A program made the translations under genes and the position numbers. A stretch of DNA of 64,000 bases, from sequence record PV946933.1. One strand, 5' to 3'. Position 1 is the stretch's first letter, and every line of letters starts with the position of its first letter. Below are positions 1-64,000 of the stretch, one piece after another. The DNA comes from a phage. Below the pieces are notes generated by a model. It saw only the letters and a program-made list of their open reading frames with translations, was not told where the DNA came from and ran no database searches.

Positions 1-41
1 TGATTATTAATGAAAACTCTTGGCACTATAAATTATTCAAA

Positions 42-461
42 ATGTTTAATGATGAATGGAAACGACCTAAGACACTGTGTGCATACTTTTGGTCTATTGT
101 CATTCCTACATTCTTCGTTTCTTTTTTCGGATGTACTATACTCGCAGGTCTAACTATCATCTGCGCAGAAATCATGCAGAAATGGCTTATTTTTGGTAGT
201 TTATGGACTCTTATTCCATCAGCATTTATACTTGCCATTTTGCTTGTTTTACTTATTATCGGTTCATTTGTTATTCCTGCACATTTGCGTGAAAAATATA
301 AAGATTATAAATGGAAAAAGGATTATGCTTTACATGTAGAAAATATTGATAGGGCGTATAAAGGTTTACCTCCTATTCAACCCAAGAAATCTATTATCGT
401 CGAATTTTTAAAAACGCGTAAAGCTAAAGTATGTCCTGTTATTGAATATAAGGCTAAATGA
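42..461 (+). CDS. hypothetical membrane protein (nrdC-upstream accessory region)
   Basis: 139-aa ORF with three hydrophobic segments; no recognisable motif. Confidence 0.4.
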   Translation: MFNDEWKRPKTLCAYFWSIVIPTFFVSFFGCTILAGLTIICAEIMQKWLIFGSLWTLIPSAFILAILLVLLIIGSFVIPAHLREKYKDYKWKKDYALHVENIDRAYKGLPPIQPKKSIIVEFLKTRKAKVCPVIEYKAK

Positions 462-1471
462 TGAAAACAGTAATGAAAAGCTATTTCGGTAGTCATCTTT
501 ATGGAACTTCTACTCCAGAATCTGATGTAGATTTTAAAGAAATCTTTGTTCCTCCTGCTCGTGATATTCTTATCGGAAATGTTAAAGAGCATATGAGCAA
601 AAACACTAACAACACATCATCTAAAAACACTAAAGATGATATTGACCATGAACTATACAGTCTTAAGTATTTCTTTAAATTAGCAGCAGATGGTGAAACC
701 GTAGCATTGGATATGCTCCACACTCCACCTGAACTGGTAGTTAAATCTGATTTGCCTGATGTATGGAAGTTTATTCAAGACAATCGTTCTCGTTTTTATA
801 CGACTAGCATGAAATCCTATTTAGGATATGTCCGCAAGCAAGCTTCTAAATATGGTGTTAAGGGTTCTCGTTTGGCCGCATTACGTGATGTATTGAAAGT
901 AGTTAATCAAATCCCCGATCAGTGGGTTGATTACCGAGAAGATGGAACACAAGGACAACGTCGTACTAAAGTTGAAGATATTAAGCATCGTCTTCCAGAG
1001 AACGAATTCTGCGAATGGGTATTCCATAATCATGAGAAAACAGGCCCGCAGACGTTCTATACTGTGTTGGGTCGTAAATATCAGACTACACTTTCTCTTA
1101 TTGAGCTTAAGCAGTCTTTGAATAAACTTGATGCTGAATATGGTGAACGTGCTCGTAAAGCTGAAGCGAATGAGGGTATTGACTGGAAAGCACTGAGTCA
1201 TGCTTGCCGCGGTGGACTCCAATTGTTGGAAATTTACAAAACTGGTGACTTAGTCTATCCACTCCAAGACGCTCCATTTATTCTCGACGTGAAGCTGGGT
1301 AAACATCCATTTAAAACGGTTCAAGAGTTTTTGGAAGATGTGGTCGATCAAGTAGAAGCAGCATCAATTGAAGCTTCTAAGAACGGTATGCAGCAAAAAG
1401 TAGACATGGGTTTCTGGGATGACTTCCTTGAGAGGGTGTATCTCGAAAACCACCGAAGTTATTATAAATGA
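458..1471 (+). CDS. putative nucleotidyltransferase (Pol-beta superfamily fold)
   Basis: 337-aa ORF; N-terminal FGSHLYGTSTPESDVDF fits the minimal NTase motif hG[GS]x9-13Dh[DE]h; start overlaps upstream stop. Confidence 0.55.
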   Translation: MMKTVMKSYFGSHLYGTSTPESDVDFKEIFVPPARDILIGNVKEHMSKNTNNTSSKNTKDDIDHELYSLKYFFKLAADGETVALDMLHTPPELVVKSDLPDVWKFIQDNRSRFYTTSMKSYLGYVRKQASKYGVKGSRLAALRDVLKVVNQIPDQWVDYREDGTQGQRRTKVEDIKHRLPENEFCEWVFHNHEKTGPQTFYTVLGRKYQTTLSLIELKQSLNKLDAEYGERARKAEANEGIDWKALSHACRGGLQLLEIYKTGDLVYPLQDAPFILDVKLGKHPFKTVQEFLEDVVDQVEAASIEASKNGMQQKVDMGFWDDFLERVYLENHRSYYK

Positions 1472-1473
1472 TA

Positions 1474-1497
1474 GGGAGCCTTCGGGCTCCCTTTTTT
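1474..1497 (+). terminator. rho-independent terminator
   Basis: GGGAGCC-TTCG-GGCTCCC then TTTTTT. Confidence 0.7.
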
Positions 1498-1521
1498 ATT
1501 TCAAAAATTTTTCACAAAACG

Positions 1522-1551
1522 GTTTACAAGCATAAAGCTTTATGGTACTAT
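1522..1551 (+). promoter_or_regulatory. sigma70-type phage early promoter
   Basis: -35 GTTTAC, 18-nt spacer, extended -10 TGGTACTAT; AT-rich upstream; conserved leader to GGAG. Confidence 0.6.
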
Positions 1552-1585
1552 ACAACTATCAACTGATACAGATTTGGAGAATAAA

Positions 1586-2554
1586 ATGAAAACTGTAACT
1601 ATCAATAAGGGTATCTACTTCGGTAAAGAAATCTCTGGAACTTTTGAGCTCTTAGGCGAATGGTTCCCAGATAATGCTCCAGTAGATGCACAAGGAGATG
1701 GTAAAGTTTTTGTTGAAATTGACGGTAAACGTCGCGGTGTTTGGGTTTACAAATCAGATATTTCATATGATGGTGTAAAAGTTGAAGAAGTTAAAGAATC
1801 ATATGAAGATATGAAAACCCGCATTAATAAAAGATTTAATGTTATGGGAATGATGACGAATGGTATTATTAATGGAAATATTCGTTCATTAATTATCTCT
1901 GGCGCAGCAGGTATTGGTAAAACGTATTCTTTAGATAAAGCTTTAAATAAAGCAAATGATAATGGATACATTGAATATAAAAGCATTAATGGTAAAATCT
2001 CTGGTATTGGTCTTTATGAACAGCTTTGGAATAATCGTGAAGAGAATTCTGTGCTTTTGATTGATGATGTGGATGTTTTCTCTGATATGGACATTCTTAA
2101 TCTTCTGAAAGCTGCTCTGGACACTGGAGAGACCCGTAAAGTTTGCTGGAGCACTGCATCTTCTTACTTAGAAGAAAAAGGCATTGACCGTGAGTTTGAA
2201 TTTAAAGGAACGATTGTTTTTATCACAAACGTTGACATTGACCGCGAATTAGACCGTGGTACTAAACTTGCTCCACATTTACAAGCATTAGTGTCCCGCT
2301 CAGTTTATTTAGATTTGGGTGTTCACACTAATGAAGAAATTATGGTCAGGGTTGAAGATGTTATTCTTTCAACCGACATGATGCAAAAGCGCGGTCTTTC
2401 TGATGAAGAAACTTATAAAGCATTATCATGGATGAAAGTCAATGTTAATCGTTTACGCAATGTTTCACTGCGTACTGCTCTTTATCTTGCTGACTTTATT
2501 ATGACCGACAAAAACGGTTGGGAAGAAATTGCTGAGGTTACTCTTCTGAAATAA
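1586..2554 (+). CDS. P-loop NTPase (AAA-type ATPase)
   Basis: Walker A GAAGIGKT, Walker B VLLIDDVD; ATG 6 nt after GGAG (track ORF starts at upstream TTG). Confidence 0.6.
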   Translation: MKTVTINKGIYFGKEISGTFELLGEWFPDNAPVDAQGDGKVFVEIDGKRRGVWVYKSDISYDGVKVEEVKESYEDMKTRINKRFNVMGMMTNGIINGNIRSLIISGAAGIGKTYSLDKALNKANDNGYIEYKSINGKISGIGLYEQLWNNREENSVLLIDDVDVFSDMDILNLLKAALDTGETRKVCWSTASSYLEEKGIDREFEFKGTIVFITNVDIDRELDRGTKLAPHLQALVSRSVYLDLGVHTNEEIMVRVEDVILSTDMMQKRGLSDEETYKALSWMKVNVNRLRNVSLRTALYLADFIMTDKNGWEEIAEVTLLK

Positions 2555-2655
2555 TTCATAAGAGGACTTCTATGACAAAAAGGCAGTTCAGAAATAGATT
2601 ATATGGACTGCCATCAAAAAGATGACTAGAATTAAACTGGTAAATGGAGGTAGTG

Positions 2656-2958
2656 ATGTTATACTCAAAGGCTCGTGAAATTTACGAAACTAAGATTAAA
2701 GAAGCTGTATTTCAATTCGCAACGACAATGCGATGGACAAATGACTGGGAGTATTCAAAAAATCATAAGAAGCCCATGGTGACAAGAAAGGCTCATATGT
2801 TAGTGTTAATAGACCGTGAGCAGATTAAAGCCCGAGAAGCCCTCCAGAATCATAAAAAGGCTGCCTTTGAATGGTTTATGGATAACACTGCTCCTGAGAC
2901 TAAGAAAGCGGTAAGCGCATGGTTCAGTGGAAAAAATTGTGAAAGAAGTTTCTTTTAG
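2656..2958 (+). CDS. hypothetical protein
   Basis: 100 aa; GGAGG 5 nt upstream of this ATG. Confidence 0.4.
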   Translation: MLYSKAREIYETKIKEAVFQFATTMRWTNDWEYSKNHKKPMVTRKAHMLVLIDREQIKAREALQNHKKAAFEWFMDNTAPETKKAVSAWFSGKNCERSFF

Positions 2959-2960
2959 TG

Positions 2961-3013
2961 GTTTACAAGACTGTTCCTCTGTGGTACTATACAACTATCA
3001 ACTACGGAGGAAC
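2961..3013 (+). promoter_or_regulatory. early promoter with SD-pairing inverted repeat
   Basis: GTTTAC ... TGTGGTACTAT; GTTCCTC (2973-2979) complementary to GAGGAAC (3007-3013) covering the SD. Confidence 0.55.
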
Positions 3014-3018
3014 ACAAA

Positions 3019-3546
3019 ATGAACGCTAAAGATATTTTCAACTTGGTAAATTACAACGATGGTAAATTTAAATCTGAAGCACAAAGTAAGTTCTTTAATG
3101 ACATCTCAATCGGAGGTGAAATCACAGTTGATGGAGGACAAATTTACAAATCCCGCTGGAATTGGATCGTTATTATTGATGAGATCGGTATTGTAGAAAT
3201 TTACAAGAATACGAATAAAAATCGTACATTACACTGGTCTCGTGATACTAACGAACAGTACAAAAAGGATAAAGCATCTAAATTATCTCGTGTAACTCAA
3301 GAAGATATTGAGTTCATCAAGAAAGATATTTTAATGTATGATAATTTAATTGCTGAAGAGCAAGCTGTTATTGATAAATTTGATGAGATTAAAGCTTCTC
3401 GTGAAATTCCTGATTTTATGAAAGAATCAGTAAATGAACGATACACTCTCATTTCAGAGCGTATTGAAACTTACAAAAAGCAAAGAGCTGAACGCCAAAA
3501 TACTCTTCGGAAGTTTGAAGAACGGTTAAAGACGGTACTCGCATAA
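3019..3546 (+). CDS. hypothetical protein with C-terminal coiled coil
   Basis: 175-aa ORF behind early promoter and SD; charged heptad-like C-terminus. Confidence 0.5.
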   Translation: MNAKDIFNLVNYNDGKFKSEAQSKFFNDISIGGEITVDGGQIYKSRWNWIVIIDEIGIVEIYKNTNKNRTLHWSRDTNEQYKKDKASKLSRVTQEDIEFIKKDILMYDNLIAEEQAVIDKFDEIKASREIPDFMKESVNERYTLISERIETYKKQRAERQNTLRKFEERLKTVLA

Positions 3547-3601
3547 CCGCTTTATACCAAGGATGGTATAATAGTTCTAAGCCCTTTTAATTGAGATTAT
3601 T

Positions 3602-4003
3602 ATGAAACGGTTGATAATTAAAAGATTGAATTTATTGATATGTTGTTTATGTGTAGTAGTTGCATACGGTTATTACGCAATTAATGATTATATGCATTAT
3701 AAAGATTATGATGTTACTGTAGTTAATACTATTACAGGAACACAAGGAAAGGGGTCTAGTTTATCGTTTATTGCTGTATATGAACTCAAAGACGGTTATA
3801 GATTTAGTGAATATATTTCCCCAGAGATGTATTCTTCAATAGAAAAAGGTGATAATATTACTGTAAGTTTACGTCCTTTCGACGTAAAACAGACATGGTT
3901 TGATAATATTGTTTGGTTCTTTGGAATGGCATTAGTTCAATCTATATGTGGTACTTATATAGTCTGTTCAATCTTATTCCACGTAATTAGTAAAATTGAG
4001 TGA
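3602..4003 (+). CDS. hypothetical membrane protein
   Basis: 133 aa; hydrophobic helices at N- and C-termini. Confidence 0.45.
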   Translation: MKRLIIKRLNLLICCLCVVVAYGYYAINDYMHYKDYDVTVVNTITGTQGKGSSLSFIAVYELKDGYRFSEYISPEMYSSIEKGDNITVSLRPFDVKQTWFDNIVWFFGMALVQSICGTYIVCSILFHVISKIE

Positions 4004-4066
4004 GGAAAATATGTCAGTAGTAATTAATAATGTCAATGCAGTAATTAAATCTTTAGTTAATAAAAA

Positions 4067-4900
4067 ATGATGAATGAATGGACTGTATTTCGTCGTGGAG
4101 AGCCAGATAAATTTTTTCATAGATTTAACCCAACTTTGGATTTGAATGTTATTGACAGAGATGTTCATGCCGAAATTTTAGATAAGTTTAAAGTTGATAT
4201 TGGCTTTGGATTAGAAAAACATTTACAGCGAACAAGCGGATCTGGAATGAGTTTATCTAATCGCATTATGAAAGCCCTTAATAAAATTGGAGCGTTGTCT
4301 CGCATTAATGCGAGTGAAATCCTTCGTAATTATAATAAAGGATATGACCTTTATGGTCGACTAATGCCGAAGTTATCATTTGACCAAATGATTGCAGATT
4401 TGTGGGAAAATCAGCGACGATTATTAGCATTAGGCGCTCGATTAGCTAAAGGTCTAGATAAACAAATGATTTTTAAGACCAATAATACAGAAGACCTTAA
4501 ATGCTTTAAATTTAGTATTCGTGGAGATGATTATTACATCAGAGCTCACTCTACAGATTATGTTAATATGGGGCATCATCTCTGTTTAGCTTTTGAAGTT
4601 TTAAAAGAAGCTGGAACGTTAGAATATTCATCTGGTGCTAAATGCCCGATTGGTTCAAATTGTATTTTGATTTATCGCCCGGATGAATCCAGTTCAACTA
4701 AATTGCCTACGAAACCTGTACCAGTTCGTAGTAATGAAAAACATTCTGAACAAATTGATTATTTTAATAAGCAAATTGAAGAGCTGAATATTTCTATTCA
4801 ACAGTATGACGATGAAATTTTCAGACTATCTGGATTGAGTAGTAAAGCTAAATCTGAGCGTGAAAAGTTAATTAAAATTGTTGATTTACTTAAATCTTAA
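4067..4900 (+). CDS. hypothetical protein with C-terminal coiled coil
   Basis: 277-aa ORF, tightly packed with neighbours. Confidence 0.5.
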   Translation: MMNEWTVFRRGEPDKFFHRFNPTLDLNVIDRDVHAEILDKFKVDIGFGLEKHLQRTSGSGMSLSNRIMKALNKIGALSRINASEILRNYNKGYDLYGRLMPKLSFDQMIADLWENQRRLLALGARLAKGLDKQMIFKTNNTEDLKCFKFSIRGDDYYIRAHSTDYVNMGHHLCLAFEVLKEAGTLEYSSGAKCPIGSNCILIYRPDESSSTKLPTKPVPVRSNEKHSEQIDYFNKQIEELNISIQQYDDEIFRLSGLSSKAKSEREKLIKIVDLLKS

Positions 4901-4908
4901 GGAACACC

Positions 4909-5937
4909 ATGAAAACTCGTTCTCAAATTGAAGATATGGTTCGTACTGCCAGTGATACTCGTAATGTTATGACATTTTTGTGTGAAAATAATTTAGACCC
5001 TGATAAAGTTAATCGTGCTATTCATCACTTTAAATATCTGAACAGCAGCGAATGGGTGCGTAATTTTAGCGAAGCGGGGTATATTACACAAATGACGGCT
5101 CGTGAGCAGCTCACCGATTTCTGTAAAACTATTGATTATAAAAATCCTCTATTTGTTCAAGGCGTTGGTCAAAGTAAGGTCGATTTATCATCTGGATTTT
5201 TCAATCCAAATCATTATCGTATTGAATGGAGATTTATTGCTCTGTTCCGTAGACAATTAAAGCAAATTTTATCAACTGCGAGTCGATTAAAAGGTTCTGA
5301 TATTAACTTAAAGAATCTGAAATTTGATGGTTATACTCTTCAGATGGAAGTAAGACCATTAAAAGAAAATAATAGAACTGCACGAATTAGCTTTAAACCT
5401 AATACAAAAAATTCTCTTTCAATTTGCGAATGCCTTAAATCGCAGTTGACAGAAGCATTTAAGTATATGGATGTTGTTGCCGCTGTTCAGTCTAAGATTT
5501 TACCTCGTTTTGAGCGATTTAAATTAGACACAACAACATATGAACTTGATATGATCGTTTCATTTAAATACGATTTTTTGAGAAAGGACGAAGTCCCGCA
5601 AGAGAAAAAGCAGGAAGTGCAAGATAACTTAAATTTAAATTTATCCAATTACTCATCAAACGATCCTAAATTTTGGATGTATAGCTCAGGTAATGAAGAT
5701 GCATGGAAATTCAATAAAGTGAATTTTCTTCCTGTTGAAAATCCGAGTCTTAAACCTGTTGAAAAATGGCATGCAGATGCGATTGAGAAGTCTCTTAAAG
5801 CAGTAGATGATGAACTCGTTAAAGCAACTAATGAAATGTTAGAAGTTGAAAAGGCGCTAGAAAAAGCTCAAGAAAAAGTCAAAAATCTCACGAAGCAACG
5901 TTCTAAACTGAACAATGCACTAAATGCACTGAACTAG
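4909..5937 (+). CDS. hypothetical protein (MKTR N-terminus / C-terminal coiled-coil family)
   Basis: 342 aa; starts MKTRSQI; C-terminal ~60 aa strongly coiled-coil-like. Confidence 0.55.
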   Translation: MKTRSQIEDMVRTASDTRNVMTFLCENNLDPDKVNRAIHHFKYLNSSEWVRNFSEAGYITQMTAREQLTDFCKTIDYKNPLFVQGVGQSKVDLSSGFFNPNHYRIEWRFIALFRRQLKQILSTASRLKGSDINLKNLKFDGYTLQMEVRPLKENNRTARISFKPNTKNSLSICECLKSQLTEAFKYMDVVAAVQSKILPRFERFKLDTTTYELDMIVSFKYDFLRKDEVPQEKKQEVQDNLNLNLSNYSSNDPKFWMYSSGNEDAWKFNKVNFLPVENPSLKPVEKWHADAIEKSLKAVDDELVKATNEMLEVEKALEKAQEKVKNLTKQRSKLNNALNALN

Positions 5938-5966
5938 TTTACTTTGCCACAAGGATGTGGTATAAT
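5937..5966 (+). promoter_or_regulatory. early promoter
   Basis: GTTTAC-N18-TGTGGTATAAT; near-identical 30-nt copy at 52074-52103. Confidence 0.6.
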
Positions 5967-5994
5967 GTTCTTACTTTCTACTGAGGAGATTAAT

Positions 5995-6996
5995 ATGACT
6001 CGTAACGAATATATCAAATCATTCAATAGCGTTATTGATGATAAAGCTATACCGATGTTTGGTCAAAATAGCGTTATTTCTATTATCAATCAATGGCTCA
6101 ATAGTGTTGACGCAAGTATTGTTTCTTCTGTTAAATTTATTCATGAAATTCGTAAAATTTCTAGCCGTGTAGATAAAGATGTTATCAAGAAAACCTTTAA
6201 AGAGTCTCGTCTTCTTTCATATTTGGTTAATCGGGATATTCTTGGTAATTTTGGGAAAGAAATTAAACGAACCAAAGATGTAGTAGGATATAATTGGTTC
6301 GGTGATGTTAATTCTTATCATCTTAATAATAAAGAAGACCCTGAGAATATTTTTACTCGTCGTTGGATTAGTAATTTCAGGCTTTTCAAAGGACAGATTC
6401 TAAAATCAGCTTCTAAATTATGTTATGGCGATTATCGTCAAATTCATCCTTTGGCTTCTGATATGATCATCATAAAAGAATATGAACTTGATAAAAATAA
6501 AGTAGCTATTTTTGTGAATTATGGATTTTTTACACCAGAAACTAACCAAAAGAACATTAATAAATTTTTCTCAATTGCTAGCACTATAACTCGTCAATTA
6601 GAAACCGCATTACTTTGTATGGAAACAGTAGAAAATATTCATACGTATCCTTTTAAGAATATATGCGGTTGGGAAGGATATAAAATTGTAGTTAGTCTTC
6701 GTGAAGTGAAATGTGCTTATTCATTAACTGATAAAGAAATTTATCAACAAAAATGTGAGGAAATTGTGAATACTCCTAAAGAAGAAACTACACTTGAGGA
6801 ACTAATGGATAATCTTGACGATTCGCCTGAACCAGTAGAAATTCGTCCAGAAGTTATTGCACTAGAAAAAGCTTATAAAGAAGCTCTAGAAATTTCTAAT
6901 AAAGCGCAGAAAGAATATGAGCAGGCTAAAAGGATTTGGGAAGAATCTGTTAATCGTCTGGATCGTCTTGAACAAGCTTTACAGTTAATTAAGTAA
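5995..6996 (+). CDS. hypothetical protein (MTR N-terminus / C-terminal coiled-coil family)
   Basis: ATG after GAGGAG downstream of promoter GTTTAC-N18-TATAAT; track ORF starts at TTG inside the promoter. Confidence 0.5.
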   Translation: MTRNEYIKSFNSVIDDKAIPMFGQNSVISIINQWLNSVDASIVSSVKFIHEIRKISSRVDKDVIKKTFKESRLLSYLVNRDILGNFGKEIKRTKDVVGYNWFGDVNSYHLNNKEDPENIFTRRWISNFRLFKGQILKSASKLCYGDYRQIHPLASDMIIIKEYELDKNKVAIFVNYGFFTPETNQKNINKFFSIASTITRQLETALLCMETVENIHTYPFKNICGWEGYKIVVSLREVKCAYSLTDKEIYQQKCEEIVNTPKEETTLEELMDNLDDSPEPVEIRPEVIALEKAYKEALEISNKAQKEYEQAKRIWEESVNRLDRLEQALQLIK

Positions 6997-7048
6997 TTTA
7001 AAGCCAAGGATGGCTCGGAGTATAAATCATTAACCAAGTGAGAAGAAC

Positions 7049-7978
7049 ATGAAAACTCGTAAACATTATATTGATTATTTTGACAGTCTTATTACTAAAC
7101 ATCGTAATTATCAGATCGGACACAGAGCAGTAATCAATAATATTCTTCGTGATTTCCTTCAATATGTTGGCCAGGAAAATCATATCTGTAAAGATACTCA
7201 AAACGCCTATTCTCATTCATTAGGCAATTTGCTTCAATGGTTTAAACGTTCTCGTCTGTTATCTTCTACTGTAGCTCGTGATAACATTGAAAACTTTATG
7301 AAGCCGAGCTTCATTAAATCTACGACATCTATAACCGATTTGGTTGAATTTACTATTGTTAACGATGTTAAAAAGACCCATTTGGCTGATTGGTTATCTA
7401 CCATTCCTGAAACTAAATTTGCTGATAAATTCGCCTGTCAATTCAATGACCAAGTGAATATGCTTTTTAAGCATGCTCGCAAACTGTTTACCGCGGGTGA
7501 TGACCGTACAAATACAGTTCATGTTAAGGACTGGGTTATTGCTGATGAAGTAACACACAAGCCAGGTGGTTCATCAGTATTAATTAATATCCAGGTTCCT
7601 TATTATTACTCACGTAATCTCGGCACCATGACAGCTAGAGAAATTAATAAGCACAACAAAACTATTCGTTCGTTGTCTTATAAACTCCGCATGATGCTAA
7701 AAATTATGGATGTAGTGGAAATGTATGATGAAACCGAAGATAATGGTTCAATGCTGTACAGTTCACGCATTCTAATTAAACTGAAGAACCCTAATACGTA
7801 TAAGCCAGTTGTAAAAGAACCTAAAGTAGAAAAGGTTGATAACTTGAGCGAAGAACGTGAATATCTCAATGCTCGTTTGATTGAAGTTGAAGCCCAGATT
7901 GCCGAACACACTAAATTGTTAAAAGCTCTTAATGCAAAAGCAAATGGTTTACGTAATGCTATTGAGGTATTGAAATGA
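7049..7978 (+). CDS. hypothetical protein (MKTR N-terminus / C-terminal coiled-coil family)
   Basis: 309 aa; starts MKTRKHY; C-terminal coiled coil. Confidence 0.55.
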   Translation: MKTRKHYIDYFDSLITKHRNYQIGHRAVINNILRDFLQYVGQENHICKDTQNAYSHSLGNLLQWFKRSRLLSSTVARDNIENFMKPSFIKSTTSITDLVEFTIVNDVKKTHLADWLSTIPETKFADKFACQFNDQVNMLFKHARKLFTAGDDRTNTVHVKDWVIADEVTHKPGGSSVLINIQVPYYYSRNLGTMTAREINKHNKTIRSLSYKLRMMLKIMDVVEMYDETEDNGSMLYSSRILIKLKNPNTYKPVVKEPKVEKVDNLSEEREYLNARLIEVEAQIAEHTKLLKALNAKANGLRNAIEVLK

Positions 7979-8292
7979 AAAAGCGCTTATTAGAAGATAT
8001 TGCAGCTTCAAGTAATTCCAGTCTAATTAAAATTATTATGGCTGGTGAAGAAGACGATCTAGAAATGCGTGGAAAGATTCATGGTTGTGACGATCTAGAC
8101 TTTAAACCTCCTGCTTGGGATGCCATTATGGCTATGGTTGAACGTCGCGAAAGGGCTTCTAAAAACGTTCCTAATTGTCCTGAATGCGGTACTGAACAGG
8201 TTCAATTAGTCCATTGGCAGACTAGTAATCTTCGTTATAAATGCCGTCATTGCAAACACCGATTTAACCGAGAAGAAAATGACAAAGCGTAA
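7975..8292 (+). CDS. small zinc-ribbon protein
   Basis: 105 aa; C-terminal CPECG...CRHCKH. Confidence 0.45.
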
Positions 8293-8521
8293 AGAATATA
8301 TGGAGACTGCTGAAAAGGCAGTCCGTGAATTAGCAATAGCGTATTATAATGAACACGGTAAATTTCCTGATAGATATAGCGTGCTTAAATCTGCTTTAAC
8401 TCGTTCATATAAAAATATGCTATCAGAAGTAAGTGATATTATATACAAACATAAAGAACAAACGGGCCAAAGTCTTGATTACGACGAGACTTTTAAACAA
8501 GTACTAGGAATTAAGGAATAA
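8279..8521 (+). CDS. hypothetical protein
   Basis: 80-aa ORF immediately upstream of nrdC. Confidence 0.45.
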
Positions 8522-8522
8522 C

Positions 8523-8786
8523 ATGTTTAAAGTATATGGTTATGATAGCAACATCCACAAATGCGTGTATTGCGATAATGCAAAACGTCTCTTGACTGTG
8601 AAGAAACAGCCGTTTGAATTTATCAACATTATGCCAGAAAAAGGTGTTTTTGATGATGAGAAAATCGCTGAGCTTCTGACTAAACTGGGTCGTGATACTC
8701 AAATTGGTTTGACGATGCCTCAGGTATTTGCTCCTGATGGAAGTCATATTGGTGGATTTGACCAATTGCGGGAATACTTTAAATGA
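8523..8786 (+). CDS. nrdC: glutaredoxin (T4 NrdC-type thioredoxin)
   Basis: 87 aa, CVYC redox motif; sequence recognised as T4 nrdC. Confidence 0.9.
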   Translation: MFKVYGYDSNIHKCVYCDNAKRLLTVKKQPFEFINIMPEKGVFDDEKIAELLTKLGRDTQIGLTMPQVFAPDGSHIGGFDQLREYFK

Positions 8787-8998
8787 TGCTTGAAGGAACT
8801 GATTATATCCATGACTACCGCGGAAGCGCGGTATATGTAGGTGATGAGGTTGCAGTTTATTACGGGTATGGAACTTTGATGACAGCAAATGTTATTCAAA
8901 TTAAAAATGGCCGCGCTAAACTCGAAGTTTATTATTCTAACGGTGAAAAGTCTATTTCTAAATGGAAATATGGCGATTGTATGGTCAAACTGGGGTAA
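8783..8998 (+). CDS. hypothetical protein
   Basis: 71-aa ORF, start overlaps nrdC stop. Confidence 0.4.
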   Translation: MMLEGTDYIHDYRGSAVYVGDEVAVYYGYGTLMTANVIQIKNGRAKLEVYYSNGEKSISKWKYGDCMVKLG

Positions 8999-9000
8999 AT

Positions 9001-9309
9001 ATGATTTACGATGTTGATGCAGTTCTGAGTGAAATCATTGAAGACCATGATGCATTTTCAGAAAACTATGATTTCGATTTTTCCGATTATCTTAAACCTA
9101 TCGAAATAGAAGACTGGGTGCAAGACGGCAAATGTCAATATCGGCAGTGTGTTTATTTTAGCCCAAAACATAATGTACATGTTTCCGTAAATGAATGCCG
9201 TTCAGGTTCTTACCATTCTGACTGGTATTATGCAGTTCCGACTGTTGAACTAGTCGAGCCCCGTGAACGTGTAGTAACTCAGACAATACGAGAATGGATT
9301 ACGCTATAA
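9001..9309 (+). CDS. hypothetical protein
   Basis: 102 aa from ATG at 9001; track ORF starts at an internal upstream ATG. Confidence 0.4.
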   Translation: MIYDVDAVLSEIIEDHDAFSENYDFDFSDYLKPIEIEDWVQDGKCQYRQCVYFSPKHNVHVSVNECRSGSYHSDWYYAVPTVELVEPRERVVTQTIREWITL

Positions 9310-9432
9310 AACCTTGGTGGGCGGCTAGATGGGAAACAGTAGAGCCAGAGCCGGAAGAACCGGTTTACACTGATGAAGAAACAGTATATAATGAACCTAC
9401 AATAAATGACTTAATTGATATGGAGATGGGAC

Positions 9433-9879
9433 ATGATTACAGTAGATAAGTGGTTTAGAATTAATCGTGCTGATAAAGGGCTGTGTAATTATTGGTCGGA
9501 ACTTAGTGCAGGTACTGTCTTTAAAGTTCGTGAACTTGCAAAAGAATGCGAAGATGACATAGAACCTGATACTGGAATTATTGAAATTGAACTTTCTGAC
9601 GGAAAGGTTATTAATATCTACGATAAGCCAATTACGTATTGGTGCTTGTGGAATACTGAATCAGTAGAAAATGGCGAAATTGAAGAAGTTGTAGAACGAG
9701 TTGATCAAGCTATTCATAAACCTAAAGCCGCTTTTCAAGGTGAACGCATTTCATATGCATTAGCTAAATTAGCTGCACAAGAAAATAACGATGGTTATGA
9801 AGGAAATTTGATGCAAGCTGCGGCAGAATATATTGAATGGCTTGAAACTCAAATTTCTTTTTCTGACCGAGCGTTTTAA
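9433..9879 (+). CDS. hypothetical protein (at the T4 pin position between nrdC and 49)
   Basis: 148 aa from first ATG; track ORF begins at TTG. Confidence 0.4.
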   Translation: MITVDKWFRINRADKGLCNYWSELSAGTVFKVRELAKECEDDIEPDTGIIEIELSDGKVINIYDKPITYWCLWNTESVENGEIEEVVERVDQAIHKPKAAFQGERISYALAKLAAQENNDGYEGNLMQAAAEYIEWLETQISFSDRAF

Positions 9880-10055
9880 TGAAAACTGAATTGGTTTATA
9901 CTGAAAAGTTAAATGGTGGTAAGGTTTGGAAACTTTTTATTAAAGGAAGTCCTACCGACTCTAATATGACCACTTGTGTAGGAACTTGTTCTCGTCCTAC
10001 TAAAAAGATGATTCGGCAATATAAGCGATTGCATCGAATGTTTTACAATACTTGA
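9879..10055 (+). CDS. hypothetical small protein
   Basis: 58-aa ORF (MKTELVYTEK...), ATG overlaps upstream stop; below track size cut-off. Confidence 0.3.
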   Translation: MKTELVYTEKLNGGKVWKLFIKGSPTDSNMTTCVGTCSRPTKKMIRQYKRLHRMFYNT

Positions 10056-10096
10056 AAATAATAAATACCCTTATCTATTTAAGGTAAGGGTTTATT
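10056..10096 (+). promoter_or_regulatory. gene 49 late-promoter-like box plus SD-sequestering hairpin
   Basis: ATAAATA at 10061-10067; inverted repeat ACCCTTA/TAAGGGT (10067-10091) covers the SD before ATG 10097. Confidence 0.45.
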
Positions 10097-10570
10097 ATGT
10101 TATTGACTGGCAAATTATACAAAGAAGAAAAACAAAAATTTTATAATGCACAAAACGGTAAATGCTTAATTTGCCAACGAGAACTAAATCCTGATGTTCA
10201 AGCTAATCACCTTGACCATGACCATGAATTAAATGGACCGAAAGCTGGAAAGGTACGTGGGTTGCTTTGTAATCTCTGCAATGCTGCAGAAGGTCAAATG
10301 AAACATAAATTTAATCGTTCTGGTTTAAAGGGACAAGGTGTTGATTATCTTGAATGGTTAGAAAATTTACTTACTTATTTAAAATCCGATTACACCCAAA
10401 ATAATATTCACCCTAACTTTGTTGGAGATAAATCAAAGGAATTTTCTCGTTTGGGAAAAGAGGAAATGATGGCTGAGATGCTTCAAAGAGGATTTGAATA
10501 TAATGAATCTGACACCAAAACACAATTAATAGCTTCATTTAAGAAGCAGCTTAGAAAGAGTTTAAAATGA
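10097..10570 (+). CDS. 49: endonuclease VII (Holliday junction resolvase)
   Basis: 157 aa; sequence recognised as T4 gp49. Confidence 0.92.
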   Translation: MLLTGKLYKEEKQKFYNAQNGKCLICQRELNPDVQANHLDHDHELNGPKAGKVRGLLCNLCNAAEGQMKHKFNRSGLKGQGVDYLEWLENLLTYLKSDYTQNNIHPNFVGDKSKEFSRLGKEEMMAEMLQRGFEYNESDTKTQLIASFKKQLRKSLK

Positions 10571-12384
10571 CAATTGAAAAAGAAATTGAAGGATTGATTC
10601 ATAAAACTAATAAAGACCTTTTAAACGAGAATGCTAATAAAGATTCTCGTGTTTTTCCAACTCAACGGGACCTTATGGCTGGTATTGTGTCTAAACACAT
10701 TGCCAAAAATATGGTCCCGTCTTTTATTATGAAAGCGCATGAAAGCGGAATTATCCATTTCCACGATATTGATTATTCCCCTGCTCTTCCATTTACTAAT
10801 TGTTGTTTAGTAGATTTAAAAGGAATGCTTGAGAACGGATTTAAGCTCGGTAATGCACAGATTGAAACTCCTAAATCAATCGGCGTTGCTACTGCAATTA
10901 TGGCACAAATTACTGCGCAGGTTGCTTCTCATCAATATGGTGGAACGACTTTTGCGAATGTAGATAAAGTACTTTCTCCTTATGTTAAACGCACCTATGC
11001 AAAACATATTGAGGATGCAGAAAAATGGCAAATCGCTGATGCGTTGAATTATGCCCAATCTAAAACAGAAAAAGACGTATACGATGCATTCCAAGCTTAT
11101 GAATATGAAGTAAATACTCTCTTTAGTTCAAACGGACAAACGCCTTTTGTAACAATTACATTTGGTACGGGAACTGACTGGACTGAACGGATGATTCAGA
11201 AAGCAATTCTGAAAAATCGTATTAAAGGTCTCGGTCGTGATGGGATAACTCCTATTTTCCCTAAACTTGTTATGTTCGTTGAAGAAGGTGTTAATCTTTA
11301 TAAAGACGATCCGAACTATGATATTAAGCAGCTTGCTCTAGAGTGTGCAAGCAAAAGAATGTATCCTGACATCATTTCGGCTAAGAACAATAAAGCTATC
11401 ACAGGTTCATCTATTCCTGTTTCTCCAATGGGTTGCCGTAGTTTCTTGAGCGTATGGAAAGATTCGACTGGTAATGAAATTCTTGATGGACGTAATAATC
11501 TTGGCGTTGTAACACTGAATCTTCCTCGCATTGCGTTAGATTCTTATATTGGAACACAATTCAATGAACAGAAATTTGCCGAATTGTTCAATGAACGAAT
11601 GGATTTATGTTTTGAAGCATTGATGTGTAGAATAAGTTCCTTAAAAGGAGTTAAAGCGACTGTTGCTCCTATTCTTTATCAAGAAGGTGCATTCGGGGTT
11701 CGTCTTAAACCTGATGACGATATAATTGAGTTATTTAAAAACGGTAGAAGTTCAGTGTCCCTAGGATACATTGGTATTCACGAATTGAATATTCTTGTCG
11801 GTCGTGATATTGGACAAGAAATTTTAACTAAAATGAATGCTCGTCTTAAGCAGTGGACTGAAAGAACCGGATTTGCTTTTAGTTTGTATTCTACTCCTGC
11901 TGAAAACCTGTGCTATCGCTTCTGTAAACTTGATACCGAAAAATATGGAAGTGTAAAGGATGTTACTGATAAAGGCTGGTACACTAACAGTTTCCACGTT
12001 TCAGTAGAAGAAAATATTACTCCGTTTGAAAAGATTTCTCGCGAAGCCCCGTATCATTTCATTGCAACAGGTGGTCACATTTCTTATGTTGAACTTCCTG
12101 ATATGAAAAATAACCTAAAAGGTCTTGAGGCTGTATGGGATTATGCTGCACAACATTTAGATTATTTTGGTGTTAATATGCCAGTAGATAAATGTTTTAC
12201 ATGCGGAAGTACCCATGAAATGACTCCTACTGAAAACGGATTTGTTTGTTCTATTTGTGGAGAAACTGATCCTAAAAAGATGAACACCATAAGAAGAACT
12301 TGCGGTTATTTGGGAAATCCGAACGAGCGCGGATTTAATCTTGGCAAAAATAAAGAAATCATGCATAGGGTTAAACACCAATGA
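10567..12384 (+). CDS. nrdD: anaerobic ribonucleoside-triphosphate reductase
   Basis: 605 aa uninterrupted; C-terminal glycyl-radical motif RRTCGYLG; recognised as T4 NrdD. Confidence 0.95.
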   Translation: MTIEKEIEGLIHKTNKDLLNENANKDSRVFPTQRDLMAGIVSKHIAKNMVPSFIMKAHESGIIHFHDIDYSPALPFTNCCLVDLKGMLENGFKLGNAQIETPKSIGVATAIMAQITAQVASHQYGGTTFANVDKVLSPYVKRTYAKHIEDAEKWQIADALNYAQSKTEKDVYDAFQAYEYEVNTLFSSNGQTPFVTITFGTGTDWTERMIQKAILKNRIKGLGRDGITPIFPKLVMFVEEGVNLYKDDPNYDIKQLALECASKRMYPDIISAKNNKAITGSSIPVSPMGCRSFLSVWKDSTGNEILDGRNNLGVVTLNLPRIALDSYIGTQFNEQKFAELFNERMDLCFEALMCRISSLKGVKATVAPILYQEGAFGVRLKPDDDIIELFKNGRSSVSLGYIGIHELNILVGRDIGQEILTKMNARLKQWTERTGFAFSLYSTPAENLCYRFCKLDTEKYGSVKDVTDKGWYTNSFHVSVEENITPFEKISREAPYHFIATGGHISYVELPDMKNNLKGLEAVWDYAAQHLDYFGVNMPVDKCFTCGSTHEMTPTENGFVCSICGETDPKKMNTIRRTCGYLGNPNERGFNLGKNKEIMHRVKHQ

Positions 12385-12851
12385 ATTACGATAGATTTTA
12401 TCCCTGCGATTTTGTAAATGGCCCTGGATGCAGGGTCGTTCTTTTCGTTACGGGGTGTTTGCATAAATGTGAAGGGTGTTATAATAAATCAACATGGAAT
12501 GCTAGAAATGGCGTTCCATTCACTGGTGAAACACTAGAACAATTAATTGAATGTTTGAATAATGATTATATAGAAGGATTAACTATAACTGGAGGAGACC
12601 CTCTTTATCCTGATAACCGAGATGCTGTTCATTGCATTGTTCAAACGGTAAAAAATCTTTATCCAAATAAAAGCATTTGGTTGTGGACAGGGTACAAGTT
12701 TGAAGATATTAAACAACTAGAAATGCTTAAATATGTTGATGTTATTATTGATGGGAAGTATGAGAAAAATCTTCCGACCAAAAAGCTGTGGCGAGGTTCA
12801 GATAATCAGCGACTTTGGTCAAATACCGATGGGGTGTGGAAACATGATTAA
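12381..12851 (+). CDS. nrdG: anaerobic RNR activating enzyme (radical SAM)
   Basis: 156 aa; Cys cluster CLHKCEGCYN; coupled to nrdD. Confidence 0.9.
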   Translation: MNYDRFYPCDFVNGPGCRVVLFVTGCLHKCEGCYNKSTWNARNGVPFTGETLEQLIECLNNDYIEGLTITGGDPLYPDNRDAVHCIVQTVKNLYPNKSIWLWTGYKFEDIKQLEMLKYVDVIIDGKYEKNLPTKKLWRGSDNQRLWSNTDGVWKHD

Positions 12852-12965
12852 ACTGAATTATATTATTGATACTATAAATGATATGATTTTTCATTTTGGT
12901 CCAGAATTTTATTCGCAGTATAGTTTAGTACTTATCAATGCTTGGTTAATCAATTAAGGGTAAAT

Positions 12966-13181
12966 ATGTATAAATTTCGTAAAGGTTTAGCTGATTTTCT
13001 TACAACTGTAACGTTCTTTTTGTTTATGGCAGTTGGAGCTATTTTCCTTATTCCTTTTATTGCTATATTTTTCGTGATTAGCTTAATTTCTCCAGAAAAA
13101 GGCTTATCTTCTAGTGAGTTCAATGAGCGTCTGGATAAAATTACTAACAAACTGAATGCTGTTCTTGATAAAAAGGCTTAA
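12966..13181 (+). CDS. small membrane protein
   Basis: 71 aa from ATG after AAGGG; long hydrophobic stretch. Confidence 0.45.
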   Translation: MYKFRKGLADFLTTVTFFLFMAVGAIFLIPFIAIFFVISLISPEKGLSSSEFNERLDKITNKLNAVLDKKA

Positions 13182-13183
13182 TT

Positions 13184-13495
13184 GTGATTAGTTTTGAGCG
13201 GTATGTGGTAGAGAGTTGGAAGGGTTTTGATATGTTCGGTAATGACTATTATTTCTATGAATGTAGTCTAAATCCTAGTTTTTGGGCTGGACGAGAACGA
13301 GAACTTGAAGAAATTAATAACCGTGCTGAATTGTTAGGTGAATTACCTACGGTTTATTTTACCTTTGATGCATCTGGATTTGTTATCCAGGTTTATTTTC
13401 CTGAAGAAAATTCTGGCGATGATTCTGTTAACCCGCCATACTGGGCTTATCAAGGAATTATTTCTCGTGGAACAAAACTCGAACTTAAAGAATAA
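13184..13495 (+). CDS. hypothetical protein
   Basis: 103-aa ORF with GTG start just after upstream stop. Confidence 0.4.
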   Translation: MISFERYVVESWKGFDMFGNDYYFYECSLNPSFWAGRERELEEINNRAELLGELPTVYFTFDASGFVIQVYFPEENSGDDSVNPPYWAYQGIISRGTKLELKE

Positions 13496-13790
13496 GATTG
13501 AAGTCTATGGAATTCCAGATGAAGTAGGTCGTTGTCCTGGATGTCAATCAGTTACAAAACTTCTAAAGGAGCTCAATGCTCCTTTTACTTTCTATAAAGT
13601 TCTTACAAATAATGGTAAGATTGAGTATGATCGCCCACTGATTGTATCTCTTGCTAAACGTGCTGGATTCACATCTCTTAACATTCGTTATCCAGTCATT
13701 TTCATCAATGATTCTAGACAAAAGAACATTAAACACTTCAAAGAAACTCTCATTTCACTTGGATATGATAGAGATATCATAGAAGACTAA
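13467..13790 (+). CDS. thioredoxin-fold protein (CPGC motif)
   Basis: IEVYGIPDEVGRCPGCQS; no in-frame ATG near the domain, candidate GTG start at 13467 with AAGGA 10 nt upstream; overlaps end of upstream ORF. Confidence 0.5.
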   Translation: MEQNSNLKNKIEVYGIPDEVGRCPGCQSVTKLLKELNAPFTFYKVLTNNGKIEYDRPLIVSLAKRAGFTSLNIRYPVIFINDSRQKNIKHFKETLISLGYDRDIIED

Positions 13791-13793
13791 GAC

Positions 13794-13815
13794 GGGCCCT
13801 CTGGGCCTTTCTTTC
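13794..13815 (+). terminator. terminator-like hairpin
   Basis: GGGCCC-TCT-GGGCC followed by T-rich tract. Confidence 0.5.
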
Positions 13816-13888
13816 TCATATTCTGTATATTACCATTCTAAGCTATCGTTCCCTTCTTATCATTCCCTAAAATAATTTTCACAAAGTT

Positions 13889-13918
13889 GTTTACAAGAAG
13901 TTTAAACTGTGGTATTAT
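13889..13918 (+). promoter_or_regulatory. early promoter
   Basis: GTTTAC-N18-TGTGGTATTAT with AT-rich upstream. Confidence 0.55.
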
Positions 13919-13948
13919 TAACATATAAATTGCCTTTGAGGATTTAAT

Positions 13949-14131
13949 ATGGTTGTGGTTGATAAAGAAATTAAAAAGGGACAATATTATTTTATTAATG
14001 GTAATGTTGTTCGTGTTACTTATGTAAACGGTTTTGAAGTTTATTATCTTATACTCAAGTTACATAAACAGATGATTTGTGACCGTGCTGTATTTAGTTC
14101 AGTTGCTAAGGAAATTAAACTCCATGGGTAA
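13949..14131 (+). CDS. hypothetical protein
   Basis: 60-aa ORF downstream of early promoter. Confidence 0.35.
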   Translation: MVVVDKEIKKGQYYFINGNVVRVTYVNGFEVYYLILKLHKQMICDRAVFSSVAKEIKLHG

Positions 14132-14417
14132 AACGTATCGTCGTAAAGATTTAAAAGTGCGTGATTATGACTATTTCGGAAAGCGTAAAGCTCCTGATGG
14201 TGTAAGTCATAAAGATATGGTTGAAAACATTTTTCGCTCAGATAAATGGCGTAGAATGAAAGGCATTGATTCAGAAGTTAAAGATGAGTTAAATCGTCAA
14301 TTACGTGGTGAAGTAAGAAAGTTGAAAAAATCAGTTTACATTGACGATGATTTTGATTACAATACTTCTCAACGAGTTGCTAAGCGTAAATCAAACGAGT
14401 GCTATCGTTACAGCTGA
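14124..14417 (+). CDS. hypothetical basic protein
   Basis: 97 aa from ATG 14124. Confidence 0.4.
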   Translation: MGKTYRRKDLKVRDYDYFGKRKAPDGVSHKDMVENIFRSDKWRRMKGIDSEVKDELNRQLRGEVRKLKKSVYIDDDFDYNTSQRVAKRKSNECYRYS

Positions 14418-14424
14418 GGAAAAT

Positions 14425-14556
14425 ATGAATATCAAACGCATGCTTTTTAAACAAGGATTATACACTTTAAATGTTGCTCCAAAAGGCGATACGACCAAGT
14501 GGTTAGTAAATGACTGGATTAAATTCATTGATGAAAACGGTAACTGGAAAATTTAA
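14425..14556 (+). CDS. hypothetical small protein
   Basis: 43 aa; GAGGA 4 nt upstream of ATG. Confidence 0.35.
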   Translation: MNIKRMLFKQGLYTLNVAPKGDTTKWLVNDWIKFIDENGNWKI

Positions 14557-14757
14557 ATGAATCCTGAATCTAAATTATCGCAACGAATTGCCGAAGCTCG
14601 TCGTCAGTTCTTTGAAAATATGATAGCCCAAGGTATTGATGACGAAGTTTTTCTGAACTGGTTTTGGAATCACAAATATTCAAGCTGTTCAGGGGCAATA
14701 TTAATATCAGCCGCAATGATGTATGAAGGCTGGAAAGGTGCCAAACAGTTTAGCTAA
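14557..14757 (+). CDS. hypothetical protein
   Basis: 66 aa, followed by terminator hairpin. Confidence 0.45.
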   Translation: MNPESKLSQRIAEARRQFFENMIAQGIDDEVFLNWFWNHKYSSCSGAILISAAMMYEGWKGAKQFS

Positions 14758-14775
14758 GGGCTTCGGCCCTTTTTG
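14758..14775 (+). terminator. rho-independent terminator
   Basis: GGGC-TTCG-GCCC then TTTTT. Confidence 0.6.
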
Positions 14776-14809
14776 GATAATAAAATTTTAACGCAATTGA
14801 GGATAATGT

Positions 14810-15136
14810 ATGACTATTCAAATTAAAAACGCCATCAATTCTTATGCATATGATAAAGTAGTTTCTCTGCTAGAAAAAGGCGATATTGTAACTCCTCAAA
14901 TTTTGGATAAATGGGAAAAAGAGCTTCATCAGACGATGAAACAGAATGATCAGAAGATTGGACGAAATACTGTCCGTGAATTGATGGTTCAATATATCTT
15001 GTCAGAATTTGATGTTAAAGCTTTTGGTGTAGAATCTAAAGCTTATCAAAAGCATGAAATTTCTGATAAAACTATTCGTCGTATGAAAAATCAACGCAAG
15101 AAAAAATTTGCTGACCTGAAAATTACTAAGGTATAA
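14810..15136 (+). CDS. hypothetical protein
   Basis: 108-aa ORF. Confidence 0.45.
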   Translation: MTIQIKNAINSYAYDKVVSLLEKGDIVTPQILDKWEKELHQTMKQNDQKIGRNTVRELMVQYILSEFDVKAFGVESKAYQKHEISDKTIRRMKNQRKKKFADLKITKV

Positions 15137-15138
15137 TT

Positions 15139-15354
15139 ATGAACGAAGCTCTTATTAACGATTTACGTCTTGCCGGATATGAAGTAAATACAAACGGCAT
15201 TGGTTTAACTCAAATTGAAGGAAACGGATTCATCCTTGAGTATGAATTTAGCCAATGGTGGTTATATGCCAATTACGGTAAACTGATTGAATATGTTGAC
15301 CAATTTGATTCACTAGATGCAGCTCTTGAAGCGGCTAAGTTGATGAATGTATGA
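15139..15354 (+). CDS. hypothetical protein
   Basis: 71-aa ORF. Confidence 0.45.
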   Translation: MNEALINDLRLAGYEVNTNGIGLTQIEGNGFILEYEFSQWWLYANYGKLIEYVDQFDSLDAALEAAKLMNV

Positions 15355-15620
15355 AATTTATTAATATTTCTATTACTATTGAAAATTATGGAATTTTCTA
15401 TGTTGACCAATATATGAAAATTTCATTTTTCCCAAATAAGACTGGTGTTGGATATTGGGAAAGCCATGTTTCTGAATTAAATGAAAGCGAATATGTTAGC
15501 ACACATGAAAAGTTTTTAGACTTTTTATATCATGCTGATTTAACTAGTCATTACATAGATATTCATGAATTTAAAAAGATGATGGAGAAAGTGTTCCAAG
15601 CATACTGTTTACTTAGATAA
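15351..15620 (+). CDS. hypothetical protein
   Basis: 89-aa ORF. Confidence 0.4.
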   Translation: MKFINISITIENYGIFYVDQYMKISFFPNKTGVGYWESHVSELNESEYVSTHEKFLDFLYHADLTSHYIDIHEFKKMMEKVFQAYCLLR

Positions 15621-15633
15621 CTGATATCCTCTA

Positions 15634-15669
15634 TGCTTTAAGATAGATCTTCAAATATTATGATATAAT
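15634..15669 (+). promoter_or_regulatory. candidate MotA-dependent middle promoter upstream of gene 55
   Basis: MotA-box-like TGCTTTA followed ~15 nt later by TATTAT/TATAAT. Confidence 0.35.
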
Positions 15670-15698
15670 AGATCTATGAATTGAGCTAAGAGGTGAAA

Positions 15699-16256
15699 AT
15701 GTCAGAAACTAAGCCTAAATATAATTACGTAAACAATAAAGAGCTTTTACAAGCTATTATTGATTGGAAAACAGAATTAGCAAATAATAAAGACCCAAAT
15801 AAAGTAGTTCGTCAGAATGATACTATCGGATTAGCCATTATGCTTATTGCAGAAGGCTTATCTAAACGTTTCAACTTTTCAGGATACACCCAGTCTTGGA
15901 AACAAGAAATGATTGCAGATGGTATAGAAGCTTCTATTAAGGGGCTTCATAATTTTGACGAAACGAAATATAAAAACCCACATGCATATATAACTCAAGC
16001 TTGTTTTAATGCATTCGTCCAACGTATTAAAAAAGAGCGTAAGGAAGTTGCAAAGAAATATAGTTACTTCGTTCACAATGTCTATGACAGTCGTGACGAC
16101 GATATGGTTGCGTTAGTAGATGAAACTTTTATTCAAGACATCTACGATAAAATGACGCATTACGAAGAATCAACCTATAGAACACCGGGGGCTGAAAAGA
16201 AAAGTGTTGTAGACGATTCTCCTAGTTTGGATTTTTTATATGAGGCTAACGATTAA
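15699..16256 (+). CDS. 55: late-transcription sigma factor gp55
   Basis: 185 aa from [13 protein letters not shown]...; recognised as T4 gp55; AAGAGG upstream. Confidence 0.92.
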
Positions 16257-16458
16257 CCTCTCCGGATTCTTGGAAGAAATACCTGAAGTTGAAGCTATTC
16301 CCTATTTACTTAAAATGTATCTCAGGGAAGTTTTAGCTCTTGACATTGATATTGATCCAGAAAATCCGTATGATACCGCTTTTAAATCTAATGGTGTAGA
16401 ATTAAACTATCGGTATCATTTAACAGATGATGATTTTTATTTTATATTAGAGAAATAA
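16240..16458 (+). CDS. hypothetical protein
   Basis: 72-aa ORF overlapping 3' end of gene 55. Confidence 0.4.
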
Positions 16459-16459
16459 T

Positions 16460-16777
16460 ATGACTGATAAACCCGAAATTAATGATGAAGTGGAAAAGCT
16501 TATTTCTTCTATTGAAGAAAAGAACCGTCTTGAAGCAGAAAGAAAAGCAAATAAGTTATTGTCTAAAAATAAACGCGAACTGAACCGTCTTTATAAGCAC
16601 GCTCAGATTGCAGCTGAAAACAATAATTTTGCTCAATACGAATATGCTATCAAGAAAAGTCGGGATATTCTAAAACAGCCATATAACGATGAACTCATTA
16701 GTATTCTTTGGAAGACTACTAGATCGCAGATTGAGGATATGATTGATGCTTACACACGTAAAATTCAAGCGTCTTAA
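16460..16777 (+). CDS. hypothetical protein
   Basis: 105-aa ORF. Confidence 0.45.
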   Translation: MTDKPEINDEVEKLISSIEEKNRLEAERKANKLLSKNKRELNRLYKHAQIAAENNNFAQYEYAIKKSRDILKQPYNDELISILWKTTRSQIEDMIDAYTRKIQAS

Positions 16778-16949
16778 AATTAATGCAGGATTTACTGAAT
16801 CTTTGAACGGTCATCTTTGTGTGAAAATTTCTGAAAAAGAATACCATGATAGTTCAATTAAAGAAGTTAATCCTCCTATTGTAAGAGCAGACCCTAATAT
16901 GAAAGTGTGGGTTGATTCTTATCAAGTCAAAAAATGGTGGCAATTGTGA
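16746..16949 (+). CDS. hypothetical protein
   Basis: 67 aa from ATG; overlaps upstream ORF. Confidence 0.3.
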   Translation: MLTHVKFKRLKINAGFTESLNGHLCVKISEKEYHDSSIKEVNPPIVRADPNMKVWVDSYQVKKWWQL

Positions 16950-16952
16950 AAG

Positions 16953-17126
16953 ATGAACACCCAGACTTCCGAAATAGATTATAATAAAATTCGTTCCTCT
17001 AAAGTAGAAATGATGAGACGCTTTAAAGAGGCTCACGATAAAGCTAAAGCAGAAGGAACTATAACATATAAGCGCATAAAATTTAGAAGCTCTAACGAGC
17101 CTTTGTATGGCGTATTATGCGGATAG
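16953..17126 (+). CDS. hypothetical small protein
   Basis: 57-aa ORF ending in hairpin before alpha-gt; below track cut-off. Confidence 0.35.
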   Translation: MNTQTSEIDYNKIRSSKVEMMRRFKEAHDKAKAEGTITYKRIKFRSSNEPLYGVLCG

Positions 17127-17145
17127 GAGCTTCGGCTCCTATATT
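17125..17145 (+). terminator. UUCG-loop hairpin (weak terminator or RNA stability element)
   Basis: GGAGC-TTCG-GCTCC; poor T-tract. Confidence 0.35.
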
Positions 17146-17192
17146 GCTTTATAAATTTTTGGTAAAATAAACCAAAACAATGAGGATATTAA

Positions 17193-18395
17193 ATGAAAGT
17201 ATGTATTTTTATGGCTCGAGGTCTTGAAGGTTGCGGTGTAACTAAATTTTCTCTTGAGCAGCGTGATTGGTTTATTAAAAATGGTCATGAAGTAACTTTG
17301 GTTTATGCTAAAGATAAATCATTTACTCGTAATTGCGCGCATGATTATAAATCATTTTCAATTCCGGTTTTATTGGCAAAAGAATACGATAAAACGCTTA
17401 AGCTGGTAAATGATTGTGATATTCTAGTTATCAATTCAGTTCCTGCTACTTCAGTCGAAGAAGACACAATTAATAACTATAAAAAAATTATTGATAACAT
17501 TAAACCTTCGGTTCGTGTTGTAGTTTATCAGCATGACCATTCTTCTCTTTCTTTGCGTCGAAATTTGGGATTAGAAGAAACTGTTCGTCGAGCTGATGTT
17601 ATTTTTAGCCATTCTGATAATGGTGACTTTAATAAAGTTTTGATGAAAGAATGGTATCCGGAAACTGTTTCTCTGTTTGATGATATTGAAGAAGCACCGA
17701 CCGTATATAACTTTCAGCCTCCTATGGATATTGCGAAGGTTCGATCAACCTACTGGAAAGATGTTTCTGAAATTAACATGAATATCAACCGTTGGATTGG
17801 TCGTACTACTACATGGAAAGGCTTTTATCAGATGTTTGATTTTCATGAAAAACATCTTAAACCTGCAGGACTAAGTACTATTATGGAAGGTCTGGAACGT
17901 TCTCCAGCGTTCATTCCTATTAAAGAAAAAGGAATTCCATACGAGTATTATCGTCTTCATCAAGTAGACCAAATTAAAATTGCTCCTAATTTGCCGACGC
18001 AAATTCTTGACCGTTATGTAAATAGCGAAATGCTTGAACGCATGAGTAAATCCGGATTTGGTTATCAGCTGAGTAAGTTGGACAAAAAATATCTACAGCG
18101 TTCTTTAGAATACACTCATCTCGAGCTTGGTGCATGTGGAACAATTCCAGTATTTTGGAAATCTACTGGCGAAAATTTAAAATTCCGTGTTGATAATACT
18201 CCATTAATTTCACACGATAGCGGTATCGTTTGGTTTGATGAAAATGACATGGAATCAACATTTGAACGTATTAAAGAACTGTCATCTGACCGAGCTCTTT
18301 ATGATCGCGAACGCGAAAAAGCTTATGAATTTTTGTATCAGCATCAAGATTCAAGCTTCTGCTTTAAAGAACAGTTTGACATTATTACAAAATAA
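17193..18395 (+). CDS. agt: DNA alpha-glucosyltransferase
   Basis: 400 aa; recognised as T4 alpha-gt; GAGGA upstream. Confidence 0.9.
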   Translation: MKVCIFMARGLEGCGVTKFSLEQRDWFIKNGHEVTLVYAKDKSFTRNCAHDYKSFSIPVLLAKEYDKTLKLVNDCDILVINSVPATSVEEDTINNYKKIIDNIKPSVRVVVYQHDHSSLSLRRNLGLEETVRRADVIFSHSDNGDFNKVLMKEWYPETVSLFDDIEEAPTVYNFQPPMDIAKVRSTYWKDVSEINMNINRWIGRTTTWKGFYQMFDFHEKHLKPAGLSTIMEGLERSPAFIPIKEKGIPYEYYRLHQVDQIKIAPNLPTQILDRYVNSEMLERMSKSGFGYQLSKLDKKYLQRSLEYTHLELGACGTIPVFWKSTGENLKFRVDNTPLISHDSGIVWFDENDMESTFERIKELSSDRALYDREREKAYEFLYQHQDSSFCFKEQFDIITK

Positions 18396-18412
18396 AGGGC
18401 TTCGGCCCTTTA
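18396..18412 (+). terminator. terminator-like hairpin after alpha-gt
   Basis: GGGC-TTCG-GCCC then TTT. Confidence 0.5.
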
Positions 18413-18434
18413 GCTTTATACGGAGTTTGATATA

Positions 18435-18575
18435 ATGATATTTCTTGGATATGTGATACTTTTTCTAGCGTTTTATCTATTCACTAGAGCATGTTGGATT
18501 GGGTTCTTTAGCACTCCAGATGGATTTATTTCAATAATTTTATTTTGCATTTCAATGACGGTTCTTGATATATGA
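18435..18575 (+). CDS. small hydrophobic peptide
   Basis: 46-aa ORF, stop overlaps gene 47 start. Confidence 0.35.
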   Translation: MIFLGYVILFLAFYLFTRACWIGFFSTPDGFISIILFCISMTVLDI

Positions 18576-19591
18576 AAATTTTAAATTTAGGTGATTGGCA
18601 TTTAGGCGTTAAAGCTGATGATGAGTGGGTTCAATCAATCCAGTTGGATGGAATTAAACAGGCGATAGAATATTCTAAGAAAAATGGAATTACTACATGG
18701 ATTCAATACGGCGATATTTTTGATGTGCGAAAAGCAATCACGCATAAAACTATGGAGTTCGCCCGTGAAATAGTTCAAATGCTTGATGATGCTGGTATTA
18801 CCCTGCATACTGTTGTAGGAAACCATGATATGCACTTTAAAAATACTTTAACTCCAAATGCTTCTACTGAGCTTTTGGCTAAATATCCTAATGTTAAAGT
18901 ATATGATAAGCCTACTACAGTAGATTTTGACGGGTGCTTAATTGATTTAATTCCTTGGATGTGTGAAGAAAATACCGGTGAAATTCTTGAACATATTAAA
19001 ACTTCATCTGCTTCTTTTTGTGTTGGTCACTGGGAACTGAATGGATTTTATTTTTATAAAGGAATGAAATCTCACGGCCTTGAACCTGATTTCCTTAAGA
19101 CTTATAAAGAAGTGTGGTCTGGTCACTTCCATACTATCTCTGAGGCTGCTAACGTCAGATATATTGGGACACCATGGACACTAACTGCAGGTGACGAGAA
19201 TGACCCTCGTGGGTTTTGGATGTTTGATACAGAAACAGAACGAATGGAATTTATTCCAAACAACACTACCTGGCATCGTCGAATTCAATATCCATTTAAG
19301 GGAAAAATTGACTATAAAGATTTTACAAATCTGTCAGTACGTGTTATAGTAACTGAGGTAGACAAAAATCTAACGAAGTTCGAATCTGAACTAGAAAAAG
19401 TTGTGCATTCATTACGAGTTGTGTCAAAGATTGATAACTCTGTCGAGTCAGATGATAGTGAAGAAGTTGAAGTTCAATCTCTTCAGACATTGATGGAAGA
19501 ATACATTAATGCAATTCCAGACATCACTGATTCTGATCGCGAAGCACTTATTCAATATGCAAATCAGCTATATGTAGAGGCAACACAATGA
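18572..19591 (+). CDS. 47: recombination endonuclease subunit gp47 (Mre11/SbcD-like)
   Basis: 339 aa; phosphoesterase motifs GDWHLG, GNHD; recognised as T4 gp47. Confidence 0.92.
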   Translation: MKILNLGDWHLGVKADDEWVQSIQLDGIKQAIEYSKKNGITTWIQYGDIFDVRKAITHKTMEFAREIVQMLDDAGITLHTVVGNHDMHFKNTLTPNASTELLAKYPNVKVYDKPTTVDFDGCLIDLIPWMCEENTGEILEHIKTSSASFCVGHWELNGFYFYKGMKSHGLEPDFLKTYKEVWSGHFHTISEAANVRYIGTPWTLTAGDENDPRGFWMFDTETERMEFIPNNTTWHRRIQYPFKGKIDYKDFTNLSVRVIVTEVDKNLTKFESELEKVVHSLRVVSKIDNSVESDDSEEVEVQSLQTLMEEYINAIPDITDSDREALIQYANQLYVEATQ

Positions 19592-19851
19592 CTTTTGATG
19601 AATTTAAAAATGATATGATGAGTCAGCATTTTGAATGCGAAGTAAAAGATGATATTGGTCATAAAGAAATTATTGAATACTGGTTTGAACCACTAGAGGT
19701 TGAAGATAATTGTATTAAAAAGGTCACGGTCTGCACTGACTGGGCTGTATCTTTTAACTTCAACATTTTAGATAATGACACACCTAAATCATTACAAGAT
19801 ATGGCTGTATCTTGTATTAAGGATGCATACTGTGAAGTTTTCGACATTTGA
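19588..19851 (+). CDS. hypothetical protein
   Basis: 87-aa ORF coupled to gene 47 stop. Confidence 0.45.
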   Translation: MTFDEFKNDMMSQHFECEVKDDIGHKEIIEYWFEPLEVEDNCIKKVTVCTDWAVSFNFNILDNDTPKSLQDMAVSCIKDAYCEVFDI

Positions 19852-20038
19852 CATTAACGATGAATTCATAGCAAATATTGAATACACCGAAGAAGATTCT
19901 AGATATGTTGGAATAATTTATATCACATCAAAAGCAGCACAAGGTGTTGTTTGCATGGCTGAATTTGATGAATACTTTTTAGATTATGATGATATGATAG
20001 AATGGTCTAAAAGATACGTTAAAAGGAATCTTTTGTGA
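19823..20038 (+). CDS. hypothetical protein
   Basis: 71 aa from ATG 19823; overlaps upstream ORF. Confidence 0.35.
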   Translation: MHTVKFSTFDINDEFIANIEYTEEDSRYVGIIYITSKAAQGVVCMAEFDEYFLDYDDMIEWSKRYVKRNLL

Positions 20039-21717
20039 AGAATTTTAAACTAAACCGAGTTAGGTATCAAAATATAATGTCAGTAGGCGGAAATCCTATT
20101 GACATTCAACTAGATAAGGTTCAAAAAACTCTTATTACTGGACGAAATGGCGGTGGTAAGTCTACTATGTTAGAAGCCATCACATTTGGGCTTTTTGGCA
20201 AGCCATTTCGTGATGTAAAGAAAGGTCAATTAATAAACAGCACAAATAAGAAAGAACTTTTAGTTGAACTGTGGATGGAATATGATGAGAAAAAGTACTA
20301 TATCAAAAGAGGACAAAAACCAAACGTTTTCGAAATCACCGTTAACGGTACACGTCTTAATGAATCTGCCAGCAGTAAAGATTTCCAAGCAGAATTTGAA
20401 CAGCTTATCGGAATGTCATATGCCAGTTTCAAGCAGATTGTTGTCCTTGGTACAGCAGGGTATACCCCTTTCATGGGTTTGTCGACCCCTGCGCGAAGAA
20501 AGCTTGTGGAAGACCTGCTTGAGGTAGGAACATTAGCTGAAATGGATAAGCTTAATAAAGCACTAATACGTGAATTAAATTCACAAAACCAAGTGCTTGA
20601 TGTTAAAAAAGATAGTATTATCCAACAAATTAAAATATATAATGATAACGTTGAACGCCAGAAAAAATTAACTGGTGATAACCTTACTCGTCTGCAGAAT
20701 ATGTATGATGATTTGGCGAAAGAAGCTAGAACGTTAAAATCGGAAATAGAAGAAGCTAATGAAAGATTAGTTAATATTGTTTTGGATGAAGACCCGACTG
20801 ATGCATTTAATAAAATCGGTCAAGAAGCATTTTTAATTAAATCAAAAATTGACTCGTATAATAAAGTCATTAATATGTATCACGAAGGTGGATTATGTCC
20901 AACCTGTTTGTCACAATTAAGTTCCGGTGATAAAGTTGTTTCTAAAATTAAAGATAAAGTTTCTGAATGTACGCATTCATTTGAACAGCTTTCAACGCAT
21001 CGTGATAATTTAAAAGTTCTTGTTGATGAATACCGAGATAATATTAAAACCCAGCAGACGTTGGCGAATGATATTCGCAATAAAAAGCAATCCTTAATCA
21101 CGACGGTAGATAAAGCTAAAAAAGTTAAAGCAGCTATAGAAAAAGCATCATCCGAGTTTATTGACCATGCTGATGAAATAGCACTGCTTCAAGAAGAACT
21201 TGATAAAATTGTTAAGACAAAAACTAATTTAGTAATGGAAAAATACCATAGAGGAATTTTGACTGACATGCTCAAAGATTCTGGTATTAAAGGTGCTATT
21301 ATTAAAAAGTACATTCCATTATTTAATAAGCAGATTAACCATTATCTTAAAATAATGGAAGCGGATTATGTGTTTACATTAGATGAAGAATTTAATGAGA
21401 CAATTAAATCCCGTGGTCGTGAAGATTTTAGTTATGCTTCATTTAGTGAAGGTGAAAAAGCACGAATCGATATTGCTCTTTTATTTACTTGGCGTGATAT
21501 TGCTTCTATCGTATCTGGTGTTAGTATTAGTACATTAATTCTTGATGAAGTGTTTGATGGGTCATTTGATGCCGAAGGTATTAAAGGTGTAGCGAATATT
21601 ATAAATTCAATGAAAAATACTAATGTTTTTATAATTTCGCATAAAGACCATGACCCGCAAGAATATGGTCAGCATCTTCAAATGAAGAAAGTTGGTCGAT
21701 TTACTGTAATGGTTTAA
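20035..21717 (+). CDS. 46: recombination endonuclease subunit gp46 (Rad50/SbcC-like ATPase)
   Basis: 560 aa, GTG start; Walker A GRNGGGKST, central coiled coil with CPTC hook; recognised as T4 gp46. Confidence 0.92.
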   Translation: MKNFKLNRVRYQNIMSVGGNPIDIQLDKVQKTLITGRNGGGKSTMLEAITFGLFGKPFRDVKKGQLINSTNKKELLVELWMEYDEKKYYIKRGQKPNVFEITVNGTRLNESASSKDFQAEFEQLIGMSYASFKQIVVLGTAGYTPFMGLSTPARRKLVEDLLEVGTLAEMDKLNKALIRELNSQNQVLDVKKDSIIQQIKIYNDNVERQKKLTGDNLTRLQNMYDDLAKEARTLKSEIEEANERLVNIVLDEDPTDAFNKIGQEAFLIKSKIDSYNKVINMYHEGGLCPTCLSQLSSGDKVVSKIKDKVSECTHSFEQLSTHRDNLKVLVDEYRDNIKTQQTLANDIRNKKQSLITTVDKAKKVKAAIEKASSEFIDHADEIALLQEELDKIVKTKTNLVMEKYHRGILTDMLKDSGIKGAIIKKYIPLFNKQINHYLKIMEADYVFTLDEEFNETIKSRGREDFSYASFSEGEKARIDIALLFTWRDIASIVSGVSISTLILDEVFDGSFDAEGIKGVANIINSMKNTNVFIISHKDHDPQEYGQHLQMKKVGRFTVMV

Positions 21718-21772
21718 TTTATAAGAGATTATGCTTTAATTTATTAGAGTATAATCTCTATGGAGGAAAAAC

Positions 21773-21961
21773 ATGGAATATTCAACTGGACAGCATCTAT
21801 TAACTATTCCTGAAATAAAACGATATATTCTGAGAAATAATTTTTCTAATGAAGAGCATATAGTTACTGAATCTATGCTTAAGAATGCATTTAAAGCAGA
21901 ATATACGAAAATAATGTCCAACAGAAATGAAGCTTGGACTGTTATTGATTATTATGACTAA
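21773..21961 (+). CDS. hypothetical protein
   Basis: 62-aa ORF with GGAGG upstream. Confidence 0.4.
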   Translation: MEYSTGQHLLTIPEIKRYILRNNFSNEEHIVTESMLKNAFKAEYTKIMSNRNEAWTVIDYYD

Positions 21962-21970
21962 AGGTGTATT

Positions 21971-22360
21971 ATGACTAAAATTACTGTGAATTATACTGTT
22001 GATGTAAAAGATATTCAGCCAAAACACGTGCGTTCTGAATCAAATCCACAAAACCAAAATAAAATTCGTCGAGCATGGGTTTTGTCTCTTTCTGATAATG
22101 CGATGGAAGTTATTCAGAGCAAAATTAAATCTGCACCTGCTCGTCATGCGTATTATGAAGCTATCGATCGTGAAGTGAGTGATAAATGGATTGAACTGAT
22201 GCGCAAACATACGGCAGAATCTCTAAATGCTGGTGCTAAATTTATTATGACTTCATGCGGTGAACGCCTTGAAGATAATTATTGCGGTAATGCAGATGAA
22301 CGTCTAATTGTTGCTGCTCAAATTGTTGCGGAAACAATTGCTGCTGATTTTAATCGTTAA
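21971..22360 (+). CDS. rpbA: RNA polymerase-binding protein RpbA
   Basis: 129 aa in T4 rpbA position between 46 and 45. Confidence 0.8.
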
Positions 22361-22361
22361 T

Positions 22362-22386
22362 TGCTTTATTAAATTAGTTATAAAAT
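22362..22386 (+). promoter_or_regulatory. candidate MotA-dependent middle promoter upstream of gene 45
   Basis: TGCTTTA at 22362-22368 followed by TATAAA-type -10. Confidence 0.35.
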
Positions 22387-22415
22387 TAAATCTCATTTGA
22401 ATTGAAGGAAATTAC

Positions 22416-23102
22416 ATGAAACTGTCTAAAGATACTACTGCTCTGCTCAAAAATTTCGCTACTATTAACTCCGGTATTATGCTTAAATCCGGTCAATTTA
22501 TTATGACTCGCGCGGTTAATGGTACAACTTATGCAGAAGCAAATATTTCTGACACTATTGATTTTGATGTAGCAATTTACGATTTGAACGGTTTTCTCGG
22601 TATTCTGTCTCTAGTTAATGATGATGCAGAAATTTCCCAGTCAGAAGATGGTAATATTAAAATTGCTGATGCCCGTTCAACAATTTTTTGGCCAGCAGCC
22701 GATCCGAGTACAGTAGTTGCTCCTAATAAACCAATTCCATTCCCGGTAGCATCTGTTGTTACTGAAATTAAAGCTGAAGACCTTCAACAGCTGTTGCGTG
22801 TATCTCGTGGTCTGCAGATTGATACAATCGCTATCACAGTAAAAGAAGGTAAAATCGTAATTAACGGTTTTAATAAAGTAGAAGATTCTGCTTTGACCCG
22901 TGTTAAATATTCTTTGACTCTTGGTGATTATGATGGTGAAAATACATTTAATTTCATTATCAATATGGCAAATATGAAAATGCAACCAGGAAATTATAAA
23001 CTTCTGCTCTGGGCAAAAGGTAAACAAGGCGCTGCTAAATTTGAAGGTGAACACGCGAATTATGTAGTAGCTCTTGAAGCTGATTCTACCCACGACTTTT
23101 AA
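22416..23102 (+). CDS. 45: sliding clamp gp45
   Basis: 228 aa; recognised as T4 gp45. Confidence 0.93.
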   Translation: MKLSKDTTALLKNFATINSGIMLKSGQFIMTRAVNGTTYAEANISDTIDFDVAIYDLNGFLGILSLVNDDAEISQSEDGNIKIADARSTIFWPAADPSTVVAPNKPIPFPVASVVTEIKAEDLQQLLRVSRGLQIDTIAITVKEGKIVINGFNKVEDSALTRVKYSLTLGDYDGENTFNFIINMANMKMQPGNYKLLLWAKGKQGAAKFEGEHANYVVALEADSTHDF

Positions 23103-23105
23103 TAG

Positions 23106-23122
23106 AGGGCTTCGGCCCTTTA
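23106..23122 (+). terminator. terminator-like hairpin after gene 45
   Basis: GGGC-TTCG-GCCC then TTT. Confidence 0.5.
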
Positions 23123-23153
23123 TAATTTACACTAAAACTTGAATGAGGAAATT

Positions 23154-24113
23154 ATGATTACTGTAAATGAAAAAGAACACATTCTTGAACAGAAATATCG
23201 TCCATCTACTATCGATGAATGTATTCTTCCCGCCTTTGATAAAGAAACCTTTAAATCTATTACAAGTAAAGGTAAGATTCCACATATTATTCTTCATTCT
23301 CCTTCTCCAGGAACAGGTAAAACAACCGTAGCAAAAGCATTGTGTCATGACGTAAATGCTGATATGATGTTTGTGAATGGGTCAGATTGTAAAATTGATT
23401 TCGTTCGCGGTCCTTTGACCAATTTTGCTAGTGCAGCTTCATTTGATGGTCGTCAAAAAGTAATCGTCATTGATGAATTTGACCGTTCAGGATTAGCAGA
23501 GTCTCAGCGACATCTTCGTTCCTTTATGGAAGCTTATAGTTCAAACTGCAGTATTATTATTACTGCTAACAATATTGATGGTATTATTAAACCGCTTCAG
23601 TCACGCTGCCGAGTTATTACATTCGGTCAACCGACCGATGAAGATAAAATTGAAATGATGAAGCAGATGATTCGTCGATTGACTGAAATCTGTAAGCATG
23701 AAGGAATTGCTATAGCTGATATGAAAGTTGTAGCAGCTTTGGTTAAAAAGAATTTTCCTGATTTTCGTAAAACTATTGGCGAGCTTGATAGTTATTCATC
23801 TAAAGGTGTTTTGGATGCTGGTATTTTATCACTGGTTACTAACGATCGTGGTGCTATTGATGATGTTCTTGAATCTCTCAAAAATAAAGATGTTAAACAG
23901 CTCAGAGCTTTAGCGCCAAAATATGCAGCTGATTATTCGTGGTTCGTAGGTAAACTTGCCGAAGAAATTTATTCACGTGTAACTCCGCAAAGTATTATTC
24001 GTATGTATGAAATTGTTGGTGAAAATAACCAGTATCATGGAATTGCGGCTAATACTGAATTACATTTAGCATATCTTTTCATTCAATTAGCGTGTGAAAT
24101 GCAGTGGAAGTGA
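23154..24113 (+). CDS. 44: clamp loader large subunit gp44
   Basis: 319 aa from MITVNEKEH; Walker [10 protein letters not shown]; track ORF begins at upstream TTG. Confidence 0.93.
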
Positions 24114-24114
24114 T

Positions 24115-24678
24115 ATGAGCTTATTTGAAGATGATATTCAATTAAACGAGCATCAAGTTGCTTGGTATTCAAAAGATTGGACAGCTGTCCAATCTGCTGC
24201 TGATTCTTTTAAAGAAAAAGCTGAAAATGAATTTTTTGAAATAATTGGAGCTATTAATAATAAAACTAAATGCTCTATTGCTCAAAAAGATTATTCAAAA
24301 TACATGGTTGAGAATGCATTATCACAATTTCCGGAGTGCATGCCAGCTGTATATGCTATGAATTTAATTGGATCAGGTTTAAGCGATGAAGCCCATTTTA
24401 ATTATCTGATGGCTGCTGTTCCTCGGGGTAAAAGATATGGTAAATGGGCAAAACTGGTTGAAGATTCTACTGAAGTATTGATTATTAAGTTACTTGCTAA
24501 GCGGTATCAAGTTAATACAAATGATGCAATTAACTATAAATCAATTCTTACTAAAAATGGAAAACTTCCTTTAGTATTAAAAGAACTAAAAGGTTTAGTC
24601 ACGGATGATTTTTTGAAAGAAGTGACTAAGAATGTAAAAGAACAGAAACAACTTAAAAAACTAGCATTGGAATGGTAA
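24115..24678 (+). CDS. 62: clamp loader small subunit gp62
   Basis: 187 aa from MSLFEDD, coupled to gene 44 stop. Confidence 0.9.
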
Positions 24679-24679
24679 A

Positions 24680-25048
24680 ATGATTGAAATTACTCTTAAA
24701 AAACCTGAAGATTTTCTGAAAGTTAAAGAAACTTTGACTCGTATGGGAATTGCTAATAATAAAGATAAAGTTCTGTATCAGTCCTGTCATATTCTTCAGA
24801 AAAAAGGACTATACTATATCGTTCATTTTAAAGAAATGCTTCGTATGGATGGTCGTCAAGTTGAAATGACAGAAGAAGATGAAGTTCGTCGTGATTCGAT
24901 TGCATGGCTGTTAGAAGATTGGGGACTGATTGAAATCGCTCCAGGTCAAAGAACTTTTATGAAAGATTTAACTAATAACTTCCGAGTTATTTCTTTTAAG
25001 CAAAAACATGAATGGAAACTCGTTCCCAAATATACGATTGGTAATTAA
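24680..25048 (+). CDS. regA: translational repressor RegA
   Basis: 122 aa; recognised as T4 RegA. Confidence 0.9.
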   Translation: MIEITLKKPEDFLKVKETLTRMGIANNKDKVLYQSCHILQKKGLYYIVHFKEMLRMDGRQVEMTEEDEVRRDSIAWLLEDWGLIEIAPGQRTFMKDLTNNFRVISFKQKHEWKLVPKYTIGN

Positions 25049-25052
25049 GCAA

Positions 25053-25072
25053 GGGGCTTCGGCCCCTTATTT
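25053..25072 (+). terminator. terminator-like hairpin after regA
   Basis: GGGGC-TTCG-GCCCC then TTATTT. Confidence 0.55.
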
Positions 25073-25088
25073 GGAGTATAATATATCA

Positions 25089-25126
25089 AGAGCCTAATAA
25101 CTCGGGCTATAAACTAAGGAATATCT
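25089..25126 (+). promoter_or_regulatory. gene 43 translational operator (hairpin plus SD)
   Basis: AGCC-TAATAACTCG-GGCT hairpin followed by AAGGA and ATG; recalled T4 gp43 autoregulatory operator. Confidence 0.5.
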
Positions 25127-27823
25127 ATGAAAGAATTTTATATCTCTATCGAAACAGTCGGAAATAATATTGTTGAACGTTATATTGATGAAAATGGAAA
25201 GGAACGTACTCGTGAAGTAGAATATCTTCCGACTATGTTTAGGCATTGTAAGGAAGAGTCAAAATACAAAGACATTTATGGTAAAAATTGTGCTCCTCAA
25301 AAATTTCCATCAATGAAAGATGCCCGAGATTGGATGAAACGAATGGAAGACATCGGTCTCGAAGCTCTCGGTATGAACGATTTTAAACTCGCTTATATCA
25401 GTGATACATATGGTTCAGAAATTGTTTATGACCGAAAATTTGTTCGTGTAGCTAACTGTGACATTGAGGTTACTGGTGATAAATTTCCTGACCCAATGAA
25501 AGCAGAATATGAAATTGATGCTATCACCCATTATGATTCAATTGACGACCGTTTTTACGTCTTTGATTTGTTGAATTCAATGTACGGTTCAGTATCAAAA
25601 TGGGATGCAAAGTTAGCTGCTAAGCTTGACTGTGAAGGTGGTGATGAAGTTCCTCAGGAAATTCTTGACCGAGTAATTTATATGCCATTTGATAATGAGC
25701 GTGATATGCTCATGGAATATATTAATCTCTGGGAACAGAAACGACCTGCTATTTTTACTGGTTGGAATATTGAGGGATTTGACGTTCCGTATATCATGAA
25801 TCGTGTTAAAATGGTTCTCGGTGAACGTAGTATGAAACGTTTCTCTCCAATCGGTCGAGTAAAATCTAAACTAATTCAAAATATGTACGGTAGCAAAGAA
25901 ATTTATTCTATTGATGGCGTATCTATTCTTGATTATTTAGATTTATACAAGAAGTTCGCATTTACTAATTTGCCATCGTTCTCTTTGGAATCAGTTGCTC
26001 AACATGAAACCAAAAAAGGTAAATTGCCGTACGATGGTCCTATTAATAAACTTCGTGAGACTAATCATCAACGATACATTAGTTATAACATCATTGACGT
26101 AGAATCAGTTCAAGCAATTGATAAAATTCGTGGGTTTATCGATCTAGTTTTAAGTATGTCTTATTATGCTAAAATGCCTTTTTCTGGCGTAATGAGTCCT
26201 ATTAAAACTTGGGATGCTATTATTTTTAACTCATTGAAAGGTGAACATAAGGTTATTCCTCAACAAGGTTCGCACGTTAAACAAAGTTTTCCAGGTGCAT
26301 TTGTATTTGAACCTAAAGCGATTGCTCGTCGATACATTATGAGTTTTGACTTGACGTCTCTATATCCTAGCATTATTCGTCAGGTTAACATTAGTCCTGA
26401 AACTATTCGTGGTCAGTTTAAAGTTCATCCAATTCATGAATATATCGCAGGAACAGCTCCTAAACCGAGTGATGAATATTCTTGTTCTCCGAATGGATGG
26501 ATGTATGATAAGCATCAAGAAGGTATCATTCCAAAGGAAATCGCTAAAGTATTTTTCCAGCGTAAAGATTGGAAAAAGAAAATGTTCGCCGAAGAAATGA
26601 ATGCCGAAGCTATTAAAAAGATTATTATGAAAGGTGCAGGGTCTTGTTCAACTAAACCAGAAGTTGAACGATATGTTAAGTTCAATGATGATTTCTTAAA
26701 TGAATTATCGAATTACACCGAATCTGTTCTTAATAGTCTGATCGAAGAATGTGAAAAAGCAGCTACACTTGCTAACACAAATCAGCTGAACCGTAAAATT
26801 CTTATTAACAGTCTTTATGGTGCTCTTGGTAACATTCATTTCCGCTATTATGATTTGCGAAATGCTACTGCTATCACAATTTTCGGTCAAGTTGGTATTC
26901 AGTGGATTGCTCGTAAAATTAATGAATATCTGAATAAAGTATGTGGAACTGATGGTGAAGATTTCATCGCAGCAGGTGATACTGATTCGGTATATGTTTG
27001 TGTAGATAAAGTTATTGAAAAAGTAGGTCTTGACCGCTTTAAAGAACAAAATGATTTAGTTGAATTCATGAATCAGTTTGGTAAGAAAAAGATGGAACCT
27101 ATGATTGATGTTGCATATCGTGAGTTATGTGATTATATGAATAACCGCGAGCATCTGATGCATATGGACCGTGAAGCTATTTCTTGCCCTCCACTTGGTT
27201 CAAAGGGTGTTGGTGGATTTTGGAAAGCGAAAAAACGTTATGCTCTAAACGTTTATGATATGGAAGATAAGCGATTTGCTGAACCACATCTAAAAATCAT
27301 GGGTATGGAAACTCAGCAGAGTTCAACACCAAAAGCAGTACAAGAAGCTCTCGAAGAAAGTATTCGTCGTATTCTTCAGGAAGGCGAAGAGTCTGTCCAA
27401 GAATACTACAAGAACTTTGAGAAAGAATATCGTCAACTTGACTATAAAGTTATTGCTGAAGTAAAAACTGCGAACGATATAGCGAAATATGATGATAAAG
27501 GTTGGCCAGGATTTAAATGCCCGTTCCACATTCGTGGGGTGCTAACTTATCGTCGAGCTGTTAGTGGTTTAGGTGTAGCTCCAATTTTGGATGGAAATAA
27601 GGTAATGGTTCTTCCATTACGTGAGGGAAATCCATTTGGTGACAAGTGCATTGCTTGGCCGTCGGGTACGGAACTTCCAAAAGAAATTCGTTCTGATGTA
27701 CTGTCTTGGATTGACTACTCAACTTTGTTCCAAAAATCGTTTGTTAAACCGCTTGCGGGTATGTGTGAATCGGCAGGTATGGACTATGAAGAAAAAGCTT
27801 CGTTAGACTTCCTGTTTGGCTGA
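25127..27823 (+). CDS. 43: DNA polymerase gp43 (family B)
   Basis: 898 aa; exo and pol motifs (YGDTDS); recognised as T4 gp43. Confidence 0.95.
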   Translation: MKEFYISIETVGNNIVERYIDENGKERTREVEYLPTMFRHCKEESKYKDIYGKNCAPQKFPSMKDARDWMKRMEDIGLEALGMNDFKLAYISDTYGSEIVYDRKFVRVANCDIEVTGDKFPDPMKAEYEIDAITHYDSIDDRFYVFDLLNSMYGSVSKWDAKLAAKLDCEGGDEVPQEILDRVIYMPFDNERDMLMEYINLWEQKRPAIFTGWNIEGFDVPYIMNRVKMVLGERSMKRFSPIGRVKSKLIQNMYGSKEIYSIDGVSILDYLDLYKKFAFTNLPSFSLESVAQHETKKGKLPYDGPINKLRETNHQRYISYNIIDVESVQAIDKIRGFIDLVLSMSYYAKMPFSGVMSPIKTWDAIIFNSLKGEHKVIPQQGSHVKQSFPGAFVFEPKAIARRYIMSFDLTSLYPSIIRQVNISPETIRGQFKVHPIHEYIAGTAPKPSDEYSCSPNGWMYDKHQEGIIPKEIAKVFFQRKDWKKKMFAEEMNAEAIKKIIMKGAGSCSTKPEVERYVKFNDDFLNELSNYTESVLNSLIEECEKAATLANTNQLNRKILINSLYGALGNIHFRYYDLRNATAITIFGQVGIQWIARKINEYLNKVCGTDGEDFIAAGDTDSVYVCVDKVIEKVGLDRFKEQNDLVEFMNQFGKKKMEPMIDVAYRELCDYMNNREHLMHMDREAISCPPLGSKGVGGFWKAKKRYALNVYDMEDKRFAEPHLKIMGMETQQSSTPKAVQEALEESIRRILQEGEESVQEYYKNFEKEYRQLDYKVIAEVKTANDIAKYDDKGWPGFKCPFHIRGVLTYRRAVSGLGVAPILDGNKVMVLPLREGNPFGDKCIAWPSGTELPKEIRSDVLSWIDYSTLFQKSFVKPLAGMCESAGMDYEEKASLDFLFG

Positions 27824-27836
27824 TAGAATAAATCTA

Positions 27837-27858
27837 GGGACCTCCAGGTCCCTTTTTC
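27837..27858 (+). terminator. rho-independent terminator after gene 43
   Basis: GGGACC-TCCA-GGTCCC then TTTTT. Confidence 0.65.
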
Positions 27859-27939
27859 ATACAAGTAATATAAATCTATACTTATGAAAAAGAGATGATT
27901 CTGGACCCTTTGGATTCCCTAAAATTTTTTCACAAAACT

Positions 27940-27969
27940 GTTTACATCCCTGTTCTTCCATGGTACTAT
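27940..27969 (+). promoter_or_regulatory. early promoter
   Basis: GTTTAC-N18-TGGTACTAT plus conserved leader. Confidence 0.6.
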
Positions 27970-28006
27970 ACAACTATCAACTACTGATACGGATTTGGAG
28001 AATGAA

Positions 28007-28387
28007 ATGAAAATCGCTATTTTGGTTATTGCATTGGGTCTTACTGGTTGTGTAGCTCAAGGACCGGTAGTAAATCAGTCTGATGTAGGAAAAATTGTAA
28101 ACTGTTCAAGCAAATTTTATAATCCTAATGTCAAGTGTTATAAAGAAGCTCCAAAACAGACAGTAGAACAAATGCAGGCGAATTTTGACGAAGCTATTCG
28201 TCCAGATGAATCTGCACAAGCATATCGTAATTCAGATGTGATTACGCGTGAAGAAAAAATTGAAAACTACTGCGCCATGCTTTGGGCAAATTGGGCTAAT
28301 AATTACCAATGGCGTACAGGTAAAAACGCTCCGATGGAGTATGTAGTGAATTCTTATAATTCATGTGTAAAAAATTTGACTAAGTGA
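28007..28387 (+). CDS. putative lipoprotein
   Basis: 126 aa; signal peptide with lipobox LTGC; flanked by terminator and promoter upstream. Confidence 0.5.
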   Translation: MKIAILVIALGLTGCVAQGPVVNQSDVGKIVNCSSKFYNPNVKCYKEAPKQTVEQMQANFDEAIRPDESAQAYRNSDVITREEKIENYCAMLWANWANNYQWRTGKNAPMEYVVNSYNSCVKNLTK

Positions 28388-28394
28388 GGAAAAC

Positions 28395-28646
28395 ATGGAA
28401 ACTTTAGTAGCAGGTTCAATTTTTATGGTTTTAGTTTCAGGCGTGTTGGCTATTATTATATACATGCTTCCGTGGTTCATCGCCTTGATGCGTGGGTCAA
28501 AATCGACAGTAGGAATCTTTTTCACATCTTTACTGTTTAACTGGTCAATTATCGGTTGGTTTATTACATTTATTTGGTCAATTGCCGGTGAAACTAAAAA
28601 ATCTGCACAGCAAAACCAAGTAATTATCATCAGAGAGAAGGAATGA
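28395..28646 (+). CDS. imm: superinfection immunity membrane protein Imm
   Basis: 83 aa, two TM helices; between 43 and 42 as in T4. Confidence 0.8.
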   Translation: METLVAGSIFMVLVSGVLAIIIYMLPWFIALMRGSKSTVGIFFTSLLFNWSIIGWFITFIWSIAGETKKSAQQNQVIIIREKE

Positions 28647-28792
28647 AAAGCAAAATTATAGCAGTGCTGCTTTTAATCTTGATGATTATAATAAGTATAT
28701 ACTATAGTGTAACGGTTCCTCTTATGATTCCAACGCTTATTATAGGGTGGAGTTTATTACTGTTACAAGTTAAATATGAATGTATCAATTGA
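28643..28792 (+). CDS. small hydrophobic peptide
   Basis: 49-aa ORF, ATG overlaps imm stop. Confidence 0.35.
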   Translation: MKSKIIAVLLLILMIIISIYYSVTVPLMIPTLIIGWSLLLLQVKYECIN

Positions 28793-28799
28793 GGTTTAA

Positions 28800-29540
28800 A
28801 TGATTAATGACTCTATGACAGTTGAAGAAATCCGTCTTCATTTAGGAATTGCATTAAAGGAAAAAGATTTCGTAGTTGATAAAACTGGTGTTAAAACTAT
28901 TGAAATTATTGGTGCATCATTTGTAGCAGATGAACCTTTTATTTTTGGTGCTCTTAATGATGAATACATTCAGCGTGAACTTGAATGGTATAAATCTAAA
29001 AGTTTGTTTGTTAAAGATATTCCGGGTGAAACACCGAAGATTTGGCAGCAGGTAGCATCTTCTAAAGGCGAAATTAATTCGAATTACGGTTGGGCCATCT
29101 GGTCAGAAGATAACTATGCTCAGTATGATATGTGTTTAGCTGAACTTGGTCAAAATCCTGATTCTCGCCGCGGTATCATGATTTATACTCGTCCATCCAT
29201 GCAGTTTGACTACAACAAAGATGGTATGTCAGATTTCATGTGTACGAATACAGTACAGTACCTGATTCGTGATAAGAAAATTAATGCAGTGGTTAACATG
29301 AGAAGTAATGATTGCTGGGCAGGCTATCGTAATGATTATGCATGGCAAAAATACGTACTAGATAAATTAGTATCTGATTTGAATGCAGGCGACCCATCGC
29401 GGCAATATAAAGCAGGTTCTATTATATGGAACGTTGGAAGTCTTCATGTTTACGAAAATCAGTTTTATTTAGTTGACCATTGGTGGAACACCGGTGAAAC
29501 TCATATTGCTAAAAAGGATTATACTGGAAAATGGAAGTAA
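28800..29540 (+). CDS. 42: dCMP hydroxymethylase gp42
   Basis: 246 aa; recognised as T4 gp42. Confidence 0.93.
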   Translation: MINDSMTVEEIRLHLGIALKEKDFVVDKTGVKTIEIIGASFVADEPFIFGALNDEYIQRELEWYKSKSLFVKDIPGETPKIWQQVASSKGEINSNYGWAIWSEDNYAQYDMCLAELGQNPDSRRGIMIYTRPSMQFDYNKDGMSDFMCTNTVQYLIRDKKINAVVNMRSNDCWAGYRNDYAWQKYVLDKLVSDLNAGDPSRQYKAGSIIWNVGSLHVYENQFYLVDHWWNTGETHIAKKDYTGKWK

Positions 29541-30172
29541 ATGTGCCACATGTTTATAAGTATAAACATCCTAAAACTAAAAAGTGGTATATAGGAAGTC
29601 ACGATGGTCACAACCCGAATTATGATGGTTCGGGTGTAGTTTGGCAACATGCTAAAAAGAAATATGGAATAAAATCCTTTAATAAAGAAATATTATATGA
29701 AGGACCGATGTTTAGACAAGTTGAAGAAATTATTTTAACTTGTTTAGATGCTGCTAATTGCCCGGATTCATATAATTTAAAGAATGAAGCGTGGGGAGGA
29801 AGTTTTCCAGGTAAATTAAATGGAATGTACGGTAAGAAACTATCTCCAGAAGAAAGATATAAATGTGGAAATGCCTTTCGTGGAATCAAGCGTCCTGATC
29901 ATTCTAAAAGAATGAAAGGCGAAGGTAATCCAATGTATGGTAAAAATGAACAGGCATATGGAATTATAAATCGAGCAAAGGAAAATTCTGGTAAAACTTA
30001 TGAAGAAATTTTTGGCGCAGAAAAAGCTAAAATAATTAAAGAAACGATGTCTAAAAATCGTAAAGGAAAACCTCATAATTTGATAGAAAAAATATGTCCG
30101 CATTGCGGACTAAAAGGACGTGGGCCAAATATGACAAGATACCATTTTGACAAATGTAAGGCACTTAAATGA
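29531..30172 (+). CDS. GIY-YIG family homing-endonuclease-like protein with NUMOD3-type repeats (Seg-like)
   Basis: N-terminal VYKYKHPKTKKWYIGSH (GIY-x8-YIG-like); repeated GxxxSxExRxKxSxxxKG segments; overlaps 3' end of gene 42. Confidence 0.55.
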   Translation: MEVNVPHVYKYKHPKTKKWYIGSHDGHNPNYDGSGVVWQHAKKKYGIKSFNKEILYEGPMFRQVEEIILTCLDAANCPDSYNLKNEAWGGSFPGKLNGMYGKKLSPEERYKCGNAFRGIKRPDHSKRMKGEGNPMYGKNEQAYGIINRAKENSGKTYEEIFGAEKAKIIKETMSKNRKGKPHNLIEKICPHCGLKGRGPNMTRYHFDKCKALK

Positions 30173-31011
30173 TTCAATTCGTAATTCCAAGTTATCAACG
30201 CGTAGGGGCAGTTTCTGCCCTTGATATGTTTCCATCTGATTATGAACCACATATTGTAGTACGTAAACACGAAGAAAAAGCTTATTATGACGCTTATGGG
30301 TCTAGAGCTAAAATTATAACTATTCCTGATGATGTTAATGGAATTGCTGGTACTCGTAAAGCAATTACTGATATGTATGCAGGTCAACGAATTTGGATGA
30401 TTGATGATGATACTACTATTCGTATGAGTTCAATGCGAAAGAAAGATGATCGTCGCTGCGTAGATAAAATTAATCAATTAACCCGTGAACAGTTCTATGA
30501 ATTGATTCAATACGTTGAAGATGCCATGGATTGCGGGTATTATCATGGCCATGCTCGTCTACCTATTTTTAAAATTACTTCATCTTGGGGTAATTATCGT
30601 GAAAATTCATATGGATTCACGAATACTTGGTATGACCTCGGGAAACTTACTACAGAACAAATTGGGTATGGAAAAATTGATTTATGCGAAGATATGTATG
30701 CATTTCTCAATTTAATTAATCAAGGTTATCCGCATTTGGCCTTGTTCAAATATCTGGTTGTATCTGGAAAAGCACAAGCTCCTGGCGGATGTAGTTCAAT
30801 TCGTAGTAATTCAAAACATAATAGAGCGCTCGAGCAAATCAATAGAGAGTTTCCAGAGCAAGCTCGTTGGAAAACTTCTAATATTGAAAAACGAAAATCA
30901 TTAGGTGAAGAAGACGAGCCATTAAAGGTTCTTCGTATGTGTGTTTCGCGCAAAGAAAAATCAGAAGCGTTTCATAAGTTTAGTGCTATTCATCCAATAG
31001 CAGTTGATTAA
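30169..31011 (+). CDS. GT-A fold glycosyltransferase (candidate DNA-HMC glucosyltransferase, not T4 beta-gt)
   Basis: 280 aa; IPSYQR near N-terminus and DxD-type IWMIDDDTTI; occupies the slot of beta-gt. Confidence 0.55.
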   Translation: MIQFVIPSYQRVGAVSALDMFPSDYEPHIVVRKHEEKAYYDAYGSRAKIITIPDDVNGIAGTRKAITDMYAGQRIWMIDDDTTIRMSSMRKKDDRRCVDKINQLTREQFYELIQYVEDAMDCGYYHGHARLPIFKITSSWGNYRENSYGFTNTWYDLGKLTTEQIGYGKIDLCEDMYAFLNLINQGYPHLALFKYLVVSGKAQAPGGCSSIRSNSKHNRALEQINREFPEQARWKTSNIEKRKSLGEEDEPLKVLRMCVSRKEKSEAFHKFSAIHPIAVD

Positions 31012-31088
31012 TGCCTAAATTTATTGTGTTATAATTACTTTATCTTTAACCAGTGAGGAAAATATAATGATGCCTATGGAAAAAATGA

Positions 31089-32270
31089 ATGTCTATTGCA
31101 GATTTAAAATCCCGTTTGATTAAAGCTTCCACTTCTAAAATGACTGCTGAACTGACTACATCTAAATTCTTTAATGAAAAGGATGTAATCCGTACGAAAA
31201 TCCCAATGCTTAATATCGCTATTTCTGGCGCGATTGATGGTGGTATGCAGTCTGGTTTAACTATTTTTGCAGGTCCTTCTAAACACTTTAAATCAAATAT
31301 GTCTTTGACTATGGTTGCGGCGTATTTGAACAAATATCCTGATGCGGTTTGTTTATTCTATGATAGCGAATTTGGTATCACTCCAGCTTATTTGCGATCC
31401 ATGGGAGTTGACCCGGAACGAGTAATTCATACACCAATCCAGTCAGTTGAACAACTGAAAATTGATATGGTGAATCAGCTTGAAGCTATCGAGCGCGGTG
31501 AAAAAGTTATTGTATTCATCGACTCAATCGGTAATATGGCTTCTAAGAAAGAAACGGAAGATGCCTTGAATGAAAAATCTGTGGCAGATATGACTCGTGC
31601 TAAATCACTGAAGTCATTATTCCGTATTGTTACTCCTTATTTTAGTATTAAAAACATTCCATGTGTTGCGGTTAACCATACAATTGAAACAATTGAAATG
31701 TTTAGTAAAACCGTGATGACAGGTGGTACAGGCGTAATGTATTCGGCTGATACTGTATTCATTATCGGTAAGCGCCAGATTAAAGATGGTTCCGATCTTC
31801 AGGGATATCAATTTGTTCTAAATGTAGAAAAATCTCGTACTGTCAAAGAAAAAAGTAAATTCTTTATTGATGTTAAATTTGACGGTGGTATCGATCCTTA
31901 TTCTGGATTGTTAGATATGGCTCTTGAATTAGGATTTGTAGTAAAACCTAAAAATGGCTGGTATGCTCGTGAATTTCTTGATGAAGAAACCGGCGAGATG
32001 ATTCGCGAAGAAAAATCTTGGCGTGCAAAAGATACCAATTGCACTACATTCTGGGGTCCTTTATTTAAGCATCAACCATTCCGAGATGCTATTAAACGTG
32101 CTTATCAGTTAGGTGCTATTGATAGTAATGAAATTGTTGAAGCTGAAGTCGACGAATTGATTAACTCAAAGGTTGAAAAATTTAAATCTCCAGAAAGTAA
32201 AAGTAAATCAGCTGCTGATTTAGAAACTGACCTAGAACAGTTAAGTGATATGGAAGAATTTAATGAATAA
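31089..32270 (+). CDS. uvsX: recombinase UvsX (RecA-like)
   Basis: 393 aa; recognised as T4 UvsX. Confidence 0.95.
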   Translation: MSIADLKSRLIKASTSKMTAELTTSKFFNEKDVIRTKIPMLNIAISGAIDGGMQSGLTIFAGPSKHFKSNMSLTMVAAYLNKYPDAVCLFYDSEFGITPAYLRSMGVDPERVIHTPIQSVEQLKIDMVNQLEAIERGEKVIVFIDSIGNMASKKETEDALNEKSVADMTRAKSLKSLFRIVTPYFSIKNIPCVAVNHTIETIEMFSKTVMTGGTGVMYSADTVFIIGKRQIKDGSDLQGYQFVLNVEKSRTVKEKSKFFIDVKFDGGIDPYSGLLDMALELGFVVKPKNGWYAREFLDEETGEMIREEKSWRAKDTNCTTFWGPLFKHQPFRDAIKRAYQLGAIDSNEIVEAEVDELINSKVEKFKSPESKSKSAADLETDLEQLSDMEEFNE

Positions 32271-32607
32271 AGATGATTTAGATTTAGATCTAGAAATTAT
32301 CGACGAATCCCCCTCTTCAGAGGGGGAAGAAGAAAGAAAAGAACGCCTTTTTAATGAATCTCTTAAGATAATTAAATCTGCCATGGAAAATGTTATCCAG
32401 GAGATTGTCATTAAACTAGAAGACGGTTCTACACACATTGTGTATGTGACAAAATTAGATTGGGTTGATGGAAAAGTCGTAATGGACTTTGCTGTTCTTG
32501 ACCAAGAAAGAAAAGCTGAGTTAGCTCCTCATGTAGAAAAATGTATTACAATGCAACTACAAGATGCATTTAATAAAAGGTCAAAGAAAAAATTTAAATT
32601 CTTTTAA
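32263..32607 (+). CDS. 40: gp40-like protein (head vertex assembly)
   Basis: 114 aa from ATG 32263; T4 gene 40 position between uvsX and 41. Confidence 0.55.
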   Translation: MNKDDLDLDLEIIDESPSSEGEEERKERLFNESLKIIKSAMENVIQEIVIKLEDGSTHIVYVTKLDWVDGKVVMDFAVLDQERKAELAPHVEKCITMQLQDAFNKRSKKKFKFF

Positions 32608-32616
32608 GGAGTAAGT

Positions 32617-34044
32617 GTGGTAGAAATTATTCTTTCTCATCTCATATTTGATCAAGCTTATTTTTCAAAAGTTTGGCCATATATGGATTCAGAATATTTT
32701 GAAAGTGGTCCAGCTAAAAATACGTTCAAATTAATTAAATCTCATGTTAATGAGTACCATAGCGTTCCATCTATTAATGCGTTAAATGTTGCATTAGAAA
32801 ATAGTTCATTTACTGAAACAGAATATTCTGGTGTAAAAACACTTATTTCAAAACTGGCTGATTCTCCGGAAGACCACAGTTGGTTAGTAAAAGAAACGGA
32901 AAAATATGTTCAGCAAAGGGCGATGTTTAATGCTACGTCTAAAATAATTGAAATTCAAACTAATGCTGAACTTCCTCCGGAAAAACGAAATAAGAAAATG
33001 CCGGATGTTGGTGCTATTCCTGACATCATGCGCCAAGCATTATCAATTTCATTTGATAGTTACGTTGGTCATGATTGGATGGATGACTATGAAGCACGTT
33101 GGCTATCTTATATGAATAAAGCCCGTAAGGTTCCATTTAAACTCAAAATTCTAAATAAAATTACTAAAGGCGGAGCTGAGACTGGAACACTGAACGTTTT
33201 AATGGCTGGTGTTAACGTTGGTAAGTCATTAGGATTATGTTCATTAGCAGCAGATTATTTACAGCTCGGACATAATGTTCTTTACATTTCCATGGAAATG
33301 GCAGAAGAAGTCTGTGCTAAGCGTATTGATGCTAATATGCTTGATGTTTCTCTTGATGACATTGATGATGGACATATTTCTTACGCTGAATATAAAGGAA
33401 AAATGGAAAAATGGCGTGAGAAATCTACTCTCGGTCGTTTAATCGTTAAACAGTATCCTACTGGTGGAGCAGACGCTAATACATTTCGTTCTCTTTTGAA
33501 CGAATTGAAGCTCAAGAAGAATTTTGTTCCAACAATCATTATTGTCGACTATCTAGGTATTTGTAAATCTTGCCGCATCAGAGTTTACTCAGAAAATAGT
33601 TACACAACTGTTAAAGCTATCGCAGAGGAATTGCGTGCTCTGGCTGTTGAAACCGAAACTGTTCTTTGGACTGCAGCGCAGGTTGGTAAGCAAGCTTGGG
33701 ATTCTTCTGATGTTAACATGAGCGATATTGCAGAATCCGCCGGTCTTCCAGCAACAGCTGATTTTATGCTTGCGGTCATTGAAACCGAGGAGTTAGCAGC
33801 TGCTGAACAACAACTCATTAAGCAAATCAAATCACGATATGGTGATAAGAATAAATGGAATAAGTTTTTGATGGGTGTTCAAAAAGGAAATCAAAAATGG
33901 GTAGAAATTGAGCAAGATTCTACTCCAACTGAAGTGAACGAAGTAGCAGGTTCACAGCAGATTCAGGCTGAACAGAACCGCTATCAAAGAAATGAATCGG
34001 CTCGAGCTCAGTTAGATGCTTTGGCAAATGAATTAAAATTTTAG
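32617..34044 (+). CDS. 41: replicative DNA helicase gp41 (DnaB-like)
   Basis: 475 aa, GTG start after AAGGAG; Walker A GVNVGKS; recognised as T4 gp41. Confidence 0.95.
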   Translation: MVEIILSHLIFDQAYFSKVWPYMDSEYFESGPAKNTFKLIKSHVNEYHSVPSINALNVALENSSFTETEYSGVKTLISKLADSPEDHSWLVKETEKYVQQRAMFNATSKIIEIQTNAELPPEKRNKKMPDVGAIPDIMRQALSISFDSYVGHDWMDDYEARWLSYMNKARKVPFKLKILNKITKGGAETGTLNVLMAGVNVGKSLGLCSLAADYLQLGHNVLYISMEMAEEVCAKRIDANMLDVSLDDIDDGHISYAEYKGKMEKWREKSTLGRLIVKQYPTGGADANTFRSLLNELKLKKNFVPTIIIVDYLGICKSCRIRVYSENSYTTVKAIAEELRALAVETETVLWTAAQVGKQAWDSSDVNMSDIAESAGLPATADFMLAVIETEELAAAEQQLIKQIKSRYGDKNKWNKFLMGVQKGNQKWVEIEQDSTPTEVNEVAGSQQIQAEQNRYQRNESARAQLDALANELKF

Positions 34045-34081
34045 TTTACAAGCTGACAAGACTATGGTATAGTAGTCTTGT
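34044..34081 (+). promoter_or_regulatory. early promoter embedded in stem-loop (PeSL-like)
   Basis: GTTTAC (34044-34049), -10 TGGTATAGT; 9-bp inverted repeat ACAAGACTA/TAGTCTTGT brackets the -10. Confidence 0.55.
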
Positions 34082-34102
34082 TGGTTAAATGAGGAGATTT
34101 TT

Positions 34103-34285
34103 ATGGAATTGGTAAAAGTAGTTTTTATGGGGTGGTTTAAGAATGAAAGCATGTTTACTAAAGAAATCACAATGATGAAAGATGACGTTCAATGGGCTAC
34201 TACTCAATATGCTGAAGTTAATAAAGCATTAGTTAAAGCTTTCATTGATGACAAGAAAGTATGTGAAGTGGATTGCCGAGGATAA
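34103..34285 (+). CDS. dmd: Dmd (antitoxin against host RnlA/LsoA)
   Basis: 60 aa immediately after gene 41; recognised as T4 Dmd. Confidence 0.75.
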   Translation: MELVKVVFMGWFKNESMFTKEITMMKDDVQWATTQYAEVNKALVKAFIDDKKVCEVDCRG

Positions 34286-34286
34286 T

Positions 34287-34508
34287 ATGCATATTGTTTT
34301 ATTTAAACCTACTCCGTATAATGTCAGGAAAAATACTCAATTCAAAGCACTTGTTGCAGATACGTGGGAATTGGTGTTAGATATTCCAGCAGAAGAAAGT
34401 CCTCCATTTGGTCGAGTGGAATTTATTAAATTTGCTGTGCGCCCTACAAAGCGGCAGATTCGCCAATGCAAAAGATACTTTCGTAAAATCGTCAAGTTAG
34501 AGAAATAG
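34287..34508 (+). CDS. hypothetical protein (61.4 position)
   Basis: 73 aa from ATG after GAGGA. Confidence 0.4.
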   Translation: MHIVLFKPTPYNVRKNTQFKALVADTWELVLDIPAEESPPFGRVEFIKFAVRPTKRQIRQCKRYFRKIVKLEK

Positions 34509-34531
34509 TTATTGATGCTAGTAAAATAGTA

Positions 34532-34574
34532 GTTTACAAGCTGATAGAGTTGTGTTATAGTAATTCTATCAGCT
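34532..34574 (+). promoter_or_regulatory. early promoter embedded in stem-loop (PeSL-like)
   Basis: GTTTAC, -10 TGTTATAGT; 10-bp inverted repeat AGCTGATAGA/TCTATCAGCT brackets the -10. Confidence 0.5.
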
Positions 34575-34593
34575 AATCGCGGAGAAAAGAAAA

Positions 34594-34848
34594 ATGATGC
34601 TAGTTAATAGAGAATATCAGTTTAAATCAGAAGAAGATTTGGAAAAATTCGCAAGTGGTTGTGAACTGAATAGACGCACAGCTAAAGTCATAGGATTAAA
34701 ACCCTTTACAGTTCTAGATTGTGAAGTTTCTAAATTCCGCAGAGGGTGTTCTATTAGCGGTCATGCTCTGGTTGATGGGAACACATTTTTCTTTGTTTTT
34801 AGCGTCAGAGAACTTTTATTGATTAACGAACTTGAGGAAATAAAATAG
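34594..34848 (+). CDS. hypothetical protein
   Basis: 84-aa ORF downstream of hairpin-embedded promoter. Confidence 0.45.
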   Translation: MMLVNREYQFKSEEDLEKFASGCELNRRTAKVIGLKPFTVLDCEVSKFRRGCSISGHALVDGNTFFFVFSVRELLLINELEEIK

Positions 34849-34905
34849 TTTACTTTTGTTGGAAATTGAGATACTATATAAACATAAACTACTGAGGAGA
34901 TTATC

Positions 34906-35202
34906 ATGAAAAAATTTGTTTTTGCTGCAATTTTTGCTTTGGCTTCTTGTGCTGCTCAGCCTGCTATGGCGGGTTATGATAAAGATTTGTGCGAATGGTC
35001 TATGACTGCAGATCAGACTGAGGTTGAAACTCAAATTGAAGCAGATATTATGAATATCGTTGAGCGTGATCGCCCTGAAATGAAAGCTGAAGTACAAAAA
35101 CAGCTTAAGTCTGGTGGTGGTGTAATGCAGTATAATTATGTTTTGTATTGCGATAAAAACTTCAATAATAAAAATATCATCGCTGAAGTGGTAGGTGAAT
35201 AA
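34906..35202 (+). CDS. sp: spackle periplasmic protein
   Basis: 98 aa; signal peptide; recognised as T4 Sp (61.3). Confidence 0.85.
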   Translation: MKKFVFAAIFALASCAAQPAMAGYDKDLCEWSMTADQTEVETQIEADIMNIVERDRPEMKAEVQKQLKSGGGVMQYNYVLYCDKNFNNKNIIAEVVGE

Positions 35203-35214
35203 TTAGAGGTTAAT

Positions 35215-35571
35215 ATGTATAGTTCTGAATTTTCATATTTAAAAATGGAAAAAATTTCATACGATTTTATAGATGAAAAGGTTTATTACAGCTTCCATGA
35301 ACCGCGTTTTAATAGTGAGGTTGGGTTTATTGTAGTAAAAGACAATTTCATTTTAAAAATATATTCGGCATTAAAGGATTTTCACTACGAAAATATTAAC
35401 CTAAAATTTGATAAAGAAAACGTTCGTAATTGCGCAGTAACAATTACAGGAAATAAAGATACATGCGTTATGCTATCTGATGAAATTAATGATTTGCTAA
35501 ATAATGCAGAAAAGATTACCGTTCCATCGATTGATGACCAAATTTTTAACGCTTTTATGAATAGAGGTTAA
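35215..35571 (+). CDS. hypothetical protein
   Basis: 118-aa ORF. Confidence 0.45.
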   Translation: MYSSEFSYLKMEKISYDFIDEKVYYSFHEPRFNSEVGFIVVKDNFILKIYSALKDFHYENINLKFDKENVRNCAVTITGNKDTCVMLSDEINDLLNNAEKITVPSIDDQIFNAFMNRG

Positions 35572-35572
35572 T

Positions 35573-35737
35573 ATGAAAACATATAAAGAATTTATTAAAG
35601 AAGATATGGTAGCTGGAGATTCAGGTGGTAATCCTGAAAATATCTCTACTGGAACAACGTCAGGTGCTGTAGTAAATAAAGGTCCTGAACAGATTCCTAA
35701 AAAGAAAAAAGAGGAATCTAAAGAAAAAGAAGAGTAA
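35573..35737 (+). CDS. hypothetical small lysine/glutamate-rich protein
   Basis: 54-aa ORF between flanking genes; below track cut-off. Confidence 0.4.
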   Translation: MKTYKEFIKEDMVAGDSGGNPENISTGTTSGAVVNKGPEQIPKKKKEESKEKEE

Positions 35738-35739
35738 AA

Positions 35740-36768
35740 ATGTCATCGATACCTTGGATTGATAATGAGTTTGCATACCGTGCATTAGCTCATTTACCTA
35801 AATTCACACAAGTAAATAATAGTTCAACTTTTAAATTACGGTTTAGATGCCCTGTTTGTGGAGATTCAAAAACCGACCAAAATAAAGCCCGTGGATGGTA
35901 TTACGGTGATAATAATGAAGGAAATATTCATTGCTATAACTGTAACTATCATGCACCAATCGGAATATATTTAAAGGAGTTTGAACCTGATTTATATCGT
36001 GAGTATATCTTTGAAATAAGAAAAGAAAAAGGTAAAAGTCGTCCAGTAGAAAAACCTAAAGAACTTCCTAAACAACCCGAGAAAAAAATAATTAAATCTC
36101 TTCCGTCATGCATTAGATTAGATAAACTGGCGGAAGACCATCCAATTATAAAATACGTAAAAGCTCGTTGTATTCCAAAGGATAAATGGAAATATCTTTG
36201 GTTTACAACCGAATGGCCTAAATTAGTTAATAGCATAGCGCCAGGAACATATAAAAAGGAAATACCTGAGCCTCGTCTTGTTATTCCAATTTATAATGCT
36301 AATGGAAAAGCTGAGTCTTTTCAAGGACGCGCATTAAAGAAAGATGCTCCCCAAAAATATATCACCATCAAAGCTTATCCTGAGGCAACAAAAATTTATG
36401 GTGTTGAACGAGTTAAAGATGGTGATGTATATGTTCTAGAAGGACCTATAGATTCACTTTTTATTGAAAATGGTATAGCTATTACGGGTGGTCAATTAGA
36501 CCTAGAAATTGTTCCATTTAAAGATAGACGTGTATGGGTTTTAGATAATGAACCTCGTCATCCTGATACTATTAAACGAATGACTAAATTAGTTGACGCA
36601 GGAGAAAGGGTTATGTTTTGGGATAAATCTCCCTGGAAATCAAAAGATGTTAATGATATGATTAGAAAGGAAGGTGCAACCCCTGAACAAATTATGGAAT
36701 ATATGAAAAATAATATTGCCCAAGGGTTGATGGCTAAAATGCGGCTATCTAAATATGCTAAGATTTAA
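35740..36768 (+). CDS. 61: DNA primase gp61
   Basis: 342 aa; N-terminal zinc ribbon CPVCGDS...CYNCNYH; recognised as T4 gp61. Confidence 0.93.
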   Translation: MSSIPWIDNEFAYRALAHLPKFTQVNNSSTFKLRFRCPVCGDSKTDQNKARGWYYGDNNEGNIHCYNCNYHAPIGIYLKEFEPDLYREYIFEIRKEKGKSRPVEKPKELPKQPEKKIIKSLPSCIRLDKLAEDHPIIKYVKARCIPKDKWKYLWFTTEWPKLVNSIAPGTYKKEIPEPRLVIPIYNANGKAESFQGRALKKDAPQKYITIKAYPEATKIYGVERVKDGDVYVLEGPIDSLFIENGIAITGGQLDLEIVPFKDRRVWVLDNEPRHPDTIKRMTKLVDAGERVMFWDKSPWKSKDVNDMIRKEGATPEQIMEYMKNNIAQGLMAKMRLSKYAKI

Positions 36769-36965
36769 ATTAATCCAACTAAAGCAAATGCTAAATCTAC
36801 GAATGTATCGAGAGTAATTACTGGAATACTAACGCCATGAGCAATAGCAATTGGCGATAAAATAAAGTTCCATAGTAAAATTCCTATCATAGCAGAAATA
36901 GTAAAAGCTATACGTTTTTTATTACCTTTTATGGCATTAACAAGTGCCATTAATTTTTGTACCAT
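36765..36965 (-). CDS. small two-helix membrane protein on opposite strand
   Basis: 66 aa; AAAGGAGGA 6 nt upstream of ATG on - strand; ATAAATAT late-promoter-like box upstream; tail-to-tail with gene 61. Confidence 0.45.
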   Translation of the reverse strand: MVQKLMALVNAIKGNKKRIAFTISAMIGILLWNFILSPIAIAHGVSIPVITLDTFVDLAFALVGLI

Positions 36966-36987
36966 GCGTCGTCCTCCTTTAAATTAA

Positions 36988-36995
36988 ATATTTAT
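36988..36995 (-). promoter_or_regulatory. late-promoter-like box for the opposite-strand small membrane gene
   Basis: ATAAATAT on - strand ~13 nt before AAAGGAGGA and ATG; same arrangement as upstream of holin t. Confidence 0.35.
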
Positions 36996-37014
36996 CGCAA
37001 ATTTTACAAAATTT

Positions 37015-37061
37015 GTTTACTTTCTCAGCTTGCTGTGGTATTATAAAATAAACTGCTGAGG
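37015..37061 (+). promoter_or_regulatory. early promoter with SD-pairing inverted repeat
   Basis: GTTTAC-N18-TGTGGTATTAT; TCTCAGC (37023-37029) complementary to GCTGAGG (37055-37061) at the SD. Confidence 0.55.
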
Positions 37062-37069
37062 ATAATATA

Positions 37070-37507
37070 ATGATTAATAAAATTGTACATGAAATGGCTT
37101 TAAACGGAGATTCATATAAAATATCTGCCGTAGTTGAAAATTTCATACTTAATAAAGTAAAAGAATATTTCACTGATTGTTCAGTTAGTTATCAAGAAAA
37201 AATGGTTTTAATCGACGATACTGAAAAATCAAATAATTTGTTTTGTTCGAATTTTACAACTAAGAAGCGTACTAGAAGATTTGATATTGTCATTTCTCGC
37301 AATGGTAAAAAGCATATAATTGAAATCAAACACCAAGTTGGTGGAGGTACAGCCATTGATTCGGTTGGAATATATCTGGAAGATAAAGATAAATTAAAAG
37401 AATACACAAAAACTGAAAATCCTGTGTCATTGATGATATTAGATTTTTTGCCATGCGGATATTATCCGCGTAATAAGTGGACAAAAAGAGAATCATTTAC
37501 TGATTGA
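37070..37507 (+). CDS. putative PD-(D/E)xK-fold nuclease-like protein
   Basis: 145 aa; helix with Glu (AVVENF) followed by RRFDIVISRNGKKHIIEIK (D-x13-E-x-K); own early promoter; directly upstream of dam. Confidence 0.5.
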   Translation: MINKIVHEMALNGDSYKISAVVENFILNKVKEYFTDCSVSYQEKMVLIDDTEKSNNLFCSNFTTKKRTRRFDIVISRNGKKHIIEIKHQVGGGTAIDSVGIYLEDKDKLKEYTKTENPVSLMILDFLPCGYYPRNKWTKRESFTD

Positions 37508-37624
37508 TAATCCAACCATCCAAGCAAGGTTTAATGAATATGCTAAATCACAAAACGTGTTAGTATTACTATCAAATACATATGATGAAGAATTATATAA
37601 TTCGTTTTTTGCTGCAATAAATGA

Positions 37625-38413
<789 letters not shown>

Positions 38414-38473
38414 CTGCTTATATATTCAAATGATATAATTATTTAACTTATTAATGAATTGAAAGGAAAAATA

Positions 38474-38992
38474 ATGGCTTACTTTAACGAATGTTCACAA
38501 TTGATCGAAGGCGCTGATAAAGCTCAAAATGAATACTGGGATATTCTCGGTGATGAAAAAGACCCTCTGCAGGTTATGCTTGATATGCAGAAATCTCTGC
38601 AAGTTCGTTTAGCTAAAGATAAACCTGAATATAACCGTCATCCTGATGATTTGGCTACCGCAGGTGAAGTTGTTGATTGGCTGCGTAATCAGAAAGATTA
38701 TATTGACGATGAATTCCGTGAACTTCTAACTTCTCTTGGCGGTATGAGCAATGGCGAAAAAGATGCATCTGCTGTATGGAAGCCTTGGAAAGCTCAACAT
38801 GGTGAACGCCGTGAAACTCTAATTACTGATTTGTCTCCACAAGACCAGTTGGAAATTAAATTCGAAATGATCGATATTCTTCATTTCGTTCTGAACATGT
38901 TCCAAGGTCTTGGTCTTACGGCTGAAGAAATCTTTAAACTTTATTATCTGAAAAATGCTGAAAACTTCGCTCGTCAAGACCGAGGTTATTAA
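38474..38992 (+). CDS. 56: dCTPase/dUTPase gp56
   Basis: 172 aa from MAYFNEC; recognised as T4 gp56; track ORF starts at TTG. Confidence 0.9.
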   Translation: MAYFNECSQLIEGADKAQNEYWDILGDEKDPLQVMLDMQKSLQVRLAKDKPEYNRHPDDLATAGEVVDWLRNQKDYIDDEFRELLTSLGGMSNGEKDASAVWKPWKAQHGERRETLITDLSPQDQLEIKFEMIDILHFVLNMFQGLGLTAEEIFKLYYLKNAENFARQDRGY

Positions 38993-39037
38993 TAGCTCGT
39001 TTATTTAAACGACGACTTAAAAGCCGCGAGAATTTAT

Positions 39038-39045
39038 TATAAATA
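39038..39045 (+). promoter_or_regulatory. late promoter (soc)
   Basis: exact TATAAATA 30 nt upstream of soc ATG. Confidence 0.5.
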
Positions 39046-39075
39046 ATCATGTAATTTAAATAAAAGGAGAATTAC

Positions 39076-39321
39076 ATGGCTAGTACTCGCGGTTATGTTA
39101 ATATCAAAACGTTTGAGCAGAAATTAGATGGAAATAAGAAAATTGAAGGAAAGGAAATTTCTGTAGCTTTCCCTCTTTATTCTGACGTTCACAAAATTTC
39201 TGGCGCTCATTACCAGACATTCCCTTCAGAAAAAGCAGCATATACTACTGTATATGAAGAAAATCAACGTGCTGCGTGGATTGCTGCAAACGAAGATTTG
39301 TGGAAAGTAACTGGCGGTTAA
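39076..39321 (+). CDS. soc: small outer capsid protein Soc
   Basis: 81 aa; recognised as T4 Soc; TATAAATA late promoter 30 nt upstream; terminator downstream. Confidence 0.85.
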   Translation: MASTRGYVNIKTFEQKLDGNKKIEGKEISVAFPLYSDVHKISGAHYQTFPSEKAAYTTVYEENQRAAWIAANEDLWKVTGG

Positions 39322-39329
39322 TAATTCAA

Positions 39330-39354
39330 GGACTCCTTCGGGAGTCCTTTTTTC
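39330..39354 (+). terminator. rho-independent terminator after soc
   Basis: GGACTCC-TTCG-GGAGTCC then TTTTTT. Confidence 0.7.
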
Positions 39355-39419
39355 ATTTAAACGGTTTACTTTCCAAAATGAGTATGGTATAATAGAATTA
39401 TCTTATAGAGGAGAGCGCT

Positions 39420-39626
39420 ATGTTAAATCGTTGGATTAAACCAAATGAAGATTTAGATATTATCATTTCACGACATGTAATGAAGAAATATGAACTACAG
39501 CCATGGTCTACAGAAGTTGTTGTACATTCATTTATGATGTACGCAGATGGTTCTGTCGAATTTAATGCAGAGATTCGATATGATTATGGTGAGAAGCAAG
39601 TTGAATTCAAGAGAGGCTTTTTGTAA
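39420..39626 (+). CDS. hypothetical protein
   Basis: 68-aa ORF. Confidence 0.45.
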   Translation: MLNRWIKPNEDLDIIISRHVMKKYELQPWSTEVVVHSFMMYADGSVEFNAEIRYDYGEKQVEFKRGFL

Positions 39627-39967
39627 TGTTTATCTTTAACTGGTTTAAAAATTTCTTTACGGATTTTTTCTTTACAGCTCCTGGAGAAGGTGTAGTTCCT
39701 ATTTCAAATGACTACCTTCCTTTAACTGTAGTTGAATATGTTTATATGGGAGATGGAACAGTAGAAGCGGTTACTATGACTTATGAAGAAGCCCAGGAAT
39801 ATTATAAAAATCCTTGGCGCTGGTCAACACCTACTGTATCATCTAACGCACAGAATACACAGTCTAGTTCTGATTCATATGATACTAATGTTCCTGTTCA
39901 TGTATGGGCGGGCGATTCATGTGGAAGTTCTTGTGATTCTAGTTGTTCATCTACATCTTGTGATTGA
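39626..39967 (+). CDS. hypothetical protein with Cys/Ser-rich C-terminal tail
   Basis: 113 aa; hydrophobic N-terminus; C-terminus [18 protein letters not shown]. Confidence 0.45.
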
Positions 39968-39975
39968 GGAAAATT

Positions 39976-40461
39976 ATGGAAGCGATTTTGTTTGAAATGT
40001 ATATTAGCAGTAATAGTATGTCGTTTGCTAAAGACGTTCCAATTACTGTAGCAGTAATGATTGATAAGGGTTATTGTGACCCAATGTATCTCGTAGAAAA
40101 TTTCGTTTCAATGCCAGTTCCAGAAGATGCTGAAATAAAACTTAAAAAGATTGGTATCATTGAAACTGTACCAAATATTCCATTTAGAGCAATTGAAGCA
40201 TTTACTAAATCCGAATACATTAATGTTAGCGCAGAACAATATAATGATAAGCCTTTATCTTTTTATTCGTACGATTCACTATATAGTTGGAAAATAGATA
40301 AAGGAAATAAATTTATAATTGCAAGTGAAGATGCGTTATCATACTTTATTTCTTCTGTATGGAATAGTTTACATCCAAATTTGCTAAAAATTCATGAATT
40401 TGATGATGCTCCTACTGTTGTTTTGGGTAAAGTAAATGAAAGTTCTGAAGAAAATGCTTGA
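39976..40461 (+). CDS. mrh: Mrh-like protein
   Basis: 161 aa from ATG after GAGGA; size and position match T4 mrh; identity not verified. Confidence 0.45.
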
Positions 40462-40639
40462 ATGGTTCAGTAGACCAAACTCAATGTATATTGACGATGG
40501 TTGGGTTGAACAGGCAAATAAAGAAATGCAGAATGAATCAGAAGAATGGATGAAATCAATGATTAGTGCTGAGAAAGAAAAGAAATTAGAACGCTCAGCG
40601 CTTAAATTGATGAGAGACATCTATGGGGATAAATCATGA
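40436..40639 (+). CDS. hypothetical protein
   Basis: 67-aa ORF overlapping mrh-like 3' end. Confidence 0.35.
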
Positions 40640-40800
40640 ACAGAGATATAACGTTAGAAGAGGCCAAGGCTAAAGCAAATGAAGCATTGGATTTGCTTCT
40701 TAAAATTGGCAGTAAAATGATGGAAGAAAATGAGAAATATATCCAGGAAAACAAAATTCCTGACGGTCCATTAGTAGGCAAGAGGAAATCGAATGATTGA
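40636..40800 (+). CDS. hypothetical small protein
   Basis: 54-aa ORF with ATG/stop overlaps on both sides. Confidence 0.3.
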
Positions 40801-41275
40801 AGTAGCAAAACATTATTCAATAGAATTTATGTCTAAAGAAGGTAAATCAGTAAATACACTTGATAAAAAATGCTCATTAATTATTCCTTTAGCAGAAAAT
40901 CCGGATATTTTAATTAAAGATATAAAAGAAAGAAAATATCCAGAAAATGTTATTCTAATTATAAAGCATACTGAAGATATTTTGCAGAATACTGATTCAC
41001 CATTTTCTTCTTCTGAAGCTTTAACTATCAAAGGCTATAAAAGAGCTCATGAATATGGTCTTTTTAGCCTGTTTGAAGATGATAACGTTAAATTAGCACT
41101 TAATTTAGCAGGTCAACCTTCTAAAAGTAAAACATTCATTATTGAAGATATTAAAGATATAAATGCATTTGTTAAGATGGTCTGGGCTCATTTTGATGTT
41201 GGACTACGCTGGAGAATGTCCGAAGAAGAAAGAAAAATTATTGAAGCTAATCGTTATTTTGGTTTTTATCGCTAG
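40793..41275 (+). CDS. hypothetical protein
   Basis: 160-aa ORF. Confidence 0.45.
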
Positions 41276-41283
41276 GAATTAAT

Positions 41284-41466
41284 ATGGATTTATTTGAGAT
41301 GTTAGAAGATAATCATTCTACGAATATCCAGAATGATTCTAGTGATTATAAGAAAGAGTACCGTATAGTATTACAGAATTATGGAATTGAAGCCCCAGAT
41401 GCTCTTCTAGAAGAACTAGCTTCATACCATCTTGACCCTCCGCCCTGGGCTCCCTGGGCAAAATAA
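41284..41466 (+). CDS. hypothetical acidic protein
   Basis: 60-aa ORF. Confidence 0.4.
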   Translation: MDLFEMLEDNHSTNIQNDSSDYKKEYRIVLQNYGIEAPDALLEELASYHLDPPPWAPWAK

Positions 41467-41533
41467 TTCAAAAAGTTGTTTACTTTCCTTCCTAACAATG
41501 ATATGATAGCTTCTGAAGTATATGGAGGCTATC

Positions 41534-42157
41534 ATGATTATTAATCTTGCAGATGTTGAACAGTTATCTATAAAAGCTGAAAGTGTTGATTTTCAATATG
41601 ATATGTATAAAAAGGTCTGTGAAAAATTTACTGACTTTGAACAGTCAGTTCTTTGGCAATGTATGGAAGCCAAAAAGAATGAAGCTCTTCATCGGCAGTT
41701 GAATAAAATCGTTAAAAAGCATTTAACTGAATCACCTTATCAGTTATATCGTGGTATATCAAAATCGACAAAAGAACTCATTAAAGATTTACAAGTTGGA
41801 GAAGTGTTTTCAACGAACAGAGTAGATTCATTTACTACTAGTTTGCACACAGCATGCGGTTTTTCTTATGCTGAATATTTCACTGAAATAATATTTCGCT
41901 TAAAAACTGATAAAGCTTTTAATTACTCTGACCATATCAGCGATATTATACTTTCTTCTCCTAATACTGAGTTTAAGTATACATATGAAGATACTGATGG
42001 ATTAGATTCAGAACGTACTGATAACTTAATGATGATTGTGCGTGAACAAGAATGGATGATTCCAATTGGAAAGTATAAAATAACTTCTATTTCAAAAGAA
42101 AAATTACACGATTCATTTGGAACATTTAAAGTGTATGATATTGAGGTAGTTGAATGA
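41534..42157 (+). CDS. modB: ADP-ribosyltransferase ModB
   Basis: 207 aa from ATG after GGAGG; R-S-E ART motifs (YRG, STN/STS, EQEWMIP); paralog of next gene. Confidence 0.75.
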   Translation: MIINLADVEQLSIKAESVDFQYDMYKKVCEKFTDFEQSVLWQCMEAKKNEALHRQLNKIVKKHLTESPYQLYRGISKSTKELIKDLQVGEVFSTNRVDSFTTSLHTACGFSYAEYFTEIIFRLKTDKAFNYSDHISDIILSSPNTEFKYTYEDTDGLDSERTDNLMMIVREQEWMIPIGKYKITSISKEKLHDSFGTFKVYDIEVVE

Positions 42158-42756
42158 AATATTCAGCAATGCAATTAAAAGATTTTAAAATCAAATCAAT
42201 GGATGCATCGGTGCGTGCTTCTATTCGTGAAGAATTACTTTCTGAAGGATTTAATTTATCTGAAATTGAACTTTTAATTCATTGTATTACTAATAAGCCA
42301 GACGATCATTCTTGGTTAAATGAAATAATCAAATCTCGTTTGGAACCAAACGATAAACCTCTTTGGAGAGGTATTCCAGTTGAGACTAAGCAGGCGTTAA
42401 ATCAAGGAATTGATATTATTACATTTGATAAAGTAGTATCAGCTTCATATGATAAAAATATAGCTCTACATTTTGCTTCTGGATTAGAATACAATACACA
42501 AGTTATTTTTGAATTCAAAGCTCCTATGGTATTTAATTTTCAGGAGTATGCTATAAAAGCTCTACGTTGTAAAGAATATAGCCCAAGTTTTAAGTTTCCG
42601 GATAGCCATCGTTATCGTAATATGGAATTAGTTTCAGATGAACAGGAAGTAATGATACCAGCTGGAAGTGTATTTAGAATTGCAGATAGATATGAGTATA
42701 AAAAGTATTCAACATACACTATCTATACTCTTGACTTTGAAGGATTTAATCTATAA
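42154..42756 (+). CDS. modA: ADP-ribosyltransferase ModA
   Basis: 200 aa starting MKYSAMQLKDF; R-S-E motifs (WRG, SAS, EQEVMIP). Confidence 0.8.
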   Translation: MKYSAMQLKDFKIKSMDASVRASIREELLSEGFNLSEIELLIHCITNKPDDHSWLNEIIKSRLEPNDKPLWRGIPVETKQALNQGIDIITFDKVVSASYDKNIALHFASGLEYNTQVIFEFKAPMVFNFQEYAIKALRCKEYSPSFKFPDSHRYRNMELVSDEQEVMIPAGSVFRIADRYEYKKYSTYTIYTLDFEGFNL

Positions 42757-42812
42757 TGGAAGGACTTAGATTCATTATACCATGAAAGTTTTAAAGCATT
42801 TTTCATAAAGTT

Positions 42813-42842
42813 GTTTACAAGCTGAAGTAAAAATGATATAGT
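42813..42842 (+). promoter_or_regulatory. early promoter
   Basis: GTTTAC-N18-TGATATAGT upstream of srd-like gene. Confidence 0.5.
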
Positions 42843-42879
42843 ATATAATATAAGTAGTTAACCCGTCCGTGAGAAAAAT

Positions 42880-43626
42880 ATGAAACTGTCTAAAAATCAA
42901 ATTCGTAAAATTACACGTCGTTTAGAGCATACTCAGGCATCTGCTAAAAGACGTTCTAAAGATTTTAACTTAGACTTCAATTACATTAAGAACATTTTAG
43001 ATCAGAAAGTTTGCGCTTACTCGGGAGAACCTTTTGATAATCGTATTGAAGGAGAGAAATTATCATTAGAACGTTTTGATAATAACGTTGGATACATTAA
43101 AGGGAATGTTATTGCAGTAAAGAAAAAGTATAATACATTTCGTTCTGATTATACTTTAGAAGAGTTGATTGAAAAGCGTGATTTGTTTGCTTTACGAATT
43201 GGTCGTTCATCTGCGAAAAAAGTTCATAAACTAAATTTAGATGAAAAGAAATGGGCTAAAATCAAAAAGACTTATAATCAAATTAAAGCTATACAGAAAA
43301 AACGCGAAAACCGAATTGAGCACATTTCTCAGCTTTCTAAATCAAAACAAACTTCTGACGTTAAGCTAACGATTATAGCACTTAAAGCTCGTATTGATGG
43401 TTCTCGTATAGCAGAAGGCGCTGAAGTTGTTAAATTGAACGTTCTTCTTAAAGGCTCGGATTGGAAAACCGTGAAAAAGTTGTCAGAAGCAGAAATGCAA
43501 TATGATATGTGTGATAAAATTATTCAAGGTGTAGAGCGGTATCAAAACTTGTCTTTTATTGATAAACTTAAACTGAAAAGAGGATACCCGCTAAATTGTT
43601 CAATTTTTAAACTTATCCGAGGATAA
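42880..43626 (+). CDS. srd: Srd-like protein
   Basis: 248-aa basic protein in T4 srd position between modA and dda. Confidence 0.55.
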   Translation: MKLSKNQIRKITRRLEHTQASAKRRSKDFNLDFNYIKNILDQKVCAYSGEPFDNRIEGEKLSLERFDNNVGYIKGNVIAVKKKYNTFRSDYTLEELIEKRDLFALRIGRSSAKKVHKLNLDEKKWAKIKKTYNQIKAIQKKRENRIEHISQLSKSKQTSDVKLTIIALKARIDGSRIAEGAEVVKLNVLLKGSDWKTVKKLSEAEMQYDMCDKIIQGVERYQNLSFIDKLKLKRGYPLNCSIFKLIRG

Positions 43627-43627
43627 T

Positions 43628-43939
43628 ATGTTTTATGTATATGCGATAGTGTATAGAGATAAAGATGGATTTGCGGTGCCTGTTCCTCTTGATGAACACC
43701 GCCCTGCTGTATTTTTTGAAAGGGAGATTGCTGATAAAGTATTTACAACTCTTAAAGAGCAGTATCGACTAGCTTTAGGTATGGGAATTCCGAGATTAGT
43801 TGAGACTCCACGCAAGTTTTGGTTTAATAAAATAGAAGTTAAACATGTTAAGCCTGATGTAGACACACAAAGATTATATCGGCGAATTTTAGATACTGGG
43901 CGTATTGTTAGTATACCAATTGCAGGGAATTTACGATGA
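43628..43939 (+). CDS. hypothetical protein
   Basis: 103-aa ORF. Confidence 0.45.
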   Translation: MFYVYAIVYRDKDGFAVPVPLDEHRPAVFFEREIADKVFTTLKEQYRLALGMGIPRLVETPRKFWFNKIEVKHVKPDVDTQRLYRRILDTGRIVSIPIAGNLR

Positions 43940-45255
43940 CATTTGATGATTTGACTGAAGGCCAGAAAAATGCCTTTAACATCGTTATGAGGGCTATCAA
44001 AGAAAAGAAACATCATGTAACTATTAATGGACCTGCTGGTACTGGTAAGACTACTCTTACTAAGTTCATCATTGAAGCCTTAATATCTACGGGCGAAACT
44101 GGCATTATTTTAGCAGCTCCTACTCATGCAGCTAAAAAGATTCTTTCAAAACTGTCAGGGAAAGAAGCGAGTACTATTCACAGTATTCTTAAAATTAACC
44201 CAGTAACATACGAAGAAAACGTTCTTTTTGAGCAAAAAGAAGTACCGGATTTGGCTAAATGCAGAGTATTAATCTGCGACGAAGTATCAATGTATGATAG
44301 AAAGCTATTTAAAATTCTGCTTTCAACTATTCCACCTTGGTGTACTATAATTGGAATAGGCGATAATAAGCAAATTAGACCTGTTGACCCAGGAGAAAAC
44401 ACTGCTTATATCAGTCCATTCTTTACGCACAAAGATTTTTATCAGTGTGAACTCACTGAAGTTAAACGCAGTAATGCTCCTATTATTGATGTAGCTACTG
44501 ATGTTCGCAACGGTAAGTGGATTTATGATAAAGTTGTTGACGGGCATGGAGTACGTGGATTTACTGGTGATACCGCTTTACGCGATTTTATGGTAAATTA
44601 TTTTTCAATCGTAAAATCACTAGATGATTTGTTTGAAAATCGTGTAATGGCATTTACGAATAAATCTGTTGACAAGTTAAATAGCATTATTCGTAAAAAG
44701 ATTTTTGAAACTGATAAAGATTTTATTGTCGGTGAAATTATTGTAATGCAGGAACCATTAATTAAAACATATAAAATTGATGGAAAGCCTGTGTCAGAAA
44801 TTATTTTTAATAACGGACAATTAGTTCGTATTATAGAAGCAGAATATACATCGACGTTTGTTAAAGCTCGTGGTGTTTCTGGGGAATATCTAATTCGTCA
44901 TTGGGATTTAACAGTAGAAACTTACGGCGATGATGAATATTATCGTGAAAAGATTAAAATAATTTCATCTGATGAAGAGCTGTATAAGTTTAACTTATTT
45001 TTAGGTAAAACGGCAGAAACTTATAAAAATTGGAATAAAGGTGGAAAAGCTCCGTGGAGCGATTTTTGGGATGCTAAATCACAGTTTAGTAAAGTGAAAG
45101 CACTTCCCGCATCAACATTCCATAAAGCTCAGGGTATGTCTGTAGACCGTGCTTTTATCTATACACCTTGCATTCATTATGCAGATGCTGAACTAGCTCA
45201 GCAGCTTCTTTATGTTGGTGTCACTCGTGGTCGTTATGATGTGTTTTATGTGTGA
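43936..45255 (+). CDS. dda: DNA helicase Dda (SF1)
   Basis: 439 aa; Walker A GPAGTGKTT; recognised as T4 Dda. Confidence 0.93.
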   Translation: MTFDDLTEGQKNAFNIVMRAIKEKKHHVTINGPAGTGKTTLTKFIIEALISTGETGIILAAPTHAAKKILSKLSGKEASTIHSILKINPVTYEENVLFEQKEVPDLAKCRVLICDEVSMYDRKLFKILLSTIPPWCTIIGIGDNKQIRPVDPGENTAYISPFFTHKDFYQCELTEVKRSNAPIIDVATDVRNGKWIYDKVVDGHGVRGFTGDTALRDFMVNYFSIVKSLDDLFENRVMAFTNKSVDKLNSIIRKKIFETDKDFIVGEIIVMQEPLIKTYKIDGKPVSEIIFNNGQLVRIIEAEYTSTFVKARGVSGEYLIRHWDLTVETYGDDEYYREKIKIISSDEELYKFNLFLGKTAETYKNWNKGGKAPWSDFWDAKSQFSKVKALPASTFHKAQGMSVDRAFIYTPCIHYADAELAQQLLYVGVTRGRYDVFYV

Positions 45256-45261
45256 GGATAT

Positions 45262-45522
45262 ATGATTAACATCAATTCAAAATATTTAAATCGTCTAATA
45301 GATGGTATAAAGAAGCATACTGATAAGCAAGATAATCTCAGTGTTATGGTAACAGGAGCTGAGCTCCTTTATAAGCTTAATCTTATAAGTGATACTATAC
45401 TAGCAATTAAACGAATTGAAAAACAATCATATCACAGTAATACAGATACGGTAATTACGCTAGATGAAAGTGTCTGTAAGCTGCTGATTAAATTTGAGGA
45501 AGCTATTTGTGGAAATAACTAA
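45262..45522 (+). CDS. hypothetical protein
   Basis: 86-aa ORF. Confidence 0.4.
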   Translation: MININSKYLNRLIDGIKKHTDKQDNLSVMVTGAELLYKLNLISDTILAIKRIEKQSYHSNTDTVITLDESVCKLLIKFEEAICGNN

Positions 45523-45754
45523 AGACCAGTTTTATCTGCTTCAAGATAAAGTGAGTGAAATTTATGAAATAGCTTATAGTAAAAATCGCAAAAACGTGAA
45601 AATTGAATCGGGAAAGTTAATGCTTCAATTGGAAGAAATTGAACGAGATTTGATTGCATTAGAATTCTTTTGCGGTGAAGTGAAAACTGTTACAATCAGT
45701 GATTATGTTTTAGGTGAAATTAGCCATCTTTATAAGGCGGTTATTAATGATTGA
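45509..45754 (+). CDS. hypothetical protein (paralog of next ORF)
   Basis: 81 aa from candidate GTG after GAGGAAG; C-terminal similarity to 45747-45989. Confidence 0.35.
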   Translation: MEITKDQFYLLQDKVSEIYEIAYSKNRKNVKIESGKLMLQLEEIERDLIALEFFCGEVKTVTISDYVLGEISHLYKAVIND

Positions 45755-45989
45755 ATTAAGTTTGCATCAGTTTAAATCTCTTATGGCAAATGTTAAAGCT
45801 GTCATTCAAGAAAATCCAGGACCTGATAATGTTACTATTCGCGAAAAAGCTTTAAAGATAGTATACAGTCTTGAAGAGATACAAAAAGATATTGAATCTA
45901 TGGCAAAATTTATTGATGAGCCCATTAATAAAGTTTATATCCAAGATTATACTGTAGGTCAAATTCGCGATTTAGCGAGGAAAATTTAA
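45747..45989 (+). CDS. hypothetical protein (paralog of previous ORF)
   Basis: 80 aa from ATG 45747; shared LEEI...V.I.DY.(L/V)G(E/Q)I pattern. Confidence 0.4.
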   Translation: MIELSLHQFKSLMANVKAVIQENPGPDNVTIREKALKIVYSLEEIQKDIESMAKFIDEPINKVYIQDYTVGQIRDLARKI

Positions 45990-46672
45990 TGTTTGATTTT
46001 ATTATAGATTTTGAAACAATGGGAAGCGGTGAAAAGGCAGCTGTTATTGATTTGGCTGTTATTGCCTTTGACCCTAATCCAGAAGTAGTTGAATCATTTG
46101 ATGAATTAGTTTCACGCGGCATTAAAATCAAGTTTGATTTAAAAAGTCAAAAAGGACATCGTCTTTTTACTAAAAGCACTATCGAATGGTGGAAAAATCA
46201 GTCTCCTGAAGCTCGAAAAAATATTGCACCGTCGGATGAAGATGTAAGCACTATCGATGGTATTGTAAAATTTAATGATTACATCAATGCACATAACATC
46301 GATCCTTGGAAATCTCAAGGATGGTGCCGTGGGATGTCGTTTGATTTTCCAATTTTAGTCGATCTCATTCGCGATATTCAACGTTTTAACGGCGTTTCTG
46401 AGAATGAACTTGACACATTTAAGTTAGAACCATGTAAATTCTGGAATCAGCGTGATATTCGTACCAGAATTGAAGCACTTCTGCTTGTTCGTGATATGAC
46501 CACGTGTCCTCTTCCAAAGGGAACTTTAGATGGATTCGTTGCGCATGATTCTATTCATGACTGTGCGAAAGACATCCTGATGATGAAGTATGCTTTGCGA
46601 TATGCTATGGGTCTTGAAGATGCTCCGTCAGAGGAAGAGTGCGATCCTCTATCTCTTCCAACAAAACGATAA
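45989..46672 (+). CDS. dexA: exonuclease A (DexA)
   Basis: 227 aa; recognised as T4 DexA. Confidence 0.85.
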   Translation: MFDFIIDFETMGSGEKAAVIDLAVIAFDPNPEVVESFDELVSRGIKIKFDLKSQKGHRLFTKSTIEWWKNQSPEARKNIAPSDEDVSTIDGIVKFNDYINAHNIDPWKSQGWCRGMSFDFPILVDLIRDIQRFNGVSENELDTFKLEPCKFWNQRDIRTRIEALLLVRDMTTCPLPKGTLDGFVAHDSIHDCAKDILMMKYALRYAMGLEDAPSEEECDPLSLPTKR

Positions 46673-46678
46673 AAAGTT

Positions 46679-46708
46679 GTTTACTTCCTCGGTTAGTTGT
46701 GGTATTAT
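46679..46708 (+). promoter_or_regulatory. early promoter
   Basis: GTTTAC-N18-TGTGGTATTAT. Confidence 0.55.
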
Positions 46709-46735
46709 AACACCATAGCTACTGAGGATAATAAA

Positions 46736-47236
46736 ATGAAAATTTATCGTGTTGAATCATCGTTTAGTATTCTTGATTATGAAGATGCTATAACAATACG
46801 TCGAAATCTTTGTGTTCAAATAACACCGTACAGGAGTATAATAGATTCATGGAGCGAAGAGTGGCTATTACACGTAGGTTATGACAGACCTAATTTTATG
46901 CATCATAGCGATAATAATAAAAGAATTCCTTTACCACACGAAGATAAACTATTAGTTAAAAACGCTAATATAGTAATTAATACTAAGTTCAAGAAAGATT
47001 ATGTTGGAGTAGAATATCATATTCCAGGATGGTTTATAGCTCTTTATCATTTTGCTTTCGCTAGTGAATATGATATGATGAGATGGTTCACACGAGAAGA
47101 GCGGGAAGAATTATCTTCTAAAGGATTTTATCTCGCTGTATACGAAGTTCCTGAAGATGAAGTTATCATTGGCGGGCACCAAGTAATGTTCCGCAAATCG
47201 CATGCTGAACTCATAGATTTTATTGAAATGAGATAA
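46736..47236 (+). CDS. motB: MotB-like protein
   Basis: 166 aa from ATG after GAGGA; T4 motB position; identity not verified. Confidence 0.45.
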   Translation: MKIYRVESSFSILDYEDAITIRRNLCVQITPYRSIIDSWSEEWLLHVGYDRPNFMHHSDNNKRIPLPHEDKLLVKNANIVINTKFKKDYVGVEYHIPGWFIALYHFAFASEYDMMRWFTREEREELSSKGFYLAVYEVPEDEVIIGGHQVMFRKSHAELIDFIEMR

Positions 47237-47238
47237 TT

Positions 47239-47781
47239 ATGAAATTTAATTATACTCCTGAATACATACCAAATCCGGTAGCTAAACTGATTGATTTTGA
47301 TGTTGTAAGCACTTATGTATGCCCTGTTAAACCACTGGAAATTAAGGAACCTACTATGACTACCGCTATTGAAATCGGCAAAACCTACAAACTGGTTGAA
47401 ACTGAAATTAAAACCAATGCCTTGATTTCCGGCTATAAAACTTTGACTGATGTTTTTGGCGAAGGCGAATTTACTGTTGAAGACTTTGAAAAAAGTAAAT
47501 GGTTTACTAAATCTTATATTGTCCACGGTCGTCGTTTAGACAATAACAAAATAGAGAAAATCCTGGTTTATGAAGCAGAGTTCATCCTGTTCCAAGAAGT
47601 TGAAGAACAAGACCCTACTGACCTTCTAACTCATGCTGTAGCTATCAAGACTCCATTTATTTCGGTCTGTGGCTGGGTAACAGACCAGTGGATTGAAGAT
47701 GGTGTTGAACTTCTGAACGTTGTTCATGCAGGTGATTTTAGTGTAGTACCTCGTAGTGCGGTGGTAGCTATTTTAAATTAA
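47239..47781 (+). CDS. hypothetical protein (shares C-terminal domain with 47857-48354)
   Basis: 180 aa; C-terminal TDQWIEDGVELLNVV. Confidence 0.5.
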   Translation: MKFNYTPEYIPNPVAKLIDFDVVSTYVCPVKPLEIKEPTMTTAIEIGKTYKLVETEIKTNALISGYKTLTDVFGEGEFTVEDFEKSKWFTKSYIVHGRRLDNNKIEKILVYEAEFILFQEVEEQDPTDLLTHAVAIKTPFISVCGWVTDQWIEDGVELLNVVHAGDFSVVPRSAVVAILN

Positions 47782-47783
47782 TA

Positions 47784-47820
47784 GTTTACAAACTCTTGGG
47801 ACCAGAGTATAATGGTCCCT
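47784..47820 (+). promoter_or_regulatory. early promoter embedded in stem-loop (PeSL-like)
   Basis: GTTTAC, -10 GAGTATAAT; inverted repeat GGGACCA/TGGTCCC (47798-47804, 47814-47820) brackets the -10. Confidence 0.45.
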
Positions 47821-47856
47821 GGAGTATAAAATCTTTTTAACAAGTGAGAGATAACT

Positions 47857-48354
47857 ATGATTATTAATATTGGTGAAATTGCTCGTGTATCTGATAAATC
47901 CCGTTCTAAAGCAGCAGGAAAATTGGTTGAAATTGTAAGCATTCAGCTTAAACGTGGTGTTAAAGACGAAGATTCTGAAGTAAAAGTGCGTATCATTCCT
48001 AAAGATGGAAAGTCTAAACCTCAGTTTGGCTATGTTCGTGCGAAATTTCTTGAATCTGCGTTTTTGAAAGCTGTTCCTGCTAAAGGAATTGAAACGATTG
48101 ATACTTCGCATGTAGGTGTAGACTTTAAGTGGAAACTCGGTCAGGCTATTAAGTTCATTGCTCCTTATGAATTCGAATTTACTGAAGATGAGGAAGGGGT
48201 TGTTCAAAAACACCGTACTCGTGCTATGTGCGCATACATTACCGATCAGTGGGTAGAAGATGGCGTTAAGTTGTACAACGCAGTATTTTTAGGAACATAC
48301 AAAGTCATTCCCGAAAGTTGGATTAAACACTATAGCAAAGCCCGCTATGCATAA
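47857..48354 (+). CDS. hypothetical protein (shares C-terminal domain with 47239-47781)
   Basis: 165 aa; C-terminal TDQWVEDGVKLYNAV. Confidence 0.5.
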   Translation: MIINIGEIARVSDKSRSKAAGKLVEIVSIQLKRGVKDEDSEVKVRIIPKDGKSKPQFGYVRAKFLESAFLKAVPAKGIETIDTSHVGVDFKWKLGQAIKFIAPYEFEFTEDEEGVVQKHRTRAMCAYITDQWVEDGVKLYNAVFLGTYKVIPESWIKHYSKARYA

Positions 48355-48383
48355 AATTTAAAATTTTTCATAAAACTATATAC

Positions 48384-48426
48384 ATCAGTAGTTGATTATG
48401 GTACTATATCAATATCAACTACTGAT
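48384..48426 (+). promoter_or_regulatory. -10 element inside 13-bp perfect inverted repeat
   Basis: ATCAGTAGTTGAT (48384-48396) and ATCAACTACTGAT (48414-48426) flank TATGGTACTAT; no canonical GTTTAC -35. Confidence 0.45.
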
Positions 48427-48451
48427 ACAGAAAAACAACTTGGAGAATAAA

Positions 48452-48721
48452 ATGGAAAACTTAATTATCATCGAACAATCTTTCAACGATTATGGTACGG
48501 CTTATGGTTATCGTGCGATAATGGAAGATTCTCGTGGATGTGTTATCGATATTGCTGAATGTAAAGATTTACTGCAGCTTTTGAAGATTGTTCGTAAAAA
48601 TTGGGATTGTGAAAACATTAAAGTTCGTGTTGTAACGGAAGAAGAAACTGTTTTTCATGATGTAAAATTTGCCAAAGGTGCTGCTACTCTTCTGAAACGC
48701 ATCACTCCAATGTTCAATTAA
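48452..48721 (+). CDS. hypothetical protein
   Basis: 89 aa from ATG after GGAG in conserved leader. Confidence 0.45.
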   Translation: MENLIIIEQSFNDYGTAYGYRAIMEDSRGCVIDIAECKDLLQLLKIVRKNWDCENIKVRVVTEEETVFHDVKFAKGAATLLKRITPMFN

Positions 48722-48734
48722 TGAGGAAATTGTA

Positions 48735-48950
48735 ATGAAACGTAAAATTGTTCAGAACTGCACTAATGACGAATTTGAAGATGTATTATTCGATCCAGAT
48801 TTGGTAGTAGTTCAAAAGGAACACACCATTAAGTTTACCCACTTGACTTCGGTTTATGTGTATGAAAAGGTTGGTGATAAACAACCAATTTATGGTGTAT
48901 TTCGTGAAATTACTGAAGATGGCACAACTTACTGGAAGGAAATTTATTAA
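48735..48950 (+). CDS. hypothetical protein (T4 cef-sized)
   Basis: 71-aa ORF. Confidence 0.45.
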
Positions 48951-49369
48951 TGGCTATTAAATTTGAAGTTAATAAATGGTATCAATTTAAAAATAAACAA
49001 GCTCAAGAAAATTTTATTAAAGACCATACTGATAACGGAATCTATGCACGACGTTTAGGTATAGAACCTTTTAAAATTTTAGATGTTGACTATTACGGGC
49101 GTCCTACTAAAATTGTGACATCTACTGGCACAATTGGATATTCAACATGTGGTACAGTCATTGACGAAAACTTTATCTGGCTTTCTACTAACGAAGCTGA
49201 GTTCTTTGATGAAGTGGAAAATCCATATCAGGCATCTGAAGAGCAAGAGCAGGAAGAGCAAGAACAAATAGAAGATTTCACAGAATTCCCTGTCATGAAA
49301 GTTACTATTGAAAATAATGAACAGGCATGGTCTTTGTATCAGATGTTGAAAGCACATTTTAAGGAATAA
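48950..49369 (+). CDS. hypothetical protein with acidic Glu/Gln-rich stretch
   Basis: 139-aa ORF. Confidence 0.45.
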
Positions 49370-49371
49370 TT

Positions 49372-49548
49372 ATGCCAATGTATGATTATAAATGCCAATC
49401 CGAAGATTGCGGGCATGAATATGAAAAAATTAAAAAGATTTCTGAACGAGAAAATGATGTTTGCCCTAAATGTCATCGTTTGTCTACTCGTCGGCCTTCT
49501 GCTCCTAAGCATGTGAATGGTGGATTTTACGACTTACTTAAAGAGTGA
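49372..49548 (+). CDS. small zinc-ribbon protein (CxxC...CxxC)
   Basis: 58-aa ORF; YDYKCQSEDCGHEY...CPKCHR; below track cut-off. Confidence 0.4.
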   Translation: MPMYDYKCQSEDCGHEYEKIKKISERENDVCPKCHRLSTRRPSAPKHVNGGFYDLLKE

Positions 49549-49550
49549 TT

Positions 49551-49922
49551 ATGTTTAAAATTGGTAAGAAATATCGTGTTCGCGAAGGTGAAGAAAAGAA
49601 ATATCTACTTTCTTCTATTTATAGGAATGGTTCTATTAATGCCGTAATATCTACAAGCGAATTTATCGTTGAAGATATGAAAGGCCATAATGTTACAATG
49701 ATTAGTACAGCATCTGGAAATGATGGAAAAATTCTTCACAGTTTTCAGAGTAATGTTCTAATTTATGATGAAGAATTTGACTTCTTCGAAGAAGTTCCTG
49801 AAGATTTTGATTTTGAATGCACTATCACTATGAAATCTGGCGACCCTCTTTCTTTTACAGTTAAAGATGAAAGAAGTCGCTTGAGAATTATTAGTCTCCT
49901 TCAAGCCATTAAATTTGAGTGA
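49551..49922 (+). CDS. hypothetical protein
   Basis: 123 aa from ATG. Confidence 0.45.
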   Translation: MFKIGKKYRVREGEEKKYLLSSIYRNGSINAVISTSEFIVEDMKGHNVTMISTASGNDGKILHSFQSNVLIYDEEFDFFEEVPEDFDFECTITMKSGDPLSFTVKDERSRLRIISLLQAIKFE

Positions 49923-49926
49923 AATT

Positions 49927-50187
49927 ATGAAATATGTTAATCGTTCTATCGCGGCATTAGTATTAGCAGTATCTTTAGTAGGATGTACTGATGCTGATAA
50001 TGCAACCAAAGTTTTGTCTTCAAGCGGTTTTACTAATATTGAAATCACTGGATATAATTGGTTCGGTTGCTCTGAAAATGATTTCCAACATACTGGATTT
50101 CGTGCTATTGGACCTACCGGGCAGAAAGTAGAAGGAACAGTATGTTCTGGGCTGTTCTTTAAGGATTCAACTATCCGTTTTAAATAA
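49927..50187 (+). CDS. putative lipoprotein
   Basis: 86 aa from ATG; signal peptide with lipobox LVGC; terminator downstream. Confidence 0.5.
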   Translation: MKYVNRSIAALVLAVSLVGCTDADNATKVLSSSGFTNIEITGYNWFGCSENDFQHTGFRAIGPTGQKVEGTVCSGLFFKDSTIRFK

Positions 50188-50188
50188 A

Positions 50189-50205
50189 AGGCCTTCGGGC
50201 CTTTA
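50189..50205 (+). terminator. terminator-like hairpin before gene 39
   Basis: GGCC-TTCG-GGCC then TTT. Confidence 0.5.
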
Positions 50206-50256
50206 GCTTTATGATTACCGGAGTATAATATTCCCGAAACCAAACGAGGATAAGTG

Positions 50257-52074
50257 ATGATTAAGAATGAAATTAAAATTCTGAGCGATATTGAACATAT
50301 CAAAAAGCGTAGTGGCATGTATATTGGCTCTTCTGCTAATGAAATGCATGAGCGCTTTCTGTTTGGTAAATGGGAAAGTGTTCAGTATGTACCTGGTCTT
50401 GTTAAGCTTATTGATGAAATTATCGATAACTCAGTAGATGAAGGTATTCGTACTAAGTTTAAATTCGCAAATAAAATTAATGTTACCATTAAAAATAATC
50501 AGGTAACAGTTGAAGATAACGGTCGTGGTATTCCACAAGCGATGGTTAAAACACCTACGGGTGAAGAAATTCCTGGTCCTGTTGCTGCCTGGACTATTCC
50601 AAAAGCAGGCGGTAACTTTGGTGATGATAAAGAACGCGTCACTGGCGGTATGAACGGTGTTGGTTCTAGTTTAACTAACATTTTTTCTGTGATGTTTGTC
50701 GGTGAAACTGGTGATGGCCAAAATAATATTGTAGTTCGTTGTTCAAACGGCATGGAAAATAAATCATGGGAAACTATTCCTGGAAAATGGAAAGGAACTC
50801 GTGTTACTTTCATTCCCGATTTTATGTCATTTGAAACTAATGAGCTGTCTCAAGTTTATCTTGACATTACACTGGACCGTCTCCAGACACTTGCAGTAGT
50901 TTATCCTGATATTCAATTTACCTTTAATGGTAAAAAGGTTCAGGGTAATTTTAAGAAATATGCACGTCAATATGATGAGCATGCTATCGTTCAAGAACAA
51001 GAAAACTGTTCTATTGCGGTCGGTCGTTCACCGGATGGTTTTCGTCAATTAACATACGTCAATAACATTCATACTAAGAATGGTGGCCATCACATTGACT
51101 GCGTTATGGATGATATTTGTGAAGACCTTATTCCACAAATCAAACGTAAGTTCAAAATTGATGTAACTAAAGCACGTGTTAAAGAATGTTTGACTATCGT
51201 TATGTTTGTTCGTGATATGAAAAACATGCGATTTGACTCTCAAACTAAAGAGCGTCTGACTTCTCCATTTGGTGAAATTCGTAGTCATATTCAGCTTGAT
51301 GCCAAAAAGATTTCACGTGCTATTTTAAATAATGAAGCAATTTTAATGCCAATCATTGAAGCTGCCCTTGCTCGTAAATTGGCGGCAGAAAAAGCAGCAG
51401 AAACTAAAGCAGCTAAAAAGGCTTCTAAAGCTAAGGTTCATAAACATATTAAAGCGAATCTTTGTGGTAAAGATGCTGATACTACTCTTTTCTTGACTGA
51501 GGGTGATTCTGCTATTGGATATCTTATTGATGTTCGTGATAAAGAACTTCATGGTGGTTATCCATTGCGTGGTAAAGTTCTCAACAGTTGGGGTATGTCA
51601 TATGCTGATATGCTTAAAAACAAAGAACTGTTTGATATTTGCGCAATCACTGGATTAGTTCTTGGTGAAAAAGCTGAAAACTTGAATTATCATAATATTG
51701 CTATTATGACTGATGCTGACCATGATGGTCTAGGAAGCATTTATCCTTCTCTGCTCGGATTTTTTAGTAATTGGCCAGAATTGTTTGAACAAGGAAGAAT
51801 TCGCTTTGTCAAAACTCCTGTAATCATCGCTCAGGTCGGTAAAAAACAAGAATGGTTTTATACAGTCGCTGAATATGAGAGTGCTAAAGATGCTCTACCT
51901 AAACATAGCATCCGTTATATTAAGGGACTTGGCTCTTTGGAAAAATCTGAGTATCGTGAGATGATTCAAAATCCAGTATATGATGTTGTTAAACTTCCTG
52001 AGAATTGGAAGGAGCTTTTTGAAATGCTCATGGGAGATAATGCTGACCTTCGTAAAGAATGGATGAGCCAATAG
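50257..52074 (+). CDS. 39: DNA topoisomerase II large subunit gp39 (GyrB-like, uninterrupted)
   Basis: 605 aa from MIKNEIKILSDIEH; one continuous ORF covering the regions split into genes 39 and 60 in T4. Confidence 0.93.
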   Translation: MIKNEIKILSDIEHIKKRSGMYIGSSANEMHERFLFGKWESVQYVPGLVKLIDEIIDNSVDEGIRTKFKFANKINVTIKNNQVTVEDNGRGIPQAMVKTPTGEEIPGPVAAWTIPKAGGNFGDDKERVTGGMNGVGSSLTNIFSVMFVGETGDGQNNIVVRCSNGMENKSWETIPGKWKGTRVTFIPDFMSFETNELSQVYLDITLDRLQTLAVVYPDIQFTFNGKKVQGNFKKYARQYDEHAIVQEQENCSIAVGRSPDGFRQLTYVNNIHTKNGGHHIDCVMDDICEDLIPQIKRKFKIDVTKARVKECLTIVMFVRDMKNMRFDSQTKERLTSPFGEIRSHIQLDAKKISRAILNNEAILMPIIEAALARKLAAEKAAETKAAKKASKAKVHKHIKANLCGKDADTTLFLTEGDSAIGYLIDVRDKELHGGYPLRGKVLNSWGMSYADMLKNKELFDICAITGLVLGEKAENLNYHNIAIMTDADHDGLGSIYPSLLGFFSNWPELFEQGRIRFVKTPVIIAQVGKKQEWFYTVAEYESAKDALPKHSIRYIKGLGSLEKSEYREMIQNPVYDVVKLPENWKELFEMLMGDNADLRKEWMSQ

Positions 52075-52103
52075 TTTACTTTACCACAAGGATGTGGTAT
52101 AAT
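52074..52103 (+). promoter_or_regulatory. early promoter
   Basis: GTTTAC-N18-TGTGGTATAAT; copy of 5937-5966 with one mismatch. Confidence 0.6.
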
Positions 52104-52128
52104 TAATTGGGCAAATGAGGATATTGAA

Positions 52129-52332
52129 ATGAAATCATATAAAGTAAATTTAGAACTTTTTGATAAAGCAGTTCACCGAGAATATAGAATCATTCAACGC
52201 TTTTTCGATATGGGAGAAGCCGAAGAGTTTAAAAACCGCTTTAAGGATATTAGAGATAAAATTCAATCCGACACCGCAACTAAAGATGAACTACTAGAAG
52301 TTGCTGAAGTTATTAAACGCAATATGAATTAA
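52129..52332 (+). CDS. hypothetical protein (rIIA.1 position)
   Basis: 67-aa ORF downstream of promoter GTTTAC-N18-TATAAT. Confidence 0.45.
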
Positions 52333-52342
52333 TGAGGAAATT

Positions 52343-54520
52343 ATGATTATCACCACTGAAAAAGAAACAATTCTTGGTAATGGTTCTAAATCAAAAGCAT
52401 TTAGCATCACAGCATCTCCTAAAGTATTTAAAATTCTATCATCTGATTTGTATACAAACAAGATTCGCGCAGTAGTCCGTGAATTGATTACCAACATGAT
52501 TGATGCCCATGCTCTTAATGGAAATCCTGAAAAATTTATCATTCAAGTTCCAGGACGATTAGACCCACGATTTGTTTGTCGAGACTTTGGTCCAGGTATG
52601 AGTGATTTTGATATTCAAGGTGATGATAATTCTCCTGGGCTGTATAATTCATACTTTAGTTCATCTAAGGCTGAATCTAACGATTTCATTGGTGGATTTG
52701 GTTTAGGTTCTAAATCTCCGTTTAGTTATACTGATACGTTTAGTATTACTTCGTACCATAAAGGTGAAATTCGCGGTTATGTAGCTTACATGGATGGTGA
52801 CGGTCCGCAGATTAAACCTACATTCGTAAAAGAAATGGGTCCAAACGATAAAACTGGTATTGAAATCGTAGTTCCAGTTGAAGAAAAAGACTTTAGAAAC
52901 TTTGCTTATGAAGTTTCTTATATCATGCGACCATTCAAAGATTTAGCTATCATTAACGGTCTTGACCGCGAAATTGATTATTTTCCGGATTTTGATGACT
53001 ATTACGGTGTAAATCCAGAAAGATACTGGCCAGATCGTGGTGGATTGTATGCTATCTATGGCGGCATTGTTTATCCTATCGAAGGTGTTATTAGAGATCG
53101 TAACTGGTTAAGCATCCGCAATGAAGTGAATTATATTAAGTTTCCAATGGGTTCACTTGATATTGCTCCATCGCGTGAGGCTCTTTCACTAGATGATCGT
53201 ACTCGTAAAAATATTATTGAGCGTGTTAAAGAGCTCAGTGAGAAGGCATTTAATGAAGATGTAAAACGATTTAAAGAATCTACATCTCCTCGTCATACAT
53301 ACCGTGAATTGATGAAGATGGGGTATTCTGCTCGAGATTATATGATTAGTAATTCGGTCAAATTCACGACTAAAAATCTGTCATATAAGAAGATGCAGAG
53401 CATGTTTGAACCTGACAGTAAGTTATGCAATGCAGGGGTTGTGTATGAAGTAAATCTTTACCCTCGACTGAAACGCATTAAGCAAAGTCATGAAACTTCA
53501 GCCGTTGCGTCAAGCTATCGTTTGTTTGGTATTAACACAACAAAAATTAATATCGTCATTGATAATATTAAAAATCGTGTTAATATTATCCGTGGATTAG
53601 CACGTGCATTAGATGATAGTGAATTTAATAACACTTTAAATATTCATCACAATGAGCGTCTTCTGTTTATTAATCCGGAAGTAGAATCACAGATTGATTT
53701 ACTCCCTGATATTATGGCAATGTTTGAAAGTGATGAAGTTAACATTCATTATTTGTCAGAAATTGAAGCTTTAGTTAAAAGTTATATTCCAAAGGCAGTA
53801 AAAAGTACAGCTCCTCGTCCTAAAACTGCCACTGCATTTAAGTTTGAAATTAAAGACGGGCGCTGGGAAAAAGAGGAATTGTTTACGCTCACATCAGAAG
53901 CAGATGAAATTACTGGTTATGTAGCATACATGCATCGTTCTGATATTTTCTCTATGGATGGTACTACATCGCTTTGTCATCCATCTACGAATATTTTGAT
54001 TCGTATGGCTAATCTTATTGGCATTAATGAATTTTATGTTATTCGTCCACTTTTACAGAAAAAGGTAAAAGAACTCGGTCAGTGTCAATGTATTTTTGAA
54101 ACTCTGCGTGATTTATATGTAGATGCTTTTGATGATGTAGATTATGATAAGTATGTAGGTTATTCAAGTTCAGCTAAACGATATATTGATAAAATTATCA
54201 AGTATCCTGAGTTAGATTTTATGATGAAGTACTTCAGTGTAGATGAAGTTTCCGAAGAATATACTCGCCTTGGTAATATGGTTAGTTCATTGCAGGGTAT
54301 ATATTTCAACGGTGGAAAAGGTACCATCGGTCATGACATCTGGACAGTAACTAATCTTTTTGAAACACTATCATATAATGCTTCAAAAAACAGTGATAAA
54401 ATGGTTGCTGAGTTTACCAAGAAATTCCGTATTGTTTCCGATTTCATCGGTTATCGCAACTCTTTAAGTGATGATGAAGTTTCCCAAATCGCTAAAACTA
54501 TGAAGGCCCTTGCGGCCTAA
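52343..54520 (+). CDS. rIIA: rIIA protein
   Basis: 725 aa; recognised as T4 rIIA. Confidence 0.93.
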
Positions 54521-54531
54521 TAAGGAAAATT

Positions 54532-55470
54532 ATGTACAATATTAAATGCCTGACCAAAAACGAACAAGCTGAAATTGTCAAACTGTATTCAAGCGGTAAT
54601 TATACCCAACAGGAATTGGCTGATTGGCAAGGTGTATCGGTTGACACAATCCGTCGTGTTTTGAAAAATGCTGAAGAAGCTGAACGCTCCAAAGTTACCA
54701 TTAGCGGTGACATTACAGTTGAAGTTAAGAGTGATGTAGCTATTGCTCCAGTTGCTAAATCTGACATTATTTGGAATGCATCTAAAAAATTCATTTCAAT
54801 TACTGTTGACGGTGTAACTTATAACGCAACTCCTAATACTCATTCAAACTTCCAAGAAATTCTTAATCTGCTTGTAGCGGATAAGTTGGAAGAAGCAGCG
54901 CAAAAAATTAACGTTCGTCGCGCTGTTGAAAAATATATTTCTGGTGATGTTCGAATTGAAGGTGGAAGCTTGTTCTATCAAAACATTGAATTGCGGTCTG
55001 GTTTAGTTGATCGTATTCTTGATTCGATGGAAAAAGGCGAAAACTTTGAATTTTATTTTCCGTTCTTGGAAAATCTGCTGGAAAATCCAAGCCAAAAAGC
55101 GGTGTCTCGACTCTTTGATTTCTTGGTAGCAAACGATATTGAAATTACAGAAGACGGCTACTTCTATGCTTGGAAAGTAGTTCGTAGCAATTACTTTGAC
55201 TGTCACTCAAATACCTTTGATAACAGTCCTGGTAAAGTAGTTAAAATGCCACGTACTCGTGTGAATGACGATGATACACAAACTTGTTCTCGTGGTCTGC
55301 ATGTGTGTTCTAAATCTTATATTCGTCACTTTGGCAGTTCAACCAGCCGAGTTGTAAAAGTTAAAGTACATCCTCGCGATGTAGTATCAATTCCGATTGA
55401 TTACAACGATGCTAAAATGCGTACCTGCCAATACGAAGTAGTTGAAGACGTTACTGAACAATTTAAATAA
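54532..55470 (+). CDS. rIIB: rIIB protein
   Basis: 312 aa; recognised as T4 rIIB. Confidence 0.93.
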   Translation: MYNIKCLTKNEQAEIVKLYSSGNYTQQELADWQGVSVDTIRRVLKNAEEAERSKVTISGDITVEVKSDVAIAPVAKSDIIWNASKKFISITVDGVTYNATPNTHSNFQEILNLLVADKLEEAAQKINVRRAVEKYISGDVRIEGGSLFYQNIELRSGLVDRILDSMEKGENFEFYFPFLENLLENPSQKAVSRLFDFLVANDIEITEDGYFYAWKVVRSNYFDCHSNTFDNSPGKVVKMPRTRVNDDDTQTCSRGLHVCSKSYIRHFGSSTSRVVKVKVHPRDVVSIPIDYNDAKMRTCQYEVVEDVTEQFK

Positions 55471-55484
55471 GGGCTTCGGCCCTT
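55471..55484 (+). terminator. UUCG-loop hairpin after rIIB (weak)
   Basis: GGGC-TTCG-GCCC; short T-tract. Confidence 0.35.
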
Positions 55485-55498
55485 AACTAAGGAAAATT

Positions 55499-55693
55499 AT
55501 GTTAGGTTATCAAGCACGAGTAAAAGAAGAATACGATCAATTAATGCTCAAAATTAATGCGCTGAGCAAATTTTTAGAAAGCACAAAGTTTATAACGATT
55601 AATGAAGTTGAGCAAGAATTACTGCTTTCACAATTCATCTCAATGAAATCTTACGCAGATTGTTTAGAGAAAAGAATTGCACAATTCAAATAA
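55499..55693 (+). CDS. hypothetical protein
   Basis: 64-aa ORF bracketed by two terminator-like hairpins. Confidence 0.45.
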   Translation: MLGYQARVKEEYDQLMLKINALSKFLESTKFITINEVEQELLLSQFISMKSYADCLEKRIAQFK

Positions 55694-55699
55694 AATAAA

Positions 55700-55720
55700 G
55701 GGCTTCGGCCCTTTTGTTTT
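55700..55720 (+). terminator. rho-independent terminator
   Basis: GGGC-TTCG-GCCC then TTTTGTTTT. Confidence 0.6.
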
Positions 55721-55779
55721 AAGGGAAACTATGATTTATTATATTAACATCAGTGATTCCGACGTAAAAGGAAAGTTTA

Positions 55780-56337
55780 ATGCAGAAAACGAATCCGGGT
55801 TTACAGAGACTATTTCAGATTCCGACATTTACCCTATCGAACAATGACTTGACTAGTGAAATGAAGGTCAAAATTGCTGATACAGCAAGATATTCTTTAA
55901 AACAAAATCCTAATCAGGATAAAGCAGAAGTTATTGAAAGATGTCGTATCGCTGTGTACGCAGAGTTTTTTGTAGCAGATTGGCTAAGCGGGTATGTTAA
56001 CAAAGGCCAAGAGGATGTTAATGACCCGTATACATACGCATGGGATGTATTGGCGCATCCAAAATACTGTGGGCTTCGTGTAGAAGTCAAAACACATCAA
56101 ACTGACTCACGTTGGATTTCGGTAACAACCGGATGCAGCGGAGAGTATCCATACGGTTCTGGAATAAATCTAGGGCCCATTCTAAATCATCAAGTCGCTG
56201 ACTGTATAATTATATTCAACACTAAAGAAATTCATCCAGGTGTCATCCAGTACACTCCGAAGTTCATCGGTGATAGAGAAGACCTTCGTAAGGTTGTAAG
56301 AAAAAGCAACTACAACGGATGGTATCTTTCCATTTAA
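55780..56337 (+). CDS. denB: endonuclease IV (DenB)
   Basis: 185 aa in T4 denB position after rIIB. Confidence 0.75.
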   Translation: MQKTNPGLQRLFQIPTFTLSNNDLTSEMKVKIADTARYSLKQNPNQDKAEVIERCRIAVYAEFFVADWLSGYVNKGQEDVNDPYTYAWDVLAHPKYCGLRVEVKTHQTDSRWISVTTGCSGEYPYGSGINLGPILNHQVADCIIIFNTKEIHPGVIQYTPKFIGDREDLRKVVRKSNYNGWYLSI

Positions 56338-56353
56338 AAATTTTCACAAAACG

Positions 56354-56383
56354 GTTTACATACCACAAGGACTGTGGTACTAT
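56354..56383 (+). promoter_or_regulatory. early promoter
   Basis: GTTTAC-N18-TGTGGTACTAT plus conserved leader. Confidence 0.6.
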
Positions 56384-56417
56384 ACAACTATCAACTGATA
56401 CGGATTTGGAGAATAAA

Positions 56418-56624
56418 ATGTTTACTACAGCTGAATTAAAACGAGCAAAAGCTAAGAAAGGGAAAGGAAAATATAAAGCTGAATTAGTTAAAGAACTTCA
56501 GTTTGCTGAGGCTGAATTGAATTCAATGATTATTCAAAATGCTCCAGAAACTGAAATTGCTCTTAAACGTATTGCGAATAAGTGTCTTCGTGATGCAATT
56601 GTCGATCTTTTAGCGGATTATTGA
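56418..56624 (+). CDS. hypothetical protein (ndd-upstream cluster)
   Basis: 68 aa from ATG after GGAG in conserved leader. Confidence 0.4.
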   Translation: MFTTAELKRAKAKKGKGKYKAELVKELQFAEAELNSMIIQNAPETEIALKRIANKCLRDAIVDLLADY

Positions 56625-56629
56625 GTAAA

Positions 56630-56893
56630 ATGAAATTTAAATTTTATTACGCTAAACATAAAATAACTGATGAGTTTGTGTCAGTTGAATATTCTAGCGA
56701 TGATGAAGGAATGATTTATACTCGCTTGGGACTATCGCACTGGGAGTCTGACACGCCTTATTTTTCAACTCCCGAAGAAATTACACGCTTAGTTAATGGT
56801 CATATGAATGACCACTGGAATGTAATTCTTTCAGATAGTCTTAAAGCGGCTATTAATAGTAATGAAATGAAAATCGCTGAGATTGAACTATGA
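56630..56893 (+). CDS. hypothetical protein
   Basis: 87 aa from ATG. Confidence 0.4.
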   Translation: MKFKFYYAKHKITDEFVSVEYSSDDEGMIYTRLGLSHWESDTPYFSTPEEITRLVNGHMNDHWNVILSDSLKAAINSNEMKIAEIEL

Positions 56894-56976
56894 GTTCATT
56901 GTGGTGGTGTTTTATTTGGTTAATTAGTATTCCATTAATTTGTTTAACATTTACTTTTGTGATGAGGTTATTATGA
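56890..56976 (+). CDS. tiny hydrophobic peptide
   Basis: 28-aa ORF MSSLWWCFIWLISIPLICLTF..., ATG overlaps upstream stop. Confidence 0.25.
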   Translation: MSSLWWCFIWLISIPLICLTFTFVMRLL

Positions 56977-57071
56977 AAATTTTGAATTCTGTACTTATTG
57001 CTTGTGCGTGGTGGGTTGCGCAAGTTTCGGCAGTAGTGATTGGTATTCACATTTATTACGAATATTTTTAA
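56973..57071 (+). CDS. tiny hydrophobic peptide
   Basis: 32-aa ORF MKILNSVLIACAWWVAQVSAVVIGIHIYYEYF. Confidence 0.25.
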   Translation: MKILNSVLIACAWWVAQVSAVVIGIHIYYEYF

Positions 57072-57078
57072 AAAAGTT

Positions 57079-57131
57079 GTTTACAAGACTGTTCCTCTGT
57101 GGTATTATTACTCTATCAACTACGGAGGAAC
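57079..57131 (+). promoter_or_regulatory. early promoter with SD-pairing inverted repeat
   Basis: near-copy of 2961-3013: GTTTACAAGACTGTTCCTCTGTGGTATTAT ... CGGAGGAAC. Confidence 0.55.
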
Positions 57132-57136
57132 AGAAA

Positions 57137-57250
57137 ATGAAAAAGATTGTTAAAGCTATATGGAATGTAGTTATAATACTAGTAGTTTTGAGTATATTCC
57201 CAATCGTTTTAATGATTGATGTATTAAACGCTTACTTTGGATTTATGTGA
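57137..57250 (+). CDS. tiny hydrophobic peptide
   Basis: 37 aa from ATG after GGAGG in promoter leader. Confidence 0.3.
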   Translation: MKKIVKAIWNVVIILVVLSIFPIVLMIDVLNAYFGFM

Positions 57251-57257
57251 GGAAAAT

Positions 57258-57455
57258 ATGAAGCGTAAACGCAGTGCTTTTACATTTATGGAATGGTTTT
57301 TCGATAATATTTTTCCGGCTTTATTCATTTTTATGTTGATTTTCGCCTTGGGTTCAGTTGTAGTTGGAATTTATTTGATGGCAGTTGTCGGAATGGATAT
57401 TCACCAAAATGGTTTGAAATCTGTGGTTGAAACAATTTGGAATGGTGTAAAATAA
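57258..57455 (+). CDS. small membrane protein
   Basis: 65 aa from ATG after GAGGA; hydrophobic core. Confidence 0.4.
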   Translation: MKRKRSAFTFMEWFFDNIFPALFIFMLIFALGSVVVGIYLMAVVGMDIHQNGLKSVVETIWNGVK

Positions 57456-57562
57456 TGAATTTACTAAGCATTTGGTTTTATATTCTTGTATTTTACATTG
57501 GCGCAAATATCCCATATTGGATGGGATGGTCAACAACTGCATTTGGATTTTATACTCCCTGA
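57455..57562 (+). CDS. tiny hydrophobic peptide
   Basis: 35-aa ORF, ATG overlaps upstream stop. Confidence 0.3.
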   Translation: MNLLSIWFYILVFYIGANIPYWMGWSTTAFGFYTP

Positions 57563-57570
57563 GGTGAATT

Positions 57571-57786
57571 ATGAAAATTTTTAAAGATGTAAAAGTTGGT
57601 GAAATTTTCTGTTTAGATAATGGTGATCAGTTAATTCGTATTTCACCTCTTAAGAGCACTAGCGAGAAAATGACAGTTAACGCTACTTTAGCAAATAACA
57701 GTAATGAACGTTTCTGTATTGAAAATGATACTGAAACTTATACCGTAGAAGAGTTCTGGGAATTGAGCGTCGACTGCGACGATTAA
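57571..57786 (+). CDS. hypothetical protein
   Basis: 71-aa ORF. Confidence 0.4.
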   Translation: MKIFKDVKVGEIFCLDNGDQLIRISPLKSTSEKMTVNATLANNSNERFCIENDTETYTVEEFWELSVDCDD

Positions 57787-57792
57787 TTTAAC

Positions 57793-57816
57793 AGGCCGTG
57801 TGTATTCATGCGGCCT
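57793..57816 (+). terminator. RNA hairpin upstream of ndd (no T-tract)
   Basis: AGGCCG-loop-CGGCCT. Confidence 0.3.
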
Positions 57817-57846
57817 TGGAGTAGAAAATAATTAGAGGAAAATAAC

Positions 57847-58302
57847 ATGAAATATATGACTGTTACTGATTTGAATAATGCAGGCGCAACTGTTATTGGT
57901 ACAATCAAGGGCGGTGAATGGGTTTTTGGAACTCCACATAAAGACATTTTGTCTAACCCTGGATTTTACTTTTTAGTGAGCAAATTTGGTGGTCCATTTG
58001 ATAGTCCGTGTGTATCTGCGCGGTTTTATGTAGGTAATCAGCGTTCTAAGCAAGGATTCAGTGCAGTTCTAAGTCATATTCGTCAGCGTCGGTCTCAGCT
58101 TGCGCGTACTATTGCAAATAACAATGTTCCATACACAGTATTTTATCTACCTTCTTCTAAGATGAAACCTCTGACGACAGGATTTGGAAAGGGTCAGTTA
58201 GCTTTAGCGTTTACTCGTAATCATCATTCTGAGTATCAAACGCTTGAAGAAATGAACCGTATGTTGGCTGATAACTTTAAATTTGTTTTGCAGGCATATT
58301 AA
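57847..58302 (+). CDS. ndd: nucleoid disruption protein Ndd
   Basis: 151 aa; recognised as T4 Ndd. Confidence 0.88.
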
Positions 58303-58379
58303 TGAGTAATTTCCATAATGAACATGTGATGCAGTTCTATCGTAACAATCTTAAAACTAAAGGCATCTTCGGACGCTAG
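58302..58379 (+). CDS. stp: Stp peptide
   Basis: 25-aa [28 protein letters not shown], recognised as T4 Stp; ATG overlaps ndd stop. Confidence 0.75.
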
Positions 58380-58389
58380 TGAGGAAAAT

Positions 58390-58545
58390 ATGAATATCGC
58401 AAAATTATTAGGAGTTATTTCATTTATTTGTTGGATAGTAGCATGTGTTTTAACTATCTGTATTGATGTCAGCAGCGTGTTTTCGCAAGCTTTAGCTCAG
58501 GGTATGTGTGCATATTTAACATTTGCGTTGTTATCTAATGATTAA
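58390..58545 (+). CDS. ac: acridine-sensitivity membrane protein Ac
   Basis: 51-aa hydrophobic ORF after GAGGA, matching T4 ac size and position. Confidence 0.65.
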   Translation: MNIAKLLGVISFICWIVACVLTICIDVSSVFSQALAQGMCAYLTFALLSND

Positions 58546-58678
58546 GAAAATCTTGGGCTACTCGGTAGCCCTTGCTGCTTTATTGGTAGCACTATATTAT
58601 GGAGTAATGTTCGGATTAATTCAAGTCGTGCTTTTCATTTCTGATGTTATTATGGCACTACATTCACTAGTATGGTAA
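58538..58678 (+). CDS. small hydrophobic peptide (52.1 position)
   Basis: 46-aa ORF between ac and gene 52. Confidence 0.3.
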   Translation: MIKKILGYSVALAALLVALYYGVMFGLIQVVLFISDVIMALHSLVW

Positions 58679-58682
58679 ATTT

Positions 58683-60011
58683 ATGCAACTGAATAATCGC
58701 GATTTAAAAAGTATCATTGATAATGAAGCATTGGCTTATGCTATGTACACGGTTGAAAATCGTGCTATTCCAAATATGATTGATGGATTTAAGCCAGTTC
58801 AACGATTTGTTATCGCTCGAGCTCTTGATTTGGCACGGGGAAATAAAGATAAGTTTCACAAACTCGCTTCTATTGCAGGTGGTGTAGCTGACCTTGGATA
58901 TCATCATGGCGAAAACTCTGCACAAGATGCGGGGGCTTTGATGGCTAACACTTGGAATAATAACTTTCCTTTGTTAGATGGTCAAGGAAACTTTGGTTCT
59001 CGTACCGTTCAAAAAGCAGCGGCAAGCCGTTATATTTTTGCTCGTGTAAGTAAAAATTTCTATAACGTATATAAAGATACTGAATATGCTCCGGTACATC
59101 AAGATAAAGAACACATTCCTCCTGCTTTCTATTTGCCTATTATTCCTACTGTTCTTCTTAATGGTGTTTCCGGTATTGCAACTGGTTATGCAACTTACAT
59201 TCTTCCTCATAGCGTTTCTTCTGTTAAGAAAGCTGTATTACAAGCTCTTCAAGGAAAGAAAGTAACTAAACCAAAGGTAGAATTCCCAGAATTTCGTGGT
59301 GAAGTCGTTGAAATTGACGGTCAATATGAAATTCGTGGAACGTACAAGTTTACTTCACGAACTCAAATGAATATCACTGAGATTCCATATAAGTATGATC
59401 GTGAAACTTATGTGGGTAAAATCTTAGACCCGCTTGAAGATAAGGGCTTCATTACATGGGATGATGCTTGCGGTGAGCATGGTTTTGGCTTCAAAGTTAA
59501 ATTCCGCAAAGAATATTCTTTGAGCGATAACGAAGAAGAACGCCATGCAAAAATTATGAAAGACTTTGGGTTGATTGAGCGTCGTTCCCAAAATATTACA
59601 GTCATCAACGAGAAAGGAAAGTTACAAGTTTACGATAACGTAGTTGATTTAATTAAAGACTTCGTTGAAGTTCGTAAAACTTATGTCCAAAAGCGAATTG
59701 ATAACAAAATCAAAGAAACTGAATCAGCATTTCGTTTAGCCTTTGCCAAGGCACATTTCATTAAGAAAGTAATTTCAGGTGAAATTGTTGTGCAGGGTAA
59801 AACTCGTAAAGAACTGACCGAAGAACTTTCTAAAATTGAGATGTATTCTTCTTATGTCGATAAACTAGTCGGAATGAATATTTTTCATATGACTTCCGAC
59901 GAAGCAAAGAAACTTGCTGAAGAAGCTAAAGCTAAGAAAGAAGAAAACGAATATTGGAAAACTACTGATGTAGTTACCGAATACACTAAAGATTTAGAGG
60001 AAATCAAATGA
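58683..60011 (+). CDS. 52: DNA topoisomerase II medium subunit gp52 (GyrA-like)
   Basis: 442 aa; recognised as T4 gp52. Confidence 0.93.
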   Translation: MQLNNRDLKSIIDNEALAYAMYTVENRAIPNMIDGFKPVQRFVIARALDLARGNKDKFHKLASIAGGVADLGYHHGENSAQDAGALMANTWNNNFPLLDGQGNFGSRTVQKAAASRYIFARVSKNFYNVYKDTEYAPVHQDKEHIPPAFYLPIIPTVLLNGVSGIATGYATYILPHSVSSVKKAVLQALQGKKVTKPKVEFPEFRGEVVEIDGQYEIRGTYKFTSRTQMNITEIPYKYDRETYVGKILDPLEDKGFITWDDACGEHGFGFKVKFRKEYSLSDNEEERHAKIMKDFGLIERRSQNITVINEKGKLQVYDNVVDLIKDFVEVRKTYVQKRIDNKIKETESAFRLAFAKAHFIKKVISGEIVVQGKTRKELTEELSKIEMYSSYVDKLVGMNIFHMTSDEAKKLAEEAKAKKEENEYWKTTDVVTEYTKDLEEIK

Positions 60012-60157
60012 GTCCATTCATTGGTATTACAAGCGCGGCGTTAGTATCTGGTAGCATTTTACTAGCAGGGGTAGGTGTTGTTCCAGCTGTAGCAGGAGGT
60101 CTTCTTGCGTTCGGCATTCAACGTGTTATCATGACAGTTATCACAGTCATGCAGTAA
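60008..60157 (+). CDS. small hydrophobic peptide (motA.1 position)
   Basis: 49-aa ORF, ATG overlaps gene 52 stop; followed by terminator. Confidence 0.3.
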   Translation: MSPFIGITSAALVSGSILLAGVGVVPAVAGGLLAFGIQRVIMTVITVMQ

Positions 60158-60162
60158 TTTTA

Positions 60163-60192
60163 GGGAGAGCCGAGGCTCTCCCTTTTTATTTT
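60163..60192 (+). terminator. rho-independent terminator before motA promoter
   Basis: GGGAGAGCC-GAG-GCTCTCCC then TTTTTATTTT. Confidence 0.7.
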
Positions 60193-60211
60193 AAAATTTT
60201 TTCACAAAACG

Positions 60212-60241
60212 GTTTACAACCAAAGCATACTGTGGTACTAT
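60212..60241 (+). promoter_or_regulatory. early promoter (motA)
   Basis: GTTTAC-N18-TGTGGTACTAT plus conserved leader. Confidence 0.6.
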
Positions 60242-60282
60242 ACAACTATCAACTACTGATACAGAATTACGGAGATTAGAAA

Positions 60283-60918
60283 ATGTCTAAAGTAACTTAC
60301 ATCATCAAAGCTTCTAACGATGTTCTGAATGAAAAAACTGCTGCGATTTTAATTACCATTGCTAAGAAAGATTTCATTACAGCTGCAGAAGTTCGTGAGG
60401 TGCATCCAGATTTAGGTAATGCAGTAGTTAATAGTAATATTGGGGTATTGATTAAAAAAGGCCTGGTAGAGAAATCTGGTGATGGATTAATCATTACTGG
60501 TGAAGCTCAGGATATTATTTCAAATGCAGCAACTTTATACGCACAGGAAAATGCTCCTGAACTGTTGAAAAAACGAGCAACACGTAAAGCTCGCGAAATT
60601 ACTTCTGATATGGAAGAAGATAAAGACTTCATGTTAAAACTTTTAGATGAAAATGGATTTGTTCTTAAAAAGATTGAAACTTATCGTAGTAACTATCTCG
60701 CTATTTTAGAAAAACGCACTCACGGAATTCGTAATTTTGAAATTAACAACAATGGAAATATGCGAATTTTTGGATACAAAATGATGGAACATCATATTCA
60801 GAAATTTACTGATATCGGAATGTCATGTAAAATCGCTAAAAACGGTAATGTGTATCTTGACATTAAACGCTCAGCAGAAAACATTGAAGCTGTAATCACC
60901 GTAGCATCTGAACTGTGA
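60283..60918 (+). CDS. motA: middle-transcription activator MotA
   Basis: 211 aa; recognised as T4 MotA. Confidence 0.9.
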   Translation: MSKVTYIIKASNDVLNEKTAAILITIAKKDFITAAEVREVHPDLGNAVVNSNIGVLIKKGLVEKSGDGLIITGEAQDIISNAATLYAQENAPELLKKRATRKAREITSDMEEDKDFMLKLLDENGFVLKKIETYRSNYLAILEKRTHGIRNFEINNNGNMRIFGYKMMEHHIQKFTDIGMSCKIAKNGNVYLDIKRSAENIEAVITVASEL

Positions 60919-60928
60919 GGAATAAATA

Positions 60929-61258
60929 ATGAACAAGTTAGAAATTGTTAATGAACTTCGTCGTTGTGCAGAACCTACTCAAGAAGGATGGGACATCTGG
61001 TATCATGGAGCTTATCTTGGAACTATTGTAAAGATTAAGACTGGTAAATACATGATTATTCGTGAAAGTAAAGATGCACCAGTAGGTATTCGCAATAATT
61101 TCATGGCAGCTATAAGTTCCTTTACGGATTCAGCTTACGAAATTTACCTTGCTGATTATAAAGAATTCCAAGAATCTCAACCAGTTATTCGCTCAATTGG
61201 TGTTAACAAAGCTCAACAGAAAACTTTGTGGCAACGTATTAAAGGATGGTTTAAATGA
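60929..61258 (+). CDS. hypothetical protein
   Basis: 109-aa ORF. Confidence 0.45.
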
Positions 61259-61716
61259 ATCCATTTATTAATCGTTTAAAAATGCTGAATGTTCCTTTAT
61301 CTCGTGAGACTCCAGAAAGTCTTGTTCAAAAATTTAAAGCGCATGGTTATAAATGCACAGAAGAAGATATTCTGAAAGAAGTTCCGGAAATTTGTTGGCA
61401 AACCGCATACTGGGATGAAAACCAAAAGTACCAACGACGGATTGTTTGCGCAGCCAACCGTTTTAAATTAAAAGATGGACGAACTCTTATTATTCCGGGT
61501 GCTCGTCATTATTCTAAAGATATGGCCGAAGTTTTAGATGTAGTTAAACTCCAATTAGTTACTCAGCAAGTTTGTGATGATGACCAAGGGTTTATTGACC
61601 AATATAGTAATTATTGGACACGTGAAGAAGCAATGATTATTGCAACTTACGCTGGACAAGTACGTATTGAACGCGGTGGTAGTGAAAAAGAACTTTACTC
61701 TGAGGACCTTTATTAA
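61255..61716 (+). CDS. hypothetical protein
   Basis: 153-aa ORF. Confidence 0.45.
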
Positions 61717-62012
61717 TGAATATTAAAAAGTTTCAAATTGATGGAATTACTAATCAAATTCAAGCATTGGAATATGCCAATAAAATGATGTCAACTAATT
61801 GGGGAATTTATGCCAATGAACCAGCATTTCAGTTTTGTGATATGGAATTAACTAAAAAGCTTGTAGGAAAAGATTATGTATGTCCATTTAGTTCTCCAGT
61901 AAATGGAATGCTAAAACCCGCTTTACGCGATCTTTATATTGCGATGAACGAAGAGATGATAAAAGAACTAAAACGTCAACTGAAGGTGATTCAATTTGGC
62001 CAGGGAAATTAA
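61716..62012 (+). CDS. hypothetical protein
   Basis: 98-aa ORF. Confidence 0.45.
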   Translation: MNIKKFQIDGITNQIQALEYANKMMSTNWGIYANEPAFQFCDMELTKKLVGKDYVCPFSSPVNGMLKPALRDLYIAMNEEMIKELKRQLKVIQFGQGN

Positions 62013-62214
62013 TTCAAAATCCGATTATTTTAATTCTCTCAATGATAAAGATAAAAATCTAATACGGCATTTTATCGTTGAGATGGGATATACTGATACA
62101 CGTGATTTAAGAGAACATATATTTGAATGTGGTGTAGCTAAAAAGTTTTCATTCACATGCAAATGTTTAAGAGAGGTAATTCAGCATTATGAACAATTTA
62201 GTCGCAAAACATAA
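61996..62214 (+). CDS. hypothetical protein (TTG start, uncertain)
   Basis: 72-aa ORF with only a TTG start, overlapping previous ORF. Confidence 0.3.
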   Translation: MAREINSKSDYFNSLNDKDKNLIRHFIVEMGYTDTRDLREHIFECGVAKKFSFTCKCLREVIQHYEQFSRKT

Positions 62215-62297
62215 TTTTAATAAAGCTTCTGTCCATAAGGATAAAAAGAAAGCGTTTAAAGAATCTAATCGCAAACAGAAACATAAGGGGAAGGTCT

Positions 62298-62576
62298 ATG
62301 ATTATTGATTCTCAATCTGTGGTTCAATATACAATCAAAATTGACATTCTAGAAAAGCTATATAAGTTTCTACCAAATTTATACCACTCAATTGTCGATG
62401 AATTAGTTGAAGAACTACATCTTGAAAATAATGATTTCTTGGTTGGAACTTATAAAGATAACTCAAAGGCGGGATATTTTTACGTAATTCCAGCTCCAGG
62501 AAAAAGTATTGATGATGTATTAAAAACTATAATGATTTATGTCCATGATTACGAAATTGAAGATTATTTCGAATGA
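62298..62576 (+). CDS. arn: anti-restriction nuclease Arn
   Basis: 92 aa in T4 arn position upstream of asiA. Confidence 0.8.
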   Translation: MIIDSQSVVQYTIKIDILEKLYKFLPNLYHSIVDELVEELHLENNDFLVGTYKDNSKAGYFYVIPAPGKSIDDVLKTIMIYVHDYEIEDYFE

Positions 62577-62725
62577 GTCATAATCTTGAAAAGGTAATCG
62601 AGCATAATGTAGCTCAGGAACGCGAGTCGTTCAAGGAATTCGTAGAAAAAATTTTTGAAGAAAATAACACAGACCAGTTTACAAATCAAGTGTCTGATGA
62701 TATTATAATAAAGTCAACTAATTGA
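62573..62725 (+). CDS. hypothetical small acidic protein
   Basis: 50-aa ORF, ATG overlaps arn stop. Confidence 0.3.
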   Translation: MSHNLEKVIEHNVAQERESFKEFVEKIFEENNTDQFTNQVSDDIIIKSTN

Positions 62726-62737
62726 GTGGTATAGTTA

Positions 62738-63010
62738 ATGAATAAAAACATTGATACAGTTCGTGAAATTATTACTGTTGCGTCTATTTTGATTAAATTT
62801 TCCAGAGAAGATATTGTTGAGAATCGTGCTAATTTTATTGCATTTCTGAATGAGATTGGAGTAACGCATGAAGGTAGAAAGTTAAATCAGAATTCATTCC
62901 GTAAAATTGTTTCTGAATTAACCCAAGAAGATAAGAAAACCCTCATCGACGAATTCAACGAGGGTTTTGAAGGTGTATATCGATATCTAGAGATGTATAC
63001 AAACAAATAA
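62738..63010 (+). CDS. asiA: anti-sigma70 factor AsiA
   Basis: 90 aa; recognised as T4 AsiA. Confidence 0.9.
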   Translation: MNKNIDTVREIITVASILIKFSREDIVENRANFIAFLNEIGVTHEGRKLNQNSFRKIVSELTQEDKKTLIDEFNEGFEGVYRYLEMYTNK

Positions 63011-63667
63011 TTATTTAGCCCTTCCTAATATTCTGGCCGCCTGAGAACATATTGATTCAAGGCGGTCATTACTTATATGATCATTTCTATACCAGTACAT
63101 GGTTATTGTTCCAGCATAGATATTATCCAAATTAAAATATGGACAACTGTACATGTAGTTTATTTCGGGAGTAGGCTTTTTAGTTGGTAAAAAAGCAAAT
63201 TTTGAGTTGGAATAATAATGACGTCCATTTAAATGAACTGTATATTCATCCATAGTTTTATCAACAGGATATCCTCCAAGTGATTTTTCGCTTATTGTTG
63301 AAGGTAATTTTCCTTCATATGCTATAATATCAACAAAATAGTTTAAGTTTTTAGGGCGGAAAGAATACACCGCACTAAAGTCTGCCTCAGATGATATGTG
63401 AACTATCTGGAGTTGTTCCAGGGCGACAGATTCAAAGCGTGCATTTCTTTCCTTTTCAATAATTTCACTGTATGTTTCATACTTTGATTGCTTATAGTAC
63501 TCAAAGAAACTATCTCCCCTATACCAAACAATCGCCATCATAAATAAAAGAATTACGACAGCTACTCGGGAAGCAAGAACCTTCCCGGTAGCGTTATCTT
63601 TGAACAAGCGATCTAGAACACCCAACAGAATATCAGAGGGCGAAAATGATATTCTAGGTGCTGCCAT
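63011..63667 (-). CDS. t: holin T
   Basis: 218 aa on - strand; recognised as T4 holin; AAAGGAGGG and late-promoter-like box upstream on - strand. Confidence 0.92.
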   Translation of the reverse strand: MAAPRISFSPSDILLGVLDRLFKDNATGKVLASRVAVVILLFMMAIVWYRGDSFFEYYKQSKYETYSEIIEKERNARFESVALEQLQIVHISSEADFSAVYSFRPKNLNYFVDIIAYEGKLPSTISEKSLGGYPVDKTMDEYTVHLNGRHYYSNSKFAFLPTKKPTPEINYMYSCPYFNLDNIYAGTITMYWYRNDHISNDRLESICSQAARILGRAK

Positions 63668-63684
63668 AGACCCTCCTTTTAAGG

Positions 63685-63692
63685 ATATTTAT
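63685..63692 (-). promoter_or_regulatory. late-promoter-like box for holin t
   Basis: ATAAATAT on - strand between gene 38 stop and AAAGGAGGG/ATG of t. Confidence 0.4.
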
Positions 63693-63697
63693 TCAAA

Positions 63698-64000
63698 TTA
63701 TACTCTTGGACCATATATTGCTCCAACGTTTTGCCATGTCGGTGTAGACCCTATGACGGCATAACCAGCAGCACCACCGTTATATTCTGTACCGTTCCCA
63801 TGAATATTACATCTACCTCCTGCTGAGCCAACTTCACCGCCATTCCCGCCTGTATATACCCAAAGAGACCCCTCACCGACAGATCCTGCACCCGGAGCGG
63901 AAATGGTGCCAGCGGTTGCACCAGCACCCATATGAGAGGAAGACCCGCCAGCACCGAATGGGCGACCACCACCACCACCAAATGATAGTCTACCGTAGTT
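63698..64000 (-). CDS. 38: gp38 tail-fibre adhesin/assembly protein, C-terminal part (5' end beyond window)
   Basis: - strand frame open to the window edge; glycine-rich segments GGGGGRPFGAGG, GGNGG, NGGAAG; directly upstream of t. Confidence 0.65.
   Translation of the reverse strand, partial: NYGRLSFGGGGGRPFGAGGSSSHMGAGATAGTISAPGAGSVGEGSLWVYTGGNGGEVGSAGGRCNIHGNGTEYNGGAAGYAVIGSTPTWQNVGAIYGPRV

Follow-up and report, generated by a model that had tools for sequence, protein, structure and literature searches.

A frameshifted nuclease gene beside dam in a T4-like phage, probably part of an optional restriction-modification-like cassette

The plus-strand open reading frame (ORF) between the primase gene and dam in phage record PV946933.1 is probably a frameshift-inactivated gene for a 186-residue protein resembling Type II restriction endonucleases, which together with dam would form an optional restriction-modification (R-M)-like cassette among T4-like phages. 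The window, meaning the whole stretch of 64,000 nucleotides that was analyzed, is a Tequatrovirus sequence with 99.5% identity to phages DCP2 and G28. In the window, 865 bp separate the end of the primase gene (36768) from the start of dam (Table 1), and this interval, put at about 0.87 kb in the initial annotation, holds the two ORFs described there: a 66-residue membrane protein gene on the minus strand and a 145-codon ORF on the plus strand. Neither had been associated with this position in T4. Of the nuclease gene, T4 has a 3′ stub only; of the 66-residue ORF, it has an intact copy. Nor do the two ORFs constitute one inserted system, as had been proposed: the 66-residue gene is resident with or without the cassette, T4 included, and is unrelated to the nuclease-dam cassette.

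Table 1. Features of the primase-dam region, in window coordinates
Feature	Position	Strand	Content or basis
Optional nuclease-dam cassette, 1.44 kb	36976..38414	+	promoter, broken nuclease gene, dam
Early/sigma-70-like promoter of the nuclease gene	37016..37044	+	consensus scan
Inverted repeat over GAGGA Shine-Dalgarno (SD) sequence	37022..37062	+	RNA fold
Truncated 145-residue nuclease allele	37070..37507	+	ORF; G28 alignment
4-bp tandem duplication TGATTGAT	37501..37508	+	G28 alignment
Out-of-frame 3′ remainder of the nuclease gene (ancestral codons 146–186)	37509..37634	+	
dam	37634..38413	+	Pfam PF02086, T4 Dam alignment
66-residue small membrane protein gene, outside the cassette	36765..36965	-	phrog_2024
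SD (AAAGGAGGA) and late-promoter-like ATAAATAT box of the 66-residue gene	36972..36995	-	

The 145-codon ORF had been read as a native gene, which it is not. In G28, the closest relative, the nuclease gene is identical except for the 4-bp duplication and encodes 186 residues, and its stop codon overlaps the dam ATG (ATAATG, from the ancestral TAA and ATG). In the window, the duplication (TGAT|TGAT) shifts the frame and creates a TGA stop at 37505–37507. The duplication is private to the window, being absent from all 140 phage records that carry the same stretch (0/140), and programmed frameshifting at this site was rejected because the duplication is present in no other genome. Within the out-of-frame remainder, a TATAAT-like element precedes dam. 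The truncated allele contains the segments AVVENF, RRFDIVIS, and HIIEIK and keeps E23, D72, E85, K87, and a GGTAIDSV motif, whereas the predicted elements lost with the frameshift are helix 147–160, strand 163–167, and helix 172–185 (pLDDT 80–97). The 145-residue product is a frameshift truncation without the conserved C-terminal α-β-α unit and is not the functional protein; the window's nuclease gene is a pseudogene, and the neighboring membrane ORF is an ordinary gene.

The AF2 model of the nuclease (pLDDT 84, pTM 0.81) adopts the α-β-β-β-α-β topology of the PD-(D/E)xK core fold. All of the top Foldseek matches in the PDB are PD-(D/E)xK nucleases, with the best TM-score, 0.61, observed for MunI; they comprise Type II restriction enzymes, with Type IIP enzymes ranking best, and defense nucleases. 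The PD-(D/E)xK assignment made from the letters of the sequence is supported by these comparisons, and the residues then proposed, E23, D72, and E85-x-K87, are exact. A resolvase-type role, also raised at that stage, finds no support among these matches. In the predicted active site, E23 is located on helix 1, D72 in strand 66–77, and E85-x-K87 in strand 80–88, and the acidic residue on β2 and the (D/E)xK motif on β3 are conserved across the family. All of 10 sequences compared, with identities as low as 27%, share E23, D72, E85, K87, H88, Q89, and G93-T-A-I-D-S98. The nuclease may be a minimal (186-residue) sequence-specific endonuclease. That it has retained the nuclease fold and no longer cuts, acting instead as a DNA-binding regulator or an accessory subunit of Dam, or persisting as a functionless decaying passenger, is very unlikely: repeated loss without visible harm in T4, KarlGJung, G29, and the window would fit such a protein, as would the literature searched, in which no description or phenotype of the gene was found, but relatives with 27–63% identity all keep the full complement of catalytic residues (E, D, and ExK), and dN/dS for the gene is 0.04–0.08; a non-catalytic protein, or one in decay, would show the opposite pattern.

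The nuclease family is tiny, phage-only, and without a Pfam or NCBIfam model. An exhaustive HMM search over 1.84 billion representatives gave just 11 matches: nine (E ≤ 1e-10) are family members or fragments, and the other two, weakest at E 1.4e-6 and 1.8e-4, cover short stretches of proteins of 765 and 4741 residues. The sole match in a viral fold library is an uncharacterized homologue from phage MX01. Searches of PDB sequences with the 186-residue protein and the 10-sequence profile gave nothing significant, NCBIfam gave nothing relevant, and no plasmid sequence matched P0013 by tblastn. The top named match, for four of the 10 members, is the Pfam DpnII family (DpnII/MboI, PF04556), each time over the same core region of the profile (from 143 or 158 to 232 or 233). 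The best score is 22.5 bits (P0009, E 8.3e-5) and the three others lie between 16.5 and 19 bits, all short of the gathering threshold of 23 bits; the remaining six members have no match to this profile. PADLOC reports a REase_II match (E 5.3e-6). The DpnII link draws on the Pfam and PADLOC scores only, because the walk from plasmid Dam yielded no DpnII-family sequences: the five Firmicute loci reached from plasmid Dam homologues contain AlwI-/FokI-type IIS systems or methylases only.

Enzymes of the DpnII/MboI family are GATC-specific and methylation-sensitive, and the partner in the DpnII system is likewise a Dam-family GATC methylase (DpnM). Differences between DpnII and the phage nuclease are the approximately 150 N-terminal positions of the 278-position DpnII profile that have no counterpart in the phage protein, for which only positions ∼143–233 are matched, and the gene order, which is R-M behind an early promoter in the phage cassette and M-(M)-R in DpnII; MboI and LlaDCHI also differ. 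Type IIP enzymes of the MunI/EcoRI type (PD-(D/E)xK, α-class, leaving 4-nt 5′ overhangs) are similar to the phage nuclease in size (186 residues versus MunI chains of 197–200) and in the spacing of D…ExK, and the fold similarity to MunI is significant. In a relaxed profile alignment with EcoRI, whose sequence was verified against 1ckq, D72 pairs with D91, E85-I-K87-H-Q with E111-A-K113-H-Q, and G-T-A-I-D-S with G-N-A-I-E-R, at an hhalign probability of 0.5%. Comparison by hhalign with EcoRI and a 119-sequence EcoRI alignment gave probabilities of 0.2–0.5%, which are not significant, and the EcoRI family (Pfam PF02963) gave no match to the nuclease at E ≤ 10; the likeness in motifs (ExKHQ, GxAI(D/E)x) was kept as a lead only. 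The “inner arm” insertion of EcoRI is absent from the phage nuclease. T94 and S98 occupy the positions of EcoRI N141 and R145; recognition of AATT is therefore not expected.

The dam gene of the window is intact and encodes a D12-class GATC N6-adenine DNA methyltransferase (PF02086, E 1e-50) that is 97.7% identical to T4 Dam and occupies the equal genomic position; dN/dS for dam is 0.03–0.08. The nuclease gene (R) abuts or overlaps a downstream PF02086 methylase gene (M) in eight of eight pairs, comprising seven distinct lineages and the window's own copy, and in four further loci. The gaps between R and M in the seven intact pairs are -1, -1, 0, -4, -7, -35, and -20 nt. The pair is observed in at least three genome contexts: primase|66-residue gene|R|M|56 in Tequatrovirus, denB|R|M|..ndd in Klebsiella Jiaodavirus, and R|M|rIIA in L006, and in L007 it lies behind a gene-56 fragment. 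R and M diverge in parallel (R 63, 57, 50, 41, 32, and 30% identity; M 70, 72, 63, 61, 55, and 54%), and the methylase partners retain the FSNMIR..PFGKR hairpin, which functions in GATC recognition by T4 Dam. The functional link between nuclease and Dam that had been suspected is upheld by adjacency in every lineage and by joint divergence, and the genes are adjacent and co-inherited in the manner of the endonuclease and methylase genes of Type II R-M systems.

T-even phages are known for elements such as the T4 seg and mob genes, which drive gene conversion in mixed infection, and the nuclease could likewise be a free-standing homing-type endonuclease that cuts a specific site of cassette-less relatives near the 61/56 junction and drives gene conversion, with dam as co-converted cargo or as protection of the carrier's own target site. 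About 30% of Tequatroviruses carry the cassette, as an optional block flanked by conserved genes, and T4 segF is located two genes from the locus. A site-specific homing enzyme, however, would be expected to switch its target and needs no methylase, whereas this nuclease keeps Dam as its partner wherever it is inserted, in at least three unrelated contexts, and GTAIDS, its putative recognition motif, does not vary. Instead of a fixed insertion site, different sites are used in Tequatrovirus, Jiaodavirus, L006, and L007, and in structure the nuclease most resembles Type IIP restriction enzymes. We consider a homing role of this kind improbable.

What is optional in these genomes is the nuclease gene and dam jointly. 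In RB68, homology to the window ends at 36975 and restarts at 38415, the cassette being absent as a block. Of 504 Tequatrovirus records, 146 contain the full cassette, ∼42 are of the T4 type (dam only), and about 300 are without the cassette and match only up to 36975. T4 keeps dam and the last ∼27 codons of the 186-codon gene, from the window equivalent of 37551 onward; the missing ∼550 bp correspond to 37002–37550 of the window, with CAAA microhomology at the junction, and include the nuclease promoter site. By sequence comparison, T4 is a deletion derivative at the nuclease locus. T2 and about 150 other sequenced phages retain an intact nuclease gene. The interval differs by 537 bp between T2 and T4, and Miner and Hattman (J Bacteriol 1988) reportedly described a 536-bp insert 5′ of T2 dam, with no function assigned. 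At least four independent events have inactivated the nuclease and left dam intact: the T4 deletion, a deletion in KarlGJung, a frameshift in G29, and the duplication in this window. Among ∼155 carriers, none has the nuclease without dam. In Type II R-M systems the methylase may outlive the endonuclease, and the same asymmetry is observed here, with the caveat that linkage and shared ancestry contribute to it: the rule that R never occurs without M is partly trivial because R and M are physically adjacent and share ancestry.

In the R-M-like cassette as we picture it, the intact nuclease would be expressed early from its own promoter, and translation of dam would follow via the overlapping stop and start codons. 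The nuclease, probably a homodimer, would use D72, E85, K87, and E23 with Mg2+ to cut double-stranded DNA at Dam's site, most likely GATC or a GATC-containing sequence, with cleavage restricted to sites whose adenine lacks the methyl group. Hints that nuclease and methylase would share a site are indirect: the sub-threshold similarity to DpnII, and the invariance of GTAIDS in the nuclease and of the target-recognition hairpin in Dam. Dam and hydroxymethylcytosine (hmC) would shield the DNA of the phage itself, and the likely targets would be under-methylated foreign DNA in the infected cell, that is, plasmids and co-infecting phages, the latter including the ∼60% of Tequatroviruses without dam at this locus. 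The cassette would also act as a selfish indel unit. Having stripped the C-terminal α-β-α unit, the TGAT duplication would leave the window locus as dam alone, an earlier stage of the decay that may have given rise to the “orphan” Dam of T4.

T-even DNA carries glucosyl-hmC in every GATC, and the known hosts are Dam+, so that it is doubtful whether Dam has a classical protective role and whether the nuclease has any obvious substrate. Because enterobacterial hosts are Dam+, abundant host substrate exists only for a methyl-requiring enzyme. The nuclease could then be directed by methylation or hemimethylation of GATC, similar to DpnI or MutH. Host DNA, which contains cytosine, would be tagged by Dam and then cut or nicked by the nuclease, with the phage genome shielded by hmC; the cleavage would contribute to the breakdown of host DNA or initiate recombination-dependent replication. 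In Jiaodavirus the cassette directly follows denB, a host-DNA nuclease gene, and linkage to Dam is equally expected of such an enzyme. This activity is unlikely nonetheless, the sole named sequence signal being to DpnII, which is methylation-sensitive, and not to DpnI or MutH; moreover, host Dam alone would suffice, which leaves the strict retention of the phage dam and the repeated loss of R, not M, less well explained.

Returning to an R-M-like cassette directed against unmethylated DNA, there is a slim chance that the nuclease tolerates glucosyl-hmC and cuts the unmethylated GATC sites of co-infecting dam-less T-even phages, with repair of the breaks copying the cassette and its flanks into the victim. 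If so, the cassette would be a homing-like R-M unit, with the majority of Tequatroviruses as its dam-less victims, that drives T-even marker exclusion and is partly responsible for the extreme avoidance of GATC throughout the group, and T4 Dam would be its fossil. GATC depletion was rejected as evidence of nuclease specificity because it does not discriminate: cassette-less phages are depleted to the same degree, the Dam-less RB68 among them.

The promoter proposed for the plus-strand ORF was located as a sigma-70/T4-early-like site, TTTACT-17-TATTAT with a TG (GTTTAC at 37015–37020). Promoter matches in the region are no more numerous than in shuffled sequences, and the site is a sequence-level call. 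The SD-masking inverted repeat is likewise present: an 8-bp stem (arms 37022–37029 and 37055–37062) whose 3′ arm covers GAGGA. The hairpin is modest (ΔG -10.1 kcal/mol, z -1.82), with 11 of 200 shuffles folding equally well. Because the -35 and -10 elements flank its 5′ arm, the full hairpin would form only in read-through transcripts.

In other viral R-M systems, such as R.CviAI/M.CviAI of chloroviruses (GATC) and EcoP1I of phage P1, the virus carries a nuclease together with its cognate methylase. CviAI and EcoP1I differ from the phage cassette in having demonstrated activity and known roles (such as host DNA degradation or prophage defense), whereas the carriers of the cassette are virulent hmC phages with already shielded DNA and Dam+ hosts, which puts its biological target in doubt. 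The Dam enzymes of T2 and T4 are model methyltransferases that have been studied for decades, and T4 Dam is the textbook “orphan,” its only partner at the locus being the 27-codon stub. To our knowledge, the reason for Dam in a phage with hypermodified DNA was never settled. The findings provide a concrete hypothesis for T-even Dam, in which dam travels behind a gene for a protein of restriction-enzyme fold in a cassette of two genes, and suggest that T4 Dam is the leftover half of an R-M unit.

The 66-residue gene, which the initial annotation took as an insertion relative to T4, is arranged tail-to-tail with the primase gene, with a 4-nt overlap, and its product matches phrog_2024 (E 1.2e-30). 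T4 contains an intact copy at 17738–17938 that is identical at 61 of 66 residues and is without annotation in the RefSeq record NC_000866. The gene is carried by 693 phage records, T4, T2, and RB68 among them, and relatives of ∼50% identity are found in Shigella phage JK45 and Escherichia phage PhAPEC2; dN/dS is 0.08–0.30. The protein has one clear hydrophobic span (residues 19–42) and a second, C-terminal hydrophobic segment that contains two Asp residues. Upstream of the ORF, the SD sequence AAAGGAGGA and the box ATAAATAT occupy plus-strand positions 36972–36980 and 36988–36995, respectively, and the late-type layout attributed to them is conserved across relatives. In T4 late promoters, TATAAATA precedes the transcription start of the gene by ∼6–13 nt. 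The box in the window (gATAAATA) matches seven of the eight positions of TATAAATA, and that in L007 matches in full. ATAAATA is located 21–23 nt 5′ of the ATG in the window, T4, T2, IME537, RB68, and L007, and the position of the box is kept in six of seven relatives. Judged from these sequence features, the ORF is a separate, conserved small membrane protein gene, present in all these phages, T4 included, and is probably expressed late. On both strands of the 64-kb window, the ATAAATA 7-mer occurs only seven times.

The locus between primase gene 61 and gene 56 has the anatomy of a compact Type II restriction-modification cassette of virulent T4-like phages, comprising a nuclease gene and dam. 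This region is closest to Tequatrovirus DCP2 and vB_EcoM-G28 (hereafter G28; 99.4–99.5% over 1.7 kb), and its + strand corresponds to the minus strand of T4. Both ORFs of the initial annotation, of 66 and 145 aa, are found where it placed them, and the 145-aa ORF contains the AVVENF, RRFDIVIS and HIIEIK motifs described there. The early promoter proposed for the 145-aa ORF corresponds to a promoter-like site. The inverted repeat thought to mask its Shine-Dalgarno sequence does form an 8-bp stem that includes GAGGA, of modest stability relative to shuffled sequences (z -1.8).

Features of the cassette locus and its surroundings in the window
Feature	Coordinates	Strand	Remark
Interrupted homology to G28	35204-35526		
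118-aa ORF	35215-35571		directly 3' of spackle
Primase gene 61	35740-36768		
66-aa ORF	36765-36965	-	opposite to primase
Cassette	36976-38414		boundaries relative to RB68
Early-type promoter-like site	37016-37044		
145-aa ORF	37070-37507	+	
TGAT duplication	37501-37508		
dam	37634-38413		
Gene 56	38459-38992		
Gene 56 to soc	38992-39076		

The 145-aa ORF, previously taken as the gene itself, is a truncated allele. In the alignment, the nuclease gene and its flanks are identical to those of G28 save for a 4-bp tandem duplication (TGAT-TGAT) that breaks the frame. Minus this duplication, the ORF encodes 186 aa, with a TAA that overlaps the ATG of dam (ATAATG); the family's PHROG profile, phrog_8706, likewise spans 186 positions. 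The duplication, present in none of the 140 phage records containing this stretch, is private to this phage: a mutation, or possibly an artefact of assembly. It eliminates a confidently modelled helix-strand-helix (residues 147–185) with nearly invariant residues. The window's copy of the gene is a pseudogene, and the locus is therefore functionally dam alone. In the window and T4 alike, a -10-like element of dam sits within the 3' end of the nuclease gene.

An AlphaFold2 model of the nuclease, computed from an 8-sequence alignment, is confident (pLDDT 84, pTM 0.81) and displays an alpha-beta-beta-beta-alpha-beta core followed by an additional alpha-beta-alpha. The top Foldseek matches in the PDB are all PD-(D/E)xK nucleases, with MunI the best (TM-score 0.61), and the model thus bears out the PD-(D/E)xK fold of the initial annotation. 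The catalytic set proposed there falls exactly among the residues invariant in 10 sequences, down to 27% identity: E23, D72, E85, K87, H88, Q89, G93-T-A-I-D-S98, P118, S120 and D125. The alternative that the protein is a non-catalytic relic is disfavored by this conservation. In Tequatrovirus, purifying selection on the gene is strong (dN/dS 0.04–0.08) and similar to that on dam (0.03–0.08).

Profile matches to the nuclease are weak: Pfam DpnII and BanI (each E 0.003–0.005), Pfam HSDR_N (E 0.006–0.02) and PADLOC REase_II (E 7e-5; best E 5.3e-6). When members are scanned singly, four have DpnII (PF04556) as their best named family, always over profile positions ~143/158 to 232/233. This lead is coherent, because DpnII cleaves unmethylated GATC and DpnM, the methylase paired with it, belongs to the Dam family. 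Membership was rejected, since the family member P0009, at 22.5 bits, falls short of the gathering threshold of 23; ~150 N-terminal profile positions of DpnII are without counterpart in the phage nuclease. The E-A-K-H-Q and G-N-A-I-E-R of EcoRI (sequence checked against 1ckq) resemble E-I-K-H-Q and G-T-A-I-D-S of the phage nuclease, and relaxed hhalign aligns these motifs at a probability of 0.5%, which is not significant; with the Pfam EcoRI model also unmatched, EcoRI-family membership was rejected as well. The safe statement is that the modelled nuclease has a fold of the Type IIP, MunI/EcoRI class and belongs to a new sequence family with a borderline DpnII signal. The module is classed as Type II restriction-modification-like, its endonuclease belonging to neither the DpnII nor the EcoRI family.

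The nuclease family is very small, with 10 clusters among 5.8 billion proteins, 11 matches when 1.84 billion representatives were searched exhaustively with an HMM, two loci in IMG/VR, three in JGI metagenomes and none across the genomes of 185,579 bacterial and archaeal species. Full-text literature searches returned no description of the gene or of a T-even restriction-modification cassette. One GenBank record, that of phage Shinka, labels the protein a "putative restriction endonuclease", and the nuclease fold had therefore already been noticed by annotators.

The linkage of the nuclease to Dam is the strongest result. The neighboring Dam gene remarked upon in the initial annotation proves to be part of a conserved cassette: in every relative that could be placed on DNA, a D12-class methylase lies directly 3' of, or overlaps, the nuclease gene, an obligatory synteny.

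Gene order around the nuclease gene (R) and the Dam-family methylase gene (M) in relatives
Genome or locus	Nuclease identity to G28	Gene order
G28	reference	primase, 66-aa ORF, R, M, gene 56
L007	63%	R and M behind gene-56 fragment
L008-10	57%	R, M
L011	50%	R, M
Klebsiella Jiaodavirus phages	41-44%	denB, R, M, ... ndd, near rIIB and topoisomerase
L005	32%	R, M
L006	30%	R, M, then rIIA
Four further viral or metagenome loci	98% or 44%	R, M

The stop/start gaps of seven intact pairs are -1, -1, 0, -4, -7, -35 and -20 nt, and the two proteins diverge in parallel. The partner methylases retain the FSNMIR...PFGKR hairpin, which in T4 Dam reportedly contacts GATC in the structures of Horton et al. 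The cassette moves as a unit, and its several insertion sites disfavor a homing-type endonuclease carrying dam as cargo. In the relative L007, the 66-aa ORF and the nuclease gene are separated by a 93-aa fragment (4010-4291) that matches the C-terminal half of a gene-56-type NTP pyrophosphohydrolase (phrog_4856); its position suggests that a rearrangement, duplicating part of gene 56, brought the cassette to this site. The closest plasmid-borne relatives of T4-type Dam inspected (38–42% identity; L012, L013, L014 and L015, Firmicute plasmids) are methylases or methylase domains that belong to Type IIS systems, AlwI-family or FokI-like, and none comes from a DpnII-type system.

Among 504 Tequatrovirus records matching the primase end, 146 contain the whole cassette and ~42 the T4-type junction with dam only; in the remainder, such as RB68, the 66-aa ORF is followed by gene 56, with neither nuclease nor dam. 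The initial annotation read the window as carrying an insertion relative to T4, and the reverse is observed. The 309-bp dam-61 interval of T4, in which no gene is annotated, contains an intact 66-aa ORF (61/66 residues identical) together with the final ~27 codons of the 186-aa gene; CAAA microhomology marks the junction. T4 therefore carries a ~550-bp deletion, in which the promoter and the first ~159 codons were lost. The nuclease gene is present in T2, with a slightly different C terminus (181 aa), and the T2 interval differs from that of T4 by 537 bp, presumably the 536-bp "insert 5' to T2 dam" reportedly described by Miner and Hattman in 1988. The T2 allele (L018 1501-2046) ends in ...YNSFLLQ*, 13 nt before dam. 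The T4 stub (L002 3140-3202) has the identical ending, and the deletion therefore occurred on a T2-like allele.

Decay of the cassette is asymmetric. The nuclease has been independently inactivated, with dam intact, in T4, in the window, in KarlGJung (an N-terminal deletion that takes out the catalytic core) and in G29 (a frameshift in an A-run), and no genome with the nuclease and without dam was found. By our arithmetic, the probability that four of four random inactivating events fall in R (561 bp) rather than M (780 bp) is ~0.03, a weak estimate, as the events are few and Dam may bring benefits of its own.

The intact nuclease would cut DNA at the Dam site, and methylation would block cleavage. 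Since every GATC of T-even DNA contains glucosyl-hmC and the enterobacterial hosts have Dam, the nuclease would plausibly act on under-methylated DNA, supplied by phages that co-infect the cell or by plasmids. Most Tequatroviruses are Dam-less, and a nuclease tolerant of hmC would cut their DNA as well. Alternatively, the enzyme may be a methyl- or hemimethyl-directed GATC nuclease. At the family level, the restriction-modification reading offers an account of where T4 Dam came from that can be tested directly. None of the 256 tetranucleotides is as under-represented in the window as GATC (62 sites versus ~209 expected, O/E 0.30), and in every related T4-like locus GATC is the most or second most depleted (O/E 0.08–0.36, including L003, L004, L006, L007 and L008). 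This depletion is not attributable to the cassette alone, because Dam-less RB68 (1-50000) is equally depleted (O/E 0.29).

The 66-aa gene does not belong to the cassette: all three locus states have it, T4 and T2 included, which runs counter to its being foreign to T4 at this position. It occurs in 693 phage records, always tail-to-tail with primase, among them ~50%-identical relatives such as those of Shigella phage JK45 and Escherichia phage PhAPEC2. The dN/dS of the gene is 0.08–0.30. Of the two membrane helices initially proposed, one is a clear transmembrane span (residues 19–42); the C-terminal segment is hydrophobic with two acidic residues. The AAAGGAGGA and ATAAATAT elements noted earlier are found upstream of this minus-strand ORF, in the same late-type arrangement as upstream of holin gene t. 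In six of seven lineages, an ATAAATA box, a 7-mer with only seven occurrences in the whole window, precedes the ATG by 21–23 nt; in L007 the TATAAATA is perfect. The gene encodes a small membrane protein that is ordinary, conserved and probably late (phrog_2024). In T4, the ORF (L002 3239-3439, +; NC_000866 17738-17938) lies between dam and gene 61 and has no RefSeq annotation; most relatives list it as hypothetical, and the T2 record as "similar to RB69ORF029w; RB32030w".

Between gene 56 and soc, the window is without the segF homing-endonuclease gene, unlike T4 and the same as G28 and RB68. The 118-aa ORF shares 113 of 118 residues with RB68_035, and its position is occupied by gene 61.2 in G28 and T4.
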